Below, one piece after another: positions 1 through 64,000 of a stretch of 64,000 bases of DNA. The stretch's first letter is position 1. Every line of letters starts with the position of its first letter. This DNA is from a virus (lineage: Duplodnaviria; Caudoviricetes): the IMG/VR virus record IMGVR_UViG_3300047160_009226, positions 136,690-200,689 of that record, one strand, 5' to 3'. The translations under genes were made by a program, and so were the position numbers. The notes below the pieces were generated by a model, which was given only the letters and a program-made list of their open reading frames with translations, made no database searches and was not told the origin of the DNA.

Positions 1-227
1 ATCTTAGCTTTTGGTTCTTTATCAACAGGTTCTAGATGGGTTATCTCTTGAGTAGTAGAAACAAGAACTTTTAAAGGTGTTGATTCTTGATCAGAAGTAG
101 ACGCCGCTTTCTTTTGACGTGAAGAAGAATCTGTCTTATCTATTTGACTATCTAAAGAGCCACATACTATATAGAGGTATGCACCAAATACAAGTCCAAA
201 ACATGTAGTAATGGCAAGCCTTCGCAT
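1..227 (-). CDS. Partial CDS (runs off left edge) with N-terminal signal anchor
   Basis: Hand translation from ATG at 227 after SD GGGAG: MRRLAITTCFGLVFGAYLYIVCGSLDSQIDKTDSSSRQKK...; open to window edge; not in ORF track. Confidence 0.6.
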   Translation of the reverse strand, partial: MRRLAITTCFGLVFGAYLYIVCGSLDSQIDKTDSSSRQKKAASTSDQESTPLKVLVSTTQEITHLEPVDKEPKAK

Positions 228-247
228 AAACTATCTCCCACTAAAAT

Positions 248-469
248 TTACTCTACGATGACCCTATCAAGTGGAATTAAACCTGGCTCATTGGTCTCAG
301 GATCAACAACACTCACATGTTCTTGTCCTCTGCGTACAAAATTAACTTCTCTCGGATTCCCAGCGTCATCCTTAACTTTAAAAGAAAAACCTTGCTTCTT
401 ACCCCTCAGGTAAGAAAAAACTTTATCAAGTATAGCATCCTTATGAGCGTTCTCTTCAAACCGACGCAT
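248..469 (-). CDS. Hypothetical protein, 73 aa (possible N-terminal extension via -1 slip, see findings)
   Basis: ORF track; fits gene spacing on the coding strand. Confidence 0.6.
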   Translation of the reverse strand: MRRFEENAHKDAILDKVFSYLRGKKQGFSFKVKDDAGNPREVNFVRRGQEHVSVVDPETNEPGLIPLDRVIVE

Positions 470-531
470 AAAAAAGTTCCCAAATAGCAGTTTACATAGC
501 TCATCGTTTCTCTCCTCTACTGACTAGCAAA

Positions 532-1899
532 CTAAACTCTAATTGAAATAGAACCCCTCTGCACCAGCAAAGCTTTTCTCCTAGTTCCCAATCGCTCGTA
601 AGTTTCTCGCGTCACATATACCTTAGGCCACGGATATGCGCTAAACCTTATTTCTGCCACTTCAGTCCTCATGTCTGTTCCACAAAAACGACATTCATCC
701 CGTTCAATCAAGTCCAACTTATGGCAACCGGGACATTTGTAAGTCTTTGCCGCTAAAATCTTGTTCTCCCTTGGAATCTTACTTGAAACCAACCAAAAAG
801 CTCGAAACATGGATTCCAGTCTCTGTATCCGTGCTGGAATGGAAGGAGGAGCCATTCTCAATGTATGCGCAATCTCCTCGATTTGCAAACCAGCCATCAA
901 TAGAGTATAAAAATCCATCCACGTTCGCCGCTCTTTAATCATGATCGAAGGATCATAATTCGGGTTAGAGAAATCCTTCTGTGTAATAAAATCTCCTGTA
1001 AACATATCGACATACTGCGCATGATCCACCGGATCTTGTGTAATATAATCCACTAGTAAATAATTGGGAACCATTGGGCAAATTCCAATGTCATTAAGTT
1101 CAGGAGTTGTTACCCTACTATTGAAACGTCCTCCTTGAAGATAGAAAACATTCATCTCTACCAATGTTGGAATTTCAATAGTTCCTGGAGGAAGAAGAGT
1201 GCATAACTTTTCAAAATCGCGACGCACAATAGTCCTGATTGGTTTCTGTAATCTCAAATATCTCTCCCAATCTTCCATAACCTCCTGCCTGATGAGATCG
1301 TCCTCAAGAAACTCATCCTGATTGAGATCGTATAAACAGGATGCAGCTGTTCTGCCGTGTTTATCACGATCGTGTTCTCTGTCTAAAGAAAAAGCACCAG
1401 TTGTCACCTTCTTGCTTCTCCTTGACTTATATGTGTGCACATACCGTTGAATCGGCTTCAACAAAAAGTTGCGCCACGGTGAGACCAGTGGATTATATCT
1501 CTCCACCCATCTTGCCTTCACCCACTTTAGAGACATTTCCTGTACGATATCTTCAACATCATCATTCAACACTCTTGTACTGCGGACCAGTTGACATAAC
1601 CAATCACGGCCATTGCTCGATGAAAAAGCCTGCTCGAATGTTTGACCAGTGAATCCATAATTCTCAATCAACAACCGATATCTATCTCTGTAGAATTCCT
1701 CCCATGAGTCATATGTTTTATTCAACCTCGCAAGAATGTTAATAGCTTCCTCACTGTAAAGCGAAAAACCATCTATAAAAATTTTCAAAATCTCAGCTTC
1801 CTCACCCTCCCTGGAGCATTCCCTCGCCAATAACTCAAGAATGTTCACACTCTCTGGAGTGAGGATCCACATCTGTGCTTTCTCCCGGTTGGAGTCCAT
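532..1899 (-). CDS. Atypical sigma-70/ECF-like factor with internal insertion and C-terminal Zn ribbon
   Basis: Region-2-like EDIVQEMSLKWVKARWVERYNP..WRNFLLKPIQRY; region-4-like HTH LMAGLQIEEIAHTLRM; CPGC...CRFC. Confidence 0.6.
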   Translation of the reverse strand: MDSNREKAQMWILTPESVNILELLARECSREGEEAEILKIFIDGFSLYSEEAINILARLNKTYDSWEEFYRDRYRLLIENYGFTGQTFEQAFSSSNGRDWLCQLVRSTRVLNDDVEDIVQEMSLKWVKARWVERYNPLVSPWRNFLLKPIQRYVHTYKSRRSKKVTTGAFSLDREHDRDKHGRTAASCLYDLNQDEFLEDDLIRQEVMEDWERYLRLQKPIRTIVRRDFEKLCTLLPPGTIEIPTLVEMNVFYLQGGRFNSRVTTPELNDIGICPMVPNYLLVDYITQDPVDHAQYVDMFTGDFITQKDFSNPNYDPSIMIKERRTWMDFYTLLMAGLQIEEIAHTLRMAPPSIPARIQRLESMFRAFWLVSSKIPRENKILAAKTYKCPGCHKLDLIERDECRFCGTDMRTEVAEIRFSAYPWPKVYVTRETYERLGTRRKALLVQRGSISIRV

Positions 1900-2061
1900 T
1901 CAATCATCAGAATAAAAACCTTCTCTCGGTTTCAACGAGAAACCAATCGTAAATGCAAAAAAGCACACAACACAATCTTGATCCTACCCATTACAGATAG
2001 TATCAGATTTAGAATACCAAGGTCTAATTCAATAAATAAGAGAAAGCCGAAGAATAACCAA

Positions 2062-3357
2062 TCACAAAACCTTGACGTTCGATATCCCTTGTACCAATCG
2101 ACGTAGATGCCCCTCAGAGACCCGCTCAAGAGACCTTAAAGAATATGCACGATCGCCCATCTTGATCAATAGTGGCACCTTTACTACATTCTGTACATGC
2201 GCTGCCTGAAAGATCGCCAGGTGGAGTCTACCTGCGTCTTCTGCTGTAATCCCTGACACCAAGAGCGTTACATCGTCTCTTTTAGGCGAAGCCTTCTCTG
2301 GCTTTGGCAAATCCTTTGTTGCTGGATCGAGATCATCAATTCCTGTCAGATTCCCCCAATTATCTCCAATCTCAATATCAACTTTCAGTGGAATATTCCA
2401 TTTAGGAATGGTAGGGAGGATTTTCCCTTTAGGAGTAAGCGTCATTTCCCGGCCGATGTCCCGTAAAATTTCATACATTGCTGCGGATTCACGGATCTCA
2501 AAGTCCAATTCATCATGAACTGTCAACATCATTTTCACGTCATCACATAACTTTTGCTTTGTGAGAAAAGAATCAACACGAGTCATGGCTATCTTCAACA
2601 GATCAGCACTCGATCCCTGAATCGGGCTGTTACATGCCGTTCTGTGACAGAATCCATGACCCATCTTCTTTCCGGCTTTCTTCCCTTTCCCCGTACCTAC
2701 ATTCTCATTGGCCTTGGCAATCATCGCCTTCATCTCACGTTTACGTCGAAAGAATGTCCAGACATGTCCATGTTCCTTATAATACTCTTCCTGATTCTTT
2801 GTCCATTTTTTATAAGTCGGAACAGCACCACACCACTTCCTCCATGCAATAACTGCTTCAGCGTATGTTAGTGTTGTCAAATGCCAAAATGTATCAACAC
2901 CAGAAAGATATAGATTTCCGAAGTTGCCCATCTTAGCAATGTCTCGTTGAGCCTTATCCGGTTCGTCAGTTCGGAACATAACACGAGCCATCTCAAAATG
3001 TAAATCTCTGTCCTCCTGAAATGCTTTGACCCAGACAGGCTCACCGGACAGAAGTGCTGCCACTCGAAGCTCGATCCCAGCAAAGTCGATGCATGCCCAC
3101 TTGAATCCTGGTCTAGCTATGAATGCTTCTCGAATATTGATCCCAGGGCCGATCTTGATGGTCGTCTCTTCTTTGTCACAAATAGGAAAATACAGACAAC
3201 CATCACAAGAAGGACGTACACAGTAATTTGCTTTGTCACGGATATAAAAATACTTCTCCTCCGGATGCTGAAGTTTTTTCTCGGGATCAGGATAGTATGT
3301 CAAGAGCTGCTTGGGAGGCTTGACATCACCAACTTCAAGGGTTTTCTTCTCAGCCAT
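2062..3357 (-). CDS. polA: Family A DNA polymerase, C-terminal (palm/fingers) subunit
   Basis: Motif A DFAGIELRVAALLSGE, motif B RDIAKMGNFGNLY, motif C LTVHDELDFE; own SD (AGGAG) upstream of 3357. Confidence 0.9.
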   Translation of the reverse strand: MAEKKTLEVGDVKPPKQLLTYYPDPEKKLQHPEEKYFYIRDKANYCVRPSCDGCLYFPICDKEETTIKIGPGINIREAFIARPGFKWACIDFAGIELRVAALLSGEPVWVKAFQEDRDLHFEMARVMFRTDEPDKAQRDIAKMGNFGNLYLSGVDTFWHLTTLTYAEAVIAWRKWCGAVPTYKKWTKNQEEYYKEHGHVWTFFRRKREMKAMIAKANENVGTGKGKKAGKKMGHGFCHRTACNSPIQGSSADLLKIAMTRVDSFLTKQKLCDDVKMMLTVHDELDFEIRESAAMYEILRDIGREMTLTPKGKILPTIPKWNIPLKVDIEIGDNWGNLTGIDDLDPATKDLPKPEKASPKRDDVTLLVSGITAEDAGRLHLAIFQAAHVQNVVKVPLLIKMGDRAYSLRSLERVSEGHLRRLVQGISNVKVL

Positions 3358-3375
3358 GACCTATCTCCTAGTTAT

Positions 3376-3549
3376 TTACACATTTTTGACCTGATATCCA
3401 GGAAGCACTGGCCCAACAAATCCAGGTGATGATGGGTCATGAAGCCAAAAATATACAATTAGATTGGGATCAAGCAATCCTAATCTAACCATCAACTCAA
3501 CATCAACCTCTCTCTGGCCAAACCATTTCATCATTTCTTTTGTTGGCAT
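3376..3549 (-). CDS. Small 57-aa ORF between the two polA halves
   Basis: Hand translation MPTKEMMKWFGQREVDVELMVRLGLLDPNLIVYFWLHDPSSPGFVGPVLPGYQVKNV*; fills the 215-nt gap. Confidence 0.55.
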   Translation of the reverse strand: MPTKEMMKWFGQREVDVELMVRLGLLDPNLIVYFWLHDPSSPGFVGPVLPGYQVKNV

Positions 3550-3572
3550 TGTTTTTCAATCATTTACTATAG

Positions 3573-4805
3573 TTATTTATTCGGGTCTTCAATCTTCACC
3601 CGCCTAACTTTAGCCGTCTTATAATCACTGGCGCTGGTAATTGCCTGCGGGTTCATTGGAGTGTACAGACTGTCGCCCTTGTCCACTCCTCCTGATGAAA
3701 ATCTACCCGTAGGAGCCCCAATCGAGACGAACCGAAAAACCACCGAAGGACTGTCTTCAGTGGCAGTCAACAAAGGATCAACATAAGTTGTTATTTCCTT
3801 CACAATCGATCGATAAAAAAGAATGTCATCGACAATAGGATGCTCTTTCGCCAAAGGTGTAAGTGCTTTGGCGTTAGTCTCGTAATTCACCTGCTTCTCG
3901 TTCTGAGTTCTCTTCAATGGCACTCCCTTCTCTCTCAGAACCCGAGCCACTTCCTTGTTGGAGTCCAAGTCAAACTCTTCCTTCAAGTCGTCATAAATAC
4001 CAGAAGAGACGTCATCGACCCATCGCTCCAGATCCTTATGTGCCTGCTGCAAAAATGCCCGATCAATCGTAATCCGATTCTCTGTCATTCGGCCCAACGT
4101 GCCAAGAAGTCTATGCTCCATATCGGCAATGAATCCTTGCTCTCGATCCACTTCTGGCTTACAAATATCTAAGACTGCCAATGAAAAGACTGGGTCGGCT
4201 GCCGCATATAGTGTAGCTTCTTCAGGATTCGAAAGAGAAAAGTCAATCTCCTTGGATCGCTTCCCTTTCCTAATCCCAGGAACATCATGAATGAGGTTCA
4301 TCTCCTGCTTACAAATCTCTAAGGCCGCATCCTTAAGGTTGAATTGTTTTTTATCAGAGTCGTACAGCCAACGATATACCATAGCATCGTTGAGGCTTTT
4401 TAGGGTGGTATCACGATATACCCCCTTGTTCCGAAGAATCGTTCCCTCAAACTCCCAGTTATACACAACCACTAGTCTATGTTCAATCTCGTCCAACAAC
4501 ATCTGCCATACTTGACTTGGATCCAGGTTCATTTCTGGAAAATTCATATGCTTGATCGGGACATATACCCCCTCCCTTTCTGTGAATGCCAAACAAAAAC
4601 CGCACACAGATTCCCATGTGCGGCTTAAGTCCTTCGTTTCAAAGTCGATCGAGATTCTATTAAATGCGTGCCCTCTCTGAAAGAATTCCCGAAGCTCTGA
4701 CAAGGTCGTGATCTGATACAATCTCCTCTCCGTCATCCACTCTTTCCACAAATGAGACTCCGCGAACGCTTTCTGAGTCTCTAAGGAAAAAGTATCAACT
4801 TGCAT
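3573..4805 (-). CDS. polA: Family A DNA polymerase, N-terminal subunit (3'-5' exonuclease + thumb)
   Basis: ExoI DFETKD, ExoII YNWEFE, ExoIII YAAADP, thumb region, GAPTGRFSS...MNPQAI (cf. TATGRLSS..PNLQNIP). Confidence 0.85.
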   Translation of the reverse strand: MQVDTFSLETQKAFAESHLWKEWMTERRLYQITTLSELREFFQRGHAFNRISIDFETKDLSRTWESVCGFCLAFTEREGVYVPIKHMNFPEMNLDPSQVWQMLLDEIEHRLVVVYNWEFEGTILRNKGVYRDTTLKSLNDAMVYRWLYDSDKKQFNLKDAALEICKQEMNLIHDVPGIRKGKRSKEIDFSLSNPEEATLYAAADPVFSLAVLDICKPEVDREQGFIADMEHRLLGTLGRMTENRITIDRAFLQQAHKDLERWVDDVSSGIYDDLKEEFDLDSNKEVARVLREKGVPLKRTQNEKQVNYETNAKALTPLAKEHPIVDDILFYRSIVKEITTYVDPLLTATEDSPSVVFRFVSIGAPTGRFSSGGVDKGDSLYTPMNPQAITSASDYKTAKVRRVKIEDPNK

Positions 4806-5097
4806 GAGATCCCTCGATGTATTTTTCTAAAGGACACTTCCGATCCCTGTGATAAACACATTCAATGCAATGAACCGAAGAATCTGGACAGATCGTCAAA
4901 GATAATTCAGACACATAAAAAATAGATCTACTGTTCTCAGGATTCGAAACCAACTTGGAACCTACACCAATACCTCTCAGACGACATCTTCTCATAACAA
5001 TTTGATGACATAGCGGCCCAAGACATACATTACTAACAATCTGAGCTGTTTTAGTTGAGATCAACTTGAGACAGCGGTGACATTTGATCATAATCAA
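4795..5097 (-). CDS. Cys-rich putative Zn-finger protein
   Basis: CHRC, CLGPLC, CIEC and further Cys; coupled to neighbours. Confidence 0.5.
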   Translation of the reverse strand: MIMIKCHRCLKLISTKTAQIVSNVCLGPLCHQIVMRRCRLRGIGVGSKLVSNPENSRSIFYVSELSLTICPDSSVHCIECVYHRDRKCPLEKYIEGSHAS

Positions 5098-5458
5098 CGT
5101 TCAACTCTCGGTCTTGTTGAGCCAAGATAATACATCCCACGGGATCAAATCGATCTCTCATTAAGAGTCTCAAAACGCTTTCCAATAAATTACCTTCAAC
5201 TTTAGCTCGCATCAGCAAATCATACTCAGGACTTATGATCTCTGGATGCTTGATATAATCTTCAATCGACTTGATCAATTCGACTCTAGTCTGATTATCT
5301 TGAGCTTTCTTCGTCTTTAAAACCAACAACAACTCCCGAAAAACGGGCTCCTTGAGCATCGCAACCATATCATTGGTCTCCTTCTTTCTACGATGTGGTA
5401 AAAATCCATTCTTAAGAAAGCCCTTCCTATGTAGTTTCTCCATCACTCTTTTAGACAT
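5051..5458 (-). CDS. Hypothetical protein
   Basis: ORF track 5051..5515; start refined to ATG 5458 (MSKRVMEK) after SD GAGGG. Confidence 0.6.
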   Translation of the reverse strand: MSKRVMEKLHRKGFLKNGFLPHRRKKETNDMVAMLKEPVFRELLLVLKTKKAQDNQTRVELIKSIEDYIKHPEIISPEYDLLMRAKVEGNLLESVLRLLMRDRFDPVGCIILAQQDRELNVDYDQMSPLSQVDLN

Positions 5459-5525
5459 ACCGCCACCCTCAAAGAAAAAATCTTCCTTTTTCAATCCATT
5501 ATAATTAAACACCAATCCATTAAAA

Positions 5526-6089
5526 TTAATCCTTCTTTGACAAGTTAAAATTCATTCGCTCTACAAAAGATTGGAGTGCGATTTCTCGATGCTCCTTAGG
5601 AAGAGTAGCTATAAACACCATAAAATCGTCACATGCCTTCGCCCATTGACGATACTTATCAAACTTGGCAACCCCTCGATGATTGATTAGATGCCGCTCC
5701 AAAAACCCCCGGTAAACCCCTTCTAGAGATGGCCGATACGGCACCTGAGCCCGCCGCAACACCTCCTGAGCCCGATCCCCGTCCACCGGCCAACGAACCA
5801 GGATGGCCCCTGCAGCGGCCTCCCGATCGATGTCCCGCATGGCCGCCCAAACTTGAGTGACCGTATATTGTACTACGCAGTAAAAGCACCAAATCGTTTT
5901 ATCGTCTTCGTAAATCCGGGCTGATGGCTTTGCTTCTTGTCCAAGTTTATGAACGGGACATAGAATCTGGAGTGGAACTTTCCAGATGTCATACCCAAGT
6001 TCTGTTAATACAGCCTTCATCGAAGCAGAATGATCAGCAACAATAATCATTTCCTGAGGTGTCACATGAATCTCTCCATACCGATTCAA
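5526..6089 (-). CDS. Stand-alone DnaG-type CHC2 zinc-finger protein (no TOPRIM domain)
   Basis: ILCPVHKLGQEAKPSARIYEDDKTIWCFYC matches the primase CHC2 Zn-binding pattern; 187 aa, too short for a catalytic domain. Confidence 0.75.
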   Translation of the reverse strand: MNRYGEIHVTPQEMIIVADHSASMKAVLTELGYDIWKVPLQILCPVHKLGQEAKPSARIYEDDKTIWCFYCVVQYTVTQVWAAMRDIDREAAAGAILVRWPVDGDRAQEVLRRAQVPYRPSLEGVYRGFLERHLINHRGVAKFDKYRQWAKACDDFMVFIATLPKEHREIALQSFVERMNFNLSKKD

Positions 6090-6304
6090 CCAGGCCGTCT
6101 GACCTTGAAACCTTCCTCCTTCATCCTGGCCATACCCCTGTTAAGAATCTCAGTCCCTGCCGCCTTGGCCTCATCCATAGTGGAAAAACGGAAATCCGAC
6201 TGGCAGATTGGAGTACCATCACCGTCGTGAATCAGTATAGCGAACTTTCCATTTTTCGCGAGAATGGTAGAACAGACCCTCATCTGAGTTTTTCCAGCAC
6301 CCAT
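6086..6304 (-). CDS. Hypothetical protein
   Basis: ORF track; 4-nt overlap with next gene. Confidence 0.6.
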   Translation of the reverse strand: MGAGKTQMRVCSTILAKNGKFAILIHDGDGTPICQSDFRFSTMDEAKAAGTEILNRGMARMKEEGFKVRRPG

Positions 6305-6333
6305 TCATCAGCCCTCCCTAAATCAAGGTATCA

Positions 6334-7011
6334 TTAAGAATTCGCTTGAGGCAATCGTCTCCACATGCGAGGACTCTCATCGTTGATTCTACTACGACGT
6401 GCTAACATGGCCTGCCAAACACGACGCTCACGCTGGTCCTGTTCGTACTCGGAATATTCACGCCAAACTGTCATGCACTTATCATTATAAAGCTTGCGGA
6501 GTCCATGATCTCGGATCTGTCTGATCCGTTCCCTCGTAAGCTTAAAGATGCGGCCAACCTCCATAAGCGTGTAAGTATCTCCAGTCTCAATACCATACAA
6601 GAGTCTAAGAATAGTTGCCTCACGTTCCTGAACGAACCTCATCGCCTCGGTAAGTTTAGCCGCAATGGCTTGTCGCTCACTCTGCTCTTCATACTCTGTA
6701 AGCCAATAGTGCTTGTCAATCACATCCTCAGACCAGAGTGGAAAAGCACCGACCACAGGATCACGATGATATGCTTTGCCATATGCTATACTGATCTGCC
6801 ATAGAGCGTGTTTAGCACACCAACTAGAAAGTTTGGTACGTTTGATGTTATTCGGATCGTAGGTACGGTAAGCAAAAAGTATACCATACCAAGCCTCCTG
6901 AATCAAATCATTGATAGAGATAGATTGATAATACGTTGAAGCCTTGGCGCGTTTAGCTGCCCAGATCGCTAAACGACGGTGCTTGATCAAGAACTCCTGT
7001 TCAGTTTCCAC
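6334..7011 (-). CDS. Phage-encoded sigma-70 family factor
   Basis: Region 2 INDLIQEAWYGIL; region 4 REATILRLLYGIETGDTYTLMEVGRIFKLTRERIRQIRDHGLRKL. Confidence 0.9.
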   Translation of the reverse strand: METEQEFLIKHRRLAIWAAKRAKASTYYQSISINDLIQEAWYGILFAYRTYDPNNIKRTKLSSWCAKHALWQISIAYGKAYHRDPVVGAFPLWSEDVIDKHYWLTEYEEQSERQAIAAKLTEAMRFVQEREATILRLLYGIETGDTYTLMEVGRIFKLTRERIRQIRDHGLRKLYNDKCMTVWREYSEYEQDQRERRVWQAMLARRSRINDESPRMWRRLPQANS

Positions 7012-7026
7012 AGTAAACTTACCCTA

Positions 7027-7293
7027 TCAGACATCCTGGCTCTTGGCGACGAGAGAATCAGGCATCTCAATCCGCAGTACTTCCTTCTTCTCTGGCTCAG
7101 CAGGAAAAAGAACTGGCTCTACTCCAAGACGCTCGTTTAGAACGACACACATGTTGAGTCGAATGCTAATCGAACCCTCTTTATTCTTCCATGCGGCTCC
7201 GACATCCATCCATCGTTCTGTTTTCTCATCCTTGATCTTCAACCTGTAGTCTGGCTTCCGGCCCGACATAATCTCTTTCTTCATTCTCATCAT
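7027..7293 (-). CDS. Small DUF736-like (putative ssDNA-binding) protein
   Basis: KPDYRL....VGAAWKNKEGSISIRLN pattern; ATGA overlap with the helicase stop. Confidence 0.5.
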   Translation of the reverse strand: MMRMKKEIMSGRKPDYRLKIKDEKTERWMDVGAAWKNKEGSISIRLNMCVVLNERLGVEPVLFPAEPEKKEVLRIEMPDSLVAKSQDV

Positions 7294-8726
7294 ACCACCA
7301 ATAATTGTGAAAGTAGCGAATCGTCTGCCCTTGCCAATTCACCGACAAACCTGTATTCGGCTGGCATGTAAATAGAAAAGGGATCGATCAAACCAGCATC
7401 TCTCATCTTGAGATTACAGACGACGGCCTCTCTTTTCTGTCTGAGCGGCTGGTCCTGGTAAACAGTGAACAATGCATCGGCCGTCTTTTCCAATTCACTG
7501 GTATCAGCGATGGCCTCCCTATCATATATACCCTGAGAGTCGGCCGCTTTCTTCTCCCCCACGCGATTTACTTGACAAGGCGTAATCACAGTGATCCCAT
7601 AACCGTTGTCGAACTCCAGGGCTAGTTGTTTACACCGGCTAATATTCTCTGCAATACGCTCATTTCGTGAAAGACGGACTCCCTTTGGTGCTGAAAGTAT
7701 ATTAATGTAATCGATCATAATCGCATCTAATGGATATTCACGATTAAAGACTTCTGCCTGTTGCTGAATATCCTCGATACTTGTGCGCCCAATTGGATTA
7801 AATACCTGAATTGATCCATTAGCACTGTTAAGATCTGGAATCACCGTATTCAAGTAGAAGTCTGCGTCTTCCGTAGAAAGAGTGCCAAATTTAATCTGAC
7901 TGTGTAAAAGTGGTTTCCTATTAAACTTGGGATCACAAGCATGAGAACAATAAAGCATTCTTAGAACTTTATCTTTACTCATTTCCAAAGAATAGAACAA
8001 GATGTTAAATCCAAGCAGTACTAGATGTCGTGCCCAGTTGATTATAAACGTACTCTTTCCATGCCCAGTCGCACCTGCCAGAATCCAAAGTTCCTTGTTA
8101 TGTGCTCCTCCTGTAGCGTCATCTATCGAACTGATATTCGTCGTCATTCCATAAGAAAGTGCCGGATTTCTTGACTTTCGAATATAATCTTCAGTAAGCT
8201 CTTTCGCTCCTAGACGTAAATCCATCGGCATCTGATTCGGATTTAATTTCTGCTTAAGTTTTGTTGCTCCTGTGACAACATAATCAATGGCATCCCTAAC
8301 GCCCTGCTTAAGTTCAGTATTGGCTCCTACTCTAGTTTTCACTCCCTCCTTCATAACCTGTGTCGTATCTTGGAGCAACTGAGAAAGTTCAGAGCCAACA
8401 AGGTCTCCGATAAACCAACCAAATAAGCTCCGATAACTTGCTCCAAAAGTCTGAGTCTCTACTCCTACCTCTTTAATGTAAAGAATTAAATCTGTATTGA
8501 GGTCTACCTCGGCAAATTGAAGCAATGATGAGATAGATGGAGGTCCAGCCAGGTTTGATCTCTCATAAAACTGCTTAACCAAATCAAATGTGCTGCCCTC
8601 TACGGCCGAAAGACTCACGGATTCTATATTAGTATATCGATAATTCTCCAAGGCCTTAATTTCTTCGTCTGGAGTATTTGCGCAAAGTGATCTCAAAACC
8701 ATCTTCGTCAGTGTCTTCTTATTCAT
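7290..8726 (-). CDS. dnaB: DnaB-like replicative helicase
   Basis: Walker A AGATGHGKST, FYSLEMS, IMIDYINIL, TPCQVNR, LEKTADAL. Confidence 0.9.
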   Translation of the reverse strand: MNKKTLTKMVLRSLCANTPDEEIKALENYRYTNIESVSLSAVEGSTFDLVKQFYERSNLAGPPSISSLLQFAEVDLNTDLILYIKEVGVETQTFGASYRSLFGWFIGDLVGSELSQLLQDTTQVMKEGVKTRVGANTELKQGVRDAIDYVVTGATKLKQKLNPNQMPMDLRLGAKELTEDYIRKSRNPALSYGMTTNISSIDDATGGAHNKELWILAGATGHGKSTFIINWARHLVLLGFNILFYSLEMSKDKVLRMLYCSHACDPKFNRKPLLHSQIKFGTLSTEDADFYLNTVIPDLNSANGSIQVFNPIGRTSIEDIQQQAEVFNREYPLDAIMIDYINILSAPKGVRLSRNERIAENISRCKQLALEFDNGYGITVITPCQVNRVGEKKAADSQGIYDREAIADTSELEKTADALFTVYQDQPLRQKREAVVCNLKMRDAGLIDPFSIYMPAEYRFVGELARADDSLLSQLLVV

Positions 8727-9429
8727 AGGATTTCCATCTCAACTTCTCGTCATCTCGTTTGCGCCGTCTCGCTTCCTCTGGATCACCCAAGATTGGTGAC
8801 GGTGCCTCGAACTCGCCTATTCGACCGTTTGCGGGCCTTCCAACATCGTCTGTTGTCATCGGAGTGACTACAGAAACAGGCCCGGCTGTCTCTCCTTCCT
8901 CCTCTCCTAGAAGATCCAGTATGGGAAACATCTGAAGATTCATCAAGGCATCGCCCCATTGAGCTGCCATTGCTTCAAGAGTCTTTGGAATGATCAGCCA
9001 AAAATGATTCTCCGCACGATATCTAGTGAAGAGAGTCTCAACAATTAGTTCATGCAATTTCTTATTATGAGAATCGGTATATCCAAACTGCAAGTAGAAC
9101 TGCTTGAACACAGGGAATCCATCTCGATAGTTGTCGTTGTCAAAGTAATACTGAATCAGAGTAGTGCCGCTGAATACCTTATGTGGTCTTTTATCCAATT
9201 CCAACCGTGACCGAACAACTCTATTTGCTGTATTATAATGTGCCAGAATGATCAACTGTTTCTCTTTAAGTTTATCTCCAAAAGATGTCAGAGGTAAAGA
9301 AACCACACTAGCAAAAAACTCCATTCGATAATGATCAAGTTCCTGCTCAGTTTCAGGAGTGCGTGCGTAGACTATCTTTTCTTTTCCGTTGACCACGATT
9401 TTTTTAGGGATGTGAGTAATCTCATCCAT
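8719..9429 (-). CDS. Hypothetical; possibly degenerate DnaC/IstB-like helicase loader
   Basis: Adjacent to dnaB; FYLQFGYTDSHNKKLHELIVETLFTRY resembles the post-Walker-B segment of DnaC-like ATPases, but no Walker A/B. Confidence 0.4.
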   Translation of the reverse strand: MDEITHIPKKIVVNGKEKIVYARTPETEQELDHYRMEFFASVVSLPLTSFGDKLKEKQLIILAHYNTANRVVRSRLELDKRPHKVFSGTTLIQYYFDNDNYRDGFPVFKQFYLQFGYTDSHNKKLHELIVETLFTRYRAENHFWLIIPKTLEAMAAQWGDALMNLQMFPILDLLGEEEGETAGPVSVVTPMTTDDVGRPANGRIGEFEAPSPILGDPEEARRRKRDDEKLRWKSYE

Positions 9430-9441
9430 ATACTTGATCTC

Positions 9442-11085
9442 CTACTGGGCGATTCGTAGCTTTCTCATCTTTCTTGCAACTTCTACTGACAAAGATCCAA
9501 CAAACTCAGCCACAGGCTCATTACTACTAAGTAATGTCTCAAACTGAAGTGTCTTCGGTCGAAGAATGCTCTCTACCAACTCATCTACAGAATTCTGCAT
9601 GAGAAGATGCCAAACTCCCAAGTATCGGTGCTCCGACCCAAATCTACGGGCTCGACCCACTACCTGTACATACTGCCCAACCGTCCAAGGCATCGAGAAA
9701 AAAATAACATGCTTCGCTCTCTGTAGATTTAATGCTTCTCCTCCCGCATCCGTCATCAACATCAAATTGGATCGGCCCTCCTGAAAATCCAATCTAGCTT
9801 GATCTCGATCAGCCTGTTTCACAGATCCCGTAATCACCACCGGATTTTGATCGGCAAGCGCTGACTTCAAATGCCAAATCGAAGTCGAAAAAGGAGAGTA
9901 TATAATAACAGGATCATCTTCAAGCTCATTACTAAGAAGATCTTTTAGCATGGCTAATTTAGTATTCTTTTCTTGGACAGCTTTATACTCCAATCGCTTA
10001 TTTGTGTCTGTATGAAAAACAGATGGAAAGCCATCAACTTCCAGTGGCAAGCTGATATCAATAAAGTGCTCTGGAGTTGATGCGGCAATCTGTGCATGAG
10101 CGAGTGCTGAATTAGCAGCTATGACATCATTATCATAGTCAGCCAAAAATAAACCACGTTCTGCGTCAGCGTAGACCCTACGATGCAGTGACGACATGGT
10201 CTCCCGACGACTCACCGTCTGTACCTCAGGACGCTCCAGATCCATCTCTGATTCTGGTGGAGAGAGATAAAGATGAGATACCCTTGCAGCAAAGTCCGGT
10301 AGATTCTTATAGCCCTCGATCGTCTTGATCGTAATGAACCGTCGTCCCCCTCCCTTTCCTGTACGCATGGGAACCTTTTTTAGTCCCTGAATCACATAGG
10401 TTCGATTAAAAAAGATCAAAGACATCGTCCCTGGATTTAACAGGTTCAAGATATGCAATGCATCATGTGCCTTATTCTTAATAAGAGTCGCCGTAAAACC
10501 GTGGATTCGTGGGACAATCTCAGAAAGCTGCTGTGTAATTTTATAAAGCTTGGACTTTGGATTCCTCACACGCTGGCACTCGTCCAAGATCACCCATGTA
10601 CCCTCCTTCCAGAGATCCTGCGTCTCCAAAAAGAAGTCCCAGTCCCTCTGATACTGGCTCCAACTGAGACACAACATTGATCCCATACCAATCTTAATCC
10701 ATTCCTGATAGTAACGCTCGCGTTCCCGGTTAGGAGCATCTTCGCTCGATGGTACCTCAGTGCACGGAACACCCGGTAGAAATCTGTGGCACTCGTCACA
10801 CCACTGCGATACAGCGGACTTGGTTGTTACAACCAATAACCTGGATGATCTTTGCTCACGAAAAATTCCCCAAGCATTCAGACCACAAATAGTTTTCCCA
10901 GATCCTGTCACATGACCTAACACGAACCGTTTCATCACCAATAGATGAGAAACAGCTACTCGCTGATACTTGCGGAGCGGAAACTCGGTATTCCAACTTG
11001 AAGGCACTGGCAGATTGGGATTATCCCTCTGATCCCGGATTTTCTGCAGGGCCTGTTGCGCATCAGAAACTACGATCATTCTCAA
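9442..11085 (-). CDS. SNF2-family helicase/ATPase
   Basis: GHVTGSGKT, ILDECQRVRN, TATLIKN, GGEALNLQRAKHVIFFSMPW...QVVGRARRFG. Confidence 0.9.
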   Translation of the reverse strand: MRMIVVSDAQQALQKIRDQRDNPNLPVPSSWNTEFPLRKYQRVAVSHLLVMKRFVLGHVTGSGKTICGLNAWGIFREQRSSRLLVVTTKSAVSQWCDECHRFLPGVPCTEVPSSEDAPNRERERYYQEWIKIGMGSMLCLSWSQYQRDWDFFLETQDLWKEGTWVILDECQRVRNPKSKLYKITQQLSEIVPRIHGFTATLIKNKAHDALHILNLLNPGTMSLIFFNRTYVIQGLKKVPMRTGKGGGRRFITIKTIEGYKNLPDFAARVSHLYLSPPESEMDLERPEVQTVSRRETMSSLHRRVYADAERGLFLADYDNDVIAANSALAHAQIAASTPEHFIDISLPLEVDGFPSVFHTDTNKRLEYKAVQEKNTKLAMLKDLLSNELEDDPVIIYSPFSTSIWHLKSALADQNPVVITGSVKQADRDQARLDFQEGRSNLMLMTDAGGEALNLQRAKHVIFFSMPWTVGQYVQVVGRARRFGSEHRYLGVWHLLMQNSVDELVESILRPKTLQFETLLSSNEPVAEFVGSLSVEVARKMRKLRIAQ

Positions 11086-11100
11086 CTCTCGTAGAGAATA

Positions 11101-11607
11101 TTAACTTTGAAAAAGAGACTTCAAATCTGGAATAATACCCAATAAAGTTCGTGTGTGTTGAGGTATCATGACTTCGTGTGAATCAAAAGCAATCTTAAGT
11201 CGATCAGATGACCTCATACCACTGAGATTCATTTCCTTGATAACCTTATCAAGCCCATTTGGAATCGGAGTATCATTCCCATGGTTGAGATAAAAGTTTG
11301 GAGTGTCAAACTCCTGAGAAACACGACCCCTTGGAACTGAATACGGTATCTTTTTGAGAGTCATAATCTGCTCTGAAGAGAGAGACCATTCTTCGCTAAG
11401 CTTAGGAACAATATAACGACGCCAGAACCAATCATGAACCTTATCCTCGGGATAAAGTTCTTCAGGAAAGACATCAAGATCCCAACCGTTGGAAGTAGGA
11501 ACCCAATAATAAGGGCCAGTCATTGGCCGTGCCGACTCCCTTAATGCAGCAAGTCGTTGAGCCAATCGATGAGTACGAGCTACACGGATTAAAGTAGACC
11601 TGTTCAT
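11101..11607 (-). CDS. Hypothetical protein with Arg-rich N-terminal leader
   Basis: ORF track; SD GGGAG; leader MNRSTLIRVARTHRLAQRLAA. Confidence 0.7.
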   Translation of the reverse strand: MNRSTLIRVARTHRLAQRLAALRESARPMTGPYYWVPTSNGWDLDVFPEELYPEDKVHDWFWRRYIVPKLSEEWSLSSEQIMTLKKIPYSVPRGRVSQEFDTPNFYLNHGNDTPIPNGLDKVIKEMNLSGMRSSDRLKIAFDSHEVMIPQHTRTLLGIIPDLKSLFQS

Positions 11608-11709
11608 TTCATCTATCTCCCTTTATTACCCATAACTGTCGTAGCCCTTGATACAATCCTTTCTCATGGAATCTCGGAGATCATATTCAGTACTCGCCAT
11701 AATCAACGA

Positions 11710-12243
11710 TTATTCGACAATCATTGATGCCATACGACTATTGTACAGTTCAAGTCCTTTCTTAACCTCGTCTACGGAGAACCTCTTGAGTTCTCCCCCT
11801 GACCCTTCCACTATAATCGGATATGGACTCACCATCGGACCCTCCTTATGCAACCTTTCCCCGACAATCTGGTACTTCGAACCATTACGCATAATCGTGC
11901 GACCCAAATCCGATGGCGATAGACCGTACTTAGTTGCAATCTCAATGAAATTGTTCTGAATAACGGAGTTCCCTGTCGGTTTAATCACATTCGATTGCGT
12001 CACATCTCCTGACGCATGCACTTGAGTATAAAAACCATCGGTGCTCAAGGTCTGAACCACAATCCGTGCCTTTTCAGTAACCGAATGCGTGAGACCTGTA
12101 CTCGCCACAAACAAGTCAAACCTGATCGACGTCTCCCATCGGTCCTCGTCCTCATTCAATCCACACTCTATCTCCGTAATCGTCCAACGATTTCCCGTGA
12201 CACTCAAGAATATGTCACCCACAACAATCGACTTCACAATCAC
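11710..12243 (-). CDS. Hypothetical protein, paralogue of 12320..12883
   Basis: GTG start after GGGGGG SD; shares VGD.F.S...RWETS and KYGL.P.DLGR.I...Y.IVG with neighbour. Confidence 0.7.
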   Translation of the reverse strand: MIVKSIVVGDIFLSVTGNRWTITEIECGLNEDEDRWETSIRFDLFVASTGLTHSVTEKARIVVQTLSTDGFYTQVHASGDVTQSNVIKPTGNSVIQNNFIEIATKYGLSPSDLGRTIMRNGSKYQIVGERLHKEGPMVSPYPIIVEGSGGELKRFSVDEVKKGLELYNSRMASMIVE

Positions 12244-12266
12244 GCCATTCCCCCCAAGAAAAAATG

Positions 12267-12313
12267 ATTCACGCCGACCATAGAACTATACCACGTCGGC
12301 GTGAATTTTTCCC
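12267..12313 (-). promoter_or_regulatory. Phage promoter motif (GGGAAA-N17-TATAGT) embedded in a 12-bp inverted repeat
   Basis: TATAGT at 12290..12285, -35-position hexamer starts 12313; ATTCACGCCGAC (12267-12278) / GTCGGCGTGAAT (12295-12306). Confidence 0.65.
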
Positions 12314-12319
12314 CTGGAT

Positions 12320-12883
12320 TTACACCAAACCAGCCTTCGCTTTCTCCGCAGTGATCTTATAGACACCACCACGCCTACCCTGAATCAGAATCGGCATCTT
12401 CCAGTTACGCGGTTTAGCACCGACGATCGTATAGTTCTTGGTACGATTCTTGCCAAGACTGATTTTGCGGCCCAGATCCGTCGGAGCCAAGCCGTACTTA
12501 GCTGCGTGTTGACGGAAGTCGGCTTCCCATTGCCTACGCTTCTGATCAACCGATGGTGTAGAAGGAAGCGGCGCTCCAGCCAGAGGTCCGGTCGTCACAA
12601 CCGAAGAAGGCGTTGTTGTTATACCATCTGAGGAAGTCGCTGCCTTCCTCACGCGTACAAAACCGCCTTCTTTCAGTCTCTGTACGAAGTCACGGCCCTT
12701 ACTCGAGAGCTGAAGGTTATTTCCAGACCCGTAACTCGAATTCCATGCCACAGACGTCTCCCAACGATTGTCTACCATGCTGAATTCGAACCAGATCTTG
12801 ACTACCTCCAGCGTGGTTGCAGAATCAGCACTCACAAATCGATCGCCCACCTCAACCGAAAGAACTGCAAGGATGTCAGCCAT
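12320..12883 (-). CDS. Hypothetical protein, paralogue of 11710..12243
   Basis: ORF track; C-terminal KYGLAPTDLGRKISLG...YTIVGAKPRNWKMPIL domain. Confidence 0.75.
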   Translation of the reverse strand: MADILAVLSVEVGDRFVSADSATTLEVVKIWFEFSMVDNRWETSVAWNSSYGSGNNLQLSSKGRDFVQRLKEGGFVRVRKAATSSDGITTTPSSVVTTGPLAGAPLPSTPSVDQKRRQWEADFRQHAAKYGLAPTDLGRKISLGKNRTKNYTIVGAKPRNWKMPILIQGRRGGVYKITAEKAKAGLV

Positions 12884-12938
12884 TGATCGTCACCTCCATG
12901 TTACTATACTCGCCCATCCGTGGTTTTTCGCATAAATT

Positions 12939-15311
12939 CTAAAGATCGCATCCTGGACCCGTACAAGCCACTTGAGCGGAGAGTGTTGTCTCGTCTTCTT
13001 CCTCGTAGAGTAAAATTCGTGACCAGTCAATCTCCGTCGGCATGACTTTCGCACGCTGAGTATATTCCTGCTCAGTAATCGTTTGATAAGGGGCCAATGG
13101 ATAAACTGCGTTATCAAATGGATAGAACGAAATTCCACCTACAATATCCCAGTTCTCATAGACCCAGTTGCCTGCCTCGATCCACTCATGATCCTTGACA
13201 CTAACCGTTATACTTGGATTGTGCTCTGTAAAATTGACTTTCCAAGTCTTCCAGTCCTCTAATTGTTCAACGGCTGTCATATCGCCAAGAATAATGGTAT
13301 TATCAGGGGCTCTACACGGAAATTCAAACACACACATTCCTGTCTTATCATAATCGAACTGCCATGGAATCTTAGCGTCTTTTAATACCTTAGCAATAGG
13401 ATTGGTTTCCTCAAACCGAAGACGTCTGATGTAGAACCTTCCGTGATGCGGTTTAAATCTGGCCGGCTTATCAAAGAATACGCTCGAATCTCCGGACGGT
13501 TTTCCACAAGTAAGAGCCGCTCCAGGCTTAATTCCAATTCTCTGTGCCCAATAAACGTTAGTTTCCTGAACTTTCTTCAAAAGTCTCCGAAGGATCTCTT
13601 CTCGTCCCGATACTCCTGGCTTCAAAAGTTTACAATCCATATGCCCAAGAATATCTACCCCGAGTAAAGCCTCATCTTCACAATTAAATTTCCATTCAGA
13701 ACTAAGATATCTAAAATTAGTCATGCTTGCCTGAATAGTGCCCCAAATCGTCGCAATCTCAACCTTCTTCTCAATTTCCTCATAAGTATCATCAACTTCA
13801 ACAATCGCGATACTAAGGTTACAAAATTCTTTATGTCTAAGAATAATTTCACCACATGGATTTGTTCCTAGTACATGTTCACGTGCTCTCCTAACTGGCA
13901 TCTGATAATTTAACCCACCACGATTAAAAATCCCACGCTCTCCTGATCCGGATTTCGCCAATGCCATCCATTCGTCCATAAAGTCCACAGAAGTCGGCTT
14001 CTCTTCATATGCCGTTGAGTTATTAGTTTGATTCCTCCAAGGATGGGTGTTAAAAAACTCTCCCTTCTTCGCATCACGCATCAATAGATCATCTTTATCA
14101 GATAAAGAAAGACCTGATGCCCGTCTCACTCCACCCATCTGACCGATCCGATGCAACATGCATGTCATATCCAAAAGATCAATACTTCGTAAGCGCTTCT
14201 TCTGTCTCCTAAAAACCAAGTCACGGTCAAAATTCAATAAGTCACGCAATGGGAGTGGGCCACTCGCCCGTCCTCCTTTAGTTCTCAAAATAGAACCTGC
14301 TGGCCTGATCTGTGACAAATCAAAATTTACATCAGCTCCATCCATCCAATGGTGAAGGCCAAATTTCAGTGCATCACACCAAGCCTCGGTATCGTCTTCG
14401 ACCGTATAATCAACAGGATCGCAATCTCTCTTGGCATGAATTCTCGGCCACTTGTCAACGGCATATTCTTCTTCAACAGAGAATCCAAAACCTACACCTT
14501 GCATTAAAAGATAAAGATCTTCCGTCATCAATTCAGGACTGTCCATTAAACCAAATGCGCAATTATAAATTCCAGACTGACATCGTTCCAATGCCGGTCC
14601 TGCCATTTGAATTCCACGCATGCTGCCCGTTGCCTTGTGATGCAACAAGTAGTCATGCATAATTGCCCATGTCTCTTCTGAAACAGATCCAGGTGCAATC
14701 TTAGTGATATGACTACGATAATAATCTATTACTCGTTTGCAGGATTCAGGCCAGATCTCTCGTCTCTTGGGTGTAAAGTCACGACGAAACCGAGAGAACT
14801 TATCAAACGCCTGAACTTCCTGAAGAAGCCTATTCTTCCCGGTAAATGTATCACATCCCTTCTTAAAAAAGTCTCTCATCTCAGGTGAGATACCTTTAGA
14901 TTCTTCTCTAATACGTCTTCGCTCATCTCTATAGAGAATGTAATGCTTGGCTGCTTCAAATTGCCCAAGTGCCATTAACTGGGCTTCAACAATATCCTGA
15001 ATCGCTTCTATTCCAATTTCTGCCAGGTGGCCGTTCTCACCAAACTGAAGCGCTTTCAATCTCAGAATTGTATCCACTTGATCAGTAACAATCTCAGGAG
15101 TCATTCCTCCAATTCTTTCTGCCACACTTTCAAAACACATTCCCACGGCTCGAAGAATCTTATTTCTATCATAAGGTACAATATGCCCCTCTCGCTTCAC
15201 TACTCTCATCAGATTAGGATCAGCCAAAGTCAATAGAGCAGCGTCTGATTCACTGTGATTCTTGTTGTTTCCGTTAGTGAGCTTGTTCGTAAGAGCAGAA
15301 ACCAGCGCCAT
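12939..15311 (-). CDS. nrdJ: Class II (B12-dependent) ribonucleotide reductase with N-terminal ATP cone
   Basis: ATP cone VVKREGHIVPYDRNKI...AAKHYILYR; active site TNPCGEI...CNL; C-terminal CTGPGC; start refined to 15311 (SD AGGAG). Confidence 0.92.
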   Translation of the reverse strand: MALVSALTNKLTNGNNKNHSESDAALLTLADPNLMRVVKREGHIVPYDRNKILRAVGMCFESVAERIGGMTPEIVTDQVDTILRLKALQFGENGHLAEIGIEAIQDIVEAQLMALGQFEAAKHYILYRDERRRIREESKGISPEMRDFFKKGCDTFTGKNRLLQEVQAFDKFSRFRRDFTPKRREIWPESCKRVIDYYRSHITKIAPGSVSEETWAIMHDYLLHHKATGSMRGIQMAGPALERCQSGIYNCAFGLMDSPELMTEDLYLLMQGVGFGFSVEEEYAVDKWPRIHAKRDCDPVDYTVEDDTEAWCDALKFGLHHWMDGADVNFDLSQIRPAGSILRTKGGRASGPLPLRDLLNFDRDLVFRRQKKRLRSIDLLDMTCMLHRIGQMGGVRRASGLSLSDKDDLLMRDAKKGEFFNTHPWRNQTNNSTAYEEKPTSVDFMDEWMALAKSGSGERGIFNRGGLNYQMPVRRAREHVLGTNPCGEIILRHKEFCNLSIAIVEVDDTYEEIEKKVEIATIWGTIQASMTNFRYLSSEWKFNCEDEALLGVDILGHMDCKLLKPGVSGREEILRRLLKKVQETNVYWAQRIGIKPGAALTCGKPSGDSSVFFDKPARFKPHHGRFYIRRLRFEETNPIAKVLKDAKIPWQFDYDKTGMCVFEFPCRAPDNTIILGDMTAVEQLEDWKTWKVNFTEHNPSITVSVKDHEWIEAGNWVYENWDIVGGISFYPFDNAVYPLAPYQTITEQEYTQRAKVMPTEIDWSRILLYEEEDETTLSAQVACTGPGCDL

Positions 15312-15315
15312 GAGA

Positions 15316-15879
15316 CTATCTCCTGGTAAACTGTCCATTGATAGATGGTTGATAGGGCACTGGGCCATCGTACCCCCTGTAAAGCCCCTTATATGGAAGG
15401 ATTTCTCCTTCAGGCGTGTCATAGCTTATCTGACATATCGGCGTAAATGGAAAAATTACCACTGGAATAATTGAATAGATCTCTAATGTCCAACAACCTT
15501 CAAATCCGACGTCTCCAAAACCTGCTGTAGCGTGTATATGCAAACTCAGACGACCAGTAGAACTTCGTCCATCGAGCATAGGAATCAAATCCGGTGATAT
15601 TGTATACTCAGCGGTCGATCCCAGATAGAACCATCCTGGCTTAATGAGAAACCCTTTCTCAGGAGTCATGTAAACAGAGTAATCCGGTTTGTTTATCTGA
15701 CCCCAAACTAAAGGCTTTCTCCAAGGAGTAAACCAATATCGTGGTCGATAAACTAACAACCTCGGTCCAATAGACAGGTTATAACTATTCGGATTCACTC
15801 TCTCTTCATCAAAAGGTTTGATGGTTAATCGATTATCAGCGGCTCGCTTAGCGATCTCTTTTCCAGTCAATTTCGACAC
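15316..15879 (-). CDS. dcd: dCTP deaminase
   Basis: VNPNSYNL, LDGRSSTGRL, AGFGDVGFEGCWTLEI, ICQISY. Confidence 0.92.
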   Translation of the reverse strand: MSKLTGKEIAKRAADNRLTIKPFDEERVNPNSYNLSIGPRLLVYRPRYWFTPWRKPLVWGQINKPDYSVYMTPEKGFLIKPGWFYLGSTAEYTISPDLIPMLDGRSSTGRLSLHIHATAGFGDVGFEGCWTLEIYSIIPVVIFPFTPICQISYDTPEGEILPYKGLYRGYDGPVPYQPSINGQFTRR

Positions 15880-15901
15880 AATATTCCTCCCTTTTTTAAA
15901 A

Positions 15902-17419
15902 TCACCAGTAACTACTAATTGAGAGTGCTTCTATCAAAGATGTTGGATATCCTCCTGGAATCAAAATTGATTTTCCTACAATCGGAGGAGCGATTTGTGG
16001 AGTCAAGGACTCTGGCAAACTTCCCATCCTCCTATATTCATCAAAGTGATCTGAAGGACATTGAATCGTAAAATCTACATGAGGATTTCCAGCACAGAGA
16101 GAAACAGTAGCTGCCGCTGGATATCGATAGGTTAGAGCCGCTGTAATAAAGAAATCGGTTCCCAAAAAAGATGTCATCTTGGGTCTGCCCAGCAATACCT
16201 TATTAATCCCTCGTTCAAGAGCCAATACCGGTCTAGGATGCTTGACTATAAGATACGTATCATTTTCTTCACTAATTTTAGTAGGAACAGGTCTGTATGT
16301 TGATGTAAGTTGATCTGGATCATCTTGCTGATTTCCGACCATCAACCAGCCTTCTGTCTGCATGAGAATCCGTGAACAACGATCCAGTCCCATTAATCGT
16401 TCTAAAGCAAGAACATAAGTATCTAACGTCGATCGCTCACTCGGTCGAAGATAGAGTCCTTGTTTGACATTATAAAGTATACTTGTAAGAGTTTGTGTCG
16501 TTTTACTAAAAGGATACGTTAAATACGGAAAATTTCCAATAAACGAAGCAGGTGGCTCTGTAATCACCGGAGGTGGCAACACAAATAGTGGAGGCCCTGG
16601 AGGACCTGGAGGTGGACTTGGCGGGACATGAGGATCTTGAATCGGCGGAGGAGGAAATGGATCGTAGTTTGCTGGAAATCTAAAAAGATGGGCATCCGTA
16701 AATGGTGCAACCCAAAATCTAGTAACGTCAATCGGCCCCAATCTCTCTGAGATCTTAGTCATTGGAGGGATGACAAGATCTAACAAATCTGAATCAACAG
16801 GACTTTCAGGTGCTTTCCCATCAAGATACCAGTTTGGAACATTCCTAACAGCTGTATATCTAGGAAATGGTTGTGGTCCTTGATATGAAGGGTCCGCCCA
16901 ATACTTATAATCAATCAAAGAAGGTAGCGGAGGTTTCACCCCTTCGAACAGGGTGGACTTACTCTGCGAAGGTGGAGAAGGAGACGGAGAAGTGGAATAA
17001 TTAAACAAAGGCGGGGGTGACCATGCGTTTATCCAATAGTACAATACAAACTTCTTCTCAGTCTCAAAATACTGCAACACAGGATCAACGGCTGACTCTA
17101 TCAATGTTGCTGAAAAAGGACCTGATGTAGCACTATCAGAATCTGGCATAAGTGCAACAACTGGAATTAACTTTCCAGTCGGAGCACCATTAAAGGTGGT
17201 CGTAAGAAACAATGCCTTGATTCCAGCTCCCCAGCCAATCAACCCTAACAAATTTCCATCTGGATTATCTCTGGTGACTCTGACATACGCCTCTGGTGTA
17301 GGTGTACCTGCACTATACAAAGTAAATGCTGGCTGAAACTCTTCGAAGTTTTCTGCGATGACAGTCATCGCCTCCCCTGTCTCTGTGACCACAGATGAAG
17401 ATAATCGCATCACAGCCAT
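15902..17419 (-). CDS. Pro-rich putative virion protein, paralogue family member A
   Basis: N-terminal module shared with 17665..19182 and 19511..22501 (SVV..GE.LTVI.E...W.NAW.P). Confidence 0.7.
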   Translation of the reverse strand: MAVMRLSSSVVTETGEAMTVIAENFEEFQPAFTLYSAGTPTPEAYVRVTRDNPDGNLLGLIGWGAGIKALFLTTTFNGAPTGKLIPVVALMPDSDSATSGPFSATLIESAVDPVLQYFETEKKFVLYYWINAWSPPPLFNYSTSPSPSPPSQSKSTLFEGVKPPLPSLIDYKYWADPSYQGPQPFPRYTAVRNVPNWYLDGKAPESPVDSDLLDLVIPPMTKISERLGPIDVTRFWVAPFTDAHLFRFPANYDPFPPPPIQDPHVPPSPPPGPPGPPLFVLPPPVITEPPASFIGNFPYLTYPFSKTTQTLTSILYNVKQGLYLRPSERSTLDTYVLALERLMGLDRCSRILMQTEGWLMVGNQQDDPDQLTSTYRPVPTKISEENDTYLIVKHPRPVLALERGINKVLLGRPKMTSFLGTDFFITAALTYRYPAAATVSLCAGNPHVDFTIQCPSDHFDEYRRMGSLPESLTPQIAPPIVGKSILIPGGYPTSLIEALSISSYW

Positions 17420-17664
17420 TATAATTGCCTCATGTCAACTGGTATGAACCTCTCCGTGACTCCTAATACCACGGCCCTCTGAGAAAAAATGCCCAAAAAA
17501 ATAAGATCCATACCAATAAAAATAGGAATAGAGTTTCTCTATCCCTAGTACACGACATACCAACAGTCTATGGGCTACACAAACCGAAGTTTTAGACGGA
17601 TTAGCGAGGAGGAAAATAAGACAGTGCTTTTTCTAACCAATCTAGATAAAATCATTTTATATTA

Positions 17665-19182
17665 TCAATAAGAAATAAAATCCAAATGAAATTGATATAC
17701 ATCGTAGAACTCAGCTGCAACATCACAAGGATCTGACATGACCCAATCCACGGCTGCTTCTTGAAATAAGTCCGAAGTCGCACCATCTGTCAAAAATCCA
17801 TCATCGAGTATAGCCGTCCCGATATCGGGATAATCGTTCCAAGGAAACCACACACGATCCGCATTAATAAGAGTCCGATAGTTCGTCGTAACAGGAAAGA
17901 CACCAACAACTTGTGGAAAGTTCAATACTACCATTGACACTGTCGTTTCTTCTTCCTGCGTTGGCCACCACGGACCTCGAAATGTCCAATTAGTGCGGGG
18001 TAAAGAAAATGCACAGTCCAAACTAAATTTCAATTCACCATGAGAATTAAAATAAGAAGCGAGAAATTGTTTAGATATCGACTTGAAGATCGCCCCGTCC
18101 AATATCCATCCCTTCGCATACATGAGCACTCGCGTCGAATTCACCAGATTAGCGTGATCAAAATGAGCTTTCAATGCGTTGACAATGATCAAGTGATCTT
18201 CCCAATTCGTTGTCTTTAAAAACTCAACACCCACTCCAGGCAGACAAGCAGGTTCCATCTCACGGGTATATGGATTAGATTCTCCTACAGGAATAAACTC
18301 AGGGACATCTCGTATCGAAGCTTGCCTGATGTGTTCACCCGCTGCTATAATTCCACCCCGCCGTTCCCAGTCATCCCGTGCATCCGAAGGATCCGCCCCA
18401 AAGTCCGCAGGCGGTGGCCCGGGATAATCCATCAGGCCCCTCTTGATTGCGTCCTGAAGCCAACGGGCCCCCGAGGTCATAGGCATCCGTGGATCGCCAT
18501 TAGCCTTACTCTCCCCCATAATGATATTAGGTACCCCCTTCACTCCCATGGGGAAATAGTCGAATTGATATCCCTCAGGAATCGGTGCAATCCAGAATGG
18601 TTTAGTTTGATCAAAAGCTGAAGGATTTGTCTTTGGTACTAAACTTCTCAACCACGTTGGAGATTGTACATCTGGAACACTATGTGCTGCATAAAATGTA
18701 TTGGGAGGAGCAGGAAGTTTTCTCGTTAACAACTCAGATGGTGGACCTGGTGGAAGAGACAGTAAAACACTTGGAGTAACTGAAGGAGGAGGTGATAATG
18801 ATTCATTTGATATATAGTCCGGAGTCCATGCATTCCACCACCACAAACAGTGAACTGTTTTAGTAGTTTCATCAAATCCTACAGAAAGACCAATGGCATT
18901 ATGAAGTGGAAAAACTTTAATAGGCCGTGCTCCATAATTTGCATCTTTATACATACAAAGAATCGGCACAGGAAACGACTGAACCTCCTTCTTGGAAAGC
19001 AAAGAATAACTGATCCGACTTCCTATAGGATAGATCTCCTCCTGTATAAGAATACTTCCAGATGATTTCGGTAAGTTCACTTTAAACGCAGGAATACTAT
19101 ACTGAGCTGCCTCTGTAATGACAGTCAGTGATTCTCCAGAAGGAAGTGTAACTACTGATGGTCTCCGTCCAATAACCGGCAT
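17665..19182 (-). CDS. Pro-rich putative virion protein, paralogue family member B
   Basis: As above; WWWNAWTP and RVLMYAKGWI motifs. Confidence 0.7.
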   Translation of the reverse strand: MPVIGRRPSVVTLPSGESLTVITEAAQYSIPAFKVNLPKSSGSILIQEEIYPIGSRISYSLLSKKEVQSFPVPILCMYKDANYGARPIKVFPLHNAIGLSVGFDETTKTVHCLWWWNAWTPDYISNESLSPPPSVTPSVLLSLPPGPPSELLTRKLPAPPNTFYAAHSVPDVQSPTWLRSLVPKTNPSAFDQTKPFWIAPIPEGYQFDYFPMGVKGVPNIIMGESKANGDPRMPMTSGARWLQDAIKRGLMDYPGPPPADFGADPSDARDDWERRGGIIAAGEHIRQASIRDVPEFIPVGESNPYTREMEPACLPGVGVEFLKTTNWEDHLIIVNALKAHFDHANLVNSTRVLMYAKGWILDGAIFKSISKQFLASYFNSHGELKFSLDCAFSLPRTNWTFRGPWWPTQEEETTVSMVVLNFPQVVGVFPVTTNYRTLINADRVWFPWNDYPDIGTAILDDGFLTDGATSDLFQEAAVDWVMSDPCDVAAEFYDVYQFHLDFISY

Positions 19183-19412
19183 TTGTCAACAATCTCCTTC
19201 CATAATGCTCGGATCACCCTTACCACACTTTTAGGCATCCAGAACGGAGAGGTCAGTACCGTAAGAACCAACCCGATGATAAAAATCGTATACCTTGTCG
19301 TAGGCGATATTTTCTCTACCACCATCTTCATGTTCTGAATCGTCACAATCGCTGCCAGCGACATGCACACGAATACGTAAATCACCAAAATTTGCAAGAT
19401 CGATCCCATCAT
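19152..19412 (-). CDS. Small two-TM membrane protein with its own promoter
   Basis: Two hydrophobic stretches ILQILVIYVFVCMSLAAIV and YTIFIIGLVLTVLTSPFW; SD GGGAG. Confidence 0.65.
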   Translation of the reverse strand: MMGSILQILVIYVFVCMSLAAIVTIQNMKMVVEKISPTTRYTIFIIGLVLTVLTSPFWMPKSVVRVIRALWKEIVDKCRLLDGDHQ

Positions 19413-19442
19413 TCTCTCCCGAAGTAGAAAATCTCTCTCTAT

Positions 19443-19471
19443 ACTATACCCAGCTTTCGGGAGAAATTCTC
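19443..19471 (-). promoter_or_regulatory. Phage promoter motif GAGAAT-N17-TATAGT
   Basis: Minus strand GAGAATTTCTCCCGAAAGCTGGGTATAGT in intergenic DNA; upstream element is the palindrome GGAGAA-T-TTCTCC. Confidence 0.75.
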
Positions 19472-19510
19472 CTTAAATCAAAAATTTTTTTCTCTAAGCT
19501 TATCAATGAT

Positions 19511-22501
19511 CTAGCAAGGCCATAACGGCCTGATTCTTTTTCCAATTGGAATCATTTCATCAATACTTGTCCCCGAAACAGGAGTCGTTGGAATACCAGG
19601 TAATGCTGGTGGTCCAGGATTTACCGGAACCGGATCAAATCGATCCACGATATTCCTAAAGTATGCAACTGGATTTGATCGAAGATAGTCCAAAAAGTAG
19701 AAAGACGGAGCTGATTCCTCAATTCCAAGTCCGATCACCTTAACCGGATTCGTTGTGCCTGGAGTGATAGAAGTAATAATCCCTGGATTAACATTCATCC
19801 CTCCAAGATCTGGTCGTAGCGGATAAGGTACGTTCCCTTGTAAATAGATGTTCTTTCCCTGGATAAATGTCTTGACAACCACTGGAGGATTTAAGATCAA
19901 ATACGGTCTCATAGGAACCTCTGCCTGATACGCTCCTTCAGGAATCCCCTTTTCAGCAGAAGTCGCAATTGGATCAGGCATCCCAGCCACTTGTGTAGTT
20001 CCGATCGACAAGGCCAACCCCCTGAGATCACAAGTCTGATTTACTCCTTTTGGCACTACTTCTGTCACACCAACTTGAAATAACCAGACTCCCATAAAAC
20101 TACTAAAATTATTAGTTGTTAAACCATTAATTGTCATAACTCCAGTGTTGATCTGCATCTCCAACATAATTTGATTTTTATAAGTCGGAACCATTTGATT
20201 TGGTGGATCTATTGGATTCGGAAAAAGGAATAAATAGTTTCCTGTTTGACCTCCAGTCGCTTCAACTGTTCCCCTCCATTTAGCAATTGATTGATCAGTA
20301 TTTTGAATAGATGGCATACTTGTTCGCGTAATAGTTGCCTTAAACGTCATCGGAACCTTCCGGCTCTCTGAACAAGGTGTAGGCGGCGTACCATCAGGTG
20401 TATTATAGTAAATATCCTCCATCACAAAAAACAGAACAGTCGCTTCTCCATGCAATCCAGAACTATCCTGAACATGAATTCGAAAAACATAAGTTCCTAT
20501 TTGTGTAGGTGTTCCATAAAATAACCCATTGATATCAAATAACATTCCAGGTGGCATTCCCCCACTTCGTGATGCTGGAGGAAAATTAACATTCGGAATT
20601 AAATTTCCATATATATCAAAAGGATAGGGAGGAGTTGGCTGACCCTCCAAAATCGGTGTACGTGCTGGATCATTAGCACTTGATCTTGTTCTTCTCAGAC
20701 ACCATTGATAAGGACCAGTTCCTCCGGATACCCTAAACTGATGTCCTACTTCCCCAGGTGTCGAAGCCGCAAATCCCGGTAGAGCCACCCCAAAAGGAAA
20801 CAAAAGATTGGAATTTACAATCGTAACCGTATTAGGTCCTTGATATTCGCTATTCACGACTGCCGGAGTCAAATCAGATAGCCCGACTGTCAAGCCGCCA
20901 AACTGTTCCATAACTACATCATCTACAGGTGGAGTATCTTCAATCAATACTAAATTTTGTACTTGTCCTTTAGCCATCATCAGAACTCGAGTTCCCATTC
21001 TACTAGCTTGAACTTCTCTTTGATGATAAAGGTGTTGTGTATAAGTATTCATCGAGTCTTGAATAGCAGTGAGGTTGAGTAATCCTCCTTCCTTTTGTAC
21101 TTGATCAGATGAAATCAAACCAGGATCATGTGGTAATGCCTTATAAGCATCCGTAAACTGAAATGGATCAGTGTCTTTGCCAGGTGATGCTCCATCTACA
21201 GCCAAAAGACTATTCTTGTTCGTCCTGTTGTAAATTCCAGCCCAACCACCACCTGGATCTAACGGAGGATCTCCAACGGAATAATCGAAATCGACATTTT
21301 CTGTGGTTCGCTGAAATGCATGTGGTTCGTTGGCATCCAGCGGAAGTGTAAACGTAATAGGAGTCTGCTTATATGTATTATAAAAAGCGTCTATGTTTGA
21401 TTCCTGCGAGATGGAACATTGCAACTTCCCATCTACAGACACCACGTAAATTGATGTAAACCCATCACCAGTAGCACGACTTACTGGAATATACATCTTA
21501 TCAATGTATACATTAAAGTTGAGTGTTACATTTTGCTCTGTATGAGAGTGCTGGAAATCTATCGTTGCAGAATAAATGATCAAAGAATTAGGTGCGTCTT
21601 TGTTAGAAGGAACTTGTAAAGTATAAGGGTCATTTTGATCTGCACCGAAAGTCCATACAAAAGGCTGCACTTCAGACCCAATTGCCGCTGTACCTTGCAT
21701 CCTCACGACAGCCTTAGGATTTCCATCCCGAAAAGGTCCGTTCGTTGGATCCTCTCCAGCGTCTGGTTGATCTGAACTAGATAAAGGAAGATTCAAGCTT
21801 TCCCTGATGCTGCCAGGTACTTCTCTTCTCGCCAAGACAATCTGCACAAATAAACTCTTCCAAGTCATTCCCTGTTCTGGCTGATTCCCATTCGGATCTA
21901 CTCCCAAGTTAACCGTCAAAGTCCCACTACGTCCAAATATCCCCGTTATCGGGAAATGATTCGGTCCAATCGGTGGTGGAAAAGTCATCACCTGATTCAC
22001 AGGTTTATTAATCGCCTGTAATGTTGTCCCATCTGGATCTTGATAAGTTTTCCAATCACCTCTCGTTAAGGCTGCAGCGGGAACCAAATGAGTCGGAACA
22101 CAAGAGATCTGAATAGGTACACTATTCAATGGAGAAAAAAGATTCCACCAGAATAAAACGGTGACCTCTTTTGTTGTAGGAAAATATGTTAGATCTAACC
22201 CCTGAGCATCTCTAAGATAATGAGCTGTTTTCGGATTAGGGCCATCTCTTGCGTTGTTTTCCAGTATAAAAATCGGAGTAACCGTCGGATTAGTCTGAGC
22301 TTTATTGCCAACCGTTTGAAAGAGCCACCCAAGCCGCTCATTACGTTGAGGAGCCTCACGACATACAATCAATCTCCCACGGCTTCTAGGATCAAGTAAC
22401 CATGATTGTGCTCTGACTCTCTGCGCGCATTCAGATAGAACTGCTAATACTTCCCCACTCTCCAAAACAACCATCGCTGGGTTTCTTGCGAAAAGTGGCA
22501 T
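19511..22501 (-). CDS. Large putative virion protein with He_PIG-like Ig domain, paralogue family member C
   Basis: FRVSGGTGPYQW...GMPPGMLFDINGLFYGTPTQIGTYVFRIHVQDSSG; N-terminal module shared with A and B. Confidence 0.75.
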   Translation of the reverse strand: MPLFARNPAMVVLESGEVLAVLSECAQRVRAQSWLLDPRSRGRLIVCREAPQRNERLGWLFQTVGNKAQTNPTVTPIFILENNARDGPNPKTAHYLRDAQGLDLTYFPTTKEVTVLFWWNLFSPLNSVPIQISCVPTHLVPAAALTRGDWKTYQDPDGTTLQAINKPVNQVMTFPPPIGPNHFPITGIFGRSGTLTVNLGVDPNGNQPEQGMTWKSLFVQIVLARREVPGSIRESLNLPLSSSDQPDAGEDPTNGPFRDGNPKAVVRMQGTAAIGSEVQPFVWTFGADQNDPYTLQVPSNKDAPNSLIIYSATIDFQHSHTEQNVTLNFNVYIDKMYIPVSRATGDGFTSIYVVSVDGKLQCSISQESNIDAFYNTYKQTPITFTLPLDANEPHAFQRTTENVDFDYSVGDPPLDPGGGWAGIYNRTNKNSLLAVDGASPGKDTDPFQFTDAYKALPHDPGLISSDQVQKEGGLLNLTAIQDSMNTYTQHLYHQREVQASRMGTRVLMMAKGQVQNLVLIEDTPPVDDVVMEQFGGLTVGLSDLTPAVVNSEYQGPNTVTIVNSNLLFPFGVALPGFAASTPGEVGHQFRVSGGTGPYQWCLRRTRSSANDPARTPILEGQPTPPYPFDIYGNLIPNVNFPPASRSGGMPPGMLFDINGLFYGTPTQIGTYVFRIHVQDSSGLHGEATVLFFVMEDIYYNTPDGTPPTPCSESRKVPMTFKATITRTSMPSIQNTDQSIAKWRGTVEATGGQTGNYLFLFPNPIDPPNQMVPTYKNQIMLEMQINTGVMTINGLTTNNFSSFMGVWLFQVGVTEVVPKGVNQTCDLRGLALSIGTTQVAGMPDPIATSAEKGIPEGAYQAEVPMRPYLILNPPVVVKTFIQGKNIYLQGNVPYPLRPDLGGMNVNPGIITSITPGTTNPVKVIGLGIEESAPSFYFLDYLRSNPVAYFRNIVDRFDPVPVNPGPPALPGIPTTPVSGTSIDEMIPIGKRIRPLWPC

Positions 22502-22505
22502 TCTT

Positions 22506-22757
22506 TTATACCTGAAGATTATCCAACTGAATCAATTCAGCATTAATCAGTAAATCATGCCAATTACCACCCTCTTCTGATGGCCTAGTATCTGTCTCCC
22601 AATTAGCAAAGACTCCATAGACATTAAATCCATTGAAGCAGTGGGCCTGAGCTTCCTCTTCTGTTTTCCATACAGAACCTCCCACCGGCTTTATAGGGCG
22701 CATTTGATTCTCAAAATAACCTTCATATAAAACTTTCTTGCCGACACAATAGATCAT
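22506..22757 (-). CDS. Hypothetical protein
   Basis: ORF track; tight spacing. Confidence 0.6.
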   Translation of the reverse strand: MIYCVGKKVLYEGYFENQMRPIKPVGGSVWKTEEEAQAHCFNGFNVYGVFANWETDTRPSEEGGNWHDLLINAELIQLDNLQV

Positions 22758-22772
22758 ACCTTCAAATCCTTT

Positions 22773-23141
22773 CTATTCAATATCAGAAATTCCCATCTCT
22801 TTCATAAACTTTCTTCCATTCTCACTAAGCTTCAATTTTTTCTTGTCGTCTTCTTCAATAGAAACTATCTTTCTTTCGATACCTTCAAGAATTACATGGA
22901 ATGCTTTCCAAACCACTTTAATTGGACCTAATGAATCAGATGACCAGTCATTGACCCACAGCGTGACTCGATAAAACCTTTGCAACGCTGTAGCATATAG
23001 AGGAATCACTTCTATCTTTGAAAACTTCTGCTTACAAGGATACTTTTTAACAATCTCATCTAGTATCTTTCGTTTACAAGCCTCCGAACACCATGCCATG
23101 TCAACCTGATTCTCAGGTAGGTCAAGTTTCGTGGTACTCAT
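22773..23141 (-). CDS. Hypothetical protein
   Basis: ORF track; SD GGGGG. Confidence 0.65.
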   Translation of the reverse strand: MSTTKLDLPENQVDMAWCSEACKRKILDEIVKKYPCKQKFSKIEVIPLYATALQRFYRVTLWVNDWSSDSLGPIKVVWKAFHVILEGIERKIVSIEEDDKKKLKLSENGRKFMKEMGISDIE

Positions 23142-23193
23142 GGCTCACCCCCTATGAGTATCTAGAGAAAAAACCCTTGTTTGAACACCTCCC

Positions 23194-26100
23194 CTATTGA
23201 CTCGAAAGAATTCGAGGTCTCTTCGGATCTCGTGACTGGAGTACGTACAAAACCCTTTTAGCGGGAATATAGTTATTACCATTTGGACCGAAGTAAGCAC
23301 CAGGACCAGTGGAAACAAATCTATCAGGATAGTCTGATAAAGTAGGGTCTGAATCACTGGAAAATCCGTAGATATCACTGACTCTTAGTCGCAACAGCCA
23401 CCTAATAGGATAGTTTCCTGAGAACGGTCTGAGATCCAGTGGTCCATCCTGGAGCAATTCACCTGGAGTCCCATTATCAGTATTTGGTGGGGTATTCCAT
23501 CCCACAGCATGACCTTTAAATTCCCCAGTCGCAGCTCCCGATACTTTAATCTGGTACATAATTTCCCAATAAGATACTGGAAACACAATTGTACCCACAT
23601 TATGAAACGCCTCGAATGTCTCATTCACGCCTCTCCAAACATTATTGAGCAATCCACCATTGAAGTCGATCTGTTCGTTCTGTACCACGATTAACTCATC
23701 ATCAATCATGAAACCGTGAAAATATTTATTCAATGGGTCCTTGAGAGCATTAATATTCTTAAGCAAAATCGTAGAATCCAGTACTCCAATTCCAGTAGCC
23801 AGTGATGCCATACTCGACTCTGACGGATCATCACCAGCGTTCGCTGTTCCATCTCCATCTTTATCCAACCAACCGAAAATCTCATATCGATCCAGAACAG
23901 AATCGGCTGACTTTTGATCCACTCCACCCTTATGAGCCGTTCCCAAGATGCTCTGTATGAATGCTGGAGTACTGCCAACAGGGCGGTATGGCAAAACATC
24001 AAAATCATACCACATACCAGAAATAGGTCCTGGATCAACTCTCGAAGATAGCCATTTGATGCGTCCATCTGGTAACTGGCTCACCAACCAGTTAACTACT
24101 TCAGGACCAGCTGCTTCAGTGACAATGAGATCAAGTGCGGCAATATAAAGATTATTCTGTGCTCCAGGACTGACTGGATCCGCCAAACTCATTTGAAACT
24201 CAATCATAATCTGACTGAGTTGATCCGCAGTCCAGAAACCATACCATGTATATGTAGTAAAGTCTTTCCACGGACCAGCTGATGGTGGTTCACTAGATCC
24301 TGTCTCTGGTCTCGGAATCAAAAAGTTATTGATCAACATTGGTCCTAAACCAGCGAGCGCTCCGGTGCACTTATCCGGAAGCAGTGGCTGGAACCAAACA
24401 TCAATTCCTGGAGCTTCTTCGACAACAAACACAACTTGCCCTGGAGGCCCAATTATTGGTGGCGGTCCTGGAGGTAACACTCCCGGTGGCGGTGGCAACA
24501 AATGTGGTGGCGGTGGCGGAGGAAGAACCAGAATCGGTTGTATAACCGTAATAGAAAGATCCGCAGTTTGTACCTGATTAGCAGAATCCACTACTCCAAC
24601 AGAAAATGGATATCTTCCTCCACTAGTGCCTACTGTAACTGGTATTCCAGAGAATACCCCGCTACCACCAGGATCGAGAGTAATGTTAGGAGGCAAGTTT
24701 CCTGCTAATAAACCCCAATGGTAAGGTGGGGTTCCACCAACAGCCGATAATGATTCAGAATAAGGAGCGCCCAACGTCGCATTAGGGAGTTCACTTGTCA
24801 AAATCACCAGAGGAGATAGATATCCCCAGTAGATCTGTCCAGATCCTGCTCCAGTTCCGCTCATGTTGCCAGTGGCATCAGGATGGCCAGTGACACTCAT
24901 GAGCACATCACCCTTATCGGGTTTTCCAGCGGTCCCAAAATATTGGAGCTTCAAAGTAAAGGGAGCTTTTCCAACAGTGCCACCAGACTGATAAGGACCT
25001 TTTGGAATTGTTGTCGGCGGTGGAGTAGTGTCGGGGACTCCCGCAAAAGTCGCCTTCAGCCCCGTATTCAGTCCACTAATATCCGAATCAGGAATGTTAG
25101 ACCACACAAGACCCGATCGTGCAAACCCAGCCAGTTCAAGAAGATCGGCTCCTCCTTTCGCTCCCAATTCGATAGTCTGATTAATCGTATTAAAACTAAC
25201 CCGACTAACAGCCACATGGTTTAAACCATCATCCGGAGGTGTTATTGGAGCATAATCCGGAGGCTCCCAAATTGTCGTCGGATCATCTGGATCTAATCCA
25301 GTCGTATATCCTGAAATCCAGATCTTCATATCATAGATAGGCGGTGATGGAGGCGGCGGTGGTAATGTAGGTGGTGGTGATGGTGTTGGTGGTACTGGCG
25401 GACCAGGTGGCGATGGTGGTGGCAGTACCGGTGGACCAGGCGGTGGTCCAGGTGCGATAATATCATGTGTTGTATTCCAATGATTCTGCCTGCCCTTTGC
25501 ATCTGTAACCGTAACACCAAACAGATATACCCCTGCTTGAGTCGGGGTACCACTATAATTAAACTCTGACGAATCAGCCGGATTCGTAACGCCTATGATT
25601 CCTGGTGGAATTCCTGCCAACTGATTACCACTCGTCGGAACAATATAAATGTACCAAATATAAGGAGGTTGTCCACCAGTCACAGTAAATGCGACGATAT
25701 CACTTTGATCCTTAGGATATGGCACTCCTACCTGTCCATCAGGTAGTATTGTCGGATTACCAATAACCGTAAAAGGAGGTGATGGAGGGACAGAATAAAT
25801 CGTTGGAGGAACAAGTCTAGGATCTTGATGCAATCTCACCCGAACTGTAATGGCCGTATAGAAAGGCGAGCTAACTCCAGGAGGCGGTGGTAGAAAACCT
25901 GGCGGTGGAGGTAAAAATACTGGAGGTGGCGGACTTGGAAATACAGCTGCATTCGATGGATCAGCGAAATCATATACTACAGCAGAAGATCTCTGATCAA
26001 AAGAAAGTGGGAAAATTTCATAATCACTATTAATATCAGTATCACTATAAGCAATCTTAGGCAAAGGACTTGGACTTGTTGGACTGCCAGAAGGCCACTT

Positions 26101-29100
26101 TAATCCTTCCCATATATCAACAATTGATCCTTGATGCGTCCCATAAGACTGGATCTCATTGACAGGAATGACCTTAATCTGATTATATGCAATAGGTACT
26201 CCTCCAGCAATAATATCAACACCAGATACTTCTACCGTAGATTTAGTACTGCCATCGGAGTTCATCAGGATTACATTTACTGTTGCTCCTGAGATATCTG
26301 CATTATCCCAGCTTCCAGTAAAAACAGCCAAGTAATTCGTGAACGAACCTAAAGCCAAGGTGTTCATTGGCCCTTTGATCGTCATCGTACCAAGGTTCAA
26401 GTCCGCTTCAAGTCCAGCAACTCCTCCTGTAACATATCGAGCCCGTACTCGAACCGTAATATTATTCCATACTGCCTGAATTGGCGGATCTGTAAATCCA
26501 AACTCTTGCTGAGAAATATCAGTACCTGATCCAGCGGGATCAAGAATAATCGTCGCATAATTACTATCATCTGTGCAGTCGATGTCTACATTAATAGCAT
26601 CCAATAAAGTATCTGTTGAGAAACCCCAAAGTGGCGGTACAGAACTCAAAACTTGATCCGGCTCCAATCGAACAGGTACGGTTACTGGCAGTGGATTAAC
26701 AATGTTACCTGATACCAGCGCATCTATTTCTGTGACCTTAATCGCATTGAGTTGTGTTTGTCCTGCCGTCGTATAACAAGCAACTTGAACCACCAACCCT
26801 CTTATTTGCTCCGTCGTCCACTCCCCCTCCCAAGTCCAAGCGAAGTTCTGAAGAACAGTAGACAAACCATCTACCACACTAAATGTCTTTGGAGATCCAA
26901 CTGGCAATCCGTCAATATAAGGCTGGAATGAAAATACAGGAGATTGAACATCATATACCTCTTGCATCCTCACCCGCAGAATCAACATTGTCCAAATTGC
27001 ATCAGTAACTGGATCAGTCATACCATAGTTGACAGCGGCCATGCTCAAAAGAGGCGGTGGTCCAAATGAATACATTACATATGTTTGATCATTTGGAGAC
27101 GTTATCGTCGAATTAATGTCGGACCATGTCCCTGATATTGTCCCCAATTGACTCAAAACAGAATCAGGAACTAATGTCTCTACAACACTAGTGCCCGCAG
27201 GAGGTGGTAACACTGGAAGCGGAGGAGGAACTGGAATAGGTGTGACAGGAGCACCTTTAACGACTAAGATCGCCTGCGTACCCGCATATCCCACGTCACT
27301 CCCCACGCCAAGAATATCAATCGAATAGCTATCTTCTCGCGTATTTGTTGTTTGTACAGTAAGAGTCACCTTTACAGGCGCTCCAGGAGCTGGTTGCACT
27401 ACAGACTGTGAAAATGCTTTCTGAATAGTGGCTCCACCAACATCATCAAAAGGTCTAATACCCGCTGAAAGTGCGACTGTCGTTGTTCCAATGGGTGCCG
27501 TTACTGTCACAGCGTATGATGCTGTACCATATGTAGGAATCTCTGCAACAACAGGAAGAACATCCACAAAGAATTCAGTCGAACCAGGTTTAGATGGCGG
27601 TGATGGTAACGGAGGTAGAGGTGCCTCTGCAATGATAAACTGGACAATGCCCGACGCCCCTGAACCAGAACTATCAGATGCTACAGCCGTAATTGAAAAC
27701 CGAGCTACAGTACCTACTGCAGCTGTTCCACTCGTCACATGAAATAAGATCTGAACCGTCTCTCCATTATTAATAGAAATCTGATCCTCTGAAAACGTTC
27801 CTGTAACACCAGGATTCAATCCTATCCACGTCACACCTGGAAAGACCGTTCCATCATATCCATTTGAAGTAATCTTAACAGCGAAATCATACCATGATAA
27901 ATCCGCTGCTCCCATCGGATCAACTTCTACACTTAAAAGATCAGGGATCTGCGGAGGAGGAATAATAACCGCTGGAGGTGGCTCTACAGCTGCTTCAACT
28001 TCTACATTCGAAAGAAGAACCCAAGGTGTAGCTGCATTGGCGTCATCCACATCTTCAGCAATAAGATGTGGTTCCATCACCAAAGAAAGATCCTCAATTT
28101 CGCGTCCAGTCCAATGACCAGTCCACAACATTTCATATGTTTGCCAAGAATCGGAAAGTTCTGGAGTAAACTGGATATCGCCTATCGGCTGACCAGCTGT
28201 TAATAAACTGGCTTCAAGAGCTAATTCTGGAATAGGAATAGCTCTGACTACTACACTCAAATCCGAAAGCTCAACCTGATTTCTCCCCAACTCATCCGGA
28301 TGGTCAGTCCACATTTTGTCGGGGAACCGTGGCTCAAATCTTATGGCCAGCCGAACCAGATCTGATTGGAACCATAGACCTCTCCAAACCATTTGATGTG
28401 AAAAATTACTAGATACAAAATCAAGAGGTAATGTTGATTTCTCAACTGCTCCTCTAAGTGGAATTCCGCCTGACATTGGCCTAACAACCAATGTCATTTT
28501 AAAATCTTCTGAATTAGATGGGCTTTTAATCGCTGAAAAACTGACTCTGACCTCAGTCCATGGTCCAGGGCCATCCAACGGATCCATCTGAATAATAGCA
28601 ACAGATGGCTGCCCACTGAGAGACATAACGCTGGAAATTTCTCCTCCATTCTTCAGTGTAAGCCACAAAGGAACCGGTCCCCAGAATGTTCTATGTATAT
28701 CTGCAAACGGAATTAAATTTTGAACGGGATTATCAGGTATTGGATCAGTTAAAACCCCATCAAGTTCCGGTTCTGTTTCATCATAGATTTCTCGTGGAAG
28801 TACCCAATAATCACCAAACTTAACCGCAGGTTCAGGCCTACTTGGGAAAATCGTGATTGATGCTTGTGCAGTTGATCGATAATTGTTGCTATCTGTCACA
28901 TGAACAGTAACGACGTAATCCCCCTCTTGAGTCGGGACACCATAAATTGCTGCTAACGCTGAATCAAAGTTTAATCCAGGTGGCAGTCCATTAGTTCCAT
29001 AAAGACCTGGAGTAATCGACCATATAAAAGACGGAGGAGGCGGAGATGCAAAAGGAGTTACTAATAACGTTATTCCTCTACCTCCACTACCTGATGATCC

Positions 29101-30585
29101 TCCACCTCCTCCACCTGATGATCCTCCACCTTGGCTCGCAATATCTCCACAAGCTCCAGCACTGGTCGGTGGTAAAGAAGCTGAAGTTGCATCAAAAGAA
29201 GGAGTTGGATCTGTCCCGCCTTTGAAAGATGTCTTCTTTAAAGTATCAACTAGTCCAGTAATATCTCCCACCCCAATAACGTTAACTAAATTATTCGCCA
29301 TTCCATTATTACGAATAGCTGTCTTAACGTCATCCGCTGTTGATATAAATGCACTTCTATAATCTGTTCCCAAATAAACAGTGATGTCCATATTAAGGAC
29401 AACCACTCTTAATGGAGAGTTAGGAATGACCGACGGAGGAGGAGAACTAGGAACTTGCGGTGATAGTGGTGCTGCATAAGTCAGTGAAATCGAATTACCA
29501 GTCGCTCCTAAAATATTTGATGTGTAGTTTAATTGATTATCAGTAGAAGTATCTCCAGTCGTAAGATTAGCCGACACCATGCTAGGTGGATATTGCACAC
29601 CTACATAACCTGGTGTAAGCTGCATCGAACCAAGAGGCAACGATGATGATGAATCTCTTACAACCGAAATTTCTGGAAAAGTCCAATACCCATGAGCTTG
29701 AACTGGAGCATCAACAAATAACTTAATTGATAATTGGACTTCACTGTTATCAGATCTTCTTGCATGAAACACAACATTGTATGTACCAGGTTTCAAATTT
29801 TGAGTCAAAAGCCATGCTGTTGTTCTTTGACTTTGCCCTCCAGCTTGAATCGGAAGTTGCTCCACATCAATATAAACACGAATCACACCATCAATACACA
29901 CTGCAGGAGGCAATGCCGGTGGCAGTAAAATCGGTTGCGGATCCCCAGGAGGTACCACTATTGCCGGTGGTGGTAATAAAGGAGTGCCAATCGGTAGCCC
30001 ACCACTGGCTGAAGGTGGTGGGCCATAAGTAATAGGTGGTAATGACGAAAGCGGTGGTAATGGCGGAAGCGGTGGTAATGGTGGAGAAAAAGTCGGAGGA
30101 GGTGGTGGAGGTGGCGGAAGTGGTGGAAGTGGTGGAGAAGGCGGTGAACCCGGAGGTAATGGTAGTGATCCCCAACCACCCGGACAACCACCACGAACAA
30201 GTACAGTATCATTGCCCAGCTTAAAAAATAAAGATCCAGTGTTATCCCAGGGAATAATGTCCTGATCTTGTATTAGTGAAGGAGCACCCTGACCTTGACA
30301 TGGAACCAATACTCTAGTTAATCGAACATTGCTGGGAGGAAAACACTCAAGAATATAAGTAATAACACTATTCCCATAAGTCTGACACCTATCAACGAGT
30401 GTTTTTGATATATGCCCATTCTGATCGAATGTAGCTGGAAACCAATTGGGAAGAGATCCTCCAGAAATCTGAGAAGGATCCGATACCAGTATCCACGTCC
30501 CCTGAGGAATGCAACACGGCACTAAACCAGCCATAGGTGCAGGTGCGTTTACCAGCGCTATAGGTGACTTCGAAGTAGACGGCAA
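23194..30585 (-). CDS. Giant (2463 aa) Pro-rich tail fibre/adhesin-like protein with three He_PIG-like Ig domains and about five repeated beta-rich domains
   Basis: LP.A..G.PY...GG.PPY.W...LPPG...SG.P..G.Y.F.V.V.DS repeats; recurring W.G.WT...I..L motif; C-terminal IDDELI...NVWRGVNETFEAFH motif typical of phage tail proteins. Confidence 0.8.
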   Translation of the reverse strand: MPSTSKSPIALVNAPAPMAGLVPCCIPQGTWILVSDPSQISGGSLPNWFPATFDQNGHISKTLVDRCQTYGNSVITYILECFPPSNVRLTRVLVPCQGQGAPSLIQDQDIIPWDNTGSLFFKLGNDTVLVRGGCPGGWGSLPLPPGSPPSPPLPPLPPPPPPPPTFSPPLPPLPPLPPLSSLPPITYGPPPSASGGLPIGTPLLPPPAIVVPPGDPQPILLPPALPPAVCIDGVIRVYIDVEQLPIQAGGQSQRTTAWLLTQNLKPGTYNVVFHARRSDNSEVQLSIKLFVDAPVQAHGYWTFPEISVVRDSSSSLPLGSMQLTPGYVGVQYPPSMVSANLTTGDTSTDNQLNYTSNILGATGNSISLTYAAPLSPQVPSSPPPSVIPNSPLRVVVLNMDITVYLGTDYRSAFISTADDVKTAIRNNGMANNLVNVIGVGDITGLVDTLKKTSFKGGTDPTPSFDATSASLPPTSAGACGDIASQGGGSSGGGGGGSSGSGGRGITLLVTPFASPPPPSFIWSITPGLYGTNGLPPGLNFDSALAAIYGVPTQEGDYVVTVHVTDSNNYRSTAQASITIFPSRPEPAVKFGDYWVLPREIYDETEPELDGVLTDPIPDNPVQNLIPFADIHRTFWGPVPLWLTLKNGGEISSVMSLSGQPSVAIIQMDPLDGPGPWTEVRVSFSAIKSPSNSEDFKMTLVVRPMSGGIPLRGAVEKSTLPLDFVSSNFSHQMVWRGLWFQSDLVRLAIRFEPRFPDKMWTDHPDELGRNQVELSDLSVVVRAIPIPELALEASLLTAGQPIGDIQFTPELSDSWQTYEMLWTGHWTGREIEDLSLVMEPHLIAEDVDDANAATPWVLLSNVEVEAAVEPPPAVIIPPPQIPDLLSVEVDPMGAADLSWYDFAVKITSNGYDGTVFPGVTWIGLNPGVTGTFSEDQISINNGETVQILFHVTSGTAAVGTVARFSITAVASDSSGSGASGIVQFIIAEAPLPPLPSPPSKPGSTEFFVDVLPVVAEIPTYGTASYAVTVTAPIGTTTVALSAGIRPFDDVGGATIQKAFSQSVVQPAPGAPVKVTLTVQTTNTREDSYSIDILGVGSDVGYAGTQAILVVKGAPVTPIPVPPPLPVLPPPAGTSVVETLVPDSVLSQLGTISGTWSDINSTITSPNDQTYVMYSFGPPPLLSMAAVNYGMTDPVTDAIWTMLILRVRMQEVYDVQSPVFSFQPYIDGLPVGSPKTFSVVDGLSTVLQNFAWTWEGEWTTEQIRGLVVQVACYTTAGQTQLNAIKVTEIDALVSGNIVNPLPVTVPVRLEPDQVLSSVPPLWGFSTDTLLDAINVDIDCTDDSNYATIILDPAGSGTDISQQEFGFTDPPIQAVWNNITVRVRARYVTGGVAGLEADLNLGTMTIKGPMNTLALGSFTNYLAVFTGSWDNADISGATVNVILMNSDGSTKSTVEVSGVDIIAGGVPIAYNQIKVIPVNEIQSYGTHQGSIVDIWEGLKWPSGSPTSPSPLPKIAYSDTDINSDYEIFPLSFDQRSSAVVYDFADPSNAAVFPSPPPPVFLPPPPGFLPPPPGVSSPFYTAITVRVRLHQDPRLVPPTIYSVPPSPPFTVIGNPTILPDGQVGVPYPKDQSDIVAFTVTGGQPPYIWYIYIVPTSGNQLAGIPPGIIGVTNPADSSEFNYSGTPTQAGVYLFGVTVTDAKGRQNHWNTTHDIIAPGPPPGPPVLPPPSPPGPPVPPTPSPPPTLPPPPPSPPIYDMKIWISGYTTGLDPDDPTTIWEPPDYAPITPPDDGLNHVAVSRVSFNTINQTIELGAKGGADLLELAGFARSGLVWSNIPDSDISGLNTGLKATFAGVPDTTPPPTTIPKGPYQSGGTVGKAPFTLKLQYFGTAGKPDKGDVLMSVTGHPDATGNMSGTGAGSGQIYWGYLSPLVILTSELPNATLGAPYSESLSAVGGTPPYHWGLLAGNLPPNITLDPGGSGVFSGIPVTVGTSGGRYPFSVGVVDSANQVQTADLSITVIQPILVLPPPPPPHLLPPPPGVLPPGPPPIIGPPGQVVFVVEEAPGIDVWFQPLLPDKCTGALAGLGPMLINNFLIPRPETGSSEPPSAGPWKDFTTYTWYGFWTADQLSQIMIEFQMSLADPVSPGAQNNLYIAALDLIVTEAAGPEVVNWLVSQLPDGRIKWLSSRVDPGPISGMWYDFDVLPYRPVGSTPAFIQSILGTAHKGGVDQKSADSVLDRYEIFGWLDKDGDGTANAGDDPSESSMASLATGIGVLDSTILLKNINALKDPLNKYFHGFMIDDELIVVQNEQIDFNGGLLNNVWRGVNETFEAFHNVGTIVFPVSYWEIMYQIKVSGAATGEFKGHAVGWNTPPNTDNGTPGELLQDGPLDLRPFSGNYPIRWLLRLRVSDIYGFSSDSDPTLSDYPDRFVSTGPGAYFGPNGNNYIPAKRVLYVLQSRDPKRPRILSSQ

Positions 30586-30595
30586 GAGATACCCC

Positions 30596-33058
30596 TTACA
30601 CGATGATCACATTGATCAGTTTCGTAGCATACATCCGTGTTTGTAGCCCTGTTTCTTTTGTTGCCGCAAAGATCAAGGTTTGCTGTTCTGCCGGCCCTAA
30701 CACAATTCCATCTGATTTTAATACTCCATTCTGCGTAAATCTCATCCCATGATTAGCAAGAAATGATGGATCATTGACTGTCCATGTCACATTACCTTCT
30801 GCCCCTCCTGCCGTCGTGAACTGCTGATTAAACGATGTTCCATGTGTTACATTAATAGTCGATGGTGTAGTAATCTGATAATACTCAGGGATCGCCGCAT
30901 TAGGATTACAATTCACTATAACATGAGATTCTATCTCACCGCTTTCTGTAAAGGCCAACACTTTAACATCCGATCTACTAGCCACTGAGGCTGAAACCGT
31001 CAATGCCAATAAAGCCACCTCAGTAGTATTAGATCTGACATTGATATTTGGTCTCTCCGGAACTGCTATCACTTGATTTGATTGATCAAGATCAGTCACA
31101 GTGACCAACAAAAATACCATCTGATCTAAATAAGTTTTATTAGTAAGATAAACCTCGCATGTCAAATCATAAAGATATCCAGTTTGCAAATCCCAATTTG
31201 GTGGTGCAATTGCAACTTGAAATGGACCGGGTGGACTCTTATATGGTAATTGAGAATAAAACTTGACTTCAGGATCCCCCGTTACATACAGTTGTACCAA
31301 ATCAGTGATCTCAGCAGATCGATACTGAGTTGGACCAGGTTTAATCAATACTCCAATCTCAAGATCTCCTGAAAACAAACCAGACTGTCTATCCGCTTGA
31401 ACATGTAATTCCGTAGGAAACACACTAAGCTCAAACGGTACCAAAGGTAATAATGTTCCATCTATTGCTAATGGAGGACCTGTATATGGAGGTGATATTG
31501 GAGTCGTTCCTCCGCCATCTCCGCCACCTCCACCACCTCCACCACCTCCGCCACCTCCACCACCTCCACCACCTCCGCCATCCGGAGGTGGAGATACAGT
31601 CGGTGGTGGAGATACAGTCGGTGGTGGAGATACAGTCGGTGGTGGAGATACTGTTGGTGGAGATGCCACCACTAAAGTAGCATTCAATTCAACGGGACCA
31701 CAAGGCTGATTTTGATCTCCATTCCAAGTAATCGTACCAATTGGTATATTCGACTGAGTACCTACAGTTGATCCAGGAGTAAAAGTAAAACCTACGTTAT
31801 AAACTAATCGATTTGCTGTAGGACTTGGTCCTGAAGTCAATGTTATGCCAGAAACAGGAGGCGATGCCAGTGTCCAAGTCGGAGTACCGGTTAAACCAGA
31901 AATAGCGAAATCCCATGTAATATTAAGAGTTACAGGAGATCCACTCTGTAGAGCACTAAACAAAAGAGGTGGAGTTGGATTTACCGTAACTGTACACTGA
32001 CCAGGTGCAGGAGGCTGCGGACCTAAAACAGTAGAAGAAGTACAAGGAAATTTTGCTAAATCAAGCTGTTGCGGACCAGTTAATGCAACAGGGGATGTGC
32101 TAAGCCAAACATCTGTCTGAAGAATAGCAATTTGACACAATCCAACGGCATTTATTACCGATGATTGAAAAGTTGCATGAGTAAAATCCAAAGCATTGCC
32201 ACTAGTATCTCTTTCACCAGTAGACCACGGAAAATCATATTTTACATTGCTTCCAGTATCTGGAATCTGACCGCTTGTATTTGACCACGATATACTTATT
32301 TTATTTCCAGTCGGACCTGTTACCTCCACCTGTCCCCACGCTCCCAACTGAGAATAAGAGGCTGGACCTGACATTGTCCCAGTATCTTTAGGAGGTGTCG
32401 TAGGAGTGCGTGCATAAGTAACAATCACATCAAACGAACCAACTATACCAGGACTACCAGAAAGCAGGAAATAAACACCATTACTATGATATGTTACATT
32501 ACAAGGGTACTCACTAATATCTGCTGCACCTCCACTCATCGTAAAATTTGTTATTTGTTGAACTGTAATAGGATCCGTTGGACTATACCGTTGGGCTTCC
32601 AAACAGTAAATATCAAGCGGCAATTGTACTGATCCATCGCAACTCTTACCAGTAGTAGGATTACTAGCAGTATAATTAACAGTAATAGTAGTCGAATGAG
32701 TCCCAACTGGAAGATTACCAACACTCGGTGGTGGAAGAATACCACTGATAGTAATATTATAACTATCAAGCCAATTATTATTAGATAACTGAGTGAGGTC
32801 AATAACATGACCCTGAGATTGTTGATTCCCATATAAATTATACCATTTGCCAGCCACACGCGCCCATGTAGCATTACTTGGTAAGGAGTAAGACCAGTAG
32901 ATTTGAGTATAACCATCATGCAAAGCTTGAATACTAATCCTAACTTGTACAGTCAGATCCCGCTCACAACCTGCCAACACGAGATACGGAGACACTGCCC
33001 CAGAGTAGGTAGTCTCTGCCAACGTAGGAGTCAAATATTGAGTTGCACAAACTGCCAT
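30596..33058 (-). CDS. Ser/Thr/Pro/Gly-rich putative tail appendage protein with C-terminal Ig-like domain
   Basis: Beta-rich sequence, (VSPPPT)n and poly-Gly linker, C-terminal FNQQFTTAGGAEGNVTW. Confidence 0.7.
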   Translation of the reverse strand: MAVCATQYLTPTLAETTYSGAVSPYLVLAGCERDLTVQVRISIQALHDGYTQIYWSYSLPSNATWARVAGKWYNLYGNQQSQGHVIDLTQLSNNNWLDSYNITISGILPPPSVGNLPVGTHSTTITVNYTASNPTTGKSCDGSVQLPLDIYCLEAQRYSPTDPITVQQITNFTMSGGAADISEYPCNVTYHSNGVYFLLSGSPGIVGSFDVIVTYARTPTTPPKDTGTMSGPASYSQLGAWGQVEVTGPTGNKISISWSNTSGQIPDTGSNVKYDFPWSTGERDTSGNALDFTHATFQSSVINAVGLCQIAILQTDVWLSTSPVALTGPQQLDLAKFPCTSSTVLGPQPPAPGQCTVTVNPTPPLLFSALQSGSPVTLNITWDFAISGLTGTPTWTLASPPVSGITLTSGPSPTANRLVYNVGFTFTPGSTVGTQSNIPIGTITWNGDQNQPCGPVELNATLVVASPPTVSPPPTVSPPPTVSPPPTVSPPPDGGGGGGGGGGGGGGGGGGGGDGGGTTPISPPYTGPPLAIDGTLLPLVPFELSVFPTELHVQADRQSGLFSGDLEIGVLIKPGPTQYRSAEITDLVQLYVTGDPEVKFYSQLPYKSPPGPFQVAIAPPNWDLQTGYLYDLTCEVYLTNKTYLDQMVFLLVTVTDLDQSNQVIAVPERPNINVRSNTTEVALLALTVSASVASRSDVKVLAFTESGEIESHVIVNCNPNAAIPEYYQITTPSTINVTHGTSFNQQFTTAGGAEGNVTWTVNDPSFLANHGMRFTQNGVLKSDGIVLGPAEQQTLIFAATKETGLQTRMYATKLINVIIV
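31510..31662. repeat. Coding tandem repeats: about 4 x 18-bp GGTGGTGGAGATACAGTC (VSPPPT) next to a poly-Gly tract
   Basis: Direct reading of 31586-31662 and (CCA/CCT/CCG)n at 31510-31583. Confidence 0.85.
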
Positions 33059-33065
33059 ACAACCC

Positions 33066-36000
33066 TCACAAACCGATGTAATACCACGGAACAGAAATCT
33101 GATGCACTCCCGCTGAATAAATTAAACTGACGATAATTCCTCCATCTTCAGGATCTACAGGGAAAGAATCAATCTGATCTCCAATCCATCCATAAATAAA
33201 GAAAGTAATCGAATTTTTGCCACTACCAACACCAGCAATTGGCTGAGAAGAACTATATGAATTACCAGCCAAGTCAGAGATTCTGAGATTAACACTTCCA
33301 TCTGCGATAAAATTAACAGTCGATAAAGTCGCATCTGGATTCGTAACCATAACTTGAGCTACAAGCTTCCCCTGAGGTGCAGCACAATCTCCAAGGGAAC
33401 CACAAGAAAAGATCTCTGGTGTCGATTCCACCACAGTCATAATTGTATCGGGTGGTGAAGGTGGTGACGGTGTTGGCGAAGGTGCAGGAGTTATCAAAAC
33501 ATCTTGGAACGTCAATCTCACAGAGAGTGCACATAGAGCAACTTCAACCGGATCCTGGATCTCCCCATTGCCACCCAAAGAATTAGCAATGACCGCGACC
33601 TTCAACCGATTAATTTGATCTGTAGTCAATCCTGGATCATAGTTCCAAGTGATGAAGTATAATGCCTGATCTGATGTCAAAGGAGAAGTCCATTGCTCTT
33701 GTCCAAAATTTGTAGATACTAAAAGATTAGCGTTTACTGAACTCCAAGTAATCAGTCTTGCTTGAATGATCGCTTCTACCGTAATCCACTCTCTGACATA
33801 GCCAGACATTACAATAGGGAGGCCCGTAGGCGCTGCCATCTCCAATAATAACTGGTTATTTGTGCGAGGATCTGCTATGACATCATTATCTGAAGCTAGA
33901 GTTGGATCAGTTACTAACATAATCCACGCAGGAATAGGAGTCCATGCCGTTACCGAAATATCAGCCATGGGGATAACATCTACTTGATTAAGCTTGATTA
34001 ATGGCTGAGAAATAGGTTGCGATATTCCAGGGCACCAAGGAGAAATAATCGCATCCATTGCACAAATATCAATAAACGGTATGTCATCATCAAGCAATAA
34101 GGCTTCAGAAGAAAGTCGTATTCTCAAATCTTTAATATTATTAGCTGACCAAAATCCATTCCATATTAAGTCATATTCAAGCCAATTTAAAGTGAGATTG
34201 TCTGTATGTTGGATCAAAGATTCCATTAAGTCCATATTACCTTGAAGACTAACTCCGACCCGACATTCACTTGTCAACTGAAGAGTAGAGCCAATAGTTT
34301 GTGTAACCTGAATAAAAAATGGCGGAATATCTTGAGAATACTGAATAATATTGAGTCCAGTAACTACATACGGTCCTGTAATCATCAATGCAGCACTGAT
34401 CGCAGTGCTTCCAACAGGGGTAGGTAATCCTCCTTTATTCAAAGCAATTTTGTAATAAATGACCGTACTCTGAAACGCTGCTAGGTCAAATACAACTGCT
34501 CCATAATAATTAATTCCGTCTGTACTTACAGAGACTGCAAAATTATCTGAATCTTGCCCAGAGAAAAAGAATTCTGCATGAATATCTATATTCGTTTGTA
34601 AAACACCTGCCCCACTAATTTCCGTAGATGAAACTCGATAGGCCATAAGCTGATTATTACATTCAGCAAAAGGATTCCAGCGAACTTGATAGTTTGGTAC
34701 TCCAATAGCCACTTCATCTGATGTCGGAGCAAACGTAATAATATTAGCTTGAACTCCCGAAAGACTGTTATCAGTCGTACCGGGAGCATTTGATCTGGCT
34801 TTAGCAATCAACCTAACCTTAATCTGATTGTATCCGGCATCCCAGTGAATCGGACTTGGTGTTAATGCTATCTGTCCAGGAGCCCCTGGCGGAACATTCA
34901 CCGGAGCCGTAATAAAACACACATTCGCAGGAAGAGGAAAAGCTACTGGAGCAGTCAGTTCGACCTCTAATGGTGGAACCTGCCATATACCAGAGAAATC
35001 TGTTGCTCGTGGAGTTAACTGCTGCGGTGGAGGGCAAGGATATACAGCTGGCTCTTTAGTTGCCGGAATTGGCAACGGTGGTGCTGGTGTCTCCGGTTGA
35101 GGTGGCCTCGATCTTGCAGCCCGAAACCTTAACTGAAGAGCATCCCAAGGTCCCTCCGTAATCGGATTGGTAAACCCAACTTCTAACCTTGGTCTGATTG
35201 TACCTGTATAATTTCCTGTGGCTTCGTCAAATGTATCTATAGTTGCTGGGCCATAAAGAGGGACAGCAGCATCTACAGGATTATCTGGATTCAAAGGATC
35301 ATTTAATTGCATGAAAGCAGGTCGCGGCTGCCAGAGCCTGACCAAAATATCTCGGTTAGGGCGAAGAATCTCCGATCCAGGAGGAAGTGGCGGTAAAAAT
35401 ACTGGTGGCGGTGGTGGGAGCGGAGGTAACGGTGTCTCAATCTCGATAAATGGAGGAAGAGTTCCAGGAACATCCGGCGGCTGAATTGGTTCAGTCAGTG
35501 GTGGAGAAGGTGGTGGCGGTAAAAGAGCGGGAGCAATACTGCAGTATGCAATCGTCAGATGATTAATTCGAACGTCACCGGCATCAAGAGTCGCTACTAT
35601 AACTACTACCCTGAGCTTTGTGATGCTCGGTAAGTTTGGTAATCCCACAAAAATACCTGAAATAAAATTTGTTGTATATCCGCTACTTAAAGTCACTGAA
35701 GAGGAATATTGATTATTCCAAAGATTATCAGCTAAATCAAAATACTGAAGTACAATCTTCAAACCAGCGGTTGTAGCATTATTATATCTCGTGGAGATGA
35801 TAATCTGAGCGTCACTAGGATTTGTAATAGATGGATATGAAGGAAGTGGAAACTCTACCCCCAATTGACTATTAACTGTCGTCGATCCAACATATTCTTC
35901 TTCCAGTGGGACAAATGGATCTTCTAACTCTTCAAGCCCACCATACCATCCAAATGAATCTGGTGAGAATCTATATGGCTCCAGAACAAGGGGAGATCCT

Positions 36001-36116
36001 TGACTGCATATAAGACCTCCAGTAAAAGGAGGAGGTGAAGGGGATGATGATGCTGCAATGCTCACATACGGAGGCATTCGTGCCAGAAAGCTCAATTTCT
36101 TAGGAAGTCCAGTCAT
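33066..36116 (-). CDS. Large Pro-rich putative virion protein sharing the repeated beta-rich domain with the 2463-aa protein
   Basis: ILRPNRD..W....ND...GFTNP...WDALQLRFRA...WNGFWSANNIKDLRIRL. Confidence 0.75.
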   Translation of the reverse strand: MTGLPKKLSFLARMPPYVSIAASSSPSPPPFTGGLICSQGSPLVLEPYRFSPDSFGWYGGLEELEDPFVPLEEEYVGSTTVNSQLGVEFPLPSYPSITNPSDAQIIISTRYNNATTAGLKIVLQYFDLADNLWNNQYSSSVTLSSGYTTNFISGIFVGLPNLPSITKLRVVVIVATLDAGDVRINHLTIAYCSIAPALLPPPPSPPLTEPIQPPDVPGTLPPFIEIETPLPPLPPPPPVFLPPLPPGSEILRPNRDILVRLWQPRPAFMQLNDPLNPDNPVDAAVPLYGPATIDTFDEATGNYTGTIRPRLEVGFTNPITEGPWDALQLRFRAARSRPPQPETPAPPLPIPATKEPAVYPCPPPQQLTPRATDFSGIWQVPPLEVELTAPVAFPLPANVCFITAPVNVPPGAPGQIALTPSPIHWDAGYNQIKVRLIAKARSNAPGTTDNSLSGVQANIITFAPTSDEVAIGVPNYQVRWNPFAECNNQLMAYRVSSTEISGAGVLQTNIDIHAEFFFSGQDSDNFAVSVSTDGINYYGAVVFDLAAFQSTVIYYKIALNKGGLPTPVGSTAISAALMITGPYVVTGLNIIQYSQDIPPFFIQVTQTIGSTLQLTSECRVGVSLQGNMDLMESLIQHTDNLTLNWLEYDLIWNGFWSANNIKDLRIRLSSEALLLDDDIPFIDICAMDAIISPWCPGISQPISQPLIKLNQVDVIPMADISVTAWTPIPAWIMLVTDPTLASDNDVIADPRTNNQLLLEMAAPTGLPIVMSGYVREWITVEAIIQARLITWSSVNANLLVSTNFGQEQWTSPLTSDQALYFITWNYDPGLTTDQINRLKVAVIANSLGGNGEIQDPVEVALCALSVRLTFQDVLITPAPSPTPSPPSPPDTIMTVVESTPEIFSCGSLGDCAAPQGKLVAQVMVTNPDATLSTVNFIADGSVNLRISDLAGNSYSSSQPIAGVGSGKNSITFFIYGWIGDQIDSFPVDPEDGGIIVSLIYSAGVHQISVPWYYIGL

Positions 36117-36278
36117 TCAAACCTCATATAACAATTCCAACCTGTCTCAATTTCTCAAAAATCATCTCTCACTAAATTGTATCCAAGTGTGCTTTCGACC
36201 CTCCTACCATACGCCATAACTGAATAGTACGATATCCACAATGCAAAATTAACAACAATTCATTTATAACTCAACCCT

Positions 36279-37070
36279 TCAATAATTCGTAATCAACACA
36301 ACCTCAATCTCATTGTCTTCTTTCGATCTCACTAACTCAGTCACATCAAATTTATATAACAACAAACGCATAAACGCTGTATTGTTATCAGTGACAGCCC
36401 ATCTTATCCCACGCTTATCCAGATCTATGCATACTGTAGTTAATCTTGAGTAATCCTTCTGAGTAAATTCAAAAGTATCTTTCTCATTTCTGTGGTAGCC
36501 AAAAACTCGTTTCTCCGGGCATGGAGGATCAAAATAAATGAAGTCATTTTCTTTTGCTGATTCTACGGTCTCTTCAAAATCTCCATACTCCAATTTGACT
36601 CCCTTTAAAGCTTTAGATACTGCCTTGAGATTTTCCTCTGTATAAACCGATTGTATCTTTCCAAAACTGACGTTAAACTCTCCACGTCTATTCGTTCGAA
36701 AGATTTCTCCAAACGAAAGTTTGTTCAGGAAAATAAAATGAGCGGCCCTGTAATTCACATCGATGTGATCAGGGATGATTTTCCTAACTCGATTGTAAAC
36801 TTCACGACAGGGAGTCAAACTTTCCAAAATCTTGACGACTCCCTGATAGTCATCCTTGATCGCCAAGTACATATCCATGAGCCAGCAATTCTTATCCCCA
36901 AGAACTGCGGGGTAATGCTGACTCTTAAGGAACACACTTGCCGAACCAACTAAAGGTTCATAGTATGTTCCAAAGTCCAGGGGAAATCTCTCTTGAACCT
37001 TCTGGGCAATCTCATACCGATTATCTGGCCAAGATATGACCGGATGAGGTTGAACTTTCAGGGATTCCAT
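36279..37070 (-). CDS. Dam-family (D12 class) adenine methyltransferase homologue with degenerate catalytic motifs
   Basis: Overall Dam layout (YYEP, LGDKN..L, FNVSFG, FIYFDPP); DPPC for DPPY, EPLVGSA for EPF.GGG, SWPDNR for KW.GGK; start refined to ATG 37070. Confidence 0.8.
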   Translation of the reverse strand: MESLKVQPHPVISWPDNRYEIAQKVQERFPLDFGTYYEPLVGSASVFLKSQHYPAVLGDKNCWLMDMYLAIKDDYQGVVKILESLTPCREVYNRVRKIIPDHIDVNYRAAHFIFLNKLSFGEIFRTNRRGEFNVSFGKIQSVYTEENLKAVSKALKGVKLEYGDFEETVESAKENDFIYFDPPCPEKRVFGYHRNEKDTFEFTQKDYSRLTTVCIDLDKRGIRWAVTDNNTAFMRLLLYKFDVTELVRSKEDNEIEVVLITNY

Positions 37071-37071
37071 T

Positions 37072-37866
37072 TTATTGGTTGGAAGGGTCTTCAACCCAGG
37101 TTTTGTTGTGTATAATACTCCATATACTCGGTTCAGTTAACCCATATTCCAATGCCAAGTCTTTTTGAGTGTAGTTCCCGGTGGCATACTTCACTCGTAT
37201 CTCTCTAGCCTGTTCCAACTTCAACTTCGCATTTCCATTGTTTTCCCCCTTCTTTCCTTTACCTCGAATAACTTTACCTACATTATTATATCGATTAGGA
37301 GGACTTTCAACCCATGCCCGGTTATTTAAAATCCTCGATATTGTATTTCTAGAAAGACTATAATCAAAAGCTAACTCTTCCTGATCATACCCCCCAGTAT
37401 CATATTTCGCTCGAATCTCTCTGGCCTGTTCCCAGTTTGATTTCGCATTATAATGGGTTTCTGCCCTAGGAATCGTCCCATGCGTTATTCTATCAATATT
37501 ATTACCTCTACATGTGTCATACCGTAAATTCCACCAATAATTATTTGCGGGATTGCCATCATTATGACAAACTTCCATCCCTGCCGGGCAAGGTTCTGAA
37601 ACCGCTTCTAGAACCAACCGATGAACCTTGTTCGTGTATATAACTCCATTAAAACTGAGGTGAATAAAGAAATATCCGTCCTTATCTCGTCCTGGATTTA
37701 GTCTCGTCCAATTATTGGACACAATCCAATTCCACCCTATCTTTTGATATCGACTCCAAATGGACCCGTCATCCCCAACAAGATAAACACTATCAAAGTT
37801 TGGAATCACAAAATACCGAACCACCGCCGCATCTGAACCAACATTCTCACTCCAAAATTCGTACAT
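37072..37866 (-). mobile_element. Free-standing NUMOD4-HNH homing endonuclease with tandem C-terminal HTH domains
   Basis: Y.VGDDGSIWS, KVHRLVLEA...MEVCHNDGNPANN...NLRY; two copies of AK....Q.REIR.KY..G...Q..LA..Y.L....I..I..N..W. Confidence 0.9.
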
Positions 37867-37955
37867 GCTAACCCCTTTTCAAAATTGATCCTATCTCTAA
37901 ACTTAATATACCCCCAACCATCGAAAAATTATTCCTCAAAATGAGCCTACCTTCT

Positions 37956-37964
37956 ATTATAACA
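37956..37964 (-). promoter_or_regulatory. Extended -10 promoter (TGnTATAAT) upstream of HNH-dam
   Basis: Minus strand TGTTATAAT in the 106-nt intergenic gap. Confidence 0.45.
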
Positions 37965-37972
37965 CCCCTTCC

Positions 37973-39619
37973 TCAACCAAATACGAACGAGCCGATGTCC
38001 TCCAGTCCGTACTGGCCATTAAACTCTGATACTGCAATAGAATAGAGATGTCTCAAGAAAATCCCATCCCCATGCTGGGGTTCGTACTTGACCTTCGTAG
38101 GACGTCCATCCGATTGAAGTTGTAAATCCCCAGGTAGCCCCCCAGAATCGAGCGGTACCCACATAGGGTCTGGAGCCGGGTCCGGAACCAAGATCGCCCC
38201 TGGAAGTGCGTAGGGATCAGGAGGTGGTGACGGTGGCAATGGAGGAGCTGGTGGTTGATGTTCATACCACCAGCCTGTCACACTAACTTTGGATTCTTTC
38301 ACTACAGGAGGAGAAGGCGGGGGAGAAGGCGGGGAAGAAAGCACGGTAAAACTTTCCGCTGCTGCTATTGTGATCTTAAAGTGCAAATGAAGTCCCAATT
38401 CTTCTGGCCAGACTTCGAACACTATTGGACTAAGCGCCGGTGTAGTAAGACCAACAATTCCATCAACCTGGTTTGAAAGAGACTCAATTAATTCTAGGAG
38501 TTCATTAAGTGCTCCTATAAGAGAATCAGATGCTCCCAGATATATCGGATTATCTGGATCTGTAAGATAAATCCCTCCTCTGATATCACAGAGTCGAAGT
38601 TCTCCAGTGCTCTGAATATCACAGTGAGGTGGTGGCGGAGGCCCCGGAGGAGATCCCGGAGGAGGTGGAAGTAATACCGGTGGATTGATAATAAGTTGCG
38701 GGACTTCTAAGGAATCCGATAAAACTAGACTGGTTTGATAAAGAGTGGGTCCATGAGGATCATGATTATTATTAATGTGAGTTAATAGTTCTGTGAGTAT
38801 TTCATTCAAAGCCCCGATAATACTAACTGCAACTCCCTGATAAGAGGTATTTGCTGCATCTGAAAATGCAAAACCTTGTGGAATATACTGATCGGCAAAT
38901 CTGAGATCCCCTGAAGAAGCAATCTCTGGTTGTGGAGATACATTCTCAATAGTAAAACAGGGCAGAGTAGCATCAGGATTCAATTGCTTGATTAAAGTCG
39001 TACTACCCTGATCCAATAGTACTGTTAGACTATCCAAGATCGTCAAGACGCTTTGCGTCATACTTGGACCAAATGGATTATAATTATTATTCAATAACTG
39101 AAAAAGATTAAATGCTGTTGGCTTTCCAGGAGGAGATACATCAAGCATTGGTTGTGTTGGCGTGGGAACTGCATCTGCCCCAGTTGTATCAACTGTAGCC
39201 AGAAAAAGATAATCCAGACCTGAGATGGGAGAGTCACTAGCTACTATATTAACGTTAGTCGAATCTGTATATGTGTTTTCAGTCGCTTGGACATAAAGAT
39301 AATAAAAGGAATTAGGTGCCAAATCCTCCCATACAATCGGATCGTAGACTTCCACTAAACAGTTATTTGCGATTCCTTGAACCGATGGATTCCCTTCCAT
39401 GCCAGTCAAAGTCACGTCGACTGTGCCCAAAGCAGGATCAGAAATATTCGCAACAAACGCACCATTCTGATATACACGAGTGCCACCCGCTCCAAGTATT
39501 CCAGCCCTAATCTGGTTGTCGATAATGAGAGCGGCTATCTCCTCTTCGGAGCCAGCCATAATCTCATTATCGGAAATATACGGAATGCCGTAGTGAGGAG
39601 TGATCTTAATGTATGCCAT
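37973..39619 (-). CDS. Putative tail fibre/baseplate-associated protein with internal repeat
   Basis: N-terminal TPHYGIPYI; duplicated NNN.(N/D)P.GP...Q..L and G.LR..D...SLIGALNE blocks; PPSPP linkers. Confidence 0.65.
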   Translation of the reverse strand: MAYIKITPHYGIPYISDNEIMAGSEEEIAALIIDNQIRAGILGAGGTRVYQNGAFVANISDPALGTVDVTLTGMEGNPSVQGIANNCLVEVYDPIVWEDLAPNSFYYLYVQATENTYTDSTNVNIVASDSPISGLDYLFLATVDTTGADAVPTPTQPMLDVSPPGKPTAFNLFQLLNNNYNPFGPSMTQSVLTILDSLTVLLDQGSTTLIKQLNPDATLPCFTIENVSPQPEIASSGDLRFADQYIPQGFAFSDAANTSYQGVAVSIIGALNEILTELLTHINNNHDPHGPTLYQTSLVLSDSLEVPQLIINPPVLLPPPPGSPPGPPPPPHCDIQSTGELRLCDIRGGIYLTDPDNPIYLGASDSLIGALNELLELIESLSNQVDGIVGLTTPALSPIVFEVWPEELGLHLHFKITIAAAESFTVLSSPPSPPPSPPVVKESKVSVTGWWYEHQPPAPPLPPSPPPDPYALPGAILVPDPAPDPMWVPLDSGGLPGDLQLQSDGRPTKVKYEPQHGDGIFLRHLYSIAVSEFNGQYGLEDIGSFVFG

Positions 39620-39869
39620 CTAATAGCCCCCACTCTTCTGGATAGTCAAAATCGTCATCATCAGACCACAGTTCAGGATTATCTGAAATATTAATACGTG
39701 GGTCTGTGGCTTGATGCCTAGGTTTCAGTCGTTGTACGTCAGGGTGTGGCATCCCTGCTACCACCATCACCCCACAATATGGGCAGTGGTACATGCCAAT
39801 TGGTTCACCTGAGAATTCCATGGGATCATGAAGACAGTGATATGGCATTTTTTGACTAACTCCACTCAT
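39606..39869 (-). CDS. Small Cys/His protein
   Basis: CLHDP...IGMYHCPYCG..VAGMPHP; start refined to ATG 39869 (ATGA overlap with upstream stop). Confidence 0.65.
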   Translation of the reverse strand: MSGVSQKMPYHCLHDPMEFSGEPIGMYHCPYCGVMVVAGMPHPDVQRLKPRHQATDPRINISDNPELWSDDDDFDYPEEWGLLDGIH

Positions 39870-40105
39870 CCGCAAACGTCTGGTCCACCACACTTACTTT
39901 TTCCACAAATAATGAGGTTTAAACCAGTGGGATGGACTAACTGAATATTGACGAAATTTCTTGACGACGCAGTTATCAATGCTCCCATACTGCCGTCGTA
40001 AAATCCACTCATAGGAATGACTTGCCCCTTAAGAAGTAAGTCAGTCACACGATTATAAATATCCTCTCGTCTCTTTCTCCCTGTTCCGTGAATGGTACTA
40101 GGCAT
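39866..40105 (-). CDS. Hypothetical protein, 79 aa
   Basis: ATG 40105 with SD AGGAG, overlapping the upstream stop; stop overlaps next start. Confidence 0.55.
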   Translation of the reverse strand: MPSTIHGTGRKRREDIYNRVTDLLLKGQVIPMSGFYDGSMGALITASSRNFVNIQLVHPTGLNLIICGKSKCGGPDVCG

Positions 40106-41132
40106 GAACAAGCTTCTCCTTAAAGTATTTCCGATACTCCTGCCAATATTTAGGAACAGACCGAATAGCTGGCTCACCTTTAGGCCAAGGTCTGTCTATA
40201 GCATACACGGAGTAAAGAAAGGCAGCCCGTGGATCAGTAGCTATGTAATCTTCTGCCTGAGGTAAGGCCCCTCCACCAATCCCAATATAACGTGATAATC
40301 GCTCAGTGGAAACTAATCTATTGTCAATAAGGTGCTGAAAAAACACAGGATACTTATGGGGATGTATACGCAAATGATAAATGCAGTAATCAAATATCTT
40401 GTCTTCTTTTTCAGATGGATAAGCTTTATCGGCCCAAAACTGAAGGATCCCTGATTTTAATAAAAGCATCAAAGTCTCGTCACTCAATTTAACCATTTCG
40501 TTACTAACATCTTTAATTTCACTGCCCCTGTAGTCCGCCAGGAAAAGTCTCTCTTTTCCTTTAAATGCAAGAAACAAACGACCTCTCTGAAGATAGCTCT
40601 TGGCCGTGTTTTCAGATCTAGTGCACCATGCAGTCCCTTGCGAATAACTGCATACTGCTTCCACAGCTGTTTCTGGATCAACTCCTTCACCACCAATCTG
40701 TAGTATTTTATAAGGCCCATTATTATAAATGACCTTGACTGTCTCTTTGGCTTTCTTAGTTTCTTGTGCCTTGGATTTCAAATCCTCGTCTTTATGTGTA
40801 ATCCAACTATCATAAAGTTCATCCAAAGTTAACTTATTAATATCAGCAGGTAATCCTACATGCTCAAGCAATGCCGGTGACTTAGATACTTTTTGAAAAA
40901 ATGCTAATGCTTGTCTAACACGTCCAAACCATTCATCAGCGGAGTTGCCGCCAGGATCAACAACATTTCTGATGATCCATCCCAGATACTTCCCCCCCGT
41001 CGGATCGGCTTTTGCAAGTCTCCGAAGCTCTTCTTCTGATATCTTATGGTTTTTAGCGTAGAACTGAATACGTTCTTCTAGTCCTGCTATTCGCAAAAGA
41101 CGATGTGCCAATCTAAGTGTTCTGGAAATCAT
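40098..41132 (-). CDS. Large-phage hypothetical protein (DPT..KY..W / GT.WCT type) with Arg-rich leader
   Basis: ADPTGGKYLGWII, SQGTAWCT, C-terminal AFLYSVYAIDRPWPKGEPAI; leader MISRTLRLAHRLLRIAG. Confidence 0.7.
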   Translation of the reverse strand: MISRTLRLAHRLLRIAGLEERIQFYAKNHKISEEELRRLAKADPTGGKYLGWIIRNVVDPGGNSADEWFGRVRQALAFFQKVSKSPALLEHVGLPADINKLTLDELYDSWITHKDEDLKSKAQETKKAKETVKVIYNNGPYKILQIGGEGVDPETAVEAVCSYSQGTAWCTRSENTAKSYLQRGRLFLAFKGKERLFLADYRGSEIKDVSNEMVKLSDETLMLLLKSGILQFWADKAYPSEKEDKIFDYCIYHLRIHPHKYPVFFQHLIDNRLVSTERLSRYIGIGGGALPQAEDYIATDPRAAFLYSVYAIDRPWPKGEPAIRSVPKYWQEYRKYFKEKLVHA

Positions 41133-41134
41133 GT

Positions 41135-44104
41135 TTATTCAATCGAAGTGACGGGTGCCAAAGAGACTGATACTGAAGGTTGTACATCAGGAATGAAGAG
41201 TTCCACTCCTAGATCAGTGCTCCACGTCTTTCTCTGCAAGTCTATCTGATGTGAAATAGAAGTAACAAGCCACTTGCTATTAACTGTATCCAATAACTCA
41301 ATCCTAGCATTCCCGGGAATCTTACATCGTGCTGCTGAACGTGGTCTTGATTGTCCCTTAGAAATCTGAACTGCTAATCGTTGTATTTCATTAACATCTT
41401 TAACTATTTGAGGAATTGCATATACTGCCATCTTTGCCCAAGCAAATGTTGGATAAGTATCCAGATTCACAGTCATCATAACTGCTTGAGTTGGTGTAGT
41501 TGTAAAATTAGTAGCTAGAGGTTTTCCGATTTGTGGATATGCTACCAATGCAGAAATTATAATCTGATTTCTAACCCACGTATGATCTGGTTCATCCGAA
41601 AAAGTTTCAAGTGCAGAGTCAGGTAAGATCCAATTATTTCCAGTTGATTTCTGTACATCTATATAAATGCAAGTACCGAATCTATCAAAGTAATATAAAG
41701 TTCCTGCATATTTAGCAATTGTATCCATTGCCTCAGAAACTGGTGTCCCCCTCGGAAAGTCTATAACCGGATTATTGATATTATAAGAAGAAATAAGCTT
41801 AAACGGTGTTGCCAAGCTTGTGTTAATAGGAAATCCACCATAAACCGCCATATAACGCATGGCATCACGATGATCATATCCATCGAAAAATGGTACATTG
41901 ATTAATCCTATCCCACCTTCAGAATTAATCTTGCTCTCTCGTCCTTTAAGAGGCATCTGAACCAGATTTTCTCCTGGATTATCTACTTCAGCATTGCCAT
42001 AAGCAATTCCTGTGAAGATAATTCCAGGTATGGTGTTCGCTCCACCTATCACCTGAATCTGAATTGCTCCCACTTCCTGATATGGTCGTGGATCAACTGT
42101 TTGTGTCACAGGATCAAAACGATCCCATTCAATAGTCCCACTGGCACCATCCAGTGCTCTTTGAACATTGACCGATCGAATACGAGGTATTGAAATCGCA
42201 GCACTTGATAAGACTCCATCTTGATTCATAGGGGCATGTGTGACGAAGTCCTCGTCTATGATGACATTATCCACAATTATAGCACCCCAAACTTGTATAG
42301 GAACTCGCACATCTGGGGTAATACTCTTAAACTCCATGGAGAAGCACGCAAACGGAGCTTGCCTATCCTTGACGATAGTACAGAGATGTGTCCGAAAATC
42401 TACAAAATTTCCACTCTGAAATCCAAATACCGGCATAGTGATTGCTTTAGACTTTGTCTCAACATAAAATACATTCTGATTAATAGGTTTTTCCTTAATT
42501 TTAGATTTCTTTCTCTTAGGTGGGAACAATGGCGGCGGTGGTGGTGGAGAGCCAGGTGGTGCAACAGGAACATACTCTGATGTTGTTAAATCCTGAGGAC
42601 TAGCTGCTCCTGGATAAATAAAGTGATATCTTGAGAACTGAGGAAAATATATCGGTACAAATTTTAATGCTCCACCACAATGAGAGTAGAATACGCTTAA
42701 TCGATTCCCCATTGAAAATGTAGATGGTTGTCCAGTACCAGTATTCGATCTTGAAAGTAAACTTGTGCCTGTCTTCGAGTTGACAATCCTAACTCCAGGG
42801 GTCTTATATCTCTTGCCTTTACGCATGACAACAGTTTTAGGAATGTAATTAGGATCTCGGACATCATAGTCGCTCTGCAGAGGAGGATTAATTATGTTAG
42901 TAATTTCTGTATTAATATTCAAATCTTCATCAATCGGAACAAAGCTAACAGTGTTACCCCAGTCAGAAGATTGAGGATTGCCATAAGAGATCAGTATCCC
43001 ATTCCAAACTGGAATGAAAGTCAAAATATAAACTTTATCCCCATATCCATGAGTTAGCACATTAGCCACCGTCGGCTTTATATTAATCTTCTGAGGAGGA
43101 TCCTTCCTCCGTATTGATACATGAAGCTCTTCTTGCCCTTCAAACAATTCTACTACTACAGTGTCAAAACCAAAAGTAATCTTAATTGACCATGCTGCAG
43201 CTTGAGATCTATTATCGTTAGTTCCTTTCTTTATTCCAAAAATTAGCGAAAAAGCATTTAATGAATCTCCATTTTCAATTCCAGCATCTTTTTCCCGTTC
43301 AACAGGGTATAAATAAACATGATTCATTATCTCCTCATCACATGGCTGAACTTGAACATCAACAGCCCCATCCGTCCTCGGTGTAAGTTTCTCTTTCTGC
43401 TCGTCTTTGTGTTTCATCTGCCACCAATACGTCGTATTCTCTGGATCAGTCGTGTTACCGTCATTTAAAACTCCATTGCGATGTCTCCTAGCTTGAGGAG
43501 AGAAATAAGGAGTACTGATACATGAATTAATAGCATCGATATATACGGCTGAAGGAGTGTCCTTGAATGCCTTATACATAGACTTCATAAAAGGATCCCA
43601 CTTATCTTTATAACGTTTATAATTCGGACTCCCTGTATTAGGAACAACTCCTATTAGATCTCTAGGTGTATACTTAATTTCATCAAAAGGAAGATTCGCA
43701 GGTAAATCTGGGATAGGATTTTTAGAAGAACGAGGAGGAGGTGGTAGTAGAAGTGAAGGTGGAGGTGGCAGACTAGAAGATAGAAGTAGAGGTGGAGGTG
43801 GAGGTAACGGACTAGAAGATAGAGGTGGAGGTGGTGGTAAGAATATAGTTCCAGGATCAGCATAATTCTTAATTAAAAAATGCGTTGGTGGCTTCGGCTT
43901 CGTCGTTAAAACAATCAAGTCCTTAGTCTGATCTTTTCCAATAGGTTGCGTTCTCCTAGAATAAATATCCAAAATTGTAAAAATATTCGCCGGTACTGCG
44001 TCTATTGATGGAAGTTCTCCAGGAGGTGGTTGGGACGGACTCCCCACCTGCACCTGAATATTAGGTGCTACCTTCTCCAAACCCTCATCAGCATATGATG
44101 GCAT
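41135..44104 (-). CDS. Putative tail-tip/baseplate hub protein (gpD/gp27/Tal-like C-terminal half)
   Basis: Directly after the tape measure; FPRGTPVSEAMDTIAKYAGTLYYFDRFG and KIPGNARIELLDTV...WLVTSISHQID. Confidence 0.7.
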   Translation of the reverse strand: MPSYADEGLEKVAPNIQVQVGSPSQPPPGELPSIDAVPANIFTILDIYSRRTQPIGKDQTKDLIVLTTKPKPPTHFLIKNYADPGTIFLPPPPPLSSSPLPPPPPLLLSSSLPPPPSLLLPPPPRSSKNPIPDLPANLPFDEIKYTPRDLIGVVPNTGSPNYKRYKDKWDPFMKSMYKAFKDTPSAVYIDAINSCISTPYFSPQARRHRNGVLNDGNTTDPENTTYWWQMKHKDEQKEKLTPRTDGAVDVQVQPCDEEIMNHVYLYPVEREKDAGIENGDSLNAFSLIFGIKKGTNDNRSQAAAWSIKITFGFDTVVVELFEGQEELHVSIRRKDPPQKINIKPTVANVLTHGYGDKVYILTFIPVWNGILISYGNPQSSDWGNTVSFVPIDEDLNINTEITNIINPPLQSDYDVRDPNYIPKTVVMRKGKRYKTPGVRIVNSKTGTSLLSRSNTGTGQPSTFSMGNRLSVFYSHCGGALKFVPIYFPQFSRYHFIYPGAASPQDLTTSEYVPVAPPGSPPPPPPLFPPKRKKSKIKEKPINQNVFYVETKSKAITMPVFGFQSGNFVDFRTHLCTIVKDRQAPFACFSMEFKSITPDVRVPIQVWGAIIVDNVIIDEDFVTHAPMNQDGVLSSAAISIPRIRSVNVQRALDGASGTIEWDRFDPVTQTVDPRPYQEVGAIQIQVIGGANTIPGIIFTGIAYGNAEVDNPGENLVQMPLKGRESKINSEGGIGLINVPFFDGYDHRDAMRYMAVYGGFPINTSLATPFKLISSYNINNPVIDFPRGTPVSEAMDTIAKYAGTLYYFDRFGTCIYIDVQKSTGNNWILPDSALETFSDEPDHTWVRNQIIISALVAYPQIGKPLATNFTTTPTQAVMMTVNLDTYPTFAWAKMAVYAIPQIVKDVNEIQRLAVQISKGQSRPRSAARCKIPGNARIELLDTVNSKWLVTSISHQIDLQRKTWSTDLGVELFIPDVQPSVSVSLAPVTSIE

Positions 44105-47100
44105 TATGCAAAAAATCCTGGTTTTTGTGCGCGATTACTTACCAATATCGACTTATCTTCTACCTCTCCTTTAAACATTGCAGTGTCACTTTTAACAACT
44201 ATTTCAATATTTCCACTGACATCAATCGCTCCAGCAGCTTTTGCAGCGGCCCTTGCTGCTTCTGGTGGCATTCCAGCAGCAAGGGCCGCCGCTTCCACAG
44301 GATTGACCCCAGGACGCCCCCCTGGACCAATCCCAATCGCCCCTCCCCCCACTCCAATTCCACCACCCCCGATAGCTCCCCTGATATTCCCTCCCATTGC
44401 CATTCGTGTTTCCATCATCGTCTTGGGTGCTCCCTGCCACATTTGCCCGAACGGATCTTTTACAACTTCACCAAAAATCCTAGGGCTAAAGTTAGGCAAG
44501 GCTTTGGTTCCACCACCCATTCCGAAACTTGCTGCGATAGCTTTATCCAAGAAATCACGCTGCTTGCCCATGATGGCTTCTCTTAAAGCAGCGTCCTTCT
44601 GAACTACTGCAAGCTGTTTCTCCATTAACGGTGCACCAGTTAATCCAGCTGCTTTAGCTTGTGCAAATGCCTCTTGTGCGGCTTTCAAATCCACTCGTGA
44701 TGCTTCAATAATCTTCGACTGATATCCCATCTGTACCCGCCAGGATTGTCCTGTCCTAGCTGCCGTATCTCTCATGACCTCCAGCATACTCTTCTGAATT
44801 CCAGCCTGTTTCATCGTCTCTTCAGCTTCAGCTGTTGCAGCATGGACACGTGCTTGAACAGTAGCCTGAGCGACCTCATATTCTTTTTGTCTTAGTGCAA
44901 AAATCTTATCCTGAATTACTAGTACATCTGCTTCTCTGCCACCAGCTCTGGCTTCTGCCAGTCTTTGATTCAAATCATCAAGATCTTTCGCAAAATTCTC
45001 CATGAATTTAGCCTGCATCTGCTCAGCGGCTCGTCCTTGCTCTCGTGCTGTTTCGCCAATTTCTCCTGGTGTAGCCCCACGTTCACGAAGGAAAGACTCT
45101 CTAGCCCTTGCCAAACCTTGCTCTAGTTTACCTCTTCGATAGACTTCCGTCCTTTCATATGCTGTTATTTGAGCTTCCATGGCCGCGATATCAGCAGTAC
45201 GCTTTTCAACTTGAAGCGCGTTCTCTCTTAATTTAAGATTTCGTTCTAACTGCTGTCCTTTCACTTCCAGATCTCGAGCCTCATTTATTAAATTTTGTCT
45301 TTCCTTATCTCTTAGTCCTTTTGTCTGAAGTGCTATGGCGATGTCCCTCTTTCTCGCTTCCAGTGTGTTCCTTGCCTCCTGTGCCTCTTCATTAAAGTTT
45401 TTAATCTGTTCCGCATAGGTCCGTGTAATCTCCTGTTGATACTCAGCGACATCCTCCCTTCTTCCTGTAATCGCTCCCGTTGCCTCATAACGAGCCTGAG
45501 CCCCCTGACGTTCCAATCCAAGCTGCCCCTGACGAGTTTCCATTCGTCCCATAATGTCTTCAACCTGACCTCCAACATTCAATTCCTTAAGTTGATTCTG
45601 CATGTTCTGACTTTGTCGATTAATTGCATTCTGAAAAATAGCCCCAGTCTTTTGCAATTGATCATCTGTAGCTCCTCTATCTGCCATTTCCTTAAGTGTT
45701 TTGTCTCTCTGCATCTCAAGTCTGCTGATTTCATCAGTTGTTCCTTGAGTAATCTTACCAATACTAGCTGTAATATTTTCTCCGATTTTTTTCTGACCCT
45801 CTGCAAAACCAGCTCGATCAATTTCTCCCTTTCCAATTTCCATTCCTCGCCTAGCAGTTGCTGCCTCAATCGCTTCTGGCATCGTCTTTAAAGTAGCGTT
45901 CAAATTATTCATATATTTATCAGAAGTCTGTATCGACGTGGTCATTTCTCTCGTCACGTCTCGCAGAGTGCGCTGTTCAGTCTGCTGATCCTTAGTAGCA
46001 TCAGTATTCCCCATAATCCAACCACTTAAACTTTTCATTCCTGTTACAATATCACTACCATACTCTTTTGCGACGCCAGCAGCGCCTCCAACCGCGCCTC
46101 CAATCGCCGTTCCTGCACCAGGAAGAACCAATGATCCGATAAAAGCACCCGTACCCGCCGCTCCTGCAATTCTCCCTCCTTTTCCAGTATGTTTCAGAGC
46201 AATATCAGCCGTTGATCCTTTCGTTGTATATCCTCTCAGGGCCTCAGCCCCCATAGCAACACCTTCTCCAATAAGTCCAATTCCTAAAGGGCTCTTAGCA
46301 AAACGACCAACCTTCCCCACAGCCCCCGCAAATCGACCTGCTCTCGCAACAGCGCCCGTGGTAGTTGCAACAGTACCAGCCTCGGCTGCACCTATACCGG
46401 CTTCGGCTGCACCTAGACCGGCAGCTTGAGCCCCAGCCTTGGCCGCACCACCAGCAGCTTGAGCCCCAGCCTTGGCTCCTAAAAAGCTTGATAGACTCGA
46501 CCAACCTGACTTCCCTGCTTCTGCAATTTTCTGAACATTACTAGCGATATCTAAAACTGGTGCAAGAAGTTGCGCACCTTCAGGTCCAATACCTTTATTA
46601 ATCAATTCTCCCATTGCATGCTGAAAATCATCATATGTCTTTGCTACCGCAGCACCAGTTGTCTCAAACTTTGCTGCCTCTGCCCCTGCCTTTGGTTCTT
46701 CTCCTGGTACGCGACCAACAAGAGCCTCTTGTTGTTCCGGAGTTTGTGCTGTCCGTAATGCTTCGAGAATTGCCCCAAAATCTGCCTTCTCAGCTGTCAC
46801 ACCCTGAAATGTCTGACGAGTCATCGGAGTTGCAATAATCTGCTTAGCTGCCTCAATACCTCCTATCTGACCATAAATTGCTTGAAGCTGCTTCCCCATC
46901 GCTTCAAGTTGCTTGGTAGTAGCACCGAGTTTAAGACCTTCGGCCCATGTCTTGCCGAAGTCTTCAGCGGCTTTTCTGGTGAGATTTAGACTAGTGCGAA
47001 GTGATTCGAATTCGCGGCGGGCTTGAGCGGATTGACCACCGAACTTCCCTGTTGCGTCAATCGCACGTTGAGTTGAAAGATTGTACTCGTAATACCTTTC

Positions 47101-47472
47101 AGATATACCCTTAATTGTCTCAGCATAAGATCTAGCACTATTAAGAGTGCTCCTAATCTTCATGCTATACTTATCGAATTGATCAAGCTCTTTAGCTCTC
47201 TCTTCGATAAGCGGGCGAAGTGCCTTAAGAGTGTCTCCATATGTCTTAGCTAGCTTTTTTTCTTCGTCCTCAAGATCACCGGTCGCTTCCCCGGCCTTCT
47301 TCTTTGCTGCAATCTCTTTCTCAATGAGTTTTAGTTCTTGCTCCTGTATCTTTGCCTTTCTCTCAAGTGCATCAGTATACTCATCAAGATCCTTTTTTCC
47401 CATGCCACCTGCGCCACCACCGGCACCACCGGCACCTGCTCCACCACCAAGACCTCCAGGAGTGGCAGGCAT
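44104..47472 (-). CDS. Tape measure protein
   Basis: 1122 aa, Ala/Gly-rich centre, long coiled-coil helices; lies between chaperone-like genes and the hub. Confidence 0.85.
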   Translation of the reverse strand: MPATPGGLGGGAGAGGAGGGAGGMGKKDLDEYTDALERKAKIQEQELKLIEKEIAAKKKAGEATGDLEDEEKKLAKTYGDTLKALRPLIEERAKELDQFDKYSMKIRSTLNSARSYAETIKGISERYYEYNLSTQRAIDATGKFGGQSAQARREFESLRTSLNLTRKAAEDFGKTWAEGLKLGATTKQLEAMGKQLQAIYGQIGGIEAAKQIIATPMTRQTFQGVTAEKADFGAILEALRTAQTPEQQEALVGRVPGEEPKAGAEAAKFETTGAAVAKTYDDFQHAMGELINKGIGPEGAQLLAPVLDIASNVQKIAEAGKSGWSSLSSFLGAKAGAQAAGGAAKAGAQAAGLGAAEAGIGAAEAGTVATTTGAVARAGRFAGAVGKVGRFAKSPLGIGLIGEGVAMGAEALRGYTTKGSTADIALKHTGKGGRIAGAAGTGAFIGSLVLPGAGTAIGGAVGGAAGVAKEYGSDIVTGMKSLSGWIMGNTDATKDQQTEQRTLRDVTREMTTSIQTSDKYMNNLNATLKTMPEAIEAATARRGMEIGKGEIDRAGFAEGQKKIGENITASIGKITQGTTDEISRLEMQRDKTLKEMADRGATDDQLQKTGAIFQNAINRQSQNMQNQLKELNVGGQVEDIMGRMETRQGQLGLERQGAQARYEATGAITGRREDVAEYQQEITRTYAEQIKNFNEEAQEARNTLEARKRDIAIALQTKGLRDKERQNLINEARDLEVKGQQLERNLKLRENALQVEKRTADIAAMEAQITAYERTEVYRRGKLEQGLARARESFLRERGATPGEIGETAREQGRAAEQMQAKFMENFAKDLDDLNQRLAEARAGGREADVLVIQDKIFALRQKEYEVAQATVQARVHAATAEAEETMKQAGIQKSMLEVMRDTAARTGQSWRVQMGYQSKIIEASRVDLKAAQEAFAQAKAAGLTGAPLMEKQLAVVQKDAALREAIMGKQRDFLDKAIAASFGMGGGTKALPNFSPRIFGEVVKDPFGQMWQGAPKTMMETRMAMGGNIRGAIGGGGIGVGGGAIGIGPGGRPGVNPVEAAALAAGMPPEAARAAAKAAGAIDVSGNIEIVVKSDTAMFKGEVEDKSILVSNRAQKPGFFA

Positions 47473-47485
47473 GTTTCACTCCCTT

Positions 47486-47938
47486 CTAAGTAAAGAGACA
47501 AGCCTCTGATCTGTACTTGTCGTATAGTAGATCAAAAATCCCGGATTGCAGGGACTTTACTTTATCCAAGGATTTCTGAGTCAGTGCTTGACTCTCATCC
47601 CGTTCTAACTCAATCTCGATCCCGTCAATAGACAGTCCTCTCAAATGATTAGCCACTACACAATCAGACACGATAAGATCATCTACAACCAACGTACCAG
47701 TCGTAGGATTGAATCTAGCAGACTTCCGTCGATAAGATTCCATGTTGGCACGAGAAGGGATTGACCATTGTGAAACCAACTGAGACTCCGTCAATCCTGT
47801 CTCCAAAAGCTCAGGTATTGGAAACTTAGAAACACTGCTGATCCTGCTTTCCTTCTGATCCACATACAAATAGATCGTAATCTCTAAAGGTGCTGAATCC
47901 TCAGTTACCCAGATCAAACTTTCCACATTACTCGACAA
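47486..47938 (-). CDS. Putative tail assembly chaperone, paralogue
   Basis: TIYLY...QWSIPS...YRRKSARFN; aligns with 47951..48481 and 52354..52794; precedes tape measure. Confidence 0.65.
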   Translation of the reverse strand: MSSNVESLIWVTEDSAPLEITIYLYVDQKESRISSVSKFPIPELLETGLTESQLVSQWSIPSRANMESYRRKSARFNPTTGTLVVDDLIVSDCVVANHLRGLSIDGIEIELERDESQALTQKSLDKVKSLQSGIFDLLYDKYRSEACLFT

Positions 47939-47950
47939 GATATGATCTCC

Positions 47951-48481
47951 CTAAATAATGAGTGCCGCTTCTTCGATAAACTTGGAAAGCATCATGTCCA
48001 TCACCGTCGAATGCAGCTTATTGATGTGTGCCATGGCTTCCGCCGTCAAAGTCCCTCTTCGATCCCTCGTGAGATCGATGACGTGAGCCGAATCCCCAGA
48101 ACCCATCTTCATCTCCAGGAGATGATTCTGGACGATCAGTTCTTCCATCCGGGCCTTATGTACCAGTACAGCCCGTGCTTCTCGATTGAACCTCGATGAC
48201 TGCTCCCTGTACCTATCGAGTTGCGTCTTAGAGGGTACAGACCACCTCGTCTCGATCGGGAACTCACGCATCTCTAGAGCACGCAAGTCCTCCGACGGCT
48301 CAAAAAGAACTGTGCGTAGTCGCCCTGTAGTCGGACTTTGATACACGTAGATCGTGCTTAGTACTTCATCCTTTCCTTCAGAAATCCACAAAAGATCCGG
48401 AGGGACTCCGTTGTCTTCAACACGAGAAGATTCAGTCAACTCCTCAGCACTCTCAACAGGCGGGCTTTCTTCGTCTGGCAT
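47951..48481 (-). CDS. Putative tail assembly chaperone, paralogue
   Basis: TIYVY...RWSVPS...YREQSSRFN. Confidence 0.65.
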   Translation of the reverse strand: MPDEESPPVESAEELTESSRVEDNGVPPDLLWISEGKDEVLSTIYVYQSPTTGRLRTVLFEPSEDLRALEMREFPIETRWSVPSKTQLDRYREQSSRFNREARAVLVHKARMEELIVQNHLLEMKMGSGDSAHVIDLTRDRRGTLTAEAMAHINKLHSTVMDMMLSKFIEEAALII

Positions 48482-48484
48482 GGT

Positions 48485-49297
48485 TTACACTCCCCTTTCT
48501 CGCTCTCTCCTACGAAGTTGTGCTTCAATCATTCTCCGGTGAGTCTCCTCACTCACTTTTTTACCTTTCCTAGCTTCACTAAGTTTTTTCTTGTGTTCCT
48601 CACTAAGTGGCTTACCACGACGCGATTCACGAAGTTTCTTTTTATGCTCCTCACTAAGTTTCTTGTTAAGACCCGCCTCTCTTAATTTTTGTTTGTGCTC
48701 TTCACTAAGCTTTTTGCCACGTTGTGACTCACTCATTCTTCTAAGGGTTTCCTCACCATAAACTCTACTACGATTCGATTCACTTATCTTCCTTCGTGCT
48801 TCATCCGTATGCTTCATTCCACGGTGAGCTTCACTAAGCTTTTTCCTGTGCTCCTCACTTAGAAGTTTACCACGCTTAGCCTCACTCAGCTTCCGTCGTA
48901 TTTCTTCCGGATAACGTCTTCCAGCAAGTAATGAATTAAAGCCAAATCGCGGATCAGCAGCTTGATATCTAACAATATGTTCGTCCTCAAGAACTCCCAA
49001 CAAACTTAAATCACATACATATCCCATCACCTCAAACACAAACGCTTCTTCTCCACACTCATTCCACACCCTCTGAAGTCTGTAATTCTTATGCTTATTT
49101 AAGTTCAATGCACTTCGATGTTGACTCCAACGACTACTAAAATTAATGGTGCTTCCAACATAAACCCGATTATCGATAAGACATCGAATCCAATAAATCC
49201 CTGACTCTATTCTCTGATCACCGATGATCCAAATAGGCAACTCCTCCGAGATCTGCGAAAGATCTGGAGGAGTGTCCGCCCGATGTTCTTCAGTCAT
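48485..49297 (-). mobile_element. Free-standing GIY-YIG homing endonuclease with NUMOD3 repeats
   Basis: SGIYWIRCLIDNRVYVGST...RWSQH...LQRVWN..G...FVFEV; repeated SEEH.KKLSEA..G units. Confidence 0.92.
48540..48900. repeat. NUMOD3 coding repeats (17 aa / 51 nt period)
   Basis: CACTAAG recurs at about 48601, 48652 and 48703. Confidence 0.8.
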
Positions 49298-49314
49298 GGA
49301 AAACCTTTGTTTTG

Positions 49315-49635
49315 CTAATCCCCTCTGCCGAACACCACCTTAAGAACTCCAACTACAAGCAGCACGAAAAACAGGATCGTATGACCAGAAAATCCTGTCC
49401 AGTTCTGAAACCAAACCAACGGCAGACCTACTGTCAACACTACCAAAAGCAAACCACCACTGCCATAGTCAGTGATAGGCAGACTTCCGTTTTGTTTCCA
49501 AGCCTTCTGAGGATCATAAAACGGACTGTGCGGATTTCTCAGATTAAATGGCGAATCCGAATTGCGGGGATTCAGCAGATCGTCATCCTGTCTCATCGAT
49601 CTCTCTTTCTTGGTTAAAACTTGGTTCGGGCTCAT
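49315..49635 (-). CDS. Small membrane protein with NPxxPxSP-type motif and two C-terminal TM helices
   Basis: LLNPRNSDSPFNLRNPHSPFY; hydrophobic C-terminus. Confidence 0.6.
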   Translation of the reverse strand: MSPNQVLTKKERSMRQDDDLLNPRNSDSPFNLRNPHSPFYDPQKAWKQNGSLPITDYGSGGLLLVVLTVGLPLVWFQNWTGFSGHTILFFVLLVVGVLKVVFGRGD

Positions 49636-49651
49636 CGGAGCCCTCTCTAGT

Positions 49652-49680
49652 ACTATACCCCACTCGTCCCGAAATTTCTC
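49652..49680 (-). promoter_or_regulatory. Phage promoter motif GAGAAA-N17-TATAGT
   Basis: GAGAAATTTCGGGACGAGTGGGGTATAGT. Confidence 0.8.
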
Positions 49681-49919
49681 TATTTTTCCCGTTCCAAAGT
49701 ATCGGCCAACTCACCGTGAATACGATTCACGCCACGGTAATCAAAAATGGCCGGTACACCACCCGGCGCTATGTGTACCGCTACCCCATCACGGGTAACT
49801 AATGCTCTCGGAGAATCGACCTCCAACAACCGCCCGCTCACCAACTCAATAGCAAAAGGCTGAAACGGTTGTCGCTGCATAAAAGCATCAACGGCATTCT
49901 CAAAATTCTCTCGCTCCAC
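49680..49919 (-). CDS. Small protein of a Planctomycete-type family (RxPFxPFxIxLxSG)
   Basis: QRQPFQPFAIELVSGRLLEV; start refined to GTG 49919 after SD GAGGGG. Confidence 0.75.
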   Translation of the reverse strand: MERENFENAVDAFMQRQPFQPFAIELVSGRLLEVDSPRALVTRDGVAVHIAPGGVPAIFDYRGVNRIHGELADTLEREK

Positions 49920-49983
49920 AACAATTCCCCTCCCCCTCAACTCAAGGATTTCTCCATTTTAGAAGTAACGAACCCTCTATGGT

Positions 49984-50012
49984 ACTATACTCTACTCATC
50001 CCGAAATTTCTC
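49984..50012 (-). promoter_or_regulatory. Phage promoter motif GAGAAA-N17-TATAGT
   Basis: GAGAAATTTCGGGATGAGTAGAGTATAGT. Confidence 0.8.
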
Positions 50013-50246
50013 CTACTCTGGCAAAGATTCATGTTTGCATTCGACGGCATCAATAGAACTCAACCTCATCAAGTTGATCCCTTTGCCAGGAATAGCCATG
50101 ATCAGTAAATTGGGATAAGAATTTGTAACGAATATCTCAGATCCTTCTGTAATCTGATAAACTTTATTTGCTTTAGTTCTAATGGAATACGGGCGAGTCA
50201 AGTCTCCCTCAAGAATCAGGGTCTTAAAATCAGTAATAGTAGACAC
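50013..50246 (-). CDS. Small protein, divergent member of the same family as 49680..49919
   Basis: RPYSIRTKANKVYQI...INLMRLSSIDAVE. Confidence 0.65.
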   Translation of the reverse strand: MSTITDFKTLILEGDLTRPYSIRTKANKVYQITEGSEIFVTNSYPNLLIMAIPGKGINLMRLSSIDAVECKHESLPE

Positions 50247-50289
50247 TCAAAAATTCTCCCCGAAAACAGAATGAGACACTCCCTCTAAT

Positions 50290-50318
50290 ACTATACTCGA
50301 CTCAAGCCGGAATTTCTC
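50290..50318 (-). promoter_or_regulatory. Phage promoter motif GAGAAA-N17-TATAGT
   Basis: GAGAAATTCCGGCTTGAGTCGAGTATAGT, immediately after the terminator. Confidence 0.8.
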
Positions 50319-50328
50319 TACTTTTTCC

Positions 50329-50362
50329 AAAAAAGAAACCCCTTCCAATCCATGGAAGGGGT
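50329..50362 (-). terminator. Rho-independent terminator ending the tube operon
   Basis: ACCCCTTCCA-TGGAT-TGGAAGGGGT stem (10 bp) followed by TTCTTTTTT. Confidence 0.9.
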
Positions 50363-50397
50363 CCTTGATCTCTCGATCTATTACCAACCATCCATCA

Positions 50398-50625
50398 TCA
50401 GTCAGGATCCAGCACCAATCCCCGTCCTCCTGATATACCACTTCTCCTGGCCCAAAGTGCATATACTGCGTGAATGCGATCATTAGACTGTGAATCTGTG
50501 ATTCCATATGAAGGGAGCATAACGTCATTATACGGATCTAAAATTTCTGGAGCGCCCACCAGATATGGAGGTTTAAAATTCGGATCACAAACTTCAGGAT
50601 CAAGCTGATTGATGATAATCAACAT
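50398..50625 (-). CDS. Small hypothetical protein at the end of the tube operon
   Basis: ATG 5 nt after the tube stop; ends 36 nt before the terminator. Confidence 0.55.
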   Translation of the reverse strand: MLIIINQLDPEVCDPNFKPPYLVGAPEILDPYNDVMLPSYGITDSQSNDRIHAVYALWARRSGISGGRGLVLDPD

Positions 50626-50630
50626 TGGAC

Positions 50631-51512
50631 TTAACTATATCCTGCGTCAGGTACCCCATTTAAGAATATATTAACATACTCTACATAGGCATTTGCTTGA
50701 TTTGCTACCGCTGCATTACTAGAAGAAACTTCATAAGTCACCGGAGAATTGCGATCACCATACGTAATGTTTTCAGAGGTCACAACCATCTCAGCATAGT
50801 TCACATACCCAAACCCAATCTTGATCAATGTATAGTAAGATAAGGCAACCGCTGTTGTTAACTGAAGAGTAAATTCCGAGTCAAGTGCCCGATAGTAGGC
50901 CGGTAGCATGTTCGGATTATTAAACCAATATGGTTGTAAGTTGACATTATGGCTCAGACTCCAGGACAATACAAGATCATTTCCAGTCGTCCAGGATGCT
51001 ACCGGCGTGCTAACACCTACCGTAGTTATGGGAACCGATGAGTTCACCGCGTCAATCGTCGACTTACCCTCTAGAGTGAACGTAAGTCCAGCATTCTGAT
51101 TTCCGTTCACCGAGAACTGGTTCCAAGGTAGGCTGTTCCCGTTCGGATTGTCAAGGAAATAGTTGGCGTTTCCCTGGGAAATGAGCAACTGGCGGAAGTT
51201 CACCCCCCGAGCCGATCCCTTTAAAAGCTCCAAAAGCCCCAAAGTCGCGGCAGTAATCTCACCCCCCACCGACCAGGTAACCTCCCTCGTTCCAGCCGTG
51301 TGAATCGCCTTCTGCTTGGGACCGACTCCAGGAGTAAGTGCGTACTTCGTGTAATTCGGACTTCCGGTGTCATTAAATGATGCGTCAGTAGAGAGTAATG
51401 TCTCCATTCCACACATAGGATGAATCATCTGCACCAGTCGCCGAAAACCGGCTACTTGTCTTGGATATATGACCGGAGCAACAACTACATTAGGATCAAA
51501 CGTTTGAGGCAT
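50631..51512 (-). CDS. Tail tube-like protein, paralogue 1 (two-subdomain type)
   Basis: Beta-rich, about 300 aa; GTREVTWSVGG, FSVNG..LTFTLEG, VLSWSLSHNVNLQP...LPA; aligns with 52844 and 56312 genes. Confidence 0.65.
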   Translation of the reverse strand: MPQTFDPNVVVAPVIYPRQVAGFRRLVQMIHPMCGMETLLSTDASFNDTGSPNYTKYALTPGVGPKQKAIHTAGTREVTWSVGGEITAATLGLLELLKGSARGVNFRQLLISQGNANYFLDNPNGNSLPWNQFSVNGNQNAGLTFTLEGKSTIDAVNSSVPITTVGVSTPVASWTTGNDLVLSWSLSHNVNLQPYWFNNPNMLPAYYRALDSEFTLQLTTAVALSYYTLIKIGFGYVNYAEMVVTSENITYGDRNSPVTYEVSSSNAAVANQANAYVEYVNIFLNGVPDAGYS

Positions 51513-51521
51513 CTATTTTAG

Positions 51522-52145
51522 TTATCTCCTCATCACCTGTGGTTTGATTCCCGTCATCTCTTGGACATGCTTACGAACCGATTGCTCCTTGAGATTTAAA
51601 GACATCGCCTCGTTATAACAATCCATGACCTTCCGGATGACAGCATAAGTTTTAATCGGGATATCCCCGATAGTAGGCCATGCGGGAACACCAAGTCGCT
51701 CATGGATATTCATCGCTGTGATCACTTCTTCCAGAAGAGGATGAGGATCCCGGACCGAACCCCCATCTTGCCTCCATAACTCCATGCATTCCCTCCCAAT
51801 CTGATATAAGTCTCGCCTCGATAATGTACTCGTCTTCAAAAACTGTCTTACCAAGTTCGTTGGAATCATTGCGGGGGCAAATTCCATAATATCTTTGAAC
51901 GAATCGTCGGATAAAAGATTTTCTGAGAACGTCAAGGGTCTTGAGGTCAGGGATGTTTCCGTTAGGAAGATTCGCCATAACTTTTTCTCTTGGGTAAAGA
52001 GGTTCTGTTTTGAACTGCCGAGCCTCTTCCATAAAGATACTGTAGGAAACCTCCATCTCGCAAAATAACGTATAAATCCGAGTTTATCTTTTTCTGACGT
52101 GCTCCAAATGCCCTTCTCTGACCTTGCCCAAACTTCTGTGATCAC
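51522..52145 (-). CDS. Tail assembly chaperone, G+T-like protein
   Basis: Start refined to GTG 52145 (GTGA overlap with upstream stop); C-terminal ERLGVPAWPTIGDIP resembles gpT-type tails. Confidence 0.6.
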   Translation of the reverse strand: MITEVWARSEKGIWSTSEKDKLGFIRYFARWRFPTVSLWKRLGSSKQNLFTQEKKLWRIFLTETSLTSRPLTFSENLLSDDSFKDIMEFAPAMIPTNLVRQFLKTSTLSRRDLYQIGRECMELWRQDGGSVRDPHPLLEEVITAMNIHERLGVPAWPTIGDIPIKTYAVIRKVMDCYNEAMSLNLKEQSVRKHVQEMTGIKPQVMRR

Positions 52146-52354
52146 GGTACTCCCAGGTACTCCCATAACCTGTTCATGATCGACTTCCTCACCAGCGTGG
52201 GAATCCCCTTGAAATCCTCCCAGGACTCCACCATGAGCTGATTGTTGGAGTGCTGTAATCTCTTGCAGAAATTGTGCAACTTCCGGTGAGGGGGATTCCA
52301 TACTCCCATTTCTCCAATTTCAAGCACAAAGATCGAATTCCTCTCTACAATCAT
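52142..52354 (-). CDS. 70-aa mini-protein duplicating the C-terminus of 52354..52794
   Basis: 27/48 identical aa by hand alignment (FCKR...ESWEDFK..P.LVRK.I.N.LW..LG.P); start overlaps upstream TGA. Confidence 0.8.
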   Translation of the reverse strand: MIVERNSIFVLEIGEMGVWNPPHRKLHNFCKRLQHSNNQLMVESWEDFKGIPTLVRKSIMNRLWEYLGVP

Positions 52355-52794
52355 CACGGTCCACCTAAAGATCTCCACAATTTATTAATGATCGCCTTCC
52401 TAACCAGCGGTGGAAGTCGCTTAAAATCCTCCCAGGATTCGTCCGTTAGCATTTTATTGTATTTGCTCACTCTTTTACAGAAACCTTTTAATCGTAGATG
52501 AAGATTCCAGCGGATCAAACATCTTTTAATTCGCCACTCGGAGATCACGTCATTATCTACATAGTGAATCCCCCGAACCTCGTCATAGGTAGTTGCATTC
52601 TTCTTGGCGTCAAGTTCCTCGCTGTACTCAGGATATTCAAATTCGATCGTAAAACCCAGGGTCGATAATTCTTTCCGGGCGACTGGACGCAGTGTCTTAT
52701 TCGCCATGATGCGTAAATAGAGCTTAGTCCGGAATCGTTTGCGCTCGACTTCCGGTTTACCATTAGTTTGAGCAGAGAAGTCTTTCCTAATCAT
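52354..52794 (-). CDS. Tail assembly chaperone (gpG-like)
   Basis: Follows a tube gene; IEFEYP...GIHYVDNDVISEWRIKRCLIRWNL. Confidence 0.7.
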   Translation of the reverse strand: MIRKDFSAQTNGKPEVERKRFRTKLYLRIMANKTLRPVARKELSTLGFTIEFEYPEYSEELDAKKNATTYDEVRGIHYVDNDVISEWRIKRCLIRWNLHLRLKGFCKRVSKYNKMLTDESWEDFKRLPPLVRKAIINKLWRSLGGP

Positions 52795-52843
52795 AATTAA
52801 CTCTCAACCTCTTGAGTAACATACATCTTACTTTTTCATCTTT

Positions 52844-53731
52844 CTAATTAGAACGAGGAAGTGATCCTTGTGCGAAATAGGATGCTTCCCATTTTATCGT
52901 TTCGTTCGGACCGGCTATTCCAGTAAATTGTCTCTGTGGATCTCGTATCAGATTATCAATAGTGATGGTATCAAGAGGTCCCATACCAGGAGCGACACCA
53001 ATCTGAAGCTGTAAAGTTCCTATATCTTTTGGCCTGTTATTGCGTGCTGCAAGCCAGGCAATCGTAAAAGTGATATCAAGATCGCCGGCTGAAATCAATG
53101 CAGGGTTAGGTGGCTGTGTGTACCCCGCTAGAAAATGTTGGTATTGCCATTGATTATTAAAAGTCAAAGACCAATTCATCGGAATCGCATTAGATGTAAT
53201 TACTGTAAAATTAGGAATAGTCTGCCATCCAGCTATGGGCCGATAATTATCACTCATCGGAAATAGCGGAGGTACCGGTTGTCTCTGTAATACTTGTGGT
53301 GAAGCCACTTCCTTCCATACCCACGCTGTCATGTTAATGTTTAAACTGACTAGTGATTCTGGAGAACCCGCTATCGTCAACTCATCGACATACCCTGTTC
53401 CACTGTAACCTTCCCCAACCGCAGGATAAATCTCAAATGAAACCTCTGGAACCATATCCATAAGATTCAAGGTTCTCCATTCGTAAGTCAAAGCCTTAAC
53501 CAAGGACATTGTAGCAGGACAGATAAATGTGGCAAAACTTACAGGTAAAGACCTCCTATTCTTAACTGCTAATGGACCTACTGCTAATGCAGGGTTATTG
53601 TGATAAGCGCCCCCCGCTTTAATCACATTTTCACTTTCTGAAGCACTCCCTGGAAGAAGAGGAATAGGTATGCCATTCACAATGGCATAGCCGGAATACC
53701 CTAACCCATCGAAAATATCGGTAGCTGGCAT
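52844..53731 (-). CDS. Tail tube-like protein, paralogue 2
   Basis: GYSGYAIVNG, YSGTGYVDELTIAGSPESLVSLNINM, NWSLTFNN...PNPALISAGDLDITF. Confidence 0.75.
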   Translation of the reverse strand: MPATDIFDGLGYSGYAIVNGIPIPLLPGSASESENVIKAGGAYHNNPALAVGPLAVKNRRSLPVSFATFICPATMSLVKALTYEWRTLNLMDMVPEVSFEIYPAVGEGYSGTGYVDELTIAGSPESLVSLNINMTAWVWKEVASPQVLQRQPVPPLFPMSDNYRPIAGWQTIPNFTVITSNAIPMNWSLTFNNQWQYQHFLAGYTQPPNPALISAGDLDITFTIAWLAARNNRPKDIGTLQLQIGVAPGMGPLDTITIDNLIRDPQRQFTGIAGPNETIKWEASYFAQGSLPRSN

Positions 53732-53740
53732 GATTTACAC

Positions 53741-54535
53741 TCAAGCAGTCCGTGATTTCACCCATAATATCTCTGTTCTACGGCTTTTAGCCCCCTTGAG
53801 GGGACTGCTAAAAGCTGCGATGTCGATCTCTACACGATCCCACCCAGAAAGTTCTTTATCGTACATATGATGTGCATATCCACTCAAGATAACACTTCCC
53901 TTCAGGTCTTTAATTAATCTGAGCAATCGGAGATGATCGAACGATAATAACTCATTGGTATACATATTATGAGCCACTCGCGTTGACCTATAATAAGGAG
54001 GATCAAGGTAGAAAAATGTTTCAGTAGAATCATACTCAAGAATGACGTCGAGAGCAGATTTCGAAACTATTCTCACCCCCTTTAATCTCCGTGCTACAAT
54101 AGGAATATTATAGGGCAGGGTTTCCCAAGATTCCCCTTTCTCATCTGTTTTCACCCAACTCCCACATCCAGAAAACGACATGCGGTGACGAATCAACAAA
54201 TTCACTGCCCGTGTCAATTCATCACCTTGACCAATCGCAGATCGGGCAGCTAAAAAAGTTTCCTTCTCCCATTTCGTCTGCCGAATCCTCTCCATTAACT
54301 TTTCCGGTGTCTCAACTAGCACATGATAAAAATTAATGACCTCCTTATTAATATCACACGCAATTTCAATGTCTGATCTGAACTTATTTAGCAGGACACT
54401 CAGACCTCCAGCAAATCCTTCCACGTATGTGGTATGAGGCGGGGACATCTGAAGAATACGTCGACAAATTATGGTCTTTCCCCCGTAATAATTTAAAATG
54501 GGGCTAACTTTTTGAGCTACATAATTCTCAATCAC
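53741..54535 (-). CDS. dam: Dam-family N6-adenine DNA methyltransferase
   Basis: PILNYYGGK, YVEGFAGGLSV, FFYLDPPYY. Confidence 0.9.
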   Translation of the reverse strand: MIENYVAQKVSPILNYYGGKTIICRRILQMSPPHTTYVEGFAGGLSVLLNKFRSDIEIACDINKEVINFYHVLVETPEKLMERIRQTKWEKETFLAARSAIGQGDELTRAVNLLIRHRMSFSGCGSWVKTDEKGESWETLPYNIPIVARRLKGVRIVSKSALDVILEYDSTETFFYLDPPYYRSTRVAHNMYTNELLSFDHLRLLRLIKDLKGSVILSGYAHHMYDKELSGWDRVEIDIAAFSSPLKGAKSRRTEILWVKSRTA

Positions 54536-54640
54536 TTTCCAATCCCTCCAATAAAATTATACCTAAGTAAACAATACATTATCACACTGACATAGAAAAC
54601 ATCCGCAGTCATCCACTTGACTAAGCCCCAGGTCAACCCC

Positions 54641-55450
54641 CTAAAACCACCTAGACTTCACCCACACCACCTCGACTCTTTGTGACTTGACCTTATCCGT
54701 AGAAGAATTAATCGACGTCTCAAAAGAATATTTTTCCCAACCATCAAGCTCTTTATTATAAACTGGATTGTCATACCCACTGATAATGACATTACCTTGA
54801 CACCTGAGAATTCTTTTAAGTAAAAAAAGATGTTGAAAAGCTGTCATCTCATATTCATACGCGTTAGAAGATTGCCTGGTTGAAGGATAATAAGGAGGAT
54901 CTAAATAAAAACTAGTGTTTGGTCCGTCATACCGATCAATTAAATTCAGAGCTGGCTCATTGTAAAACTCCACCCCCTGGAGTCTATAAGCCGTAAACTT
55001 GAGATCCTCGTCAAGATAGCCCCAACCGCTCTTTTTACTCTGCTCACTGATCTTACCAGAGATCTTTGAAAAATAATCGCCCATTCCAGAGGACGACATG
55101 CGATGCTTGATCAAAAAATTAAGAGCCCTGTCTACGGGATCTGTAGATATCCCCGCAGCCAAGGCTCTCTTGAAGACTTCTTCTCTATATGGGATATCTT
55201 TCAGACGATCTAAGATAACAGAAGAGTAATCCCTAACTGTTTCATAGAGGTGAATAAGTTCGGTGTTGAGATCACCGACTATCTCAGTTCCATACTTACA
55301 CTTGTTGAGCAGAACATTCAATCCACCTGCAAATGGCTCGACATAAATATCAGAGTCAGGAATAAGATCAATGATTCGACGGGCTAGAAAACTTTTTCCT
55401 CCGTACCACTTCAAAACTGGTCTAACCTTGAAATTGATATAGTTTGCCAC
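54641..55450 (-). CDS. dam: Dam-family N6-adenine DNA methyltransferase (tandem paralogue)
   Basis: PVLKWYGGK, YVEPFAGGLNV, FYLDPPYY. Confidence 0.9.
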   Translation of the reverse strand: MANYINFKVRPVLKWYGGKSFLARRIIDLIPDSDIYVEPFAGGLNVLLNKCKYGTEIVGDLNTELIHLYETVRDYSSVILDRLKDIPYREEVFKRALAAGISTDPVDRALNFLIKHRMSSSGMGDYFSKISGKISEQSKKSGWGYLDEDLKFTAYRLQGVEFYNEPALNLIDRYDGPNTSFYLDPPYYPSTRQSSNAYEYEMTAFQHLFLLKRILRCQGNVIISGYDNPVYNKELDGWEKYSFETSINSSTDKVKSQRVEVVWVKSRWF

Positions 55451-55459
55451 GACTTTTCT

Positions 55460-56032
55460 CTATAATACTTGTTCTTCTACCCATCTCAAATTATTTACAA
55501 TTCTACTAATACAAGAAACACGAACATTAAACTCCAGAGCCAAAGCTTTTTGACTTACTCCGTTAGCATATCTTCTTCTAATTTCTCTCACCTGTATCCA
55601 ACCCAATACCGCCTGATGATTTCTTTCCCCATTTTGATCTGTCCCATGAATGAGCTTATCATAATGGTTGTTTACCCTTGTATCATATCGCAAATTCCGA
55701 TAATCATTGTTAAGAGTATCGCCATCATTATGACAAACTTCCATCCCCTTAGGGCAAGATCCATACACCGCTTCACACACAAGTTGGTGAACTTTTCTAG
55801 GACATTTATTCCCATTAAAACAAAGGAAAGCCATCCGATATCCATCACCACCTACTGATGCTTTTAATCTCGTCCAATCATCTGATATATAACAATCGCT
55901 AAATCCTCGGCGTTTATACCTACTCCACAGAGAGCCATCATCTCCAATCGCATATGCACTTCCAAAACCAGGAATCCAAAAATATCGAATCGGACCATCA
56001 GATCCGACACCAATACTTTGAAGATTATACAT
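55460..56032 (-). mobile_element. Free-standing NUMOD4-HNH homing endonuclease
   Basis: YAIGDDGSLWS, KVHQLVCEA..MEVCHNDGDTLNN..NLRY, C-terminal HTH; paralogue of 37072..37866. Confidence 0.9.
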
Positions 56033-56041
56033 CTTAATACC

Positions 56042-56092
56042 TCATAAAAATTTAACACATGGTCTAACTTTAAAATTGATATAATTAGCCAT
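56042..56092 (-). other. 16-codon mini-ORF duplicating the first 11 codons of dam 54641..55450
   Basis: MANYINFKVRPCVKFL* versus MANYINFKVRPVLKWYGG. Confidence 0.8.
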
Positions 56093-56100
56093 GTGAAAAC

Positions 56101-56289
56101 TTAGTTCGTGTTGATGAGTGGTGCTGTCATGTATCCGAATTTGGGTGAGACTCGAATCAGGTAATTCGTTGACTTATCCTGAAAGAAGATGCTGTGCTGA
56201 GGTAATCTAATGAGTAAATCAGCGGCCCTCTCTAACCTTTTTCGGTTCTCGATCTCGTTCTGTTTCTTTTGTGAAATGGGTTCAATCAT
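56101..56289 (-). CDS. Small hypothetical protein, 62 aa
   Basis: ORF track 56101..56418 trimmed to ATG 56289, downstream of the tube stop. Confidence 0.5.
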   Translation of the reverse strand: MIEPISQKKQNEIENRKRLERAADLLIRLPQHSIFFQDKSTNYLIRVSPKFGYMTAPLINTN

Positions 56290-56311
56290 TGAAAAAACCC
56301 TGTCCCCCCTA

Positions 56312-58682
56312 TCACGTATAAGACATGGCCATGGGAGGTGCGGTGCCATCACCGAGTCCTCCGAAACCAAAAGTACGCGGCACGACTTCGTTCTGCCCTG
56401 CAATAGCGAACTCTTCACTCGTCAGAAGGACATGTGCGAATGTGATCGTCGGATTCGTACCGCCACCAGTATTACCCGCAAGGAACAGAGTGACATTCGT
56501 CGTTGACGCGGTGAATGGTGCAACAGGTGGCCACTGATATGCATACGGGTCCGGAATCACACCATCCCGGAATAGACGCATCGTGCCATCGACACTCATA
56601 ACACCCTGAAAGACGGCTGCAGGGTTTGGATCCCCTGTGCAATTCGATACCGTAATCCCATTGGCAATAAATGAACGTGTGCTTGATTCGTACACGTCAT
56701 AAACATCAACGGGATAGTACCAGGGAGTAACTCTTTCAACCTTATCAAAGTACCAGTCCTGTGCCTGATACATTCTCAAAAGTTGGAGTTCAGAGCCAGA
56801 GCACTTCAAAGTTTCTGCCCGCTGAATAATGCGAGGCAAAGTCGTCTCAGCCAAAACGTTCGAATGTCCATTCCTAACGTTCTTAATTCGAGCCGTCGTC
56901 GCATCTTCTTCTCGATCCCTGGCTTTATACACATACTTACCAGGGAACAGAGCCCGAATCAGAACCTGAGCATAGGGAACATACAGGGATTTATCAATCT
57001 CCTGTGTCCGGTTCGCAAAGTAAGATTCCAAGGCGTCCTGCTTGGAATCCAATGCAAAACCAACTTTCTCTAGGAACCACTTCCTGCTGCGAATCCCAAC
57101 CACCCGAACGTCATACCTTCTTGCAACATACTTTCGTCCGTTGATCTCAGACTTAAAAGACGTCGGAGTAATGGTGGAAATGACTCCCAGCAAATGCAAA
57201 GCTCGACGAACATCCCTGGCCAAAAAACGATACTTGGTCGAAAAATGAATAACACCTCCATTTCTCACACCACCATCCGTAGTGAATAAGCCTCGTAGCA
57301 GTGCTCCCAATTGCTTCTCTCCCAAAGACCACGTCTGTTCAGGGAGTCCCTTCTCTCTCCACCGGCCCTTCGGTTGATAAGAAGGAATCTCAGTGAATTT
57401 TGATCGATCCGCCTTTCGTGTACCCAAGTAAAATTGAGTCTGTTCGCAATCCATCTCCCCATTTTCCAACTCAAACGGAGGACGAATCGACTCAGAATAT
57501 TCAAGACCCTCTTCCTGGAAGAAATCCTCCAGTAGAGATACCAAGCTCTTCTCAGACTCAGTCACTTGCCATACCAATCTCCCGTTATCATCCTGAGATC
57601 CATCTCCATAAAGATGACCGATGGCATACCACCTCTTGATCGACCCACCACGATCCTCAGGGATCAACCCTCCATGACCACGACGACACAACAACCAATC
57701 TCCCTCCCCCAACTCATCGGCCCGTTTCCAGCTCAGCGTCCCGTCACCACGCATCACTCGCATCTTATGATCTGGAGTGACTCTGATATCGTTATGCAGC
57801 TCGGTACGAATCCTCAGGACGTCCCTCTTGCCCTGATAAACCAATCCCCTGTGCCTCTGAATTCCATGCTCAGAAAGCACCCGACCAGGCTCATCCAACA
57901 AGGAATCAATCCGATGATAACCTATAGGTGTCATGATTCTTGAGTCTGCGGCTAAACAACCACGCACGACTTGTGTGTTGTTGTTCATAGTCCAGTCAGC
58001 TCCCATCATAAACATGCCCGTTGGATTCGTCGGAGAGTAATTCGGCGGAGCCCCTCCCGGCCAACCACCCCCAGCAGGGAAATTAGGAGGCCACAGATTC
58101 ACCTGTGCCTGAGCCAACCAACCAGGAAACGGATTTCGGTTGATAGGAGCCGGATTCAAAGGGAGTGTCGGTACGTTCGATGTTGTCCGGACTGCCCGAT
58201 ATGTACTTGCAGAGTAAGTCTCTGATCTCTGCAAACCGATCACATTGCAATTCAACTTGATTGATGCCGCTGGATCGACCGTAAACCCAGCTGAATTCAT
58301 CCAGACCCCACCACGGGTATTCCCAGTAGGATTGGGATCAGCCTGAAAAGACTGGATCGCCAATCCATTCGGCGACACGATCATGCTCTGAGGATACACC
58401 CTCCAGTTGACTAACCAGTCCGAAATCAAATTCCAGACCGTAGGAAGACCTCCCTGAAGTTCGAAGGTCAGTGCCCCTGAGAATTGCATCTGACTATCTG
58501 CGTAGTTTGTGTGTTGAGCACCAGTCCACCACCCGGCTCCCCATACTGCTTCGGAGAGAATCGGGTTCACCTCGCGGTTCAATCCACCCGTGTTTGTCAA
58601 CAGGAGAATTGCAGGATATTGACCGCCTGGAGATGCGGTAGGTCCACCTAACTTCGCAAAACCCGAAGTACCCTATTGACAT
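56312..58682 (-). CDS. Tail tube-like protein, paralogue 3, intein-containing; true start at 58682 needs a +1 shift at codon 8
   Basis: Exteins align with the other tube paralogues (GYFGFAKL vs GYSGYAIV; ADWTMNNN...PNPAAVFQG vs NWSLTFNN...PNPALISAG); SD GGGGGG before 58682. Confidence 0.75.
56642..57958 (-). mobile_element. Intein with LAGLIDADG homing endonuclease (439 aa)
   Basis: Block A G|CLAADSRIMT, block B IRVTPDH, LAGLIDADG-like AIGHLYGDG and LRGLFTTDG, block F/G VYDV...FIANGITVSN|C. Confidence 0.95.
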
Positions 58683-58743
58683 AGGATACCCCCCTTTCTT
58701 TGAAAAAAGACACCCTGATTTCCGTGACGCCTCAATCTACCCA

Positions 58744-59229
58744 TTACTCATCCGAGAGTGGAAATAGCTTGAATTTACTTTTTTCCTTCAATCGATATGG
58801 ATAAGGAAACACATTAAATCCGCCCTTCGCCGCCACAACAATCGGAAAATATCCTATGAGTCCCGTCATACGCCCCTTAATAGCATAAAAAATTGTCGGT
58901 TCCTTATCTTCAAGAAGATTCATATCAACACCTACAATAATACCAGGACGTTTACCAGGTTCTGTCCAACTCAAAGCCTCTTTAATAAGTAATGAAGAAC
59001 TGATCTTTTCAGCGATTGCTAATCCCATGTGATCTGCTGGATCACACAAAAAGATAACAGGATGATTGATTCCTTCGTGAGCTAAACGATTGGCGAGTGC
59101 TTCACAGCGATCCCAAAGAACCTGAGTCACCCTGTATGCAATTGCCTCCAGTTCTTGATCGTCAGCATCGCCCATATCGATGCCTAAACCATCATCATTG
59201 TCATCATCGGGTCTCTGAACCAACTTCAT
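58744..59229 (-). CDS. Hypothetical protein
   Basis: ORF track 58744..59313; start refined to ATG 59229 after the upstream stop. Confidence 0.65.
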   Translation of the reverse strand: MKLVQRPDDDNDDGLGIDMGDADDQELEAIAYRVTQVLWDRCEALANRLAHEGINHPVIFLCDPADHMGLAIAEKISSSLLIKEALSWTEPGKRPGIIVGVDMNLLEDKEPTIFYAIKGRMTGLIGYFPIVVAAKGGFNVFPYPYRLKEKSKFKLFPLSDE

Positions 59230-59233
59230 GCCA

Positions 59234-59530
59234 TTATTTCTCCCACCAGTTCTTGGGTTTTCGTAGATTTTCGACTGGCTCAGTACGTCCGACACGTCCT
59301 CTGCGTTTCTCAACAGACCGCTCCACCAATTCCTTCACCCATGGGATGGCTAAGAAAATCTCCAAAGCCTCCTTGATTTCCCCAGTCAACTTATTCTCAG
59401 ACATCCAGTCGAGATATCCAACTCCTGCCGGATCACTAGTGGCAATCTTCTCTAATGTCTGGCCCTGATACTTACCAAAGGGCATCGAAAATTGACAGGC
59501 TTGCTCAGGATTCATATTTTTACCCTCCAT
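59234..59530 (-). CDS. DUF3820/ExoX C-terminal-like small protein
   Basis: MPFGKYQGQTL..I......GYLDWM motif. Confidence 0.75.
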   Translation of the reverse strand: MEGKNMNPEQACQFSMPFGKYQGQTLEKIATSDPAGVGYLDWMSENKLTGEIKEALEIFLAIPWVKELVERSVEKRRGRVGRTEPVENLRKPKNWWEK

Positions 59531-60077
59531 TTTTTTCCTCTGCCTCTTTCACCAACTCCGGATCTAAAGGAGAAAGAGGGTCCTTCCAAAAGACCTTAAT
59601 ATCACGGGCAGCTGGAATTTGACCACTCGGGAATTGCTGTTTCAACCCATAGTCAAGGACAAAACTCTCAGCGACTTCCTGTTCCATCAACAAAGTAGCA
59701 AATTTGACTGCCTCAGAATCTGGCGGCATATCTTTCATTCTTTCATTAAATTCTCTTCCAAAACCGGCATAATAAATAGGACCTCCGTCGTCCTCCCTTT
59801 TTGCGTCAGGGAAGACCACACACCAAACGGTACACCCTTCAACCACATATCCGCCTTGATGCCCGATCAATCCATTAACAATTCGTGAAAGAACCTGTCC
59901 CTCCTCATCAATGTCATCTCGATTTAAAGTTTGGCCAACACTCATACGCTCATTGGCCATTTCAATAAGTTCTGCCAGAGAGAAAATTTTGATACTTTCA
60001 AAATCAATGACATCAGGATAAAAAGCTGGACCTTGTTCCAGATGATTCAGAAAATACGCATGCTCTTCGCAATCCAT
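59520..60077 (-). CDS. Hypothetical protein
   Basis: ORF track; start refined to ATG 60077 (SD AGGGG). Confidence 0.65.
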   Translation of the reverse strand: MDCEEHAYFLNHLEQGPAFYPDVIDFESIKIFSLAELIEMANERMSVGQTLNRDDIDEEGQVLSRIVNGLIGHQGGYVVEGCTVWCVVFPDAKREDDGGPIYYAGFGREFNERMKDMPPDSEAVKFATLLMEQEVAESFVLDYGLKQQFPSGQIPAARDIKVFWKDPLSPLDPELVKEAEEKNGG

Positions 60078-60210
60078 TGTCTTTCCCCTAAGCAATAAAC
60101 TTCTATTGCGATAATAGCTCAATCTCAGATCTTGAAATTTTCTCTTTCTTCTCCAACTTAAAGAGGGTCATCTCATTAAGCCACCATAAGCATGGTAACT
60201 TAATCATCGT

Positions 60211-61071
60211 TCACCTCCCCTTGATCAAACTATGCGCAGCATTAAGGGCCAAATATCGATCGTCAAAATGGTTCTGGAAGTTCACGGAGACCAACCCATT
60301 TCTAGTCTGAAATGCTGCTGCCTCCGCAATCACATCCAGATAAACTGAATTCTTGAGAATGGAACCCAGTAGATCCAGGTCTTTGATAGACTTGGCCGCA
60401 TCCACGATCTCGAATAATGCACTTACGAAGTAGGGAAAAATCTCCTTGGGCCACTTCCCACCCCGAGTCATGACGTCAAAACCGCAAGCCACCTGAGCAA
60501 GCCTGTACCCTAAGGCACAACCGCAATGGGGTTTCTGACCTGCCAAGGTGATACATCGGCTAAACTCCATTTTCATCCATGAAACCAAATCCTTATCCAG
60601 ATCAACCCCATCCTGTGGTGGCGTTGCCTTTGGAACTGGTGTGCCATTATTAGATACAGAAGTTGCAACAAGTGTCTTCTGTGGAGAAGATCCAGAAGGA
60701 GGAGATGTCATGGGAGTCACGGCAACCCCCATAATTGTCTTCGAAAACTTGGTCACCGATGCCGGAATCGGAGGATTTGTCAATGATGGTGCCGGTTTTG
60801 GCGGAGCCTTCTTAACTTGCTCCTCAAACTTCACCTCAAGGCACGGCAGACAAATAACTGAAAAAACCTCTTCTTTCGGACCGGCAGGAAACGACTCAGT
60901 GGCTGCCACGATCCACGCAACACACTGCTCCAGGGCAATAGTTCTACGCCCGTTCCCCTTCTTCGGAGGAATCAACTTCTGGGCTTCAGACTTTGTCTTG
61001 GCAGGCTTCCTCTTCCCAGGAACCTTCTTCTCGGAAACCTTCTTCTCGGATGTCATACTCATCGACTCCAT
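60211..61071 (-). CDS. Hypothetical protein, Lys-rich N-terminus and Pro/Ser/Thr linker
   Basis: ORF track. Confidence 0.65.
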   Translation of the reverse strand: MESMSMTSEKKVSEKKVPGKRKPAKTKSEAQKLIPPKKGNGRRTIALEQCVAWIVAATESFPAGPKEEVFSVICLPCLEVKFEEQVKKAPPKPAPSLTNPPIPASVTKFSKTIMGVAVTPMTSPPSGSSPQKTLVATSVSNNGTPVPKATPPQDGVDLDKDLVSWMKMEFSRCITLAGQKPHCGCALGYRLAQVACGFDVMTRGGKWPKEIFPYFVSALFEIVDAAKSIKDLDLLGSILKNSVYLDVIAEAAAFQTRNGLVSVNFQNHFDDRYLALNAAHSLIKGR

Positions 61072-61177
61072 AATTTCTGATGTAACTTGTATCTAGCCCC
61101 GTAAAGGAGTGACGATTTCTCCTCTCCTAAGAAATCGCCACCCACTTCCAGACAGAAGTACTTCTGCCTAGACCAAT

Positions 61178-61390
61178 CTAGTCCTCGTCGTCCTCTTCCT
61201 CGATCTCATCATCGTCCTCGTCATCGTCGCCATCGTCGCTGATAATCCTCGACTGATCATTCAGGTGCTCCTGAATCTCGTCAAAAAGTTCCTCTTTGGT
61301 ATCGTCATCGAGTTCTGGATCATTTGCGATGGCATCAATTGCTTTCATCACATCCGCTTTCAATAGATCCGACTTGACTGACATGGGCAC
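61178..61390 (-). CDS. Small, highly acidic protein
   Basis: C-terminus DDGDDDEDDDEIEEEDDED; SD AGGAGG; own promoter. Confidence 0.7.
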   Translation of the reverse strand: MPMSVKSDLLKADVMKAIDAIANDPELDDDTKEELFDEIQEHLNDQSRIISDDGDDDEDDDEIEEEDDED

Positions 61391-61435
61391 CTCCTAAGAA
61401 TTCAATCGAAACCTGATGATCCGCTCCCGTAACCT

Positions 61436-61464
61436 ACTATACCCCCAACAAGCGAGAATTTCTC
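61436..61464 (-). promoter_or_regulatory. Phage promoter motif GAGAAA-N17-TATAGT
   Basis: GAGAAATTCTCG...GGGGTATAGT; upstream element is the palindrome CGAGAA-A-TTCTCG. Confidence 0.75.
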
Positions 61465-61548
61465 GGTGGAACCCAGATTGATGATATTCTACTTGGCTAC
61501 AATAATTCTAATTGCCAGTCAAGTCGTTCTCGACACGGTAAGCATGGA

Positions 61549-62223
61549 TTAACGCCCTCCGATATATTGCCTGAAATATTGTTCCACCTTCTTATCTGGA
61601 AGTCCCCGAACCAAATTGAGTGCTTCTTGCTTGGTCTTCTCTGGATTCTGACTCAACCATCTAGCAATCAATTCTCCCCTCATCTTGTTCAATCGAGCCG
61701 GTTCATCAGACTCCGGTCCATAGGTGCGTGGCCACTGACCATACCTCTCCAGAAATCTGAGTAACTGTCTTCCCTTCACAAATTTATCAGCCGATAATTC
61801 TTCTGAGAAGTAATCGCCTGGCTCTACATGGGAAGGATACTGACCATAATAGTTCTCATCTTCTTCCGGTCTTTGCTCGACTCGATTTTCTGTATCATAG
61901 ATGATCACCAGTAATCCATGATTCAAAATATCTCTATCCGTGACATCATGAAAGTCTTTTCCTAGCTTAACTCCAATATGGTGAACCATCGCAGTAACGG
62001 CTCTTCCCAATCCTCCCTTATCTGCTGCAAACACTATTTCAGATAGATCTTCCCCTGCTTCCAAATATTCTCCATAAGCCTGCTCTACAAAATGACCAAC
62101 TCCACCTACCAAACCGATCTGTCTAATACTCGCTTCGTTATCTACGGTAGTGCCGTGGTACAGAGTCCTGGCGATTTTTCGTGACCCACAAAGTAATCGA
62201 GCAATTCGGGTGATTCTATCCAC
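61549..62223 (-). CDS. ADP-ribosyltransferase-fold-like protein with Arg-rich leader
   Basis: RTLYHGTTVDNEASIRQIGL (YHGT..I...GL start of ART/Tpt1-like folds); leader MDRITRIARLL. Confidence 0.55.
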   Translation of the reverse strand: MDRITRIARLLCGSRKIARTLYHGTTVDNEASIRQIGLVGGVGHFVEQAYGEYLEAGEDLSEIVFAADKGGLGRAVTAMVHHIGVKLGKDFHDVTDRDILNHGLLVIIYDTENRVEQRPEEDENYYGQYPSHVEPGDYFSEELSADKFVKGRQLLRFLERYGQWPRTYGPESDEPARLNKMRGELIARWLSQNPEKTKQEALNLVRGLPDKKVEQYFRQYIGGR

Positions 62224-62233
62224 GAATCCATCC

Positions 62234-62911
62234 TCAAATCAAATTTTGAGACACCATATTGTCATAGATTTCCTTGGCTCGTTTCATCACAGCCTGAGTA
62301 GCAAACTTTCGCTCCTCTTCTGTCGGAGTGTAGGACTCGACACCTTCAAGATACCGATCCACATAATTTTCTGCATGAAGTTCCCCTAACTTGCGATGAA
62401 AATAATTCCAGATCCGGAAATTCGGTTCGTCTTTCAAATGGCGAAGCATCTGCCGCAATCTAGGAGTGAACTCGCTGAGATGAGCCTGTTGATCCTTCAT
62501 TTCGTACTTCTTATCGATCAGCAAATCATGCAGATGTTCCACCTCATGAATGAAGGAGCCACCCAGAGACCGACCACTCCCTTTATGCTTGAAGCCCCAC
62601 TTGCCAACTTCTATGTAACCATGCCTAACATTGTGTACAAGTCTAGCCGCACATCCCCGAATCAACGGATTCCAGAACACCGAAATCAACCCCATACCAT
62701 TCGCAGCCCGAGGAAAGAAATCAGAGACATGCCCAAGAAACAATATGTTCGTCTTGTAATCCGCATAAGGGTCCTTCACTAGATTACGCAAGACTTCCTG
62801 AAGTTTCTTCTGGGCATACACCTCATCGTCAACGGTCGCACCGCTCCCGATCTCATTCCAGTTCGCCAGAAGCCTCCGTGCCAGTCCCATTGTTCGTGAT
62901 AAAGTCTGCAT
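62234..62911 (-). CDS. Putative zincin (HExxH) metalloprotein with Arg-rich leader
   Basis: SFIHEVEHLHD...HLSEF; start refined to ATG 62911 (MQTLSRTMGLARRLLA). Confidence 0.6.
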   Translation of the reverse strand: MQTLSRTMGLARRLLANWNEIGSGATVDDEVYAQKKLQEVLRNLVKDPYADYKTNILFLGHVSDFFPRAANGMGLISVFWNPLIRGCAARLVHNVRHGYIEVGKWGFKHKGSGRSLGGSFIHEVEHLHDLLIDKKYEMKDQQAHLSEFTPRLRQMLRHLKDEPNFRIWNYFHRKLGELHAENYVDRYLEGVESYTPTEEERKFATQAVMKRAKEIYDNMVSQNLI

Positions 62912-62915
62912 ACCT

Positions 62916-63401
62916 TCAGCTTTCCACGAATTGAACAAGCATTTCATTTAATCCGCGAACTTTGTCCCACAACTTACCGACATTGACCCATTTCCATATA
63001 CCAACAATCCCGGAATCCAAGTTCACCTGGAACTCCTGGATCTCAGCAACCTGTTTTGAGATCAAATCAGTTATTGGCAACTCTTCATACTTAAAAGTCA
63101 CCTTATACGGCAGTGAGAAAGTCTCATAGAAAAGATGGGGTAAAGCCCCGTACTTGATCCGATACCCGTACGAAGATTTTTCCAAGAAAACAGCACGGTC
63201 TGAAGTCCCGGTTTCCTTAATCTGATTTTTAAATCGTTCATACGACTTGTTCAGAACAATGAACCCATCCTCTACAATATAGACGCCTCCGTGCCTGAGA
63301 GTGTACGTCCCGACCTTCGACGCATAACCAGGAAACACACTCACCGTATCAATACGTGGAACATCACCAGAAAAAATTTCATCTAAACTCGTTTCAGCCA
63401 T
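62916..63401 (-). CDS. Hypothetical protein
   Basis: ORF track; start refined to ATG 63401 (MAETSLDE). Confidence 0.6.
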   Translation of the reverse strand: MAETSLDEIFSGDVPRIDTVSVFPGYASKVGTYTLRHGGVYIVEDGFIVLNKSYERFKNQIKETGTSDRAVFLEKSSYGYRIKYGALPHLFYETFSLPYKVTFKYEELPITDLISKQVAEIQEFQVNLDSGIVGIWKWVNVGKLWDKVRGLNEMLVQFVES

Positions 63402-63424
63402 TGCTTTTACACCTAGAGCTAAAA

Positions 63425-64000
63425 TCACGGAAACGGAATCAAAAATCGTTTTCTCGTTGGAGGAACATTCCCAGGGTCTTCGCGATCACGACGATTACCA
63501 GGTCCAGGATCACGAGGAGTTCTCTCAATCATAGGATCGCGAAGTTTTCTCCCTCGCTGATGCGGTGTCTTCCCCTTGAGATACGAGTAAAACTTCTCAG
63601 CATCATAAATCTCTTCCTTGCCCGTCACCGGCTCGTCCGTCTCAGTTACGATATTCCCATCGCGATCCAACATCTCAAAATGAAATCCCGGCTCACCATC
63701 CTTATCAATCTTTTCCCCATAAATCACCGTTGATTGATTATACTTCATACACATCTGCAACAAAAACTCACGGGTGATATGTGGAATCAAAAGAGATCCC
63801 TCAGGCAAGTCTTCATACATACCTCCAATACTGATCGCTCTCCCCAGACCACCCTTACGCAAATCACGCCGAAGTCTAACTGTTGCTCGCTCATTGTCTT
63901 CAATCTTTGCGGCTTTCGACCTTGGATTCCAAGCGGTCATGATCCCGATGGAATCAACCTCAGGATTCAACCCCGCAAGCATCGACCGCAGGTGAGCGTA
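63425..64000 (-). CDS. DUF3293-like large-phage protein, probably 5'-truncated by window edge
   Basis: GIMTAWNP...NERATVRLRRDL...GG.Y...EGSLLI...KYNQ.TVIYG; frame stays open to 64000. Confidence 0.6.
   Translation of the reverse strand, partial: YAHLRSMLAGLNPEVDSIGIMTAWNPRSKAAKIEDNERATVRLRRDLRKGGLGRAISIGGMYEDLPEGSLLIPHITREFLLQMCMKYNQSTVIYGEKIDKDGEPGFHFEMLDRDGNIVTETDEPVTGKEEIYDAEKFYSYLKGKTPHQRGRKLRDPMIERTPRDPGPGNRRDREDPGNVPPTRKRFLIPFP

Follow-up and report, generated by a model that had tools for sequence, protein, structure and literature searches.

In bacteria, the sequence UUU_Y (UUU_Ynn) is documented as especially prone to +1 frameshifting, even without a stop codon (PMC5009743). At the UUU_Y sites of E. 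coli argI and of the Yersinia YopN-TyeA fusion, peptidyl-tRNA-Phe re-pairs one base 3′ and no adjacent stop is needed (PMC5009743); these sites, located inside normal genes or at their ends, account for minor products. In prfB, the gene of RF2, the shift occurs early in the open reading frame on CUU_UGA, with an SD-like sequence 3 nt upstream whose pairing with the anti-SD forms a duplex abutting the E-site codon, and UUU_U replaces CUU_U as the natural +1 site in a minority of the species (PMC5009743). A further natural +1 site on UUU is that of FseA of ICEMlSym. An upstream hairpin has so far been shown to stimulate +1 shifting only with synthetic constructs: the GC-rich hairpin of Huang, Cho and Chang (2018), in which a tetraloop closes a 12-bp stem located just 5′ of the E-site codon of CUUUGA, was active on 70S ribosomes in vitro without RF2 and reached about 60% of the effect of the prfB SD (PMC6321510). 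In the thymidine kinase gene of herpesviruses, an indel in a homopolymeric G run is partly rescued by low-level slippage, and the non-shifted product is useless (PMC5009743). Among phage tail-shaft genes, the major tail protein genes of the Listeria phages PSA, A118 and A500 are decoded by +1 shifts at CCC_UGA near the 3′ end, which yield a second product with an extended C-terminus and are conserved in all three phages.

We analyzed a window of 64,000 nucleotides (positions 136,690 to 200,689 of IMG/VR record IMGVR_UViG_3300047160_009226) from an uncultured 200-kb soil phage and confirmed a one-base frame break eight codons into its tail-tube gene. The site has the tetranucleotide of argI and YopN-TyeA and likewise no adjacent stop, but the shift would take place at codon 8, and the only useful product would depend on it entirely. 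As in prfB, an early NUU_U is combined with a duplex, here a predicted one, that abuts the E-site codon, but there is no A-site stop, no autoregulatory logic and no conservation, and the duplex is an intramolecular hairpin instead of an SD:anti-SD pairing. This hairpin has the stem length, tetraloop and position of the construct of Huang, Cho and Chang, but it contains three G-U pairs, sequesters the SD and the AUG and is a putative stimulator. A useless non-shifted product would be common to the thymidine kinase case and the tube gene; unlike the G run, however, the run of the tube gene has only 4 nt, and there is no known benefit of lowered expression. The predicted fold matches that of T5 pb6 and the P74-26 TTP, to which this copy adds an intein and the frame break. 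The parts of the gene, all on the minus strand, are listed in Table 1.

Table 1. Features of the tail-tube gene and its start region (window coordinates)
Feature	Coordinates	Strand	Remark
Shine-Dalgarno (SD) sequence GGGGGG	58689..58694	-	6-nt spacer to ATG; direct sequence reading
True start codon ATG of the tube gene	58680..58682	-	Family N-terminus M-x-x-G-Y-x-G-[YF]
12-bp hairpin, loop GUCA	58665..58692	-	dG -16.7 kcal/mol
Dead-end 0-frame ORF, 62 aa	58494..58682	-	Family-like only in first 8 residues
+1-frame TAG	58673..58675	-	Shuts the long frame upstream; direct sequence reading
GGG, codon 7	58662..58664	-	In the E site while UUU occupies the P site; alternative place of the extra base
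TTTT, UUU_U +1 shift site	58658..58661	-	Codon 8, UUU, is 58661-58659
First canonical long-frame start, TTG	58598..58600	-	Without SD
Publicly annotated start, TTG	58580..58582	-	6 codons past TTG 58600; without usable SD
N-extein, +1 frame, 238 codons of open frame	57959..58672	-	91% identical to the intein-less relative P0004
LAGLIDADG intein, 439 aa	56642..57958	-	
C-extein, 109 aa and stop codon	56312..56641	-	

A sequence-only reading of this DNA had described an SD in front of ATG 58682, from which MSIGYFGF is read before the frame runs into a dead end of 62 aa, and direct inspection of the sequence bore this out. The octapeptide agrees with the near-invariant N-terminus of the family. 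Past it, the 0 frame holds 54 unrelated codons and ends at TAG 58496-58494, whereas the protein continues with AKLGG... in the +1 frame. The surplus base is located within TTCGGGTTTTGCG, which has one base too many, and dropping one base from GGG TTT T GCG (58664-58655) yields MSIGYFGF-AKLGGPTASPGG... The earlier proposal that skipping one T restores the protein was right in that the family N-terminus is regained, but the base may equally be a G: addition of one G to GGT TTT GCG gives the identical 13 nt, and the restored protein is the same whether the surplus base is taken from the T4 run or from GGG 58664-58662. Thus, the site has to be described as GGG_UUU_U and not strictly as a change from T3 to T4. 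The codon after a +1 shift is GCG (58657-58655), and the unshifted A-site codon is UGC (58658-58656).

The long frame comprises 786 codons including the intein and is open from 58672. Since TAG 58675-58673 closes the +1 frame, a productive shift is possible only past codon 3. Readthrough or reassignment of this TAG was rejected as an explanation, because the resulting peptide, ILCQ?GTSGF..., is unlike the family and the ATG frame is family-like. Between 58672 and TTG 58600 the long frame has no ATG, GTG or TTG. The 62-aa dead-end product has no look-alike in the protein collection, a weak result given that such ORFs are seldom called as genes. Neither a sigma-70 promoter nor a terminator was found near the start of the tube gene, and Rfam gave no match within the window at the gathering threshold.

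The simplest account would be an error of sequencing or assembly, with 12 nt in the true genome at this place and an ordinary gene. Only one metagenome-assembled record underlies the sequence, the site has a homopolymer context, and one wrong base would be a trivial explanation for everything. However, a Logan contig of run X1 crosses 58679/58680 without an indel among the matches listed. Logan contigs derive from 151-nt Illumina reads with a k-mer depth of at least 2, and the overall depth was about 2-4x. Of the 10 X1 pieces 8 are listed, and the remaining two were assigned by bin coverage. One of the two is needed for bin 57340-57473, and therefore the other must cover both bins at the site, 58546-58679 (depth, 1.65) and 58680-58813 (depth, 1.06), as one contig that is at least 99% alike. 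The crossing contig is at least 151 nt long and spans at least 58588-58679 (also given as 58588-58738 or more). At the site the depth is about 2-3x and comes from run X1 alone; X2, X4 and X5 have no coverage there. Since X1 is far too shallow to have yielded the 200-kb record, the contig, which has the same 13 nt without a gap, is independent of that record.

The low indel error rate that had been deduced from long ORFs also held up. The longest intact ORFs of the genome have 2,463, 1,122 and 1,016 aa, and ORFs of at least 120 aa occupy 88% of the genome, both of which argue for a very low rate of indel errors. Moreover, in a syntenic stretch of about 7 kb shared with the relative L002, the break in the tube gene is the sole frame break between the two phages. 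The extra base is very probably real DNA, and an error, which had been offered earlier as one of three options, is very unlikely in view of the independent Illumina-derived contig.

The frame break was seen at none of the related loci compared. Most of about 25 homologues (43 to 91% identity) start in frame with M[SP][IL]GY.GYAKL, and in an alignment of 42 sequences (22 to 76% identity) positions M1, G4, Y5 and G7 hardly vary, if at all. Among the 69 related loci, which come from metagenome and viral collections, an in-frame start is seen in 51 (49 with M..GY.G[YF] and 2 with a different in-frame N-terminus), 18 carry the intron described below and none is frameshifted. Among the relatives with DNA, L002/L003 of a soil metagenome comes closest (about 74% nucleotide and 91% amino acid identity); it starts in frame with ATG AGT ATT GGA TAT TAT GGC TAC GCT, and within the first eight codons the differences between it and the window are mostly synonymous. 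P0034, which also bears an intein, has an ordinary in-frame start, and thus the break is not tied to the intein. Two relatives of 77 to 81% identity, P0007 and P0088, are annotated from MLLLTNTGG, so that the N-terminus is missing from the annotation. The region had no blastn match among GenBank phages, and an exact-pattern scan of IMG/VR with the 13-nt and the 12-nt versions, leaving out the phage's own record, likewise gave none. Judged by these sequences, the frameshift is not conserved and looks like a recent, perhaps tolerated mutation of this lineage and not like an old programmed signal. Conservation in relatives had been named as a check, and its outcome spoke against such a signal; a recent insertion, likewise among the earlier suggestions, fits best.

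What does the gene encode? An AlphaFold model of the intein-less relative P0004 (pLDDT, 85.9; pTM, 0.84) contains two fused tube beta-sandwich domains, and its top Foldseek matches are all tail-tube chains. These include the P74-26 tail tube (8ed0; E, 9e-12) and T5 pb6 chains (5e-10 to 6e-10), with TM values of about 0.6 and sequence identities of 8 to 16%, and also the major tail protein of SH-Ab15497 and the T5 and DT57C pb6 tube and p140-like chains. The cutoff of 27 bits for the Pfam family Phage_tube_2 (PF18906) is exceeded in two cases, P0020 (37 bits) and P0023 (51.5 bits), both relatives, whereas P0004 and the window protein themselves have no match to this profile. By the model, the product of the tube gene has a duplicated tail-tube fold of the T5 pb6/P74-26 TTP type. 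It is probably the major rather than a minor tube protein, because the gene is the first in the tail block, the best matches are major tube proteins and selfish elements favor the gene.

The tube family has a single member in the genome, which is 91% complete. ORF 52844-53731 encodes a distant tube-like paralogue (hhalign probability, 95%), whereas ORF 50631-51512 has no detectable relation to the tube gene. The sequence-only reading had based the restored N-terminus on a match to a second paralogue; by BLAST this match is weak (E, 0.73), and it is the true family members that are decisive. Its further idea, that output of a minor tube component is tuned down by a programmed shift in addition to the intein, finds no support in this form: the gene looks major and is the only one of its family, and P0034 starts in frame.

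In the P0004 model, residues 7-15 and 22-31 form strands, and therefore starts at 58600 or 58582 would lose conserved structure. This bears on the idea that a functional but truncated protein is made from a downstream start. The public gene call does begin at TTG 58582 and has 756 aa, and for re-initiation an in-frame ATG is available at 58489, 4 nt past TAG 58496-58494. But neither TTG has an SD, in the case of 58600 as noted before; the truncations delete both strands as well as the near-invariant M1, G4, Y5, G7 and L28; with a start at M62, as in re-initiation, the near-invariant WGAGW motif is lost too; and the octapeptide in the ATG frame is too family-like to be untranslated. Such a start is highly improbable. 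If the break is merely a recent indel, the public call trims the conserved N-terminus of the tube protein.

A second possibility is that the mutation has inactivated the gene, so that no functional full-length protein is made and the sequence stems from a defective or transient variant or from a phage in which tube-like paralogues make the gene dispensable. The restriction of the frameshift to this lineage would agree with this, as would the lack of an adjoining 0-frame stop and of a conserved stimulator, and the distant paralogue at 52844-53731 could be the substitute. Broken copies do occur in such data, since Logan contigs of the relative P0005 have a frame break elsewhere in the tube gene. 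In addition, the shallow read support (about 2-3x in one run) leaves room for a polymorphic or defective allele. On the other hand, the gene is the sole member of its family in the genome, and the family is strongly conserved, as seen from the 91% amino acid identity at about 74% nucleotide identity with the nearest relative. In the 786-codon frame, intein included, no other stop or indel is present. The window branch has 7 to 13 substitutions of its own, not significantly more than the 5 to 7 of P0004, so that substitution is not accelerated. Furthermore, several soil runs contain the phage strain at 100% identity, which points to a viable phage. Thus, inactivation is possible but somewhat doubtful. 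Seen at the sequence level, the gene gives no sign of decay, and the break would be either recent or compatible with function.

The surroundings of the shift site offer more than had first been noticed. The 5′ arm of the hairpin (58692-58681) takes up four of the six G residues of the SD together with the first two bases of the AUG. The 3′ arm (58676-58665) consists of codons 3-6, and between its end and UUU stands just the E-site codon GGG (3 nt). None of 200 shuffled sequences folds as well (z, -3.8). Among the 84 SD-ATG start regions of the genome, that of the tube gene is the most stable, with -18.0 compared to a mean of -7.2 (standard deviation, 3.1) and -13.1 for the next best. Only this local hairpin stands out, since the wider 181-nt region does not fold significantly well (z, -1.1). 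The three G-U pairs in the stem argue for a structure in the RNA sense rather than for a DNA palindrome. At the same place in five relatives, the hairpin is absent.

At the shift site itself, UUU_U (58661-58658) lets the P-site tRNA re-pair in the +1 frame, as the earlier reading had stated and as the documented behavior of UUU_Y supports; GGG_U just upstream is a weaker alternative. The A-site codon TGC is the rarest sense codon of the genome (2.6 per 1,000), but its rarity in the phage is no proof of slow decoding, because UGC is read by its cognate Cys tRNA. In frame, TTT_T occurs 311 times in genes of the phage, and hence the host is not obviously hypersensitive to such a site. An SD-like motif 3 nt from the shift site is lacking, as is a 0-frame stop beside it. 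By analogy, UUU_U, the hairpin abutting the E site and the rare A-site UGC fit known +1 stimulators, and since the site holds more of the anatomy that favors a +1 shift than first seen, a functional shift is conceivable.

Other ways to read through the break were considered and rejected. A suppressor or quadruplet-decoding tRNA was discarded, since ARAGORN finds only a tRNA-Leu(TAA) in the 200-kb genome, and slippage during transcription, like phase variation, would require a run much longer than 4 nt. When the whole genome was scanned for this signature, no second case emerged; a look-alike at 60207 proved to be a small gene of the usual kind, and the gene after it has an SD-ATG of its own.

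Could UUU_U, the hairpin and a slow UGC be a cassette that was selected to tune the output of tube protein, with the start region locked by the hairpin? All three types of element favoring +1 shifting are present in the right register (PMC5009743; PMC6321510), the hairpin is a strong statistical outlier with the G-U pairs expected of an RNA, and natural UUU sites (prfB in part, FseA) as well as +1 shifts in the major tail gene of Listeria phages set a precedent. But the break is found at 0 of 69 loci and is not shared by the intein-bearing P0034, there is no alternative product and no evident sensor logic, and a wasteful run-on of 54 codons in the 0 frame is unlike known programmed sites. Moreover, the hairpin may be a mere translational operator that is unrelated to the shift, and since its arm must end near codon 6, the 3-nt spacing would arise by accident in about 1 of 5 cases. 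An evolved programmed frameshift is therefore unlikely.

The reading that we prefer, with a tentative probability of about 45%, is a recent, lineage-specific indel of one base that is expressed, if at all, by +1 slippage. It is supported by the family N-terminus being divided between the two frames exactly at GGG_UUU_U. A homopolymer between codons 7 and 9 would have been expanded recently by one base, from T3 to T4 or from GG to GGG. Ribosomes would initiate at ATG 58682, and at codon 8 the peptidyl-tRNA-Phe would slip by +1 from UUU to the overlapping UUU of UUU_U and then read GCG. The full-length protein would come solely from ribosomes that have slipped, whereas the others would produce the useless 62-aa peptide. 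The hairpin, re-forming behind the ribosome up to the E-site codon, may help the slip, and so may the rare UGC in the A site. The process would be compensatory frameshifting on a recent indel and not a conserved programmed device. Against this reading, a major tube protein would be needed in hundreds of copies per virion, and the cost of hiding the SD and also relying on an inefficient shift seems too high for that. What the analysis shows is the broken frame, its presence in reads, its absence from the relatives compared, the tube fold and the hairpin, whereas the occurrence of slippage and its efficiency are what we infer.

In a stronger version, the hairpin that locks the SD and the AUG would re-form and push the ribosome, and an obligatory, hairpin-assisted +1 shift at codon 8 (GGG_UUU_U) would be the way in which the major tube protein is made. 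We regard this version as rather improbable. If the shift were functional, it would be a rare case of an obligatory +1 frameshift in a bacterial virus. The hairpin would then be the first natural candidate for an upstream stimulator of +1 shifting, and control of initiation would be coupled with recoding in a structural gene.

Among the distant relatives, the start of the tube gene is interrupted in another way. At 18 loci (13 to 14 unique), a first exon ATG GGN ATG GGN(T) with a good SD lies 240 to 290 nt upstream of the gene body, and excision of an ORF-less element of 222 to 270 nt restores MGMGYQG[FY]... U is the last base of the 5′ exon and G that of the element, and two registers of insertion occur, after nt 13 or after nt 12. 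RF00028 matches one of these loci, L040, weakly (E, 0.013); in an RNAalifold consensus of the element, compensatory changes support 28 of the 54 pairs, and the P7-like motifs GACUAA and AUAGUC are conserved. By these sequence features the element is a small group I intron at codon 4/5 of the tail-tube gene. In window coordinates, its site would lie 9 to 12 nt upstream of the T4 run. A link between the frame break and the intron was rejected, since the intron occurs only in a distant clade (about 30% identity) and the window contains no remnant of it. In about a quarter of the distant relatives, the overlooked intron at codon 4/5 leads to mis-annotated genes.

In 18 of the 69 related DNA loci, the tail-tube gene is split at codon 4/5 by a group I intron that contains no ORF, is 222 to 270 nt long and occupies two insertion registers offset by one base. 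Predicted splicing, that is, removal of the intron from the relatives' gene, restores MGMGYQG[FY]... The alignment of intron-bearing loci (A4), which takes in the five introns listed in the table and 9 more, shows covariation in 28 of 54 consensus pairs. The best match to the Rfam group I intron model RF00028 had an E value of only 0.013, and therefore exon 1 is missed by gene callers and the tail-tube protein is annotated as truncated. One contig, L030, encodes two family paralogues (1511-1799 and 3001-3492), both with a GY.GY N terminus, and the intron is present in only one of them.

Coordinates of the introns, the hairpin and the genes of the insert
Feature	Position	Strand	Remarks
Tail-tube group I intron	L020:473-728		alignment A4
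Tail-tube group I intron	L018:1533-1797		alignment A4
Tail-tube group I intron	L040:73-323		alignment A4
Tail-tube group I intron	L019:2717-2955		alignment A4
Tail-tube group I intron	L034:481-710		alignment A4
12-bp hairpin	window 58665-58692	(-)	covers SD and AUG of tube gene
34-aa gene	ATG 60207	(-)	strong SD; inside ~690-nt insert
Second gene of insert	probable start at ATG near 60077, SD preceded	(-)	ORF finder lists TTG 60122

Two relatives known here as proteins, P0007 and P0088 (77 to 81% identity), have the annotated start MLLLTNTGG and lack the conserved first ~25 residues; at the 5' end their genes may be interrupted by an intron, by a frameshift or in some other way. P0005 (91% identical; Logan contig of ERR12036785) has its N terminus in frame (MSLGYFGYAKL), and past ...GWPGG it switches to LRRIGLRRIQQVCL, which is family sequence read out of frame. 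Behind this switch lies either another frame break, distinct from that of the window, or an error in the Logan assembly. A LAGLIDADG intein occurs at the window's insertion site (..IRG|C...N|CTG..) in the family members P0033 and P0034 as well, and thus the window is not alone in having the intein allele; the start of P0034 is normal and in frame.

The TAG that ends the 62-aa dead-end ORF lies 4 nt upstream of a conserved in-frame ATG (window 58487-58496, minus strand), M62 of the long frame, a termination-reinitiation geometry. A product started at M62 would be without the WGAGW motif, and we judge that it would be non-functional.

Owing to the 12-bp hairpin, which is predicted to sequester the SD and AUG, the tube gene start region has the most stable structure among 84 of the genome's genes. 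The hairpin was not found in the five relatives examined and may be a translational operator unrelated to the frameshift.

Compared with the syntenic relative L002, window 59520-60207 (minus strand) is an insert of ~690 nt, the second gene of which probably starts at the SD-preceded ATG and not at the listed TTG.
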